DNA of 64,000 nucleotides. Origin: Eledone cirrhosa (Eukaryota). The stretch spans positions 69,750,001 to 69,814,000 of the forward strand of contig OZ024740.1 of NCBI GenBank assembly GCA_964016885.1. Direction: 5' to 3'. Made by a program: the position numbers and the translations under genes. Within the stretch, counting starts at the first letter, position 1; every line of letters starts with the position of its first letter. The notes under the pieces are model-generated. The model saw nothing but the letters and a program-made list of their open reading frames with translations, made no database searches and was not told the DNA's origin. Positions 1 to 64,000 of this stretch are shown here, piece after piece.

Positions 1-3000
1 GCCTCTCCTTCGTTTTTGAAGGGGGAGGCGGTTTGATCGTGACAATGTACTCAGTGGTCAACCGGATTGGTTACACCCGCGACAGTAGTCGTTCCACATA
101 GCCCCACAGGTCAGCGACGCCCGGGCAGTGTACGAATGCGTGCGCGACGGTTTCCACGTCACGCAAGCATCTCGAAGAGATCTTCTTCGAGGGGTCCCTA
201 CCCGGGCGCCCGTGTCTGTAGAGCTTATCCCGAACGGGTAGAGCTCCTCGGTAGCACTGCCAAGCCAGGGACTTTCGGAAGTTGTCCATCGGTCCCCGGG
301 CCAAACGTCCTACCGAACAGACTGGCTAGCTCGTCTTCCTCCATGCCCAGAGCCTCTCCGAGAGCATTGTCGCACTTGCTGCGCACCAACCCTCTATAGA
401 ATGTTGAGGTTGAGTCTCCACTGATTGTCGGATCCGCTTGCCAGAGGGCTGTGAGTGCCTGGGCACATCCAATGTGCCAGTTGCCCACTTTTCTCAGTCT
501 TTGCTTGACCCAGGATTGCAGCTCGGTGAGTGAGACAAGTCTCGCAAAGGCTCGCCTCACAAAAGGGGCACACACCGGATGAACGGTGAGGAATACCTGG
601 AGGTGCCGTAGTCTTAATGCGTGTTTACGCATCAGCAGTCACGGCAACCCCAGCCCTCCGTTCGAAGGGTGATGACAGCAGATGAATCTTCTCACCAAAG
701 GGCCCGCTTCTTCCAAAAGAATCGGAAGAGCGCGCGCTCCATTTTGGCGAGCATTTTCGCTGGGCAAGGCACGACGGTCAAGCGGTAGTAGATGACGGAC
801 GCGAAAAGTGTTCGCTACGACGGACGCGAAAAGTGTTCGCTACGACGGACGCGAAAAGTGTCCGCTCGACCTTTCAGGGATAGTTTGCACTCGACCCACT
901 TCTGAGTGAGTGCAAATACCCTGCCCGTTAACTCTTCCCAGTTTTTCTCCACCTGGAGGTCCGGTCCGAACCACCCCGAGCAGCTTCACCGGTCCCTCCG
1001 TCCAGCGTCCGACGACGCCGTCGGAGGGCATCGGTTTGCCTCTCCACGTTCCGAGTTGCAAACCGACGGACTTGTCCCGGTTCAGCTTGGCTCTTGTAAA
1101 CCTTTCGTATTCCTCCAGTAAGGTGCCGATCTGCCCGATTTCCTAGGCGCACGACACCATTACTGTCACGTCATCGGCGTAGGCCGAAACCGCTTTTCAC
1201 AATCCCGTTTCCAACGGGATTCCCTGAAACAGGTCCAACTCCCGCAGTAGTGGTTCGAGAGCCAGCACATACAGAAGGGAGGAGATAGGGCATCCCTGTG
1301 GGTTGGATCGCGCGATTTGGAACGGCTCCGAGAGGTAGCCGTTCACCTTAACCCTCGAGCAGGTGCTGCTGCTGTGCATTGCAGCAATCCAGCCCCTGAA
1401 AACAGGTCCGAAGCCTGCCGCTGCGAGCACCGTATTCACGTACCGATGGTCGACACTATCGAACGCCTTAGATTGATCCAAGTTCATCAGGGTCCCACGA
1501 AAGCCGGGTTCGTTCCCTACCCTCTCTACGATGTATCGCATGAGGTGGAAGTTGTCGTGTATGGACCTGGACGGGATTGCATTGTCTGCGCTTCTCCCAC
1601 CAGGGTCCCGACGACAAGCGCCAACCTCTTCCCTAACACCTTGGCCAAAAATCTTTAACTCTGTGTTAAGCAGAGTTATGGGCCTGAAGTTATCTATGTC
1701 ATCCCCTTTGTTCTCGTCCTTCCTCACCAGCGGGACTACGCCCTTGGTCACAGAACTGGGAATTCTCCCGTTCTGTTGCCAGTTGCAGTAGACCGCCTCG
1801 AGGAGATCGGAGAACAAGTCCGGCATCGCTACATAAAGTTGTATGGTAGACCATCGAGACCGGGAGATTTGCGTTTGCCGCATAGGCTCAGCGCTTCCTT
1901 TATTTCAGCGGCTGAAATCGGCCTTTCGCAGGACTTCGCTTCCCTGTCCGAGAGCCGCGGCAGACCGTCGAGGTATGGAGCGAAATCCTCACCCAGCTCG
2001 CCGCCCCACCCGAACAGTCGTGCAAAGCGCCGTTGAAAGGCCGCGCACATCCACTCAGGTTCAAGGATCACGCGTCCATCCTGGTCTTTCAAAGACCGAA
2101 TCGTGGACTTGTTTCTACTTTTTCCCTCTGTCACTCTGGCCCATCTAACAGCTTTGGCTCCCTCGTTACCCAGAGCACGTATTTTACTCCTGACAACACA
2201 GCCCTTGTGCTTCGCGTCAAAGAACTAGTCTAGGACCGTTCTCGACGCCAGCATGCCGGCGTCCTTTCCCCTCCTAATCGCCTCTTCTACTCTATCTATC
2301 AATTCCCTTTCAGGTCTATTCCTATCTGATGCTAATTCCTGACTAAAACCTATCGATTCTATTCTAATTTCTCTCTTGAGAGAGCCCCACCTGCTGTTGA
2401 CAATTTCCCCCGTCAACCGCAGCTTAACTAGAGTGCTAATCCGCTTACTGTAAGCTTTGTCTGTCGGTAAGGACAAGTTTAGCTTCCAGTAACCGCGTCC
2501 TTGTCTATGGGTTCTATCAAGGTTGACCACTCCGGTCACCAACTTGTGATCCGATTAGTCAACCATGAACATTCGTGGACAGCTTAATATGTCCCTATCC
2601 TTATTTCTAACCAGAACCTTATCTAGGTACGATCTAGATGTTCCGCTGCGATTACTCCACGTCCACAGTGGCACAGTCGTAAAATCTAGTCGATATCTAT
2701 CGGCCAGATCAAATCGGTTGATTAACTTTTTGATGCTGTTACACCCCCCTTTATCGGGTCATGCTCCCACATAGTGCCAACGTGCATCTAGGATTCCATT
2801 CCAGTCCCCCAATAAATGCAAGGAGCGGAACGTTCCCAGAAAAGTCTCTAGACGTTTGAAGATGTCTGGCCGTGGAGTCCCGATGGGGCATATGCGGCCA
2901 CCAGCCTGAAGGCTCCACCTTCACTATCATCAAGGTCTAGGACCACCAGTCGACCCTCCGAGTCCAGATGTACCGTCTGTGTTAGGAGGCCCAGGTGTTT

Positions 3001-3225
3001 CCTCAGCAAAACGGCAACCCTTCCCCCACCTCCCGGCTGACATGGAGATGCGTAGATCTCATAGTCTTCGAAGATGGGAGCCAGCTGTCGCTCGCTGTGG
3101 ATCCTTGACTCGCAGATGGCAATTACATCCATACTGTGCGACCTGAGGTCGTTTAAGTGTTTGCCCTGTTTCCAGGGCATCCCCAGGTCGCGCACATTCA
3201 CACAATCGACTCTTACATTCGCCAA
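1..3225 (-). pseudogene. ORF2 (APE endonuclease-reverse transcriptase) of copy A, multiply frameshifted
   Basis: ORF fragments 2848-3225, 2225-2542, 1829-2134, 1197-1883, 840-1061, 225-632 and 71-304 align colinearly with copy C ORF2. Confidence 0.9.
794..865. repeat. 25-bp tandem triplication inside copy A ORF2
   Basis: GACGGACGCGAAAAGTGTTCGCTAC starts at 794, 819 and 844 (third copy partial); copies C and D have a single copy. Confidence 0.9.
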
Positions 3226-3261
3226 GTCGGTGAGTAAGAGTTGGAAAAGAAGAGGAAGAGT

Positions 3262-5272
3262 TCACTCACCTTTTCGTTTCCTGGAGAGCGGGTCGCTCAA
3301 GTTACATGGGGGTGTTGAAGGGGTTGTCTGGGTGGATGGTGGTTTCCGGTGGGGTGGGAACGGAGGTGTTTGGTGGGGACGGGGTGTCTGGTGAGATTGG
3401 GGTGTCTGGGGTGGGGATACATTTGAGAAGAACGCAGTTAAGTGGTTACACGCAGGAATTTTCCACGTCCTTTTCAAATGTTTCTTTTAGGGACCTATAA
3501 GTTTGTATAGGGACCCTAATCAGTTTTAGGTTTGGTTTTTTATTATTTTTATTAGAGTTTGCGAAAGTTTCCCTCAGGTTTTCACCGAAGGGTTGTTCGT
3601 GATGGTCTCCATTAGTGTTTTGTTTTCAGTGTTTATGTAAGTGTAAGTGTAATTTTCTTGTGCTGTGTTTGTTCTTGTCTGTAGTTCTTGTGTGTGCTTT
3701 CGTTTTGTTGTAGGTATTTTGTTTTCAGGAGGTGGGGGTTTTGTTTGTGATGTTTTTGTTATTTGTGTTGGTGGTTGTATGGTTTTGTTTTTGTGGTGCC
3801 TTTTTTTCCTTTTCGAGCGATGGGGTTCTCCCTCGTCTTCACTGGGTGATGACGAGATAGCCTCATCTGTTGTATCGTCTGTGTGATTGGGAAGGAGTAT
3901 GTATTGGGGAGCTGTTGTGTCTGTATGTGTTTTTGTAGTGGTTTTAGGTGGAGTGGGGGTGGGTGAGACTGTGTTTGTTGTGGTTATTTTTGTGTGTTGC
4001 TGTTGTTGTTGTGGTGGTGGTGGTTGTGTTATTTTGATGGGTGTCGGCAGAAGAGTCTTTTTTTTACTCATTAATTGAGGACAGGAAGCCCTCAGGTGAC
4101 CCCCTGTTAAAGAAGTGGTAACATGAAGGCCGCCTACCCTCAACCGAAAAGTGTATGTAGGTGAGTCCGTCCAGGAGTACACGTTGTGGGATCCTAGCTA
4201 TTCGCTCTGGGTTCATTTGCACCAGAACTTCAATGCTAGTCCCATTAAATACATCTCTGGGGGACTTTCCTACAGAAAGTATTCTGTCTTTATCAAAATT
4301 GATGAAGCCGCACAGTATCCATTAAATGTTTACCTTTGGTGTGACACTTGTGATTCTAATCTTGTGTGTCCTTTTTCCCATGCTTGTGGGGAAAAAGGTA
4401 TACAGGTTGGATACAATTGGCGACACAGTAATTTTGGGCAGTCAATTGACCCTTCATGAGTACTGAAATACTCCCAAAGAGTTTGCCTCTTTGAATGAAT
4501 GAAATATCATTCATTGAATTTTTGAAAACCAGGACAATTTCTTTCTGTGACAATTGGACCGGTTTTCGGGTAGAATTGGTAACTGTCCAGAAACTATCGT
4601 TTTGAGGGCAGTTTCCTTCCAACTTTCTACAGGGGAATTGATGCTGAAAGCACCATTCTTTTCAAAAGTAACATATCTCCTAGCGTCCTTTAGAAGTTGT
4701 TCGGCATTTGGTATGTCGAGATATGTTAGTTCCTCCTTTTTCTGAATTGTCGGTGCAAAGGAGATTTTCGGTTTCTTTGTGGAATTATCCGTGTTGGTGG
4801 TGTTGTCATTATTGTTGTTATGGTTGTTATTGTTCTTGTTGTCACTGCTGTTGATATTGTTCGTATTTTCCTTGGTGTTGGTGTTGTTGTCTTTGATGCT
4901 GGTATTATTGATGTTGTCTTTATATTTTTCTTTGTTGTTGTTGTCATTGTTTTTTTATCATCATTATTGGTGGTGGTGTTATTTTTGTTGTCGTTGTACT
5001 GTTTGGTGTCATTTGTGTCATTATTATTTTTGGCAGTATCGGTAAAGGGTCGGACGCCATGCTTTGACGCATAGAGTTACGGCCCTTGCCATTCTGAGTT
5101 CAAATCCCGCCGAGGTTAACTTTGCCGTTCATCCTTACGGGGTCGGTAAAATAAAGTACCAGTAATGCACTGGGTAATTTCTGGCCTTGTGCCAAATGTA
5201 GAAACAATTATTATTTTTGTTTGGATTTAAATCCGTTTTTACAATTTTATTTCTTCTTTCCATCTCCATAGT
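3262..5272 (-). pseudogene. ORF1 (gag-like) remnant of copy A, interrupted by a SINE
   Basis: GHLRASCPQL...KKTLLPTP and QKEIVLVFKNSMNDISFIQRGKLFGS match copy C ORF1; (AAC)-rich N-terminal region. Confidence 0.75.
5031..5212 (+). mobile_element. tRNA-derived SINE (Meta-domain-like) inserted into copy A ORF1
   Basis: A box TGGCAGTATCGG, B box GAGTTCAAATCC, core CATCCTTACGGGGTCGGTAAAATAAAGTACCAG; 13-bp TSD ATTATTATTTTTG at 5020-5032 and 5207-5219. Confidence 0.85.
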
Positions 5273-5587
5273 ATCTTTGGAGAAGGAAAGGGGAGAAGAC
5301 GACGTTCACTGCGACCTATGTAGTCTTACCGACTCTCCACTACCATTATCGCCAAACGCAGCGTTCATAACGTAACTAAACTAAACGATATTTTTTTCAA
5401 AATTCGATAGAGAAAAATGTTTTGAAACGAATATTTCGCCCCTGGGAGGGGCAAAAATGAGTTGACCCACCGCCTGAGGGTGCAGACGGGGGGTCAAGTT
5501 ACACAATAATATAAAATTTAACTGAAAACTCACGGTTTTTCTTACATAAATGTACAGAAACTTCTCCGCGAAGTTACACACGTCTGG

Positions 5588-5604
5588 TAGATAGATAGAT
5601 AGAT
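5588..5604. repeat. (GATA)n microsatellite between Tx1 copies A and B
   Basis: TAGATAGATAGATAGAT. Confidence 0.95.
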
Positions 5605-6136
5605 TTCTTTATTTGCCACAAGGGCGCACAAGAAAAGGGGACAATACAAAGACATGCCGGGGATTTTACATACAGTCGTGTAAAAAATATAAAGACAAAC
5701 AATTACAACAATCGAAATCCCCAATAGGGGGGAGCGCCACATATGGGTTGTTTAATACCCCGTCGATAGAACAACCCTCAACTCCAGGAGCGTGTTGTGC
5801 AAGTGCTCCTTTCTTCCTTTTGCTCTCTTCTTCAACCTACAGGCTTATAAACAGAGAAGGCCCAATCACTCGGACCATTTTCGCTTCATTCACCCACCTT
5901 TCAGTAAATTTATTGGGGTGCAGTGCCTCTCTCTCCACTCTGATTCTCCTTCTAAAGTGATACTTAAAGAAGGGAATCAATTGTTGTCTGGAGAGAAAGG
6001 CATCTGTTCTCAGTCCTCTCAATGTCGTCCACCATATAACTTCTTTCACCATAGCCACCGTAGAGGAAAACCGCCTCTCTTTCGTTTTTGTAAGAGGCTG
6101 GCAGTTTGATCCTTACTATGGACTCGCAGTCAACTG
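5605..6136 (-). mobile_element. Tx1-like copy B, heavily 5'-truncated (ORF2 C-terminus plus 3' UTR)
   Basis: ORF 5837-6058 (MVKEVIWWTTLRGLR...) matches the ORF2 C-terminus; 3' end GTGGCAAATAAAAGAAA runs into (TCTA)n. Confidence 0.9.
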
Positions 6137-6260
<124 letters not shown>

Positions 6261-6524
6261 TGTTTCTTTTATTTGCCACTAGGGCATCAAAAGTGGGACA
6301 AGTACAAAGGGGGGAGTTTACACAAAAAGGCGTCCTCAATAAGGAGGAGGCAATAACAAAATATAAAAATAAAATAAGATATAACAAAAAATAAAATTTT
6401 TAACAAAATCCTCAATAGAGAGGAGGCGCCTTGGGGGGTCGCACACACCCCCGAAAAAAGTGTGCAACCCTTTTCCTCAGGAGCACAGAGAGGGGGTGCT
6501 CCCTCGTTCCTTCCTCTTTTCCAC

Positions 6525-9500
6525 CTACAGGCTTATGTAAAGAGAAGGCCCATTCACACGGGCCATTCTCGCCACTTTCACCCACCTTTCATAAAAACGA
6601 CTGGGGTGCAGCACCTCTCTCTCCATCCTGATCCTTCTTCCGAAATGATATCGGAAGAAACGGACCAGTTGTTGGCCAGAGAGAAAGGTGCCTGACCTCA
6701 GTCCTTTCAGACGCGTCCACCATACAACCTCTTTCGCCATGGCTATTACACACAGAAACACCGCCTCTGCTTCATCTTTGAAGGGGGGAGGCGGCTTGAT
6801 CATTACAATAGACTCGGTGGTCAACCGGATCGGTCCCACCCTTGACAGCAGTTGTTCGACATAGCCCCACAGATCGGCTACGCCCGAGCAGTGTACCAAT
6901 GCGTGTGCAACGGTTTCCTCGTCGCACACGCATCTGGGACAGATCTTTTTGGCGGGGTCCCTACCCGGGCGCCCGTGTCTGTAGAGCCTTTCTCGAACGG
7001 GTAAAGCCCCTCGGTAGCACTGCCAGGCCAGGGACTTCTGGAAGTTGTCCATAGGTCCCGGGCTGAATGTCCTACCGAACAGGCTGGCCAGTTCGTCCTC
7101 CTCCATGTCTAGGGCTTCTCCGAGGGCGTCGTCGCACCTGCTGCGTACCAGCCCTCTATAGAATGTTGCGGTGGAGTCTCCACTGATAACCGGATCCGCC
7201 TGCCAGAGGGCGGTGAGCGCCTGGGCACACTCAGTGTGCCAGGCGCCCAGTTTTCTCGGTCTTTGCTTGACCCAGGATTGCAGCTCGGTGAGTGAGATGA
7301 GTCTGGGAAAGGTTCGTCTCACAAACGAGGCCCACACCGGTTGTCCGGTGAGGAATACGTAGAGGTGCCGTAGCCTTAATGCGTGTTTACGCATCATTAG
7401 CCAAGGCATCCCCAGCCCTCCTTTCGAAGGGTGTTGACAGCAGATGGATCTCCTCACCATAGGAGCCCGCCTCTTCCAAAGGAATTGGAAGAGCGCGCGC
7501 TCCATCTTGGTGAGGCTTTCCCTTGGGCAGGGCACTACGGTCAGGCGGTAGTAGATGACGGACGCTATATAAGTGTTCGCCCCCTCCGCCCGACCTTTCA
7601 GGGATAGTTTGCAACTGGCCTACTTCTGGGTCAGTGCAAACACCCTGTTCGTAACCTCCGCCCAGTTTTTCTCCACCTGGAGGTCCGGTCCGAACCAGAC
7701 CCCGAGCAACTTCACCGGGCCCTCCGTCCAGCGTCCGACGACGCCATCGGAGGGCATCGGTCTGCCCCTCCACGTGCCGAGTTGCAAACCGATCGACTTG
7801 TCCCGGTTCAGCTTAGCCCCTGTGAACTTTTCGTACTCCTCCAGTAAGGTGCCGACCGCCTCGATTTCGGAGGCCGTCGACACCATTACTGTCACATCAT
7901 CGGCGTAGGCTGACACCGCTTTCCGCAATCCCGGTTCCAAAGGGATGCCCTGCAACAACTCCAACTTCCGCAGTAGTGGCTCGAGAGTCAACACATACAG
8001 AAGGGAGGAGAGGGGGCACCCTTGTCGGATGGACCGCGCGATTTTGAACGGCTCCGAGAGGTAGCCGTTCACCTTGACCCTAGAGCAGATGCGGCTGCTG
8101 TGCATAGCAGTGATCCAGCCCCCGAAAACGGGTCCGAAGCCTGCCGCCGCTAGCACCGCATCCAGGTAACCATGGTCGACCCTATCGAACGCCTTAGATT
8201 GATCCAAGTTGATCAGAGCCCCACCAAAGCCGGGTTCGTTCCCAACCCTCTCTATGATGTATCGCATGAGGTGGAGGTTGTCATGGATGGATCTGGACGG
8301 GATAGCGCATGTCTGCGCATCTCCCACCAGGTTGCCCACGACAAGCGCCAACCTCTTTGCTAGCACCTTGGCCAAAATCTGTAACTCTGTATTTAGCAGA
8401 GTTATGGGCCTGAAGTTACTTATTTCGTCCCCCTTGTTCTCGTCCTTCCTCACTAGCGTGACTACGCCCTTGGTCACAGTACAGGGAATTCTCCCGTTCT
8501 GTTGCCAGTTGCAGTAGACCGCCTCGAGGAAATCGGGGAACAAGTCCGGCATAGCTAGATATAATTCGTAAGGAAGACCATCGAGACCCGGGGATTTGCG
8601 TTTGCCGCATTGGCTCAGCACGTCCTCTATCTCAGCGGCCGAAATCGGCTCCTCGCAGGACTTCGCCTCCCTGTCCGAGAGGCGCGGCAGGCCGTCGAGG
8701 TATGGACCGAAGTCCACGTTCCCAACCGGCTCCCCGCCCCTCCCGAACAGTCGGGCAAAGTGCCTTTGAAAGGCCTCACACATCTGCTTAGGCTCAAGAA
8801 TCGCCCGTCCATCCAGGTCTCGCAAAGACCGGATGGTGGATTTAGTTCCACTGTTGGCCTCTGTCACGCGGGCCCAGCTAACAGCTTTGGTCCCCTCGTT
8901 CCCTAGAGCACGTATTTTACTTCGGACAACGCATCCTTCGTGCTTCGCGTCGAAAAACTGGCTCAAAGCCGTTCTCGACGCTAGCACTCTGGCCACGTCG
9001 CCGCTTCTAATTGCCTCTTCTACTCTATCTATTAGCTCCCTTTCCTTCCTATTCCTATCCGCAGCTAGAACCTTACTAAATTCAATCGAGACTACTCTAA
9101 TCTCTCTCTTTAGAGATACAACACCACCTGCTGTTGACGATCGCTCCAGTCAACCGTTCCTTAACTAACGTACTAATCCGATTCCTGTAGGCTCTACTTG
9201 CCGGCAAGGACAAGTTGAGCTTCCAGTAACCGGGGCCCTGTCTATGCGTTCTATCAAGGTTGACCATGCAGGTCACCAACTTGTGGTCTGAATAGCCAAC
9301 CATGAGCATTTCTGGACAGCTTAAAAAGTCCCTGTCCTTATTTCTAACTAAAAATCTATCTAGGTACGATCTAGATGATCCGCTGCGATTTGACCAAGAC
9401 CAGGTTGGCACCGTCGGAAAATCTAGTCGAAATCTATCGGCCAGGTCAAATCGGCCGAGTAACCCCTTGAGGCTGTTACACCCCTCTCTATCGGGACATG

Positions 9501-9963
9501 CCCCTGCATAGTCCATACGTGCATCCAGGATACCATTCCAATCCCCCACTAAAAGCAGGGAACGGGACGTCCCTAGAAAAGACTCCAGACGCTGGAAAAA
9601 GTCGGGCCGCTCTGTCCCAAAAGGGGCATATGCGGCTATCAGCCTAAAGGCTCTACCTTCACCACTGCCAAGGTCCAGCACCACCAGTCGACCCCCTGGG
9701 TCCAAGTGAACTATCTGTGTTGCAAGGCCCATATGTTTTTGCAGCAGAACGACAACCCCACCCCCACCTCCGGGCTGACAGAGAGATGCGTGCATCTCAA
9801 AGTCGTCAAAGGTGGGGGCTAGCTGTCGCATGCTGCTGATCCGGGCCTCGCAGATAACCATCACATTTATAGATTGTGACCTGAGGTCATTTAGAAGCAT
9901 TGCTTGCTTCCAAGACGAGCCCAGGCCACGCGCATTTAGACACCCTACTCTTAGCACAGCCAT
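6525..9963 (-). pseudogene. ORF2: APE endonuclease, RT and C-terminal zinc finger; one frameshift (~9120) and one nonsense codon (7620)
   Basis: ATG at 9963 gives MAVLRVGCLNARGL; motifs GDWN, YLDR, SDH, LDQSKAFDRVDH, QGCPLS, YADD and CPRCVCDEETVAHALVHC. TAG at 7620 corresponds to TGG (W) in copy D. Confidence 0.93.
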
Positions 9964-10018
9964 GTTGGTGGTAAAGAGAAAAGGCACTTACCTCTCTGCG
10001 TCCCGGGAAACGGGCCGC

Positions 10019-11637
10019 TCAATTTCCATGCTGGTTGGGGATGAGTTGTTGGGTGGGGTGGTGGTTTGTGGAAGTGAAGGGGCATCGGTGTGATGTGGGG
10101 TTGGGGTGTTTGTCGTTGAGTGGGTGTCTGTGTGGGGTGGGGGGGTGAATTTTTTTAGGAGGACGCGGTTGATTGGTTTGGCGCAGGGGGGGGCCCACGT
10201 CCTCCGTGAAATATATTTTCAGTGTTTTGTACAAGTGCATTGGGACTTTTATCATTTTCAAATGAGGTAGTCCCACAGCAGTTATAAAGTTTGGCCCTTC
10301 GGTTTGGACCGAAGCGTTTGCTGAAATTGTTTTCCGTAATTCTTTGTTGTCTGTGTTCATGTATGTGTATTGTAAGGTCTTTTTTTGTGTAGCAGTTAGT
10401 GTTGTGTGACAGGGAGGGGTGGTTTGTGTGTAGTTTGTGTTCTCTTAGGGGGGGGGGTTAAAGTTAACATGTGTGTCTGTGGTGCGTCTCCTCTTCTTTC
10501 TTTTTACTTGTTGGAAGGGATCTTTTTCGTCTTGCGACGAAAGAGGTTCGTCTTCCTTGTTAGGTGGGAGGGGTATGTTTTCTGGTAGTGTTTGCGGTGT
10601 GTGTGTTTTTGTATTTGTTTTGGATGGGGAGGGATTGGGTGGGACAGTATTCTGTGTTATTTTTTCACGTGTTTGTTGTTGTTGTTGTTGTGGTGGTGGT
10701 GGTGGGGTTGTTGGTTTTTGTTGTTGTTGTTGTGGTTGTTTTTGTTGTTGTAGTTGGGGTGGTGTTGGTGTTGGTAGCAGTGTTTTTTTCTGTGTGAGCT
10801 GGGGACAGGCAGCCCTCAGGTGACCTCTATTGCCACAGAGGTAACAGGAGGGACGCCTACCCTCCACAATAATGTTGAGGTGGGTACGGTCATCCAGCAT
10901 GACGCGCTCAGGGATTTGGGCGATGCGTTCTGGCCTTATTTGGGTCAGAACTTCGAGGCTCGTTCCACTGAACGCGTCGCCGGATGCCTTCCCTATTGAA
11001 ATGAGGTTGTCCTCGTCTAAATTGAGGAAACCGGTTAGTAACCACCAGTAGTTTATGTTTGGGGTGATGGTGGTTATCCATATCCTCTGGGTTTTTTTAC
11101 CCATGTAGGTGGGGAAGAAGGTGTAGTGTGTGGACCGAATTGGCGACACAGAGTATTTTTTTGCCGCCAATTCGTCTTTCATCAATATGGATAAACTCCC
11201 ATAGAGTTTATCCTTTTGTATAAAAGTGATGTCTCTCATCGCGTCTTTCAAGACTAACTGAATTTCCGCTTGAGATGGTTGCGCTGGTTTCTTTGTTTTA
11301 TTTAAAATTGTTCGGAATACGACAGTTCGTAATTCCGTCTGTCTTTTTAGCTCCGGAGGTGAATGTATAGAAAACGAACCGTTTTCGCCAAAAGACACAT
11401 ATTTCTTGGCTTTTTCCAGCATTTCTTTTGCTTTTGAAACATCTTCCAGCACATAAGCGATTGATAATTTAGCCGTTTGTGCAAAAGATATTTTGTTTTC
11501 GTTTTGGATATTAGTATTGTTTTGTTTCTCGTCGTTTGAGTTGTTTTCATCTTTGTTGTTGTTGTTGTCTTTCTCGTTTCGTGTGTGGATACTTGTGACG
11601 TTTGTGTTGTTGTTGTTTTTGTTGTCTTTATTGTTGC

Positions 11638-11668
<31 letters not shown>

Positions 11669-11845
11669 GTTTTCAAATTCTTGTGTAGTTGTGGCTACAT
11701 CTAGTGGTCGGTCAACAGGTGAAGACAATTATTCCTCTCTCTGACCTCTGCCTTTGGCATCTGCTGCTGTGACAGGGGCAGTGGGAAGCTGTGAGTATGG
11801 CTTCCCCTTACCTTCTTTGATTGATGGTGAAGATGCTTCAGCCAT
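10019..11845 (-). pseudogene. ORF1: gag-like protein with CX2CX4HX4C zinc knuckle and poly-N and poly-Q/P tracts
   Basis: ATG at 11845 is in frame with ORF 10445-11728 through one TAA at 11729-11731; knuckle CYLCGNRGHLRAAC; probable frameshift at the G-run near 10447-10457, continuing into 10019-10360. Confidence 0.85.
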
Positions 11846-12063
11846 TTTTCTCAAAATAGGGTTTTTCGAAGTTTTTCGAAAGATAAAATGTTCACAATAC
11901 TATTTCGCCCAAAGGCGCAGAATATTTTGAGAGACCGACCAGATCAAAATTTGACCTGGCAGTCCCTCTACAAAATGGTACAAAAATGAAAGTTTACAGT
12001 TTACAATTTCCGTATGAATTTAAACAAAAACTTACCGAGCGAGCTCAGCACATGTGTCCATCG

Positions 12064-12066
12064 TAG

Positions 12067-12163
<97 letters not shown>
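12064..12163. repeat. (GATA)n microsatellite
   Basis: GATA run between copies C and D. Confidence 0.98.
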
Positions 12164-14186
12164 TGTTTCTTTTATTTGCCACCAGGGCATCAAAAGTGGG
12201 ACAAGTACAATGGGGGGAGTTTACAAAACAAGACGTCCTCAATAAGGAGGAGGCAATAACAATATATAAAAATAAAATAAAATATAACAAAAAATAAAAT
12301 TTATAACAAAGTCCTCAATAGAGAGGAGGCGCCTTGGGGGGTCGCACACACCCCCGAAAAAAAGTGTGCAACCCTTCTCCTCAGGAGCACAGAGAAGGGG
12401 TGCTCCCTTGGTCTTTCATCTTCCTCACCTATAGTCTGATGTAGAGTGAAGGCCCATTCACACGGGCCATTCTCGCCACTTTCACCCATCTTTCATAGAA
12501 ACGGCTGGGGTGCAGCACCTCTCTCTCCATCCTGATCCTTCTTCCGAAATGATATCGGAAGAAACGGACCAGTTGTTGGCCAGAGAGAAAGGTGTCTGAC
12601 CTCAGTCCTTTCAGACGCGTCCACCATACAACCTCTTTCGCCATGGCTATTACGCACAGAAACACCGCCTCTCCTTCGTTTTTGAAGAGGGGAGGCGGCT
12701 TGATCGTTACAATAGACTCGGTGGTCAACCGGATTGGTCCCACCCTTGACAGCAGTTGTTCGACATAACCCCACAGATCGGCAATGCCCGAGCAGTTTAC
12801 CAATGCGTGTGCAACGGTTTCCTCGTCGCACACGCATCTGGGACAGATCTTTTTCGATGGGTCCCTACCCGGGCGCCCGTGTCTGTAGAGCCTTTCTCGA
12901 ACGGGCAGAGCCCTTCTGTAGCATTGCCAGGCCAGGGACCTCTGGAAGTTATCCATGGGTCCCGGGCTGAATGTCCTACCGAACAGGCTGGCCAGTTCGT
13001 CTTCCTCCATGCCAAGGGCTTCTCCGAGGGCGTCGTCGCACCTGCTAACCACCAGCCCTCTATAGAATGACGAGGTGGATTCTCCACTGACAGCCGGGTC
13101 CGCCTGCCAGAGAGACGTGAGTGCCTGGGCACACTCGGTGTGCCAGGCGCCCAGTTTTCTCGGTCTTTGCTTGACCCAGGATTGCAGCTCGGTGAGTGAG
13201 ACGAGTCTGGGAAAGGCTCGCCTCACAAACGGGGCCCACACCGGTTAACCGGAGAGGAATACCTGAAGGTGCCGTAGCCTTAATGCGTGTTTACGTATCA
13301 TTAGCCACGGCATCCCCAGCCCTCCTTTCGAAGGGTGTTGACAGCAGATGGATCTCCTCACCATAGGAGCCCGCTTCTTCCAAAGGAATTGGAAGAGTGC
13401 GCGCTCCAATTTGGCGAGCGTTTCCCTTGGGCAAGGCACAACGGTCAGGCGGTAGTAGATGACGGACGCTATATAAGTGTTCGCCACCTCCGCCCGTCCT
13501 TTCAGGGACAGTTTGCACTCGGCCCACTTCTGGGTCAGTGCAAACACCCAGTTCGTCACCTCACCCCAGTTCTTCTCCACCTGGAGGTCTGGTCCGAACC
13601 AGACCCCGAGCAACTTCACCGGGCCCTCCGTCCAGCGCCCGACGACGCCATCGGAGGGCATCGATCTGCTCCTCCACGTGCCGAGTTGCAGACCGATCGA
13701 CTTGTCCCGGTTCAGCTTAGCCCCTGTAAACCTTTCGTACTCATCCAGTAAGGTGCCGATCGCCCTGATTTCCGAGGCCGTCGACACCATTACTGTTACG
13801 TCATCGGCGTAGGCTGACACCGCTTTCCGCAATCCCGGTTCCAACGGGATGCCCTGCAACAACTCCAACTTCCGCAGCAGTGGCTCTAGAGTCATTACAT
13901 ACAGAAGGGAGGAGAGAGGGCACCCCTGTCGGATGGACCGCGCGATTTCGAACGGCTCCGAGAGGTAGCCGTTCACCTTGACCCTAGAGCAGATGCGGCT
14001 GCTGTGCATGGCATTGATCCAGCCCCTGAAAACGGGTCCGAAGCCTGCCGCCGCTAGCACCGCATCCAGGTAACCATGGTCGACCCTATCGAATGCCTTA
14101 GATTGATCCAAGTTGATCAGGGCCCCACCAAAGCCGGGTTCGTTCCCAACCCTCTCTATGATGTATCGCATGAGGTGGAGGTTATC
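12164..14186 (-). mobile_element. Tx1-like copy D, 5'-truncated within RT; close relative of copy C
   Basis: ORFs 13245-14171 (YADD) and 12429-13241 (zinc finger) are in the same frame, split by one TAA (CAA in copy C); 3' UTR is nearly the same as copy C. Confidence 0.93.
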
Positions 14187-14219
14187 GATAGATAGAAAGA
14201 TAGATAGATAGTTAGATAG
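14187..14219. repeat. Imperfect (GATA)n at the 5' junction of copy D
   Basis: GATAGATAGAAAGATAGATAGATAGTTAGATAG. Confidence 0.9.
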
Positions 14220-14819
14220 TCATACAGAGAGAGAGGGGGGAGAATATAGAAAATTGGTTAGTAACTCTGGATCTGTGGTACTGTGCGCTTTTGTAGAAAT
14301 AATAATGACACATCGCTCATATTATTTTCCAGTTCATTTGCTTAGTATAAGAAAGGACGCTGTGAATTACATATGTTAATGATCATCATAGATTAGCAAT
14401 TCAACTAGGCTAAAGAATATCGTGATTACGGGCGGATGGATGAACATATAGAGAGGAGAGATAACAGTGGTGGACTTCTTGTCAACAGTTAATTTAATAG
14501 CTGACGTCGGGGCGTGTAAATGTTGGGATTAATAGTTGAAGGGATGACTGTAATGTTGTTATTAATCGTTTTTCATAAGCTATTCTAATGTGATTGGTTG
14601 GCATATAAATAAACAGTTATTGTCATATAATCTTGTACTGTTTCTGTTCTTTTTTGTCGTTTTATTTTTTATAGAGTTGTGTATGTCATAGGGTTAAGTG
14701 TAATTTGTTATACTAATTATTTCTAAAATTGTTTTAGATTGATTTATTAATAATTGAATGTTCTCTTAGTGGGTTTACATGTTTTCTTTATTTAGAATGT
14801 TATATTTATCAGTGTTGAT

Positions 14820-15000
14820 TCATTTTTTATTAATGGTAAACTGTTAGGAATGTGGCTAGAGGCAATCAGTTGAATGGATATTTGTGAATTTCCTGCAAAG
14901 CCTATGTAACTGTTTTGATGTTGTAAAATTCCTAAATTGCAACAAATGGCTTCTTTCCTGCAGGTGCTTTGTCAAACGATAGGGTAACCGTAGATTGCCG
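14820..15000 (-). pseudogene. Possible highly decayed GIY-YIG C-terminus of a Penelope-like element
   Basis: Minus-strand peptides RLTKHLQE and IASSHIPNSLPLIK loosely resemble RLxxH...IAEAxxI..PxxN; weak. Confidence 0.2.
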
Positions 15001-16139
15001 GCGAAAGCAGCAATTAGTATAGAGTTTTCAACATTTATTCTTACTTTTATATCTTAAACCACATGTAAGAGACATGATGGTTCTCAACAAGATTTAAGAG
15101 ATTTCTGTGAGAGTAAATCAGGCTGCGATAATATGATGCTTGCACCTTTTGTTAGTTTTGGTTCAGTCGTAAGAATCTGATATTTTCAAGACCTCCAAAG
15201 CTGGCGTAAAGGAAGAAGAAATCAGAGGCTTGTTTCGAGTGCTTGAAACAAAGCACCCCACTAAATAAACGCAATGGTCAGATGAAGGCGTTAAACCGGA
15301 TGAATGATGAAATATACTGCAGCTAAATCTTCCTCAAATTACATCGTCCGGCCTACACAAATATATTCTAAGGTACATAATGTCTGCAAATGAGGCATCC
15401 TCAGAAGGGGAATGTCTCGTATGATAGCTTTGATCACTCAAGGGTGCTCTGGTGGCTAAACACCAAAGGGTTTTTGAGTAAGGGAAAATGCCCATCACAA
15501 TGTTCTTGAATTTAATATTCTTTTAATAAGTGAAAAGCTACCTATAATCTGTTGCATTTATCTTCTTTCAATCATACTTCTAGATTTGCATACTTATATG
15601 TAGTTAGAGTGTGCTGCAGGCGTTGCTATACTCCGTTTCCGAATGCTGGAGTCGATGTTTCATCAGGCGGTGAATCAACTTTGTAGATGCTTAGGCCTCT
15701 TCCACTAAATTTACCGTAAAACTAATGTTGTAGAAAATGTTGAGATTTCTCTGCTATTTTATTTCATTTTATTATTTTTCAAATTAGTTATTCGTTTTTC
15801 CGCTGTTTAACTCCAAGTCATTCTTGAACTAGCAGGCTTATATTATAGGTTGCAGTCATGACAACAATTTCTAATATATGAAGAACTACATTATCTAATG
15901 TGTGTATCTTTCTGTATTTATATCAAGATTTTGTATTACTGAGCGAGCAGATTCATGATCAAAGGTATTTGAGGCATGTCTATGCTATCGGCTGTTTATT
16001 TGTTTTAGAGTCTAGCATCGTATTCAAATTCTGGTAAAAAATTGTAATATTTTAATATATATTTTAATAAAGCGTACGCCATAAGAAGCATTTAAATTTA
16101 GTCTTAAGAAACAAATACATATTTATCGGTAGAGTGGTA

Positions 16140-16915
16140 ATTATGATGGTGATGACATTAGCCGGATGACGAGGATTTTAATTAAAGGGAATGAAGAGGT
16201 TGACGATAGAGAGACTTTCGATAGATATTTGGAGATGTAAAGAAAAGAATTTGAAATAGGGTGAAAGAAAATGAAAGCAAATAAAGACAAAACAAAACAA
16301 TAACATAACATAATTATTAAGGAAGTAGACGTTAAAGAACACCTGAAATGAGGAGGGACATAATAATATGAGATACAGTAAAAAAAACATTGAATGGAGA
16401 AGCGTATATAACGAACGACGTAGAAGTGGGAATAAAAGAACGAAATTGAATGAAATAGGACGAATACCGAATGACAAAACTTAACGAATTAGAAGGGCGA
16501 AGGATATTACGAACGTAATTGAACGAAGAAGGACCAGCCGCGAATGACATAGAAGATCAAATAAAAAAGAGAATGATATCAAACGAAGAAGGGCAGATAA
16601 AATCAGATCGAATTTGAATGATGAAAGACAAATAATGAATGATGTGGAAGAACAGATGAAAAGAAGAACATTGAACGAAGTAGGGTGAATGATGAATGAG
16701 GTGGAAAGAAGGTCAAATTTAAGCATAAAAAGACGAATAACAAATAACGAAAGAGCGGGGAGAAAAAAGAAAAATGAAGCTGAAGGAAAAATGAATAAGA
16801 AATAATGAACTCAAGAGAAGGGAAAGAAGATGGACGAGATGAAGAACAAGAAGTAATAAGAGACGATGATGATGACGTAGGAGGGGTAAAGAAATTGAGG
16901 AAGAATTAGTTACAA
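16140..16915. repeat. Purine-rich (GAA/AAT/GAC) low-complexity tract
   Basis: Strong A/G strand bias with degenerate short repeats; the overlapping ORFs are compositional artefacts. Confidence 0.6.
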
Positions 16916-17149
16916 AAACATCGTCTAGATTTCTAAATTCACACATTGTTGGACATTCTCTTCCTCCACATGAATTTAGTGATCTCAGTCTTTAGAAGAA
17001 TGTTATTCTTCACGGTTCCATTCACTAAAGTGATACATCTGTTTCAAGTTTCAATGTTTTCTAGAGAATGGGTAAGTATGCCTTAGTCATCTAATTTGCC
17101 ATAAGTATGTATTCATGTGTGTAGATGAATATAACTACGACGAAGAGAC

Positions 17150-17390
17150 ATAGCTTCGTGGTGAGAGTGTTTGACTCGCCACCGTAAAGTCGTAAGTTCA
17201 ATTCCCAGCGGTGTGCTTCATTTGGGGCTGCTCACGACTACTCAACTGGCAAAAATGTGTTGTACTAATAATTTAAAGGACTAGTTTTCTCACACACAAT
17301 ATTACGTTGGAGCTTCCGGAGAACTATATTAAATATACATGTGTCTACGGAAAAAAGAAACCATCGTCACATGAACCGACGGAGACCCAA
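17150..17390 (+). mobile_element. Old tRNA-derived SINE
   Basis: TAGCTTCGTGG (A-box-like) followed by AAGTTCAATTCC (B-box-like); the body is decayed. Confidence 0.45.
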
Positions 17391-17949
17391 CAACAATTTA
17401 CAACTTCGTTAGAGTCTAACTTATGTAATATGTTGAATTAAAAAAGAAGCTCCAACTAACTAGTTTTTAACGAAACCTAGCGGGGATTGATAACGACTTT
17501 GTTTACCTTCTCTGTCTGCGAAGGAAATCTTAATTTAAGAATACTCAGTTGAGTTTATTACGTAAATCGCTGCAACTGGTAGATGCTAATCAAATTTGTT
17601 TATGGACATTTTTTCAAATTATTATTGCACTCTCTCTCTCTCTCTTTTTCTTTCTTACTTTCTCACTCTCTGTATCTCTCCTCTCTCTCTCTCTCCCCTC
17701 CCTGCCCCCTCTCTCTCTCTATCTTTCTATAGATATATGTGCGTATATGTATATGTATATATATATATATACACATATAAGTAAGTTTGTTTTGAAACAG
17801 CGACTGGTTGGAACTTTAGTAGAAATAGAAGCTTTCGCCGTCTTTCTGACTAAAGAAATTTTAGCCTGATAAGGGAGTTTAAAACCCTCTAAAAAATGGA
17901 AAAGGAGGAGTATTGCCTTTCGTCTTAGGTTCTTCCGCGCTTTTCGCGC

Positions 17950-18152
17950 CTTTCGCACATCGAGCAGTAAGTAAGTAGTCGCAAAGAGTCAGGATCAGCG
18001 GTGGGTTTTTCGCATCTGTGACCAGTGATGTTGGTTGCCATCAGGTCTTTTTGGAACGCTCGCAGCCAGGTGATCCTCTGGCAACCCTGCTTCTGTTTGC
18101 CGCCAGGTAGAGTCCAGTTCATCGCTGTTTTCTAGTGCCGTTTGTTGAGCAG
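17950..18152 (-). mobile_element. RTE-clade LINE 3' fragment
   Basis: NWTLPGGKQKQGCQRITW resembles the RTE C-terminal W..G.R..GRP..TW motif. Confidence 0.6.
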
Positions 18153-18249
18153 TATATATATATATATATATATATACTGCTCAACAAACGGCAGATATAT
18201 ATATATATACACAAAATTAAGATAAATCAAAGTGAATTTAATCTAAATC

Positions 18250-18585
18250 AAAATTATGGGTGCCATGGCAGAAAGGCATGCGCCATATCACCCGTAAAAT
18301 AAGCTCTAAGATTCTAATGAATAGGTCCGACCATTTTATAACAACTAGAAATTGGAAGATTAATCATATTATTTGAAGTTCTAGTTAACTTTATTTAGTT
18401 ACCTGCCTAGCGATGCGTGCTTGCACACTTGTAAAAATTATCCCCTGTGATTGTTTCAAATGTTTATTTATATGTTAATCAATTTCTAGTTGTTATAAAA
18501 TGCTCGAACCTATTCATTAGAATCTTGGAGCTTATTTTACGGGTGATATGCCGCATGCCTTTCTGGCATGACACCCATAATTTTG
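18250..18585. repeat. Inverted repeat with ~100-bp arms; the internal segment recurs at 18874-19030
   Basis: AAATTATGGGTGCC...CAACTAGAAATTG (18250-18354) is the reverse complement of CAATTTCTAGTTG...ACACCCATAATTT (18480-18584). Confidence 0.85.
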
Positions 18586-19026
18586 GATATAGATATATAA
18601 ATACGGCTCCTTAATTGTAGAGCTAACTCTGTTGAAAGGACTTGACTGCTGTTTCTAGTTGTCGATAACCCTATTCACGCCATTGGGACGAAGCTGGTAT
18701 GATGTGTGTATTTTTAGTAGATACAGCACGTGTTACTGGCCAGTCGCTGATTTGAACTTAATGCGTAAACACAGATTGCTGGACTTATCCTTGTTGAAAA
18801 TCCAAGTATCGGTCTCCGTGGTTTACCATTCGATTAATTGGTGAAATATATTTCTTTAATGGAATATATACAGGGAAGATTAATCATATTATAAGGTATC
18901 TATTTTTGAAGTTCTAGTTAACTTTATTTAGTTACCTACCTAGCTATGCGTGCTTGCACACTTGTAAAAATTATCCCCTGTGATTGTTTCAAATGTTTAT
19001 TTATTTGTTAATCAATTTCTAGTTGT

Positions 19027-19039
<13 letters not shown>

Positions 19040-19057
<18 letters not shown>

Positions 19058-19490
19058 TAGTCATCATCTGGTGCCAGGTTTGTTCCAGTCATTAGCGATC
19101 ATGGCTCTTCAGTCATTCCTTTTATCAGTGTTCCGTATGAGGTCCTGTCCTATTTTCGTTGATATATTTGTTCAGGTTGTCTGTAAATGTCGTTGTTTGT
19201 CTTCCTTGTCTCCTCTTTCCAGCAATCTTACTACAAAGAATCAGCTTCTCCAAACCGTCTCTTCTGTTTATGTGGCCAAAGGATTCCAATTTCCTCTTTC
19301 TGATAGTTTGGGCAAGAGATCTTTCCATGCCTGCCATTAGTAGGACTATAAGATTGGTTTACTTTTCCGTCCAAGATATTTTGAATATTCACCGAATGAA
19401 CCACATTTCAGGGGTGTCCAGTTTCCTTGCCATTTTATAACTTATTGTCCAGCATTCACAGCCCTATAGGAAGAAGGAACATACGTATGT
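19040..19490 (-). mobile_element. RTE-clade LINE 3' fragment
   Basis: RKRKLESFGHINRRDGLEKLILCSKIAGKRRQGRQ is typical of the RTE C-terminus. Confidence 0.75.
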
Positions 19491-19680
19491 TTATTTTAGG
19501 ATGCTGATTTTTATGTATATACTGCAAAGCACATAAAAATTAGTCCTAGTGTTTCATTCACGTGTTTCAAGATGGCTATAATTCGAATTATTTGAAGAAT
19601 GCCACGAGTAATTCGTATAATCATATTGTATATATACAAAACGGTATACAAATTTAATTTGCAATATCATTATATATTGC

Positions 19681-20160
19681 GTGGATGCCGCTTGCACAAA
19701 ATCTCGCCAACTTTTCAGAAAAACAACGGGCAGGCTCCTTAACCTGTCTCGATTCTTTGCTACATCAAAAACATTTACTGCTCTGAAACGAGTTCTTTAT
19801 GCAGATGACTTTGATCTTTTTAGCCACGCAGAAGAATATCTTCAACTTATGATGGCTTGCTTCCAGACAGCATGTGATGAGTCTAAGCTGACAATCAGTC
19901 TGGATAAGACAGTGGTGATGTACCAACATGCACTCAGAAAGCCATCTATTTCACCAGCCATATCTGTCAAAGGGAAAATATTGAAGGTTGTGGATACAAT
20001 CGTCTACCTGGGTAGTACTATCTCTAGAATCATTATCCTTGATGAAAAGGACATTTACTAGCTATCTAAAGGTTGGAGTGTATTTGGAAAGTTGAAGGGG
20101 GCGTGCGGTCACAGTCAGATATTAGTGTGCACTCAAAAGTTGAAGTGTACAAAGCATGGT
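19681..20160 (+). mobile_element. RTE-clade LINE RT fragment
   Basis: VLYADDFDL...LTISLDKTVVM...YLGSTIS. Confidence 0.8.
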
Positions 20161-20677
20161 TGGATGGGGCTCGGATTTTGTAGAAATGATGAGGGCTGAT
20201 ACGACTTTCTCGTAAGAAGGCCAGGCCACATTTAACTTTTGCAATATAAACATGCGCATGTGTGTTTATACTGCTATTAGGATTATTATCACCCTCTTTT
20301 CTTAACCATATACTATTAATAATTTCACAATTATTTATAATCTTTATATTTTTCTTAATTTATTTTTGTTAATTCATATTTCATAATTTATTTGCCGTAA
20401 CACTTAGTTTTTAAAATCCTTTATACTCTTATCGTACCTATCCCCTTTAAATTTTTCACCGTCATGCTTCACTAGTTTTCCGCCAATTTTTAGTACACCT
20501 TACCTGTGTGAGTGGCAGATTTTTGGTTCTGATTAATAGTGACATTATCCGACAATAATAGAATCGCTGTCGCCAACAAATAACTCCACCCTCTTTAGTT
20601 GTGTCTACCGACTCACAATACTTGGGAGTGCTGACTGTGTGCCATTTGGGTGTGGTGCATCGCAATAATAACTGTTT

Positions 20678-21400
20678 CTACTATTCTACTACACCTAACT
20701 TAGCTAGGAACACAGCGAACCTTAATATAACGAAATTAAATAAGTCAACTACCTCCGAAAACCCTCCTCGGAATGGAGTACTGTCCAACTTCCTGATGAA
20801 CGACATCGTGTATAAAACGACAACAGAAATATAACACACACACACATATATATGTGTGTATATATATATATATACAGATGAACAAGGCAACAACACACAC
20901 ACACACACACACACACTCAAGCGAGACAACAACACACGCACGCACACACACAGTAATATTTAACAAACAGGCAGAGAATGGACTGACAGCTAGCGCCATC
21001 CCACTCCCTCATTCGGCCGCTGACCTCTGTACGACCGACCCCATTTCACGCGCACGCGCGCTCTGCCGAATACCTCAGATATTCAAAACAACAACAGCGA
21101 AAGACGCGTTCCGGACTTGTCCGACAGACAACCTTTTCCCCCACGCCGGAAAAAACCCCAGTTGATGGATGTGAATCCGAAATATATAAGGACTATTAAA
21201 TCTCTCCCAAGGTAACTCTCTCTTGTGTTGTTATTTTTATTTTTATCCTTTATACTCTTCCCTTCATTCTACACATCTCACACATCTTATACACACCACG
21301 CATCTAAACGTATACCCACTTACATCTCTCTCTCCACCACCGGACCTTGTTACCCGGAGATTTATTTACCCATTTGCATTGTCGAGGCTTCCAAACGACT
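20678..21400 (+). mobile_element. Penelope-like element remnant with a hammerhead-like motif (21155-21192)
   Basis: YSTTPNLARNTANLNITKL matches YSTTPNLAHNITVSNLAKL of the PLE at 62350-63174; motif CAGTTGA-t-GGAT/ATCC-GAAA-TATATA. Confidence 0.5.
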
Positions 21401-21403
21401 TAA

Positions 21404-21460
<57 letters not shown>

Positions 21461-21462
<2 letters not shown>

Positions 21463-22068
21463 GTCAGGTCCCCAGTTGGTGCTACTGGTAACATGTATCC
21501 CAGTACAACCTGTCTCATGGTCGGGTCGTTGGCGACTAAACTGGCAACCCCACCAAGGTTTCTTGGTGAGGAGGGTGACTTTGGACATCCTGCAGGACTA
21601 AAAACAAAACCTGTCAAAGGGCAAAGGAGCTCTTAAGAGTCAATGGCCATCTAAAATCACAGGGAGAGATGACCCCTTAGCCTTTGTCAAGGAAGAATTC
21701 TAGGAGTAGGAAAACTCTGATATATCTCCTGCAACCCTGATGGTATCCAATTATGTTGACTTGTTTTACTTTTTGGTAAATATCATCTTGGTTAAGAGAG
21801 TGGGACTAGCTTTGTGCAGTGCCTTTGCTCACTATAAAAGCTTGACGGCACAGGCATTGCTTTATATCTGGAGACCTCTCTGCACTTGTCATCACATGGT
21901 ACCATGGGCCCAGCACTATGTGTTAATAATTGTCACAAGTGTAGTGTTTGTACCAGAGTTTTCAAGTCGCTGGCTGGACTGAAAAGTCACACTTGTTCAG
22001 CGCATCGGTAGGGGTTCTCCTACATGGATATAAAGTAGTGGCCGTACTCGAAAACGAGTTGGCAGCCT

Positions 22069-22070
<2 letters not shown>
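21461..22070 (+). mobile_element. Non-autonomous RTE-derived element (5' UTR-like part fused to a 3' stem-loop end), inside (TA)n
   Basis: No long ORF; CTAGGAG(T/A)AGGAAAACTCTGAT resembles RTE 5' UTRs as I recall them; terminal hairpin ACTCG-AAAA-CGAGT, then GGCAGCC(T/A)CC and (TA)n; further copies at 48529-48941 and 42981-43103. Confidence 0.6.
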
Positions 22071-22102
<32 letters not shown>

Positions 22103-22108
<6 letters not shown>

Positions 22109-22500
22109 GGAAAAAATGAAACGAAATTTCATCTCTCATTCTTAGTACGGCTGTTACTTAAATATACGTATGTATACGTACATACATATATGTATACAGA
22201 CGTACAGTAGTATGTATAGATATATACATACATGCACATATATATATATATGCACGTATGGATTTACCGAACAGGAAGGTATACGGTGCTGACGATAGCT
22301 AATAAGCTTGACACTAGTACATAGTTCCTTTATCAGTGTTGAACAAAAGGGCAACGATGGTTGCTAAACACTGTACGGCTTAATTCGGGATGTTCGGTAA
22401 ATCCATACGTACATATATATATATATGTGTGCATGTATGTATATATATACATACATCTGTACGTCTGTATGCATATATGTATGTACGTATACATACTTAT
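22103..22500 (+). mobile_element. Dispersed, partly inverted copy of the 442-bp hammerhead element
   Basis: 22103-22272 is the reverse complement of the unit's 3' part; 22278-22500 is forward and contains CGGTG CTGACGA TAGCTAATAAGCTT GACA CTAG TA CAT. Confidence 0.9.
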
Positions 22501-22780
22501 ATTACATATATATATATATATATATATTTGGATTTTAGTCTTCAAATTTATTATTATTACTATATATGTATATATATATATATATATATTCACCTGAAAA
22601 TCAGTTGAAGAAAACGGGTATAGATCTATATATGTTCTTAACTTAATATATTGCAATATATAATATTGCAATATATCTTGCAATATTTTCATATATTAAG
22701 TTAATTTTTAATATGTTACCAACGTAACTGTGTGTGTTTACACTCTTTCCAAATTATCCCCTGTAATTGTTTGATGTGTT

Positions 22781-22892
<112 letters not shown>

Positions 22893-23039
22893 TGAGATAG
22901 AGAAGGGGGGGGGGGGTAATTTACTGTTAATAAATGCTCGGATTTATCCCTTAGAAACTTTGCGGTTATTATACAGGTGGTATGACGCATGTTTCTCAGA
23001 CATGACATTCTTAATTTAATTTGGGTTATATATGAAAAT

Positions 23040-23810
23040 AAAGGCATACTACTCAATGTTTTCATTGGTTGACATTAGAAGTTGTGGATTTCTCTGTTTC
23101 GAATGGCAACTTGTGCCCGATCACAGAATATTGAGTACTCTTCTGTGATATACATGCCATCTCCCCAGAAGAACGAGGAAACTACGAAAGTAGAGATATA
23201 TCAATGGCCACTAAATTGGCACATACACTAGGCTACCCAGTTAAAGAGTATTGCTAAAAAGATATATCTATATGTATGTGTGTTGTAAGAGAGAGAGGCA
23301 GAATGTGGGAGAGAAATATAAACAATAATAACTATAGGAAGGCGGATATGTGTTATGGGTTTATAGAAAAGGGTCATACGGTGAAAATAGAGAGGAACTT
23401 AAGATGTGTGGAATGAAAGACTGGGCAAGGATTTTGATCAAAAAGGAAAAGATGAAAAGATATGGGTGTTAATGAATACGAACAGGAACCTATAAGATTG
23501 ACGTTGAACACTATGCAGGTGCTAATGCTAATGATATGAAGGAGGGTAGCCAACATGAACATTTCTGGTAGCTGTACAAATGAAGAAGCGTTGTTATAAT
23601 AGGGTATAGGCTATGAAGGTGGATAGCTTGAGGATGCCCATACCATGCAAATTTAAAAGTGTATCTTAACTAATACCACCCTGTGTTCACGTATCTCTAT
23701 ATCTAAGTTCCTATATTAAATAGAAGACGGAAGATGAAATTTGTGTAGCACACAGTGTTTTTGTCAAATTCTGAAAGGAATGGCAGTTGGCTGTCTTCTG
23801 ATATTCCCTA
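23040..23810 (-). mobile_element. Probable decayed PLE 3' region with a degenerate hammerhead (23088-23130)
   Basis: Minus strand reads CTGTGA-tcgGGCAcaagtTGCCattc-GAAA-cag. Confidence 0.3.
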
Positions 23811-24433
23811 CTGTCAATGCAGCATCGAGATCTACAGGATAACAGCAACAACAACGATGACTATAATAATGTTGTTGTTGTTGTTTTTGTATTTAGGTAC
23901 ATAACCATCGATTTGTAGGGAGGAGTAAGTCGTCGATTACATCAACTCTATAACTTTACTGGTTCTTTATTGAATCGACCTCGTATGTATGAAAAAGTAC
24001 GGTAAAGGCAGATATATGAACAACACATATGATAAAGGCAACAATAAAACAACAACGACGACGATTAAGATAGTGATGAGAAGATAAAGAACACGTATGA
24101 CGTTAAAGACCACGATAAGAACAACAATACCTATGACGATAAAGACCATGATAAGAACGACGATAACAAAGGTGCAATCCCTGTTGTTTTCGTTATTAAA
24201 TAACGAAAAGAACAGGCGCTGCAATAACAAAAGCTCGACCTAATAGAAATACCAGCGCCACATAATTCTAAAAAGATGGTATAGTCGCGGTTAGAATACT
24301 TATGACTGTAGGTCTGTAGAGTTAAGTCTGAACTGGGTATAATGAATAAGAGCAACATCATCAACTACTAGTGTAATGACAGGTGATTTGAAGTGCTAAA
24401 AATAACAGTAAAAAATCTTTCAAATTACACCCT

Positions 24434-25032
24434 ATTATTTTAAAGTAGAGGGTCGGACGCCATGCTTTGACGTATAAAGTTACGGCCCTTGCCATTCTGG
24501 GTTCAAATCCCGTCGAGGTTAACTTTGCCTTTCATCCTTACGGGGTCGATAAAATAAAGTACCAGTAATACACTGGGATAATTGCTGGCCTTTTGCCTAT
24601 TGTAGAAACAATTATTTTAAAGTGGATTGGCGGTGGATTGGCAGTATCGGTAGAGGTCGGACGCCATGCTTTGCAACAAAGAGTTACAGCTCTTTATGGT
24701 CTGAGTTCAAGTCCCGCCGAGGTTAAACTTTGCCTTTCATCCTTACGGGGTCGATAAAATAAAGTACCAGTAATACACTGGTTTAACTGGGTTAATTGCT
24801 GGCCTTGTGCCAAAAGTAGAAACAATTATTTTAAAGTGGATTGGCAGAATTGGTAGAGCTTCAGACACCATGCTTTGCATCATAGAGTTGTGGCCTTTTA
24901 TGTTCTGAGTTCAAATCCTGCCAAGGTTAACTTTGCCTTTTATCCTTACGGGGTCGATAAAATAAAGTACCAGTAATGCACTGGGATAATTGCTGGCCTT
25001 GTGCCAAAAGTAGAAACAATTATTTTAAAAGT
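24434..25032 (+). mobile_element. Three tandem tRNA-SINE copies (Meta-like)
   Basis: Each copy has a B box and CATCCTTACGGGGTCGATAAAATAAAGTACCAG; ATTATTTTAAAGT recurs at every junction. Confidence 0.9.
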
Positions 25033-25262
25033 AAAATAGAAATAACACATTGTATGATATACTTAACATTGGATACTGACAAATACCTAGAGAGGATAGA
25101 CATAGCTGGAATATGTTCGATACATGGTTGATCTAAGGCTAATGAACTAAGCACAACAGCATCAGCAATGGTGAGGGCTTTATTTAATTGCTTAAACTGC
25201 TAAAACTAGTGGCTCAAATCCCATCTTACAGTTTTAGGGAGGTTTTTTAACGGTAAGATAGA

Positions 25263-25437
25263 TAACTGTTTCTACTTTAGGCACAAGGCCAGCAATTACC
25301 CAGTGCATTACTGATACTTTATTTTATCGACCCCGTAAGGATGAAAGGCAAAGTCAACCTCGTCGGGATTTGAACTCAGATCGTAAAGGGACGTAACTAT
25401 GCTGGAAAGCATGGTGTCTGACCCTCTACCGATACTA
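25263..25437 (-). mobile_element. tRNA-SINE (Meta-like)
   Basis: Reverse complement of the family consensus; TSD-like TAAGATAGATAAC / TAAGATTGATAAC. Confidence 0.85.
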
Positions 25438-26219
25438 AGATTGATAACGTGTTTGTGTTCTCTCCATATAGGAAATGGTGAGGATTGTCACGGCTAAAAT
25501 TCTTTTCATCAAATTTCTGCTCGATCATAACTGACCTAGAGCTAAATAACAATAATATGATGAGCCAATGAGCGAGCTTTTATGAAGTATCTTGCTCTGT
25601 TATAATTAGGAGCCGAATTTCCTTCAACCACAACTACACATTGGATAATGTAGTGGTGGCTTATTTGTATAGCAATAACATCCAGATGACCTAATGTTAA
25701 ACAAGAACACTCACTAAAGAAAACAACATAAAAAAGTGAACTAGATACGATAATACGATTGCTTCCATGAAGTTGATAAACTACAGGAAAACTTTAGACT
25801 GTAACAATGGTACGAGTTATTTCGTAATGGAACCATGAATCCACTTTCTAAAACTATGGAAACCATAGTTATATTTGACAAACATTTCCAACTATAATTA
25901 TTTGAACTGAACATAAAATAGAACAAAAATATGTTAGAGAGAATTTATTCACCTGAAAGGAAGAGCATTTTTGTTATTAAATGTTATTGGAATATCTTAA
26001 GAAATGCTGGGGTTCATCAGAGCCCATTTTTGGATAACACTTCTCTCACCATATCTTTCTGAATTGAAGTACTCTATATTTGCGATTTGAAAATCCTTCT
26101 AATTTGCAAACAATGCTTTCTCATTACCATATATAAATAGATTTAATACTGTATTTCAAAATTACACTAATGAGATCAAATAATAACAATATATATATAT
26201 ATAAACTTGAAATATATTC

Positions 26220-27580
26220 TCAGGCGATGGCTTGACAGTATCTGTAAAAGTTTGTACAAAATGCCTCGCAGAATATTTTATGTTTCTTAACAATCTGAGT
26301 ACAAATCTTACCGATGTTAACTTTGCCTTTCAGCTTTCCGCGGCCGATGAAATAAGCTACCAATCAAATGCTGAAGCTGGTTTGATTGACATTCTTCCGC
26401 CGAAATTGTTTTTCTTTTGTGGAAATTAGAAATCTTATTATTAATAGATGGATTAGGGCGGTGAATTGGCAGTATCGGTAGAGGGTCGGACGCCATGCTT
26501 TGACGCATAGAGTTACGGCCCTTGCAGTTCTGAGTTCAAATCCCGCTGAGGTCAATTTTGCCTTTCATCCTTACGGGGTCGATAAAATAAAGTACCAGTA
26601 ATGTACTGGGTAATTGCTTGTCTTGTGCCAATAGTAGAAACAATTATTATTAATAGATGGATGAGGGCGGTGGATTGGCAGCATCGGTAGAGCTTCGAAC
26701 ACCATGCTTTGCAGCATAGAGTTACGGCTCTTTATGATCTGAGTTCAAATCCCGCCGAGGTTAACTTTGCCTTTCGTCCTTACAGAGTCGATAAAATAAA
26801 GTACCAGTAACGTACTGGGACGATTTAATCGACTTTCCCCTCCCCCCAATTTACTGGCCTTGTGCTTATAGAAGAAACAATTATTATTAATAGATGGATG
26901 AGTGCGGTAGATTGGCATCATCGGTAGAGCTTCGAACACCATACTTTTCAGAATAGAGTTACGTCCCTTTACAATCTGATTTCAAATCTTGCCGAGGTTT
27001 GGTTTGTCTTTCATTCTTACGGGGGCGATAAAATAAAGCATCATTAATGCACTGGGTCGATACTAATCAACTTTCTCCTCCCCAAAATTGATAGCCTTGT
27101 GCCTATAGTAGAAATCATTATTAATAGATGGTGGGTTGACAGAATCGTTAGAGCATCAGATAAATGCGTAGTATTACTTGCTTCGGCTCTTTACGTTTTG
27201 AGTTTAAATCTCACCGAGGTCAACTTTGTCTTTCGTCTGTTCTGGGTCGACAAATTAAAATATCAGTCAAGTACCGGTATCGATTTAATAGAATTTCCCC
27301 CAACTGTCGCCGAGATTATTGGCTTTGTGCTGAAATTAGAAACCCTTATTGTTTTGTTTTAGTTCCAGCTCTTTAACATACTGAGTTCAAATCTCACCGA
27401 GTTTAGCTTTGCTTTTCATTCTTACGAGGTCGATAAAATTAAAGTAGCACCGGGTTCAATTTAATCGACTTTCCCTCATTCGACCATAATTGTTAGCCCT
27501 GTGCCTAAAATAGAAACAATTATTACATGGAATCGTTTTGCTTTTGTTCCATCTCTTAACGTTCTGAGTTCAAATCCATC
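26220..27580 (+). mobile_element. Tandem array of about six tRNA-SINE copies of different ages
   Basis: Well-preserved copies start near 26457, 26666 and 26905; more decayed ones near 26220, 27130 and 27370; linker TTATTAATAGATGG recurs four times. Confidence 0.85.
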
Positions 27581-28807
27581 CTGTAATATATCTGTCCGGA
27601 GTCTATAAAGCAAACTACCGCCAATTTAATAGAATTAAATTGGAGTTAATTTAATAGAATTTAATAGAATTAAATTGGGGTCAATTTAATAGAATGACTC
27701 TTCTTTCTAAATGTCCCATCTGGAGCTTAGTTTAGATGAAATGTAATGTTAAAAAGTACAAAGAAATAAATATGAAACAGATTTAAAATAGTTCAACAGA
27801 AAGAATAAAATTTGATTAATTTTGGTGAATTACAAATGCTCCACAAGTTTAAAATAAAAACAAGCGAAGTAGTAGAATTACCAAAGAACAAGAAACGAAT
27901 CGAAAGCGTCACGAATAATCAATCGAAACTGGATCAATCGGAATATTAAAACAAGTTCAATTGATAGAATAATTGGAACGTCTATCAAAATGCCTGACGG
28001 TATTTAGACACATCCCTTTTCGTACTCTGTTCACATCTCACGGTGGTCCATTCTTCTTTTTATCATTTTGGGGTCGATAAAATAATGTGACAGTCAAGTA
28101 TTTTAGTTGACTTAATCGACTATTAGTTCCATCGAATTTATGATCTTGTTCTCGTGCTAGTTGCTGACCAAAATGGGGAAACATTCCAAAGAGAGCATTA
28201 ACCGAATAATTACCGAATCGGATAAAATTCCATTAGGTATTTAGTTGCAACATGTGTTAAAATTATGAGCAGGTCAAATTTGCATTTCGTCCTTCCGGGG
28301 TCGATACAAATCGTTCAACGTAGCAGATATAATTAACTATACACTTTCAATCAATGAGTGTTCTTATATAAGTGTTGGGAATCAGTATTAGAATATGCTG
28401 TTGTTGGTTGTGGTGGTTTATGTTGACCTTGGTGAACCATTATTATGTGGAGAAAACCTATGACGAAGGCATTTAAGCTGTAACTATATTTGTTTACTTT
28501 ATATTACATTGCAAATGGTGAACAGCGGTATTGTTGGTTACATGTTTCGAAATGAACTAAGTGGTTTACTCCATTTCTCATGACGAGAATGACAGATTTG
28601 TAACTCGATGCCGAACGAATACTCATTTTTATGTATTAAAATTACACACCATTAAATTACGCTTCTGCGAGAAACTACATGACATGCATGCTAACAATCC
28701 ACCGTAGAAGCTTCTATGTACATAGTCTCTCGACCTGCTAGAAATAGCAGCCAAATCTCCATTAAATCATACTCTGCTTTCTTTAACAAATGTGTTGGTA
28801 TATTAAA

Positions 28808-28994
28808 TAATTGTTTCTACTTTTGGCACAAGGCTAGCAATTACCCAGTACATTACTGGTACTTTATTTTATCGACCCCGTAAGGATGAAAGGCAAAGTT
28901 AGCCTCGGCTGGATTTGAACTGAGCTCGTAAAGGGACGTAACTATGCTGGAAAGCATGTCCGACCCTCTACCGATACTGCCAATTTACCGCCCT
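28808..28994 (-). mobile_element. tRNA-SINE (Meta-like)
   Basis: Family consensus on the minus strand; TSD TTGGTATAT(T/C)AAATAAT. Confidence 0.85.
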
Positions 28995-29256
28995 TGGTAT
29001 ATCAAATAATGGAATCATATGTTACCCGAAAATGAACTGATGGCGGTCACAGAATAACATTGATTCTATGTGCGCTTGGATGGTATTGATTTGGAATTAA
29101 GTAACGACAACACAACACGAACAAAAATACTGTACAGAAACTATTTTTGTTCAATATAACCAGATGACTATTTTGTAAAGTACTTTCAAACTTGGTGCCA
29201 GAAATATCACTACCACTCTGTCCTATAAACTGGTATACAGGGTATCTAAAAATAAT

Positions 29257-29434
29257 TGTTTCTACTTTAGGCACAAGGCCAGCAATTACCCAGTGCATTA
29301 CTGGTACTTTATTTTATCGACCCCCGTAAGGATGAAAGGCAAAGTCAACCTCGGCGGGATTTGAACTCAGATCGTAAAGGGACGTAACTATGCTAGAAAG
29401 CATGGCGTCCGATCCTCTACCGATACTGCCAATC
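29257..29434 (-). mobile_element. tRNA-SINE inserted in the left TIR of the mariner
   Basis: 19-bp TSD CAGGGTATCTAAAAATAAT at 29238-29256 and 29435-29453. Confidence 0.9.
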
Positions 29435-30444
29435 CAGGGTATCTAAAAATAATGGCAGATACAATGTCTATAAAGACAAGACCTCAATGGGAGCTGCAGT
29501 ACAGCATGGGATTTACTGTGTGAAACACTACTATAATTGTGGCTCCTACAAACAGGTCAAGGAGCAATTTAATGTATTTCTTAACTTCTCTTTAAAGCCA
29601 ATATACAAGACTAGGTAAAGAAGTTTGTGACCTATGGGACAGTGGAGAACCAGAACCACAATAATATGTCTGAGGTCCGTCCTGACTCCTCTGGACGACC
29701 CAGGAAGTATACAGTAAGTTATTGACATGGTCCGAGAGTCTGCTGAACATAGCCTAAAATGATCGCTGCGCAGGAGAAGCCAATCCTTTAGTCCCTCCAC
29801 AAAAACCTGCTGAAGATTTGTCAAAGAAGATATTAAGAAGTACCCCTACAGAATACAGACTAAACAAAAGCTTATTGTTGCTGATAAAACCACGAGAAAG
29901 GCTGTGGCTGAGAAAATTGTGGGGAAGATGGAAGACAAATCATATTTTCTAAATCTACTGTGGACCTTCTATGAAACCCACCATCACTTAAATCGGAAAG
30001 CAAATTCTATGAACATTGTCTTTGGGGTCGGAAAAACTCACTGTAGGGGCAGTAAAACCGCTCCACTCGGCTAAATGTATTACCTGAGAAAGGGTTGATT
30101 GGCCCATTCTTCTACAAAGAAAATGGTGTCACAACTACAGTCGATATGGAACTCTATATGAAGGCCCTGAACGAAGTCAGCAAGTAGCTACAGACGATTT
30201 ATCCATCACCGATGAATATGTCCTGGTTCTAGCAAGCTCTCACACCTCTAATGAGTCGCAAGAATGGCTGAAACATAATTTTGTAAATCGTGTCGTCAGT
30301 TTGAAGACTGATTTTCAATGGGCCCCACACAATCCTCATTTAAGCTGCCGATATGTTTTTCTTTGGGGCTATCTTAAATATGGGTTATATGTCAACGACC
30401 CCAATACCATCACTAAGTCTAAGTCTGTCTTAAGCCAGAAGGCT

Positions 30445-30669
30445 CGTTACGCCGGTTCTTACTCTGGTTTCATGGCGTGAAGTGACTTAGAATACAAACT
30501 CCCCTTGGACAGGACGCCAGTCCATCGCAGGGTTTAACCCCCAGTTATTGCTGGTACTCATTTTCAGCTGAGTATACTAGAGCAACATGAAACCCAGCCC
30601 AGGTATCGAACTCACGACATTATGTTTGTAAATCAAACATATTTACCACTAGGTCATGCGCCTCCACAC
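30445..30669 (-). mobile_element. Second tRNA-SINE family (CORE-type) nested in the mariner
   Basis: Minus strand has B box GAGTTCGATACC and CCCTGCGATGGACTGGCGTCCTGTCCAAGGGGA; related to 37405-37652. Confidence 0.7.
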
Positions 30670-31647
30670 CAAATCAGGTGCCAGGCCCATTCGGAGCCGG
30701 CAGCAATCGACAGTGTTCTTCGGCCCGAGAGTCGGATTGCTTAGGAACCCCCACTAAACTAAAGGAAAATTTCAGGGAGAAGATTAGAGCCTGTTTGTAA
30801 AGACATTATGCTAAACTTCAGGTCTGTTTGTAAAGACATTTTGCTAAACTTCCCCATGTCCCTTCAGAAATGTAAGAATTCTAATGGAAATCACTTGGAG
30901 GATGTGCTCTCAACTCTCGACAAAAACACCAGAAGATAGTAAACGTTTTACATGGTTTGAGCTAAATATATTCGGAATTTCATTAGTTGATGTTAATAAA
31001 TGAACAATGTCGACGAAAATAAATATGAAGCCATTTTTCTTTTTTTTAGTCACTCTGTATATATTTTTTATATACAGAATCTTCAGGATTTCTTTTTCAA
31101 ATTTATCTTCTGTAGATAAAAATACTGATCCCCAATCCACAAACATTGTTTTATGATTGGAATTGTTTGTTTGTTTTTATGTATTTGTACATGTAAATAT
31201 ATTTGTATTTATACATGCGTGTGTCTACGCTTGTTATATGCTGATCTTTTCTCTGTACGCTTGCATGTATGTATATATGTATCTGCGTTTGCATGTATGT
31301 CTGTATGTATGCATGTATATGCACTCAAATGTATGTTCCCAGCTAAGCATGCATGGCATTGTGGATGTGAATCTACATATTTTGATTTATGTATGTGCAC
31401 ACGTACATATGTTTGTATATCTATATGTATGTATATGTATAAATTACAGGTTAAATTTCTGGAAAGTTTTGTGTAGCTTTTACAATATAGATATAGCATA
31501 TCTGTATATAAATGCAGCTTTATTTGTATGTTTGTATGTATGAATGTACATTTGCATATATATATATATATATATATGAATAAAATTAGTCCGTCGTGAG
31601 TGATCTTCCAACCGTCATTGGTATGTCTTCGCATTAAAGATCATATA

Positions 31648-32041
31648 CCTGTCTGGTGCGAGCAATAACTAAAAAAAGTTATTGGGACACGTAAAATGGG
31701 GTGAAGCGAGCGAGACATGTAAACAAACAGAGATGGTAATGCAACGGAAAGAGAGGAAGTGAGAGAGGGGGAGTACAGCTACCCCCCCCCCCTCCCTCTC
31801 ACTTCCTCCCGTTTGACCTGTGTGAAATCCTTTTCTCGCTACATCTCACTCAGCTCGGACGGTCTTTATCTCTCCTCGTCTATGATTTGATCGAACTTAA
31901 GTTCACAGATATCACGGACTTGTTTCTCCTCTTCCTCTCTTTCCGTTGCATTACCATCTCTGTTTGTTTACATGTCTTACTCGCTTCACCCCATTTTACG
32001 TGTCCCAATAACTTTTTTTAGTTATTGCTCGCACCAGCCAG

Positions 32042-32044
<3 letters not shown>
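31648..32044. mobile_element. MITE (non-autonomous DNA transposon) with ~110-bp TIRs, flanked by TA
   Basis: CTGGTGCGAGCAATAACTAAAAAAAGTTATTGGGACACG...GGAAAGAGAGGAAG is mirrored at about 31931-32044. Confidence 0.85.
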
Positions 32045-32095
<51 letters not shown>

Positions 32096-33716
32096 GGGGG
32101 AGGGGTGTCTCTCTGAGTGTAATCAGATTCTATTTAATGCTGCATGTGTGTGTATACATAATGTGTATTAATTTGACGAGATATTTACTAAATCCTCACA
32201 AAATTCTCAAAATATCAATCTAAATTTTTTCTCTTCATACATAAATTGTAGACCCAGTTTGTGGTTTACCACTTAGCATACGATTCACATAGAATTCAAC
32301 CATTTAATTTGATAAACCAATCAGGTAGAGATTAATCGAATGCACCTGACACTACTTTCAGTTTTAATAATATTTACTATAATGTTTGTATAATTTGCTT
32401 GAGGAAGCATAAGTCATTATGTTCTGGCCCGAAGACTGTTAGGTTCCTTTAACACAATGACCAAACAATTCTGTTGACAGGAAAATTGTAAGATAATCTA
32501 ATTTTTCCATTATTCATCTTGCAGCAATTCGTCATAAGTTAAACGATTTCACGTCTGGGAAGTTTAAATTGTTGCCAGCTTTTATAAATGTAAATTTCCC
32601 GACACCCTTTACATAAACATAATATGACAGTTATATATATATTTATAATCTTGGTATCTATTTATTTATAGTATATAAGGTCAAATCTGAAATCAGCGGT
32701 GCTCTAAAGTTTGGCCATAATCACTTCATAGGAGGGTTCCTGGAAACATTTGATGAGTTCAATTAAAATATGGAAAATAAGCTATTTCGAACATTTGTCC
32801 TTCGTCATGAATTGTAAACGATAAGGTAATTTAGGATTCATTATCCAAGTTTTGACATCAATTTCTCTCTCCTCCTTACTCTCAAAAAAGACCTGATGTA
32901 TTTATTTCCTACAACAATCGAATATTTCGAAATATCTTAAACACTCTTCCGTGTATTTATAGCCCTGGCTGACAAACATAGTTCAATAACAAACATTTTC
33001 AAAGAGCTACTAGGTCGGCCACTCATTCGTGTCGTCTAGGTGTCGTCAGTTCTATTCATTAATTATGCCCTGCTGATTAGTTTCACTACATTTGAAAGGC
33101 ATATGTCAACCCGCCCTATTATGTTCCACCTCTCTGCGCTTCGAATTAAAGCCCAGCCAAATTCAACGTTGAATTTTGTTCTTTTGAGGAGATAAAATAC
33201 TGTACCAGACAGAGTTGCTAATCGACTGAATTTTGAATCTATTGAACGAGATGCCTTATAACATGTTTTCCGTCTCTTTGCAATCTGAATCAAAATCCTA
33301 CCGTGACACCACAAATTGATCCTTGGTTGCAATTAGCAGAATTTAAGTATTCATTCCAGTTCTTTGGTTTGGGGATACCTTCCTCTAGGACAACTAGTCA
33401 CAAATATTCTGAAAAAGAGTCATGTCTGACTAAACATTAAAGATGTATTTTTACGTACACGAAAAATTCACAATAAATGATAACCAGATTTATTAACGGG
33501 AACGATACATTAAATAATGTGTACTTAAAAATACATTACAACTGATTAAAAAAGGGTGGTCACATCTGGAATTAATTTGATCAGAGTTGCCGAGGAGCTA
33601 ACCAAAATTAACAATAACTAGCTGGCATCGTGGTGATTCCACGATTTAATTGGAAACAATCACCAAGTATTAAAGGTCTTGTTCAAATGTTTCATATTGT
33701 ATGTGTGTGTGTATAT

Positions 33717-33881
33717 ATATTCATTTTATTAAGGCCAAATAGTGACTCTTGTTAATCTGGAGTTTCATCTGTTTATCATAGTGTCATCAGACAAGACAAG
33801 TCCTTGTCTGATGACACTATGATAAACAAGCGAAACTCCGGAATAACAGGACTCACTATTTAGCCTTAATAAAATGAATAT
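33717..33881. repeat. Imperfect palindrome made of two divergent hammerhead-like pseudo-LTR fragments
   Basis: Arms of ~80 bp; plus strand CTTGT CTGATGA ... GAAA CTCCGGAA TA ACAGG, mirrored on the minus strand. Confidence 0.7.
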
Positions 33882-33931
33882 TAAAACTCTACTCCTGTAT
33901 TTAGTACTCTTCTCTCGTCAACCACATACGG

Positions 33932-33983
<52 letters not shown>

Positions 33984-34339
33984 CAATTTCCGTAGATGTG
34001 GAAAATCAAAACAGTGCTCAATGGGGAACAGAGCAGAAATATTATTTACTTATGTTCATACACGGAACAAAGGCGTTATTTGTGAAACCACAGCCGTCAA
34101 AATGGTGATGTGTGTGGGATTTGTCGTCCCCTTTTTTCTTTTCTCCTTTCTTCCTATCACTTCTGCGGGGCAACATACTTCTAGCCTCCGATTTCTATCC
34201 TTTGACTTTGAGGTAAATTTTACCTGACGCTGTTATTGACGGCATTTTGCTGATTTAACAGCTTCCTTGCCTTGAGTTCTTCTCATTATTCTACAAATTC
34301 TAATACACTCGCGCTTCAAACTCGATATTCTAGATAACG

Positions 34340-34388
<49 letters not shown>

Positions 34389-37300
34389 CGTCTGCGTCTG
34401 CGTCTGTGTATGTGTCTGTGTACAAAAATAATGTAATAATTCAGGGTTTGAAAAGTGTTTTTCACCGTTGCTGCTAAAAGCACCACAACAACAACCTTAC
34501 TCTCTCTCTCTCGCTCTCTCTCCTTCCCTTTCCAACCCATATACATCATGTATTATGTCACCAACTTCCCAGAATGACTGACTATTTACACGAAATATAC
34601 AGCATTTTTAATGTAAAATAAGTTAAAAATAGCTGTCAGGATTAGATCACTGATTATGTAGGAATGCTTGCAGGATGGGATTGACGTCCTATAATAAAAA
34701 AAAATATTTATTCATATTGAATTGGATCGCTGTATTAACTTAAATATATGTGTGAAATCAATATTAACATAAATAATGTAGCTCGATACTCTAGGTAGAA
34801 TAGAGGCGTGGGTGTGCTTCAATATATATAATTACTAGTTGATTTGTAATTTCTCTATTAGTAAAAGCTCGAGCCGAATAATGATATATGTGCATGGAAA
34901 CTGTATCGACGCTCATCAGCAAACGTCTTTATATGGAAACTATTTTAAATAAAAGATACCTCCCTGAGTGTAGTGCTTCGAGGAACGTCAGCGATATATA
35001 CCATTAAGATATTGTGTGCGTTGGTGTCAGGAGGAATATTCAACTGTTAGGAAAAATTCCCCAATTAGTTTCGTCTAATGCATAAGAGCATGGAAAATTG
35101 GACGTCAATACGGACCCGTTTCAAAGTGCCACAGAATACAACTGTTCCTTACTATTCCATCTTTCATCTTCAGATATAGAGATAGATACGGTCAAATGCT
35201 TATTTAGAAACTCCACCTTAGAATTATTGTGAATAGTCATGTTCCCCGAGAATGATCGGAAACATTCCTTACAATGAGCATCAAAGCCTCTTCACGGGCC
35301 TGCATAAATATGGTGATGATGACACTTTCACCAATAGCCTCAGTGGTACCTTACATAGAGAGATCCGATTACATGCCAAAATAACTGACTAATAACGTTT
35401 GCTCTTGACAAAGAGTTAGTCTATCTTACGTTATATACAAAAATGGTTATGGTAGTTATTTTGATAGCTGAATGAACAGTTTTGAATTCTACCCAAATCT
35501 GGGGACTCCATATCCTTCGTAAATCCATGGAGTTTTAATTGAAAAGTTTCTCACAAAGTTGTAGGCCTGGACAAGTTATTCTTTAAGCAAGATCAGCAGT
35601 TTCTTTCTATATGCCAACAAATTTAATTCTTTATCGATTCCGAAAAAAAAGAAAGGCAAAGTTGACTTCGGCGTGACTTGAACTCAGAGCGGAGGAACAA
35701 ATACCACAAATCATTATATCTGGTGCTTTCACGATTCTTTCGCTCCACTACATAAATATGCATTTTGACCATTTTCTGCCCCCTCATCCTTATAAATATA
35801 CAATGGACCATAAAACAATTAAGATTATGGTTTTCGGCGCATAACTATATGATTCGAAAATGAGTTATATTCGACTGATATTATTAAGACACCTTCATTC
35901 TTCTTTTTCTTAATAGTTGAATTAGCCGAAATATATTTATTCGAAGAGGAAAAGTAAGGAGATAAGAGAAAAATTTAGGTCAATTTAAAGATTAGAAAAA
36001 CTTGACTATTTTTACTCCCGAAGAAAGATAAGAATTATAAATCATTTTCAATGGAATCTAATCAAACACAGATTACATTCTCTTCCTAATAAAGAACACA
36101 TAACAGGGAGACGGCCAAGGCATGAAAATTTACATTTGATTTTATGGCAATTACAGACATCTGTAGAATATCATGAAAGTATGAAGTTAACCGCCAACGG
36201 TCATATACAGAACTTCGTTTAAAATAATTATAATAATCTCAAAGTTGGCACAGGGCCATAAATTCATGTTGATGTTGTACTATAGTGTAAGCAAAACATA
36301 TTTATTTCGGCGCCCTCTGTCAAACAGCGAAATACTCATACTGTAATATATTCTATGAATATACCCTACTATTTAAACAAGTTACATTCCATATATAATC
36401 AATCAGGATAATTTCTCATTTAGTCCTATATTCTGGTTTTTACCATAGGAAATATTATAAATCTTACTCCTCCCTTGCAATATATTTGAAATAAAATTCA
36501 CCTAATTTTCCATGCCCTCAATGTTGTCCAAAACAGGGGCTTGTACAGTTTGACCCCATTGTTGTCAGAGTCGAACTTAAAACACAAAAAGCAGGAAAAA
36601 TACTACAACTCCCTATCTTGGACTAGTACTATTTTGAAACCAAAAGGCGAAACTGATTTCGAAATCTGGACGTAAAATTTCAAAACAGGCATTTTGCCCG
36701 ACGCTCTAAATATTCTACCAATTGGATGATGCTTTCTTAGATACATTTTGTCCGACAAAGAACGGGATGGTTACAGAATGCTTTTGATCATAGGTCTGCT
36801 CAAACAGCCCAGCACTTGGACTAAATTAATATCTAATACTGGTGGCTTTTGATTACGAATTCTCAGAGAAAGGACACAGTAAACTGAATCGACAGGAGCG
36901 CATATCTTATATGTTTTTGAAGATCAAAGACAGAAAGAGAAATTTAATCTGACAATGTAGATGACTTGAACTAACAATTGATATCCGTTTAGTGTTGTGC
37001 TTTCCATCTTTTCTGCAACTTTAATAGTAAATTGTCGTTGAAAACATCACGTATATGTAAAATGAATTATAGTCGATGGGTGCGAGTTGTAATAATTTCA
37101 ACATCTGCAGGAATCATCGTCGTCCGAAATATTGCTAGACACTCAAAAGTATTTAAATCTTTAAAATGCTATATTGATGATGGTAATACTAAACCATTGG
37201 TCTAATGGATACCAAAATTAGGGTTAAATCATCAGAATAGCATATTTTCCCCAGGTCAACCCTGGCTGGGTAGATCTATCATCGAACGAATTAGAAACAT

Positions 37301-37404
37301 GAGCATATCTTTTTTTATATTCTGCTATTGTCTATCCAAGAGTAGACCATATTAATTAATTAAAACCAAGTCAAACGTCACTCGAGCCCGGTGCCTCATC
37401 AGGC

Positions 37405-37652
37405 TGTAACTTATGCCGGTTTCCAAGGTGTTAAGCAACTGTGAGTACAAAACTCACCCTAGGACATGTCGCCGCTCCATCGAAGGTTTAAGTCCGCAGT
37501 TACTGCTGGTACTCCTTTTCAGTTGAATATAACGGAGCAACGGGAAATGAAGTGTTTTGCTCAAGTACACAACACACAACCGAGTCCAGGAAACGACCCA
37601 CCACATTATGATAGTAGGTCCAACACACTTACCACAAGACTGCCCGCTTCCA
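37405..37652 (-). mobile_element. CORE-type tRNA-SINE
   Basis: GAAGTGTTTTGCTCAAGTACACAAC resembles the reverse complement of the CORE domain; similar to 30445-30669. Confidence 0.65.
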
Positions 37653-39091
37653 CTATTATTTAACGCGTAATGAAAAACAGCAGGTATATATTTGGTTAGT
37701 ATTCCTAGCGTGTTGAATATTATAGCCCGTAAACTGCCATTCACATTGTTGTTGTCTTGTTTAGCCCTAGATCAAACCTAGGATTAAAGACATTTTAAAG
37801 TACACATACACTCTTATTTTCACATACACTGCGGGTACAACACCGATGTTTGAGCAAGTGATGGACCAACACCTCTTTTTATCAGGATGTAAATTTGGGT
37901 GGCCATATTTATTCCACGTGATCAGGTGGACTAATTCCTCATCTTAGGACATTTCCGTGTGGCATTAGATACATTCTTAAACATTTACATCATCATATTA
38001 TTATACACGAATGGTAGGAAAGTCTTTCAATTACTGTCACTAGCAGAAAAACCACCCTTTGGGTGGTTTATGCTAGCATGTGTAGTGTGTATATTGATAT
38101 TATACGCAAGTATATATGCATGTAGATATAATACATCAAATAAAATCGTAATTGACAATATACACAGAAATTGAACGAAGACTATGTCTTCTGTAATCAG
38201 TAATGTAACCCATGATACATTAAAAAAAGCGATATTATATATAAACTACATTATGAGAAAATTAGTGATGGAAATACATGAATATTTATTTAAGCGATCG
38301 CTAACCGGAAGTGTTGACATTTGAAAATTTTAAAGAAGTGAATCTTAAAATAAACAATAAAATATATTTAATCAACAGTCACGAAATTTAGTAGATAAAT
38401 TATGTAGTATTCATTCATTATTTATTCAAAGTAATCCAACTTATTTTACTAATGAGATAAAAAAAAGTATAAACCGTATGCAGTCCCGCGCTCCTTACTT
38501 TATTATAGTTTAGATATATTTCTAGTGAACTATTATACTGTCCAGCTAAAAGGGATTATCTGATACACGTCAGGAACAACGAGTGCTGAAAAATCGGTAT
38601 TGAACCTTGAAATCTAAAACTACATTATTCAATATATATTTTCCTTTCTTTAAGACAGGAAGATTTCATTTGAAAGAAATCCGGCTGCTTTTTCTGACTC
38701 GTAAACTGCAACTATGAAAAGACATCAGATAGTCACTGACATGATTTGAACGTATACACATTGCGTGGTTCTATCTTTTTTATAGATCCGGTGTTGAAAG
38801 AAATCTTAATTATAACAAAACTAACGCAGTCTCTAGCCAAACTACTATCTCCATTAATGTCCAAACAACAGACTAACCATTAAAATGTATCATATCTTTT
38901 TGTCGCTTCTTTCTCTATTACGGTAACATCCGCTTTTCTGAAATCTCAGACTTCCATCTCAGTCAGATTTTCACCCACTTCCTGCATCTGTTAATCTATT
39001 TCCTGCCATATCTACTCTACCTTTTTTCTCTTTCCTTTCCTTTGTCTGGCCCTTATGATTTTAACAAAAATTTCGTTGTATATCTAGTGAT

Positions 39092-39141
<50 letters not shown>

Positions 39142-39281
39142 ACACACACACACACACATAAATACATACATGTATATATATATATATACGTGTATGTCTG
39201 CGTGCACTTACCTATGTCTTCTAATATTGGTTTTCTTATCGTCATATTTATTCAACTAACCCCCAGTCCAACTATCCGTCT

Positions 39282-39327
<46 letters not shown>

Positions 39328-40190
39328 AACATATATGGTTGCGTGTGTGTGTGTATGTCTATATGTATATACATATGCAAGTATATATATATATATATAT
39401 ATTTGCATATATTTAGATGCGTGTGTATATATCTATGTATGTGGGTGGGTCATTTTATTTATTTGAAAAGTTACTTACAATGTAGATACCACTCATAATT
39501 TAATAACTCAAGATTGCGATAGATGTTAAGAATAAAATAATTATATATAGCAATAAATCAAATGTGTTTGAGATGGTCATATGTTTCGCTCTCTACAAGC
39601 CTTTTAAATGAATGAGAAGTTTTATTCTATTTACTGATGTGGTTAGATTAAGATGCAAGGATATATTTGAACACGTAAAATTTCTAATTATATATATGTA
39701 TGTATAACTTTGATAACTTTGATAGGTTTCGGCCAGTATTGGCCCAGGCCATGTCTAACTTAATAGCACCACCCAAAATGTTTATTTATGGAATATATCA
39801 TGTAAATACAGTTTAATAGAAAAAGAACGAAGAAAATTTAGATTGAGAAGAATGGAATGTAAAAAAGAAAAATATGAAGAAGAAATAGAAAATGAAAAAC
39901 GGAAAAGGGAGGGAATGGCAAGGACTCTAGTGTCACAGAAGAATGCGGAGGAGGAGGGGGAGGATGATAGGGATATGGGCCTAAGGCGCGACGGTAAAGG
40001 GCTGCGCCCCGCTAACAATGCTGCGTAGGCATTTCCAGGAGCGGAGAGGATTGGTAGAAAATGCATTGAAGGCATGTAGTTGCTGCTGATACTTATTCAA
40101 ATTAGTCTTCTATGATAAACAACCCGATCACCCTTCAAAAATGCATTTTTTTATGAATTGCAGCTGTCACTGACGACAGAGACAACGAAT

Positions 40191-40274
40191 TATTGGGTCG
40201 TCAAGTATGAAATTTGTAGAAATTTGTAGAAAAACACACAAATTTCTACAAATTTCATACTTGATGACACAATA
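40191..40274. repeat. Short inverted repeat with ~37-bp arms
   Basis: GTCGTCAAGTATGAAATTTGTAGAAATTTGT / ACAAATTTCTACAAATTTCATACTTGATGAC. Confidence 0.8.
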
Positions 40275-40752
40275 GTTAGATATATATCATTATGTAATCT
40301 AACTACAGGAAGGGTCGTGATATCGTGTTCTTGAACAGTTAGTGTAGTTCAGTTAACTGTTTCAGTGGTTGCCGGACAGTGATTAGTTTGTAGACAAATA
40401 GAACCTATCTTCTACAAATAATGTATTACACTATCGAGTAAGTTAATTTAATGTCTGGGATTTTCCCCAACAGTTCGATATGCATGGGTCTACTCAAGAA
40501 GAGCCTTTGTTTAAGGTGTAGGTTTCACGTCTAATATCTCATTGTTTTTACTTGAGCTATATATAACTAAAATCATAGCATTCCTTTACTACACACAGAT
40601 AAAAATATACGACTCTCTCTAGTTCTCTCACAGTCCATAAATGTGCATATATATGTATATATATATATATGCGCGCGCGCGTATATGTGTGTCTGTGTGT
40701 GCGTGCGTTTGTCTGAATGTCTATACACACGCGCGCACGCACGCACACACAC

Positions 40753-40856
<104 letters not shown>

Positions 40857-41128
40857 GTATATATATAATATAAGATCAAAAGATGGTTAAAAGGGTTCCA
40901 AGTATTTTATTATGCACATTTCAAAAACAAATATCATCATGGGATGATATCTGCGTTCTCATCAGATAAAATAGGGAGACATGATATGAAGCTTAAAAAA
41001 CACTTGTGAATAGTGAAGTTTTAAATCAACATATGAGATGTTGATTTATACTCCAGTCCTACAAACTGTAGAGTGCTACTTATCCGATATTTGCATTGCT
41101 TTATTGTGCTACAATAAAACTCAACTCC

Positions 41129-41166
<38 letters not shown>

Positions 41167-41199
41167 TCGTTCGTAATCTTCGGAAGCTCGTCCGCAGCG

Positions 41200-42060
41200 C
41201 CCTACCACTTCCAGCTCATCTCCTGGATCCCAATCCTGTTCCGACATTTTCGATCTGCCGGCAACTCCACACGCCGCTTGTGTCTTCGGGCTCGCACATT
41301 GCGCCAGACTTTCTTACACGCGTTGGTATAGAGAACAGCAACTTATATTTTCTGTATAAACCTTTCATCCCCCTAGCCTTAATGCGCCACCCATCTTCCA
41401 ATATTCTGCTCTGCCTTATACTCTCTAACACACGCTAAACATACTTCCTCAATTCTGTCACAAACTCGTTAAAACATAGATACACTCTTATATACTAATC
41501 ACAGTTAGATACTTTACACGCAAACAATATAAACTTCAGCATATATACTCACGTTAAAATTTAACATACACTCACACTTACAAATCCACACATGTCACGG
41601 CGATACGCTAACGTTGACAGATACTTGACACACAAAACAAACTTCAACATACATATACGGTACAACATTCAAACTTACATTCACTCACACATAAAAATAC
41701 ACAACCACACACCACACGGATATACGCATAACACACACAAACATTGATACTTTACATAATAAACCTTTAAAAACATACACGTTTAAACATACACATACAT
41801 ACACATATAATATCGACACTAATACGCCAACATTTCACCCAGAGTTCCAAAACCGTTACCAAGACGACCTATCGGTTTGTCTCGTCTACTCTCATTATTT
41901 TCTCCTTATGCAACAGACTACCTTTTATTTTCTGTATCTATACTTTGTGATCCTGTATCTATTTTGTGTACTCTTGAAGGAGGGCTAAAGCCCGACATGT
42001 CGAACTTTCTTTACCCTTTTCCATATAAAGCGTGAAACTAATAAGACCTTTTGTATCTCT
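41200..42060 (+). mobile_element. Decayed PLE 3' end (GIY-YIG tail, UTR and degenerate hammerhead near 41968-42005)
   Basis: PILFRHFRSAGNS and EQQLIFSV*TFHPLAL resemble the PLE endonuclease C-terminus; TTGAAGGA-GGGCtaaaGCCC-GA-CATG-TC. Confidence 0.5.
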
Positions 42061-42079
42061 TTATTGTCCTTTCCTTGAA

Positions 42080-42175
<96 letters not shown>

Positions 42176-42980
42176 ATGTGTGTGTGTGTGTGTGTGTGTG
42201 TATGAAGAGTCATATATGGAGAGAGAAACGGATATATATATATATATATAAATATATATATATAAAAAGTCACAACATACACGTACACTTTTACACATCA
42301 CACACATCTAAATACATATTTATACACACGCACAAATATACACACATACGTACATACTTATAAATATTTATAAATACATGCATATGTATGTCCATACATA
42401 CATGCATTCATACATACATGATGGCTCCGACTCAATTTTGAGTAAAGCCATCGCTTGATACTTAAGTATGGCCATCACAAACGTGGCTTTTTTGTATTGT
42501 TAGGGACAGGTCTACATCATTGGATGCAAACGAAGTTGAAGGTTTTATATCAAAGTGACCTTCTCCAAGAGAGATGTCTTAATAATGATTAGGAGTCTCT
42601 CGCTCTACAAGAAAAAAGTAAAACTTACATACATACATATATAGAGAGAGAGATATATGTGCCAGATTATTAAGTCACACAACAACAATTGGTTAGTTTT
42701 AGAGAACAGTCAAAAAGGTTAAAACAAAGTATGTAAGAAAGAAAGAAAACTAGACATAATAATAGAAACGAGGTAATAGCAAAACCCACGTGTGTATGTG
42801 CGAATCACAATCTATAAACTGATAGACACACACATACACACATGCACACACACACACACACGCACACACATACACACACACACAACGTACACTCACATGC
42901 ACTCACACACAAACACACACACATATATATACATATGTATATGTGTTTATAGATAGGAATACGCATTTACACACACATAT

Positions 42981-43103
42981 GGTGCCTGCCAACTCGTTTT
43001 CGAGTACGGCCACTACTTTATATCCATGTAGGAGAACCCCTACCGATGCACTGAACGTGTGGTACAAACACTACACTTGTGACAATTATTGACACATGGC
43101 CCA
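42981..43103 (-). mobile_element. Internally deleted 3' fragment of the RTE-derived element
   Basis: Reverse complement of the 21461-22070 terminus. Confidence 0.8.
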
Positions 43104-43171
43104 TGTGATACACACACATACATGCATACATACAATCATGCATACATACAAACATGCATACATACATACTT

Positions 43172-43228
<57 letters not shown>

Positions 43229-43427
43229 ATACATTAACAGAGAAAGCTTTAAGCAATACTCCGACCGGCTTCGTCTCACTCAACAAAGATTAGGATATAC
43301 CTTAGTATAATCCCAATTATACGTTTGGGGTGCTAACTATACGTATTTTGCGGATAGCCAGTTGTATTATTTTATATGAGACATAATTAAAATACATCTC
43401 ATAATTAAAATACATCTCATAATTAAA

Positions 43428-43462
<35 letters not shown>

Positions 43463-43480
43463 AAGATTGAAGAATAACAT

Positions 43481-43521
<41 letters not shown>

Positions 43522-45549
43522 AGTATAGAAATTATTGTAGCAAGAAGCCAACAGTATTCCATAATATATAAGTGACTATAGAGTCAAAATGGAAAAATAG
43601 TTAACGTAAGATGTGGGAAAATAATTCAAACTCAATTCAAAAAGAATCAGGATATAGATTCATCCACAGAATTTGGTGAAATCCAGGGAAATATCAATAG
43701 AGCCTTAACTCAGAATAAAATAAAGTTTTAAATAAAGTTTAAAATATTAATATATATATATATATATATATATTATCAATTGTATCTCGAAACTTCCTAA
43801 TGAGAAATTCAGTGATTTACGTCATACAGTGATCAACTGTTAAAAAACAACATACACATAATGTCAACTTGAAATGCATTCCATTCATTAGACTTATACT
43901 TTCCTAATTTATTAACAGCATTGTTTGTTTATTTGTTTCTTTTATTTTGTATTTGTTTCTGTTTTATAATCATCGTTTACAAATTGTTTTCTCATCGATT
44001 TAAAGATAACTTCTTCTAATCTCTATAAGGGAAATGGACAATCTTTATCTAGAACTGAACTGAATTGTCCGATAAGGGTTTTGAAATTCAATGTCTCAGT
44101 AGAATTAAAAAGAAGGATGTTAAAATTGTGAGAATTTGTTAGGAAAATAGTCGATCAATTAACCCACCAATCTGTTTCTGTCAGAAAGATGATGTATCAA
44201 CGTTAGATTTGTACACATAATATTACTGCGCATACAGCTCGTTGCTACTAACATTAACACCTAATCTACATCCTCACATAGTGTTCTGGTGGTTATTTAT
44301 TTCACTCGGCCTGACCTACAGATAACCTGAAAGCTATAATTGTACATAGCCTTTGGAAATAGTATTATATTTGGTAATAATTTGCAAATTGTAACGATTA
44401 CAGTAATGATTGAATAATGATAATCGTTACATGAAATCCTGAAGAAAATTTAGCTTTCATAACCTCCTTAATCAAAGTGATATTGTTTCACGGTAAATTA
44501 TTCAGCAGTTAACGAATGTACGAAATCAAAGGATTTGCGCTTCAAACGTTATGTTTCTAAACTCAAACGTTGTTCAATGTCTAAGAATATACGACATACG
44601 TTTAAACTACTTAACATGACATCTTAATTGATTCGCTACTAGAAATAGCTGACATACGTTCCATTTGTCGTATTAACTTAAAATTGAAATATACAGATTA
44701 TATATTTGGTACAAGGAAATGTATTAGTTATGAAGACATATTATATTATGTAGATCTGGATACACTATGCCCTCAAAGAGAAGAAATGATAAAAACAGGA
44801 AACTCTTTGATCATAGTTCTCTATAAATATCACTAAACTTAGTTGAAAAACGAGAGATACAATCAGTGACAAGAAGTTGTGATAGCGATAGTTTTCTCAA
44901 TGACTTTAGTTAATTAATTTACATTCATTAGATGTGGCATAGAATCGAAACAAGGAAGCAGATTGAACCTTATGTTTCGACTGCTTCTGGTATCTCCTAT
45001 AAACCTCGTAATGCACACATGAAAATAAGAAGTCGCTGAAAAATGTAGTCACTGGTGTATGAAAAACAGCATTGTCATGGTTTGTTTGTCTTTCATCATA
45101 TCTTTGCTTAATAACAAAAACAACAACAGCAGCAGCAGCATATATTTACAGGAAATTAACTAACAGTAGTATTTTCGTTGCTGTTTGCAGTAAATATTAT
45201 AGCAAAAGTGTTAAGGTCTCTGCAGTCGCGTTAGCAGCAGGTTCAATTATTGTATGAAAACATTATAACAGAAAATTTAATTATTATAGTCAATGATTTA
45301 ACATACAGTTTTTAATTATTTTTGTTCTGGGGGACAAGAACGGGATTTCAAGGATCCCCAGAAATGACAAGAGTATTCCCTGCACAACGAATTTTATACC
45401 AGCCAGTCCATTTAAATCCTGTTGTAACCAGCGTTAAGGCTTGCCTCACTTCCAGTGATCTTTCAGCGCGGCGCTGAACACTCTCTCTCACACAATCAAA
45501 TATATAGTCATCTCCCTCCCGCCTCTCTCTCTATATCTATATATATATA

Positions 45550-45610
<61 letters not shown>

Positions 45611-45762
45611 CGAAGGAAATGTGGCAAGGTACCAGGTGGACCATAATGCACCAAAATACTCAATACTTAGGGTAGTAGAATGGGTAAAACTTAATAAACT
45701 AAATTTAGTCCAGAATTAGCCGTCGAAACGGTTTGAACTCAGCCGTCGGGGTCCTACTCGTT

Positions 45763-45824
<62 letters not shown>

Positions 45825-45971
45825 TATATGAACTTTCATATTTGTGCCTCCGCAGTATGTGGGGGTGTATTGGCGCTCACAAGGGAACGGGCGAAGGCTT
45901 CACGAGCATCAACTTTGTCCGTACCCCTGTCGTTTCAATTTGCCTTGTGAACGTAACCTTATTATCTAACA

Positions 45972-46049
45972 AGCTGTCTGATGAGAGCATGGCACTGGGT
46001 ACGTGAAATGTCGTGGCCTCTGTCGTAATCGAAATATGTATACCAGCCT
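45972..46049 (+). ncRNA. Hammerhead-like motif (type I, long stem II region)
   Basis: GCTGT CTGATGA GA...TC GAAA TATGTA TA CCAGC. Confidence 0.5.
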
Positions 46050-46859
46050 TATCAATAAAGGACATTAACATCTGAAACTACTTCGTATTTTCTTATTCTA
46101 TATATATATTGCAGAAGATAAGTTGCTTATACGTGGTTGTTATGTTGTAACCTCTTGAGGATAACCCGCTCCGAGAGATTCCAAAGCACTTTACGTCAGT
46201 AGTTTATCCCAGCTAAGAGTTGGTGACGGAGGATTCATTTATCAAATAAGAGTAATTAAGAAGTGGATGGATATTTCACCATAATTATTTTATGTCACGA
46301 TATATAATTCTGGTTATGCATTTGTCTTCATAAGATTCTTATGCAATGATACGTGTAGTTATGTGATCATGGGAGTATGTTGCTAGTCATCAGTTGTAAT
46401 GCCAGCAAACATATCAATCTCTTTTCTTATTAAGTTTTAGTAGTAGATGTATCAGCCTTCTGGTTGGTTGAGTGTGTGAGATTAGGGTAAAGATCCTATA
46501 CTTAAATATTGACAGATTTACTTTTACATCTCAGCTTGTGGTCTATTACTTCGTCCGTTATCTATAGTTCTTCCTGTCATCACATATTTTGCCGTTGGTC
46601 AGAGAAACACTTTGTATACATGGTGCGGAACACTGGCACCAGTAAATCTAGCAAAAGAGGACAGAAGAGCCTAGGAGGTGAGACTTGCTTTGATGACGGT
46701 GCTGTCACCGCTCGTATAATCAAAGCCAACAACTACCATGAAAACAACAATAACAACACCAATTACAATAATGAAGACAATAATGGTGATGCTAGAAATA
46801 ATATTACTACAGATATCTACATTATGTATCAAACATTAAATATATATATATATATATAT

Positions 46860-47175
46860 ATTGTTATACTATGGGAGGGTTATGTTACCAATAAAAACAC
46901 ACGCACATTTGGTTTTCACTTCAACTTATTATAAATTTTCTGGCTAGTTGTTTGGTTTGATAACCGGAATGTTGTTTATGTATTGTCAAAAATGTTTCGT
47001 CACACATTCTGTGTTCTCCTCAGTGACTAGGTTTTTATTTTGTATGACTCTCCTTTGTTCTGTACTACACCATCTTGTTTTTATTGGCAACATGACTCTC
47101 TCAGATTATAAAAATATCTGTTTCAACACACGTTTTCAGATAAGGATTCTCGAAAAACAAATTAAGTTACTAATT
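46860..47175. mobile_element. ORF-less inverted pseudo-LTR pair related to the PLE at 51805-53647, with a degenerate hammerhead on the minus strand (46985-47027)
   Basis: Shares TTATTGGCAACATGAC...CAACACACG with that element in both orientations; GTCA CTGAGGA ...GTGTGAC GAAA ... TGAC. Confidence 0.8.
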
Positions 47176-48528
<1,353 letters not shown>

Positions 48529-48941
48529 CTCCGGGAGAGATGACCCCTTAGACTTTGTCAAGGCAGAATTCTAGGAGAAGGAAAACTCTGATATAACACC
48601 TGCAACCCTGATGGTATCCAATGATGTTGAATTGTTCTTCTTTTTGGTAAATATCATCTTGGTTAAGAGAGTGGGACTGGCTTTGTGCAGTGCCTTTGCT
48701 CACTATAAAAGCTTCACAGCACAGGCATTGCTTTATATCTGGAGATCTCTCTGCAGTTGTCGTCACATGGTACCATGGGCCCAGCACTATGTGTCAATAA
48801 TTGTCACAGGTGTAGTGTTTGTACCAGAGTTTTCAAGTCGCTGGCTGGACTAAAAAGTCACATTCGTTCAGCGCATTGGTAGGGGTTCTCCTACATGGAT
48901 ATAAAGTAGTGGCCGTACTCGAAAACGAGTGGGCAGCCACC
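48529..48941 (+). mobile_element. 5'-truncated copy of the RTE-derived non-autonomous element
   Basis: Colinear with 21660-22070 and has the same 3' terminus before (TA)n. Confidence 0.85.
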
Positions 48942-48972
<31 letters not shown>

Positions 48973-49014
48973 AATATATGTATATATATATATGTATATA
49001 TATATATACATATG

Positions 49015-49065
<51 letters not shown>

Positions 49066-49555
49066 GTGTATATATATATATGTATATATATATGTATATA
49101 TATATGTATATATATATGTATATATATATGAATATATATATATATATATGTATATATATATGTATATATATATAATTATATATATATACATCTAAACACT
49201 GTACGGCGTAATACAGGCTGTTTGTTTGTTTACAAACGAACAAACCGAGCATTATAATAAATGTTCGGTAAACTGATACGTGCATATATATATATGTGTG
49301 CCTGTATGTATATATATACATGCTACTGTACGTCTGTATACGTATATGTATGTACGTATACATACATACTTACATTTAAGTAAGTGCCGTACTAAGAGTG
49401 AGAAATGAAATTTCGTTTCATTCTATTCCATTTATCGTTTTCGGTGCGCCTGGCCGACTGAACTCACTCGATATGCAAATTAGGCTGCTCAGCCGTTAAT
49501 TTTCATAAGGAAAGTATATACTTTCGGACGTTCCACCATCTGGCAGATGGGTATA

Positions 49556-49596
49556 CGGTGCTGACGATAGCTAATAAGCTTGAAACTAGTACATCG
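49556..49596 (+). ncRNA. Minimal type I hammerhead ribozyme, unit 1
   Basis: Stem I CGGTG/CATCG; core CTGACGA; stem II AGCT-aata-AGCT; GAAA; palindromic stem III ACTAGT; GUA cleavage triplet. Confidence 0.85.
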
Positions 49597-49997
49597 TTCC
49601 TGTGTCAGTGTTGAACAAAAAGGTGACGTGGTTGCCTAAACACTGTACGGCGTAATACAGGCTGTTTGTTTGTTTACAAACGAACAAACCGAGCATTATA
49701 AAAAATGTTCGGTAAACTGATACGTGCATATATGTATGTGTGACTGTATGTATATATATACATGCTACTGTACGTCTGTATACATATATGTATGTACGTA
49801 TACATACATACTTACATTTAAGTAAGTGCCGTGCTAAGAGTGAGAAATGAAATTTCGTTTCATTCTATTCCATTTATCGTTTTCGGTGCGCCTGGCCGAC
49901 TGAACTCACTCGATATGCAAATTAGGCTGCTCAGCCGTTAATTTTCATAAGGAAAGTATATACTTTCGGACGTTCCACCATCTGGCAGATGGGTATA

Positions 49998-50038
49998 CGG
50001 TGCTGACGATAGCTAATAAGCTTGAAACTAGTACATCG
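49998..50038 (+). ncRNA. Minimal type I hammerhead ribozyme, unit 2
   Basis: Identical to unit 1. Confidence 0.85.
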
Positions 50039-50439
50039 TTCCTGTGTCAGTGTTGAACAAAAAGGTGACGTGGTTGCCTAAACACCGTACGGCGTAATAC
50101 AGGCTGTTTGTTTGTTTACAAACGAACAAACCGAGCATTATAATAAATGTTCGGTAAACTGATACGTGCATATATATATGTGTGCCTGTATTCATATATA
50201 TACATGCTACTGTACGTCTGTATACATATATGTATGTACGTATACATACGTACTTACATTTAAGTAAGTGCCGTTCTAAGAGTGAGAAATGAAATTTCGT
50301 TTCATTCTATTCCATTTATCGTTTTCGGTGCGCCTGGCCGACTGAACTCACTCGATATGCAAATTAGGCTGCTCAGCCGTTAATTTTCATAAGGAAAGTA
50401 TATACTTTCGGACGTTCCACCATCTGGCAGATGGGTATA

Positions 50440-50480
50440 CGGTGCTGACGATAGCTAATAAGCTTGAAACTAGTACATCG
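50440..50480 (+). ncRNA. Minimal type I hammerhead ribozyme, unit 3
   Basis: Identical to unit 1. Confidence 0.85.
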
Positions 50481-50760
50481 TTCCTGTGTCAGTGTTGAAC
50501 AAAAAGGTGACGTGGTTGCCTAAACACTGTACGGCGTAATACAGGCTGTTTGTTTATTTACAAACGAACAAACCGAACATTATAATAAATGTTCGGTAAA
50601 CTGATACGTGCATATATGTATGTGTGCCTGTATGTATATATATACATGCTACTGTACGTCTGTATAGATATATGTATGTACGTATACATACATTCTTACA
50701 TTTAAGTAAGTGCCGTACTAAGAGTGAGAAATGAAATTTCGTTTCATTCTATTCCATTTA

Positions 50761-51803
<1,043 letters not shown>

Positions 51804-51847
51804 TTCGTTTCTGAATTTGTTTAGCAAGATTCTTTATCTGAAATCGT

Positions 51848-53134
51848 GTGTTGAAACCGATATTGTTATACTTTGGGAGGGTCATGTTGCCAATAAGAAA
51901 CACACGCACCAGTTGCATTCACTTTTTGTTAAGTTCTAGTAGACTTAAACAAAAACTTAATGAACAATTAGAAGACAGCTTAACCCTGATAATGTACTCC
52001 CGCTACGTAGATGATATAAACATCGTAGTTAAGACACCCCCACTAAAGAACAGTCAGGAACTAGAGAAAAACACAATGGAAAGCATCCAGCAAATAGCAA
52101 ACTCCATCCACCAGAGCATTAGAGTTACTATAGACTACCCAAGTAGACACCCCAACCATCGATTACCTGTACTAGACACAGAGCTCTGGTTAGATACAAT
52201 TAACAACCAAAAACAAATCCTCCATTCCCATTATGCCAAACCCATGACTTCCAAACATCTGATCCACCGAAACTCGGCCATTTCGGACCATACCAAAATC
52301 AACATACTGATTGCGGATTTGGTACGGGTGATGAGAAATGTGTCCCGCATGTGCAACCCCGAAGAACTAGAGAGACACATACAACACTTCATCCACCGTA
52401 TGCAGTTCTCTGGCTACAATCAGAGAGATAGAATCAGAGTGTATAAAGGAGCCAGAACCAAATGGGAAAAAATGGTAAATAATGACATAAATGGGACCTG
52501 CCCCTTGTATAGGAGCAAATTTTGGAATAGAATAGAAAGAACTAAGAACAATGCCAATAGAATAAACTCATGGTATGATAGCAATAAATACCAGAGTGTA
52601 ATGTTCATCAATACAACCCCTAGAGGCGAACTAGCCTACAAATTTAGAAGGGCCCTAAAGAAACATAATCTCAATATTAAGATAGTAGAAAGACCTGGTA
52701 CCTCCGTAAAAACACTTATTAGCAAGACATACCCGTTCCAAAGACCCTCATGTATAGATAAGAAATGTATAACCTGTAAAATAAGCCCCCATATTAACTG
52801 TAAAACTAGAAATGTAGTATATAGCATAAGATGTACTGAAGGACAATGTAGAAATAAAAATATAGCGTACATAGGTGAGACAGCTCGTAGTATAGGGGAA
52901 CGAATAAATGAACACTGGCGAGACCTCCAAGATAATAAAGAATCATCTGTGCTCTACCAACATGCTAAGATAGAACACAGGGGTAAATTAGAGAGCATAG
53001 AAATAAAAATAGAATCCACACACAAGAAAGACGCAATGTTTAGGCAAATTACAGAGGCAGTAAGCATAAAAGAATTAAAACCAAAATTAAATAGAAAATA
53101 TGAGTGGAACAGCAACATCACAACTTACAATTAA
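51848..53134 (+). CDS. PLE polyprotein C-terminal part: RT (YVDD), thumb, Cys linker and GIY-YIG endonuclease; the first ~27 codons come from the inverted pLTR
   Basis: [56 protein letters not shown]; uninterrupted frame. Confidence 0.9.
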
Positions 53135-53439
53135 GGACAAAATGAAAACACACACACACATAGAACAAACAACTTACAATTGAAAACACACACAAAATGA
53201 AAACACACACAAGACAAAATGAAAACACACACACACATAGAACAAACAACCAACCAACAATAAATAAATAAATAAACAAACAAATAGAAAAATATAAATA
53301 GAAAAATAGAAAAATGAACACAAACACACACAGACACCCGGATGTGGCGCATGCGCAAACTGAGCACGCAGCCCACACACAAACAAAATGGCGTAGGATA
53401 GAAGAAAGGAAAGGCACAGAAACGAAGAAAGAAATCCCC

Positions 53440-53484
53440 AGTCACTGAAGAGGTCACAGAGTGTGTGACGAAAGAACTATGACT
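53440..53484 (+). ncRNA. Minimal type I hammerhead in the PLE pseudo-LTR
   Basis: AGTCA CTGAAGA g GTCACA-gagtg-TGTGAC GAAA GAAC TA TGACT. Confidence 0.8.
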
Positions 53485-53647
53485 ATATATATATAAACAA
53501 CTATCTGGTTGTGGAACCAACCAACCAACCAACCAGAAATTTATAAATTTGTAAATTTATAAATATATAATAAATTAAATTGAAGTGAAAGCAACTGGTG
53601 CGTGTGTTTCTTATTGGCAACATGACCCTCCCAAAGTATAACAATAT

Positions 53648-55370
<1,723 letters not shown>

Positions 55371-57455
55371 GGACCTGTGCCCATTTGCGATGGAAATCTA
55401 GCCTGTAACTGTGAGCGGACCTGTGCCATCTCGCCGTGAGCAGTAGATACGTAGCACATGCACGTGTTACCCTCCTATTCTGTGGTTTAAGATCTACGGG
55501 CTGACTTCGGGGAGCTCTTGCCCGGTGTTGTAGTCTTTCTAGCACAATCGGCCTTCCATATATTGACGGTCGTTGTTATTATCCCAAAAATAACGTTTTG
55601 GCCCCGATAGCCCTCCGTAGTTATTAACGGTCTGTTTACACTTGAATCGGGCGACTACACGTGTGGACATGCATCTCTTCGTAAGAATTTACTTTGATTA
55701 ATTTTGCTGCATCTCCTCGTAAGAATTTATTTTGATTAATTTTGCTGGGAAAAAAATATATTATCTGTGACCAGTGTGAGCGACTGTTGTGGGTTCTGCC
55801 TTTTGTTAGCCTGATAAGATATTTCTGTGTAATATATCCGCTTTGACCCGGGTGTCCTACGCTGTGTGTGTGTGCGTGTATGTCTGTATATACATTTATA
55901 TGTGTATGAGTGTAGGTGGTTATATATGTCTATATATAAATATATATATATATATATATAAAATATATATATATACCGTCTCTGCATATGCACGTGGTGT
56001 GTGTATATGTATATACGTACTAACCATATTGTTGTGTATATTCTTGGGATGCCTCAATGTTGTGATTTCATGGATATTGGCTTTTGAATCTATTTTTTAT
56101 ATGCGCTGTTGAGTCTCATATATTAAATGGTATGCATATTAACCCGCCTAACCCAACTGTATTTGCTTGCTTTCGGCTAGCCCACCTGCACTTGCTTGCT
56201 TTCGGCCCACTTATCTGCCTCTTGATGTTCATGTTGATGTAAACGAATTTGCTTGCTACCTTGTGACGTTGTGACACTCAGTTATCTGCCCATGGATGTT
56301 CCTGCTGCTGCATGTGAATTTACCTACCTTCCTTGCATATGTCCTTGCTAGTGATGTGGATATACTTCTGTTGACCAATAGATTCCTGCCCGAGTGTGAA
56401 CCTTTTGTGATTGCCCCACCGCTCAACTATATGAATGCACACCCGTGACTTTAGAGTGTGAACTTCTGTGACTGCCCAACCTGGGATGTCTCCATTGCAT
56501 TGCAATGGTCAACTCAATCGAGTGTGGACATAGCACCTGTTAATTATAAATCTCATTTGAGCATTTGATTGTTGTGATATGGCTAACTGTAACACTTAAG
56601 GCGTTCGTGTGCCCCTGATATATTCAAAAAATATATATCTTATCTCACTTTACTTTATTTTATTTTATTTCATTGTATTTTATTTTATATAATTTTATTT
56701 TATTTTATTCTTTACCCTTTATCTTTATTATCTGTATATTTTATATATATTTTTTATATTTTTTATATATATTATTTGTCTATTTTTTATCTATTTTTTA
56801 TCTATTTTTATCTACTCTTATCTATCTTATCTATTTTTGTCTATTCCTTATCTATTCTCTATCTCTTATCCATGGTTAATCTATTTTTTATCTATGGTTA
56901 ATCTATTTTTATCCTTTGTTTATCTTACTTTTACCCATTGTATTTTTACCCATTGTATATCTACCATTTATCTCTTAGCTTTTGCATACTCGTCCATGAT
57001 ATGTTATTTGTATTAGTCTATACTATATGTGTTGCATAAGGCTGCCTGTTGTGTGGTTGCATGCGGTTGCTCATGCTTATGCGTATGCTTGTATGTAACT
57101 GTATGTTAACAGCAAACTGCCCAACTGCGAGTGATAGTACCTCTTATTTTTCAATGCTTATTTTTCAATGCTTATTTTTCAATGTTTATTTTTTATTTCT
57201 TCAATGTTTATTTTTTACTTTTTACTATTCTTTATCCTCCAATTTTATTTTCTACACTATCTCACTCTATTCACTCTACTCTTTAAACTCCTCCCAACTT
57301 ATGGCATCCCCATATATATTCTTCTGTCTTGGCTTTGTTAATGCTTGTGTAATATGTACTCACTCTTTATGCTCTGATGAGTCCCACTTATAGTGTGGAC
57401 GAAACACTGTTAGCAATTAAAGATATACCTATGTTCTAAGCGTTCTTTGTTGTTA
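55371..57455 (+). mobile_element. Approximately 2.1-kb ORF-less insert in (TA)n ending in a hammerhead (putative PLE derivative; may be composite)
   Basis: Bounded by TA tracts; internal short tandem duplications; hammerhead ~35 bp before the right TA tract. Confidence 0.45.
57364..57423 (+). ncRNA. Type I hammerhead ribozyme
   Basis: TGCT CTGATGA GTCCCAC-ttata-GTGTGGAC GAAA CACTG TT AGCA; stem I extends via TCTTTA/TAAAGA. Confidence 0.8.
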
Positions 57456-60972
<3,517 letters not shown>

Positions 60973-61067
60973 CACTAATCCGGAGTAACCAAACCAACCT
61001 GCGCACTTCGTCGAGTGCTCCAGCCTGCATACTGAGGTGTTGGTATACAACCAACATAAACTCAAAA

Positions 61068-61176
<109 letters not shown>

Positions 61177-61271
61177 GTATCTATATATATGTATATATAT
61201 ATGTATATATATGTATATATGTATCTATATATATGTATATATATATGTATATATATGTATATATATATATA

Positions 61272-63281
61272 TGTATTGTAATAATAATAAAATTTGAAGA
61301 CTAAAATCCAAAGAGGGCTCGATAAGGATAAATATATATCAAATATATAAGAACCGTAGAGCAAATATTTATTAAAATAACAGATTAAATTTTAAGCAAA
61401 GTTTCGCTGCTTTCACCCTTAACGGGATCTTCTGAAACTAACAAAGTCAATCTGTAAACACAGAACTGGATATTTCAAAAAACGTTGCAACCGGAGGAAG
61501 ACAGGAAGACCATACTTTGGTTCGTGGAAACGTTCGCTGGCAAAGAACGGGAAAAAACGAATAATACGTCACCAATAGGAGCGGTGAAAACCAATTATGC
61601 GCAAAGACAGAACCACGTTTATGGTTTAAAAGTGGTCGTAGACTAATGTTCTCTTAGGTGTTGCAGAGAGACGTTCTCTGGCAATGAACGAAAAAACGAA
61701 GATAATACGTCATATGTGGACCGTGGAGAACAATAGCACGCAAAGACAAAACCACGTAAATGGTATAGCAGAAGTCGTAGACTAAAATTCTAACTAGGAG
61801 ACCAAATGAATCTCCGCTACAGAGTTAAAAACGAGTAAATAAATACAATACAGAAGTAATAGAAATAAATAAATACATACACGCAAACAAATACGTACAT
61901 ACACAAGCATACGCAAAATCTTACCATAGGTATACAAAACCACGCACATATAAATATGTGTGCGTGTGTATGCGTGTATACAAATAAATAAATAATTATA
62001 TAAACGTATATAAATAAATAAATACGTATATAACGAGCGCACACACATACCTACATATAAATACACGAATGTTCGGAGACGTAAGTCAACTAAAGCAACA
62101 AGTACACGTATACACACACCCACCATACGTACGAACCGGCATACTCACGCAGACGCAAAACTCCCGTATACACATAGCCAAACCCTATGTACCAGAATAT
62201 ATAAAATTATACGCCAAAACAATCAAATATACGTACCTTCACAAAACAAACGGGTAGTACATACTTACCTATGCAAATAAGTAAAGGAATAAACAAAACA
62301 TATACTTAGCACCCACATCAAGACGTAAAATATCCATGTATAGATCGTACTATCCGTTAGGATATAACGTGGGGCTGTAATACAGGAAAGTTTTGTGCAA
62401 TTTATGTTTACAAGCCGAAATTGCCTCAGATTTTTTGTTTAAGATGTGGTCTGTGGCGTAGAGTATTTCCAGGGCCTCAGCGGCGCAGAGGTCACATGGT
62501 CTTTTATTTCCGTTATACGATCTAGCCCTAGCTAGGATCTCCCAGTGTAACTTATATTGGGTGTGGTTGTCTTTTAGACTCCAGATATAAGCTGAAAATG
62601 ACGTCATATTCCTTCTTAGAGGGTAACGAAAAGAATGGGTATGCATGTAAAGGCGCTGCTTGAAACTATTGGCGGTTAACCCTATGTAGGCCCTACGGGA
62701 CGTGGGTGTTACAGCCTTACATTTGTAGACAATATTACTAGAGAGGCATTTCCCTGATATGGGGCAATCAGCCCGATTCCTACAATTACAGTTAGCACTA
62801 ACTACAGGGTTGCACGTGTTCCTACGGCTAGGTAGTTTAGCTAAATTTGAAACTGTGATGTTATGTGCAAGGTTAGGTGTCGTAGAGTAAGAAATTTTAA
62901 TAGTATTTCTATTAAAAATTTTACTATATTTATGTGTAGGGGGAAAATGCTTCGTAATAAGAGAAAGAAAGATCTTAGCTAATGGTGTGGCCACCTCCAT
63001 ATTATATGGTGGGTTATACCAACAAATGCGACGGGATCTATTTCTTCTAGGTCTATTTTCGTACTCAGTATAAGCTACCTTTTCGACAAATCCACTTCGA
63101 GCAAGAGCTTCATTGTAATAAGTGGAATGGTCGTTGAAAATACGCTCGTTGGTGGAAAGACGGGAAAGCCTCAACGAAACGTTTCTTACCAGGTTCTTGG
63201 TTATGCTGGCAGGATGGTTGTTACCCGTATAGAAAGCCGAATGATATGCTTAATTACATAAGTAAGCAATCCAACCATCCT
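61272..63281 (-). mobile_element. Penelope-like element (Hydra-clade-like), 5'-truncated with a 5' inversion
   Basis: Thumb plus GIY-YIG ORF, long 3' UTR with a ~130-bp direct duplication (61527-61658 / 61670-61797), hammerhead-like motif at 61400-61439, 3' end at (TA)n. Confidence 0.85.
62350..63220 (-). CDS. PLE C-terminal fragment: RT thumb and GIY-YIG endonuclease
   Basis: WYNPPY, IFNRNTIKISYS, CNCRNRADCP...C, NIVY, YIGLT, CDLCAAE; the frame extends upstream to NHPASITKNL at 63220. Confidence 0.88.
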
Positions 63282-63683
63282 AAGTGGGCGGAGTCGTATG
63301 AAACCTATGAACCAATGATAATCGAGAATTGTGACATACGGAATGCTGACATTGTTGAAATTAATATATAGATAGGTGCAAACAGTGATAATGATTATTC
63401 TAATGCTGGAACGCAAATAAAATAAATAAATAAACTATAATACTAGCTATAATACCAAAAGTTACAATACTAATGGTCGTCATAGTGGTAATAGTGGTAT
63501 GATATAGATAGACCGTGAAGTAAGTGTTGGAACATGGGAATATACTAGATATTAACAGTCTGGGATTAAAATAAAAATTAAAATGGAGAATTATGAAAGA
63601 AAAATTTAAAATAATAATCAATACTCAAAGTGCAGTAGGAATACATTCAACAAGCTAGAGGATAATGCATAAATGGATATTAC

Positions 63684-63870
63684 TAATTGTTTCTACTTTT
63701 GGCTCAAGGCCAGGAATTATCCCAGTTCATTACTGGTACTTTATTTCATCGAACCCGTAAGGATGAAAGGCAAAGTTAACCTCGGCAGGATTTGAACTCA
63801 GACCATAAAGGGCCGTAACTCTTTGCTGCAAAGCATGGCGTCCGATTCTCTACCGATACTGCTAATCCAT
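63684..63870 (-). mobile_element. tRNA-SINE (Meta-like); a plus-strand 3' fragment follows at 63931-63996
   Basis: Family consensus on the minus strand. Confidence 0.85.
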
Positions 63871-64000
63871 CGACAGCGATAAAGAGATGAGAACGATATG
63901 ATTGACGACCATTTTGAATAATCACTATTCAAAATAAAGTACCAGTAATACACTGTTGTAATTGCTGGCCTTGTGCCTAAAGTAGAAACAATTATCATTA

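Follow-up and report, generated by a model that had tools for sequence, protein, structure and literature searches.

The tandem repeat at positions 49192–50760 of the window, by which we mean the whole 64,000-nt stretch of Eledone cirrhosa DNA analysed here, is best explained as a non-LTR retrozyme whose RNA is predicted to cut itself into unit circles that are copied repeatedly by the enzyme of a Penelope-like element (PLE), a reading to which we give a probability of roughly 0.7. What is new relative to earlier work is the anatomy of the insertions: they end at two sites within the unit, and the two sites are used in opposite fashion on the two arms of an inverted insertion. The value of the family lies in this mechanistic footprint more than in the ribozyme repeat.

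The window copy lies on the plus strand and is a single 5′-truncated arm of 3.55 head-to-tail units (1569 bp, GC 0.377), defined both by TRF, which reports a period of 442 with 3.5 copies and 97% matches at 49192–50761, and by comparison of the units, which differ pairwise at 5–10 of 241–442 aligned bases. The units follow one another without an internal region or any LTR-like organisation, the longest ATG frame is 40/57 aa and no protein-coding frame in the array goes beyond 57 aa; TRF and the frame list thus agree with the sequence-only reading, which had described about 3.5 near-identical 442-bp units with no ORF. Both flanks are (TA)n, with target tracts at 48942–49188 (5′ junction) and 50761–51801 (3′ junction). 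Three variants common to all units of the window seemed private to it, and are in fact lineage variants that also occur in subfamily E. The window holds a second family member at 22103–22507, a head-to-head insertion with a damaged ribozyme core, which also shows an internal deletion and a mutated GAAA. Other repeats of the window include the 3′ end of an abundant LINE-like element at 48526–48941, with a C2H2-like motif and a (TATG)n/(TA)n tail, which is found near many retrozyme loci; a diverged PLE end with a tail at 47100–47175, where the long TA tract begins on its left side; and a 204–237-bp SINE-like repeat in tandem copies at 24495–27131. The miRNA matches that Rfam returned for the window are TA-rich noise.

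Each complete unit carries the same type I hammerhead motif on the plus strand, as had been claimed, with starts at 49561, 50003 and 50445 and GUA ends at 49591, 50033 and 50475. With their full stems the three motifs span 49549–49601, 49991–50043 and 50433–50485, the predicted cuts fall after the three GUA ends, and the cut-to-cut intervals define two predicted 442-nt monomers, 49592–50033 (from motif positions and folding) and 50034–50475. The core letters are those of the canonical hammerhead. In helix I a UAU/U internal loop separates six pairs from three others, helix II has four pairs over a U·U at 10.1/11.1, and helix III is a single pair with a palindromic tetraloop; the U·U and the ACTAGT word on which the sequence-only reading had remarked are both present. 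Through the palindrome, two motifs can pair with each other over 6 bp (−4.8 kcal/mol). The active fold lies 2.6 kcal/mol above the minimum-energy fold when helices I and II are considered, and the double hammerhead in cis lies 11.3 kcal/mol above it. Folded as a circle, the monomer is more stable than 40 shuffled sequences (z −6.6), with a z of −5.4 against shuffles for the linear form. The local hairpins that had been listed are present: six of them recur as exact strings in 2–4 units, the GTATACGTA arm has its exact form in a single unit, and the CCATCTGGCAGATGG hairpin, though present in the window, is lineage-specific and not conserved in subfamilies A–C.

An Rfam search for the hammerhead type I, which had been proposed as a check, gave no match at the gathering score or up to E = 10, and because of this the ribozyme call rests on core sequence and covariation, with which the structure of the first motif was also assigned. 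In 70 loci picked by an anchor outside the ribozyme, and hence regardless of its state, the 12 core positions hold 26 non-majority letters among 1,033, compared with 265 of 6,494 and 588 of 7,176 for flanking sequence. Intact cores number 69 of 83 in these loci, and 77 of 83 motifs keep the U·U; an analysis covering long arrays found 114 of 135 cores intact. In a table of 10 hand-picked rows from the 442-bp family and an unrelated 310-bp family, described below, 158 of 160 cells are paired and 10 of 16 pairs show a two-sided change, with covariation in each helix of the ribozyme; most two-sided changes come from that one comparison of families. Ribozyme identity between subfamilies A and B (0/43 columns) and over four subfamilies (4/43) is biased by the choice of loci. 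Two features should weaken the ribozyme, the U·U and the short palindromic helix III; both have axolotl precedents, so the class is a known one, and activity of the 442-family ribozyme is predicted from its sequence. A search for further families that share the helix III word returned mostly mutants of the 442 family, and L213, L218 and L220, considered as separate families, proved to be chance matches or inversion junctions.

Outside the ribozyme, positions 312–360 of the unit (counted from the first base after the cut) are nearly as conserved as the ribozyme itself. This block contains the word ATGCAAAT, found in the window at 49473–49480 and in the repeats, which we considered as part of an snRNA-type promoter like that of newt satellite 2. 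This candidate gained no support: 16 of 17 distinct U1/U2 promoters in the same genome lack the word, a proximal-element match was not found in the unit, and no promoter was identified. The tandem U1/U2 genes at L293–L316 share a different set of upstream words, AATTA (∼−90), TCAGT (∼−57) and a TATA-like word (∼−31), which together make a candidate snRNA promoter of the lineage.

The family is large and dispersed, as the sequence-only reading had expected, with thousands of copies found by both exact and degenerate searches. In the 3.0-Gb genome the exact 41-nt ribozyme has 975 matches, an exact 31-nt anchor outside the ribozyme 4,137 and a degenerate ribozyme pattern 25,739, with 0 for the controls in each case, and from these three match lists loci were sampled along C1. 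They fall into subfamilies of ∼442 (A), 429 (B), 422 (C) and 456–538 bp (E), the last varying in length through an internal TA tract, which are mutually 84–93% alike and span 420–540 bp overall; an older type carries C·A at 10.1/11.1. Array sizes range from dimers up to long multimers, and C and E include arrays with <1% divergence between units. A contig from a second organism, out of a sequencing run of unstated kind, covers the full unit with 21 substitutions, just one of them in the ribozyme (loop II). Tandem, low-GC, ORF-less and dispersed units with a hammerhead motif each bear out the assignment to retrozymes, and animal non-LTR retrozymes are a known class that the 442-bp family fits. 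Within this class it is a new family by comparison with the literature and Rfam. A search of mainly open literature found no paper on cephalopod retrozymes and none on tails or inversions in retrozyme insertions, and the available text of PMC13282606 mentions neither hammerhead nor retrozyme. With >25,000 ribozyme motifs the family is a sizeable repeat component of which we found no description.

The evidence for how the family moves comes from the ends of its insertions, whose positions are numbered from the base that follows the predicted cut. Of 131 arms in the 70 anchor-sampled loci, 54 end at a site we call SHORT, ∼219–229 nt after the cut, 52 at a site we call LONG, ∼279–286 nt after it, and 25 are unclassified; the spacing of the two sites is 55–56 nt. 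In the window copy, which has no inverted arm, the SHORT site (50698–50704, plus strand, ∼223–229 nt after the cut), a putative first internal start for reverse transcriptase (RT), is read through, and a 56-nt ‘tail’ (50705–50760, plus strand) continues to the LONG site, a putative second RT start and the 3′-end of the insertion. The same 70 loci contain 42 head-to-head (inverted) junctions, 13 of them with an unclassified end, and among the 29 classified twins 26 are discordant, pairing one SHORT with one LONG end (p = 1.5e-5). In 110 other loci, where a separate motif-based classification yielded 37 pairs, from which 2 non-contiguous and 5 unclassified pairs were removed, 28 of 30 twins are discordant (27 of 29 with the duplicated L246 counted once). 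The second family member in the window likewise has one LONG and one SHORT end.

Since 79 of the 106 classified arms run on into TA, targeting of (TA)n, as the sequence-only reading had it, agrees with the genome at large; these targets mask any target-site duplication, and short TA-like microhomology is seen at the start sites. The predicted cleavage site has little to do with where arms stop, as 68 of the 106 cross it, 37 are longer than a unit and 2 end no more than 5 nt from it. We infer from these sequences that insertions end at two internal RT start sites and not at the cleavage site, a point overlooked earlier, and the non-integer arrays noted before are borne out by the genome. PLE copies are described as 5′-truncated, often with an inverted 5′ arm, and with a tail usually on one end (Craig 2021; PMC3846280), and this tail signature has been described as unique to PLEs. 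In experiments with purified anole PLE protein, RT starts internally, at a pair of sites by which the tail is delimited, and the protein, a predicted dimer, cleaves and extends both strands (PMC11167929). The ends of the 442 family match this signature, with two end sites, a tail on one arm only and inverted truncated arms, so the element was likely copied by a PLE enzyme; PLE-type mobilisation, which had been suggested for the window array, is well supported by the insertion sequences and we hold it to be very probable.

A candidate for the enzyme's source lies next to the array. At 51802–53645 (plus strand) is a separate 5′-truncated PLE insertion, which holds the 3′ part of the RT, a GIY-YIG domain, a pseudo-LTR (pLTR) with a minimal hammerhead at 53445–53479, and an inverted 5′ piece with a 60-nt tail. 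Its family is abundant and young, with intact frames of 1,274–1,294 aa that carry an N-rich insert (L111–L116); the frame was identified from motifs, Atlas and structure, and Pfam gave no match for it. The two ends of this PLE lie 60 nt apart and are discordant in all 5 full-length loci with an inverted partner, with one exception (L082) among shorter loci. It appears Neptune-like from its linker and from the TA bias described in Craig 2021. Probing 137 loci with one PLE protein found no retrozyme arm attached to PLE coding sequence, the nearest lying 389 bp away, and the unit has no significant similarity to the neighbouring pLTR (15 of 200 shuffles did as well as the best match); for these reasons the neighbouring PLE is only a candidate helper. 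A TA-targeting Neptune-like PLE, for instance of this family, is the probable helper. The tails of the two retrozyme families differ in length (56 nt in the 442 family, ∼26–35 nt in the 310 family), which calls for more than one helper or for a spacing set by the RNA. A related PLE family with a different tail is seen in L013, L022 and L033, and further hammerhead-like motifs of other PLE-type families occur in L113 (minus strand, 9704) and L114 (minus strand, 2603 and 8575).

The 310-bp family is a replicate in the same genome, where it has 2,580 exact ribozyme motifs and is very young (seen at L232:5435–7001, G000 C1:5544272 and elsewhere). It has the same design of U·U and palindromic helix III with other stems and another palindrome, and its arrays reach 27 near-identical units. 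Its ends fall near 130–139 and 160–168, and among 14 distinct loci all 7 classified twins are discordant (L284 could not be classified).

What kind of RNA was copied is best seen in young arrays, which are uniform within a locus and different between loci. The three units of L235 are identical (3/3), all five units of L232 share a common insertion (5/5) and all seven units over both arms of L233 share a common variant (7/7); in the 310-bp family, locus variants are fixed on both arms in 16/16, 6/6, 6/6 and 5/5 units. This accords with the monomer-like template of the sequence-only reading, as a variant fixed in all units of a near-identical array implies passage through one monomer, such as would occur in rolling RT on a circle. 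The small arrays L071 and L029 are star-like, with 121 singleton versus 18 shared variants and 53 versus 7, respectively. Twin arms of the 442 family share alleles in 504 of 559 common polymorphic comparisons versus 51% at random, which is compatible with one RNA and also with subfamilies active at different times. Among older insertions, a triplet test found that 109 of the 285 odd letters lay in the other lap versus one third expected (p = 0.09, from non-independent counts), and a three-way rare-allele test gave 3 versus 3. A linear cleaved monomer copied once is ruled out by the 68 of 106 arms that cross the cut; this crossing alone is no proof of a circle, because ribozyme cleavage is dispensable for the anole PLE and unprocessed RNA is its main substrate (PMC11167929). 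Circles have been proposed for PLEs (PMC4209133), and given the sequences of young arrays a circular template is likely here.

Some growth of the family took place in DNA, with signs of duplication in a 136-unit array (C2), a 48-unit array (C1) and L075. The two satellites (G000 C2:382983657–383043846 and C1:70.055–70.077 Mb) contain higher-order repeats and retain PLE-type ends or an inversion. The consensus of the C2 array is subfamily A, and we considered it as a master source of the family; its 15 variants at frequencies of 10–44% each occur in 0–3 of 54–133 dispersed pieces, and the array is better seen as a product. L245 alternates two units 4% apart, and two-unit periodicity within single arms, seen in L245, L047 and L232, may reflect dimer circles or DNA duplication.

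Taken together, these observations suggest the following mechanism. A read-through transcript would cleave itself, probably just as a double hammerhead formed via the ACUAGU palindrome or with protein help, and a host ligase would close the monomers, and sometimes dimers, into circles. A dimeric PLE protein would then nick both strands of a (TA)n target, and cDNA would start at SHORT on one strand and at LONG on the other, from the same RNA and aided by TA-like microhomology. Each RT would roll past the ligated junction until it falls off, leaving non-integer arms head to head, and a few insertions would later expand to long satellites at the DNA level. That a single circular ribozyme RNA is copied simultaneously by two PLE RTs from different internal sites is a step towards which we only lean. 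If true, it would provide direct genomic evidence that PLEs transpose retrozymes in trans from a circular template, with no need of homology to a pLTR, and that the two protomers of the PLE enzyme act asymmetrically.

The insertion could also be PLE-made from another template, a linear multimer transcribed from an array already in the genome and left uncleaved, with the ribozyme cutting rarely or serving some other role. When all units on the two arms of near-identical arrays carry the same new variant, however, a one-monomer bottleneck is required, the common variants of the 136-unit array are almost missing from dispersed copies, and the catalytic core has been kept over the subfamilies and in a second family, all of which makes a multimer template unlikely, though not negligible.

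Two further explanations place the origin of the unit elsewhere. The unit might be what truncation left of an autonomous PLE, its pseudo-LTR, later amplified in place, as modelled for Xenopus, where 21 of 57 retrozyme families match PLE termini (bioRxiv 2026.07.22.740005); long arrays in this genome did expand as DNA, and our probing used a single PLE protein. Yet the dispersed insertions each have PLE-type ends of their own, which indicates that the unit moves as such, its copies stand head to tail with no ORF between them, no arm in 137 loci has PLE coding sequence closer than 389 bp, and no homology to the pLTR of the abundant PLE was found. Local amplification of a pLTR, which the sequence-only reading had itself raised against its proposal, is for these reasons very improbable, while an ancient pLTR origin of the unit may still apply. 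A viroid-like RNA that replicates from RNA to RNA and is occasionally reverse transcribed into the genome would suit the high structure of the unit and the many short-lived haplotypes among young insertions, but no hammerhead core was found on the minus strand, the predicted monomer fold is branched and not rod-like, and the genome itself supplies tens of thousands of copies, enough to act as sources, so that we give this explanation hardly any weight. A retrozyme copied by a PLE enzyme, with a circle as the likely template, is the reading we retain.

Compared with EN+ PLEs (Neptune-type; PAc), the 442 family shares the two internal RT start sites with a tail (PMC11167929, PMC3846280, Craig 2021), the head-to-head inverted arm, 5′ truncation, (TA)n or AT-rich targets, and a hammerhead upstream of the start sites. 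It differs from them in having no ORF and no detectable pLTR homology, in a tail of 55–56 nt versus 30–40 nt (60 nt in the neighbouring PLE), and in the TA-like microhomology at its start sites, unlike PAc in vitro (PMC11167929). The discordance between the two arms also places a constraint on PLE insertion itself.

The ribozyme is closest to those of the axolotl, one of the animals, with coral and mussel, in which metazoan non-LTR retrozymes were studied (Cervera and de la Pena 2020, PMC7229834). The single-pair helix III with a palindromic tetraloop is that of HHR_Amex1 and newt satellite 2, and the U·U at the base of helix II is that of HHR_Amex2 (PMC7229834); the axolotl ribozymes carry one weakening feature each, whereas the 442 and 310 families combine both. 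Each feature alone leaves 6% and 22% monomer cleavage in axolotl, and Amex1 and Amex2 work better as dimers (PMC7229834), while 8 of 9 Xenopus retrozyme dimers showed no cleavage in vitro (Li, Clavereau, Pollet, bioRxiv 10.64898/2026.07.22.740005).

The Xenopus retrozymes are likewise non-autonomous dependants of PLEs, and they too combine short copies scattered over the genome with a few long arrays. The evidence there is co-occurrence and pLTR homology, and the model one of local amplification, whereas short arrays of the 442 family appear to be born multi-unit and no parent pLTR was found; the words ‘tail’ and ‘inversion’ are absent from the available text of that preprint. The retrozymes of PMC7229834, whose main text includes no cephalopod or octopus, have the same short, low-GC tandem units with one type I hammerhead each and no ORF, the same range from dimers to multimers and the same co-occurrence with PLEs, and 442 bp is at the upper end of their 150–450 bp. 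Expression and circles were shown for them and are predicted for the 442 family. Answers to which enzyme mobilises animal retrozymes, and to whether it copies the circle, have so far rested on co-occurrence and terminal homology. To these the insertion ends add a map of the putative RT starts, and the genome offers an intact PLE as candidate helper, families of very recent origin and a replicate family, which together make the question directly testable with the published in vitro PLE assay. Where PMC7229834 proposed mobilisation by PLEs from co-occurrence, the ends of the 442 family carry the PLE signature itself.
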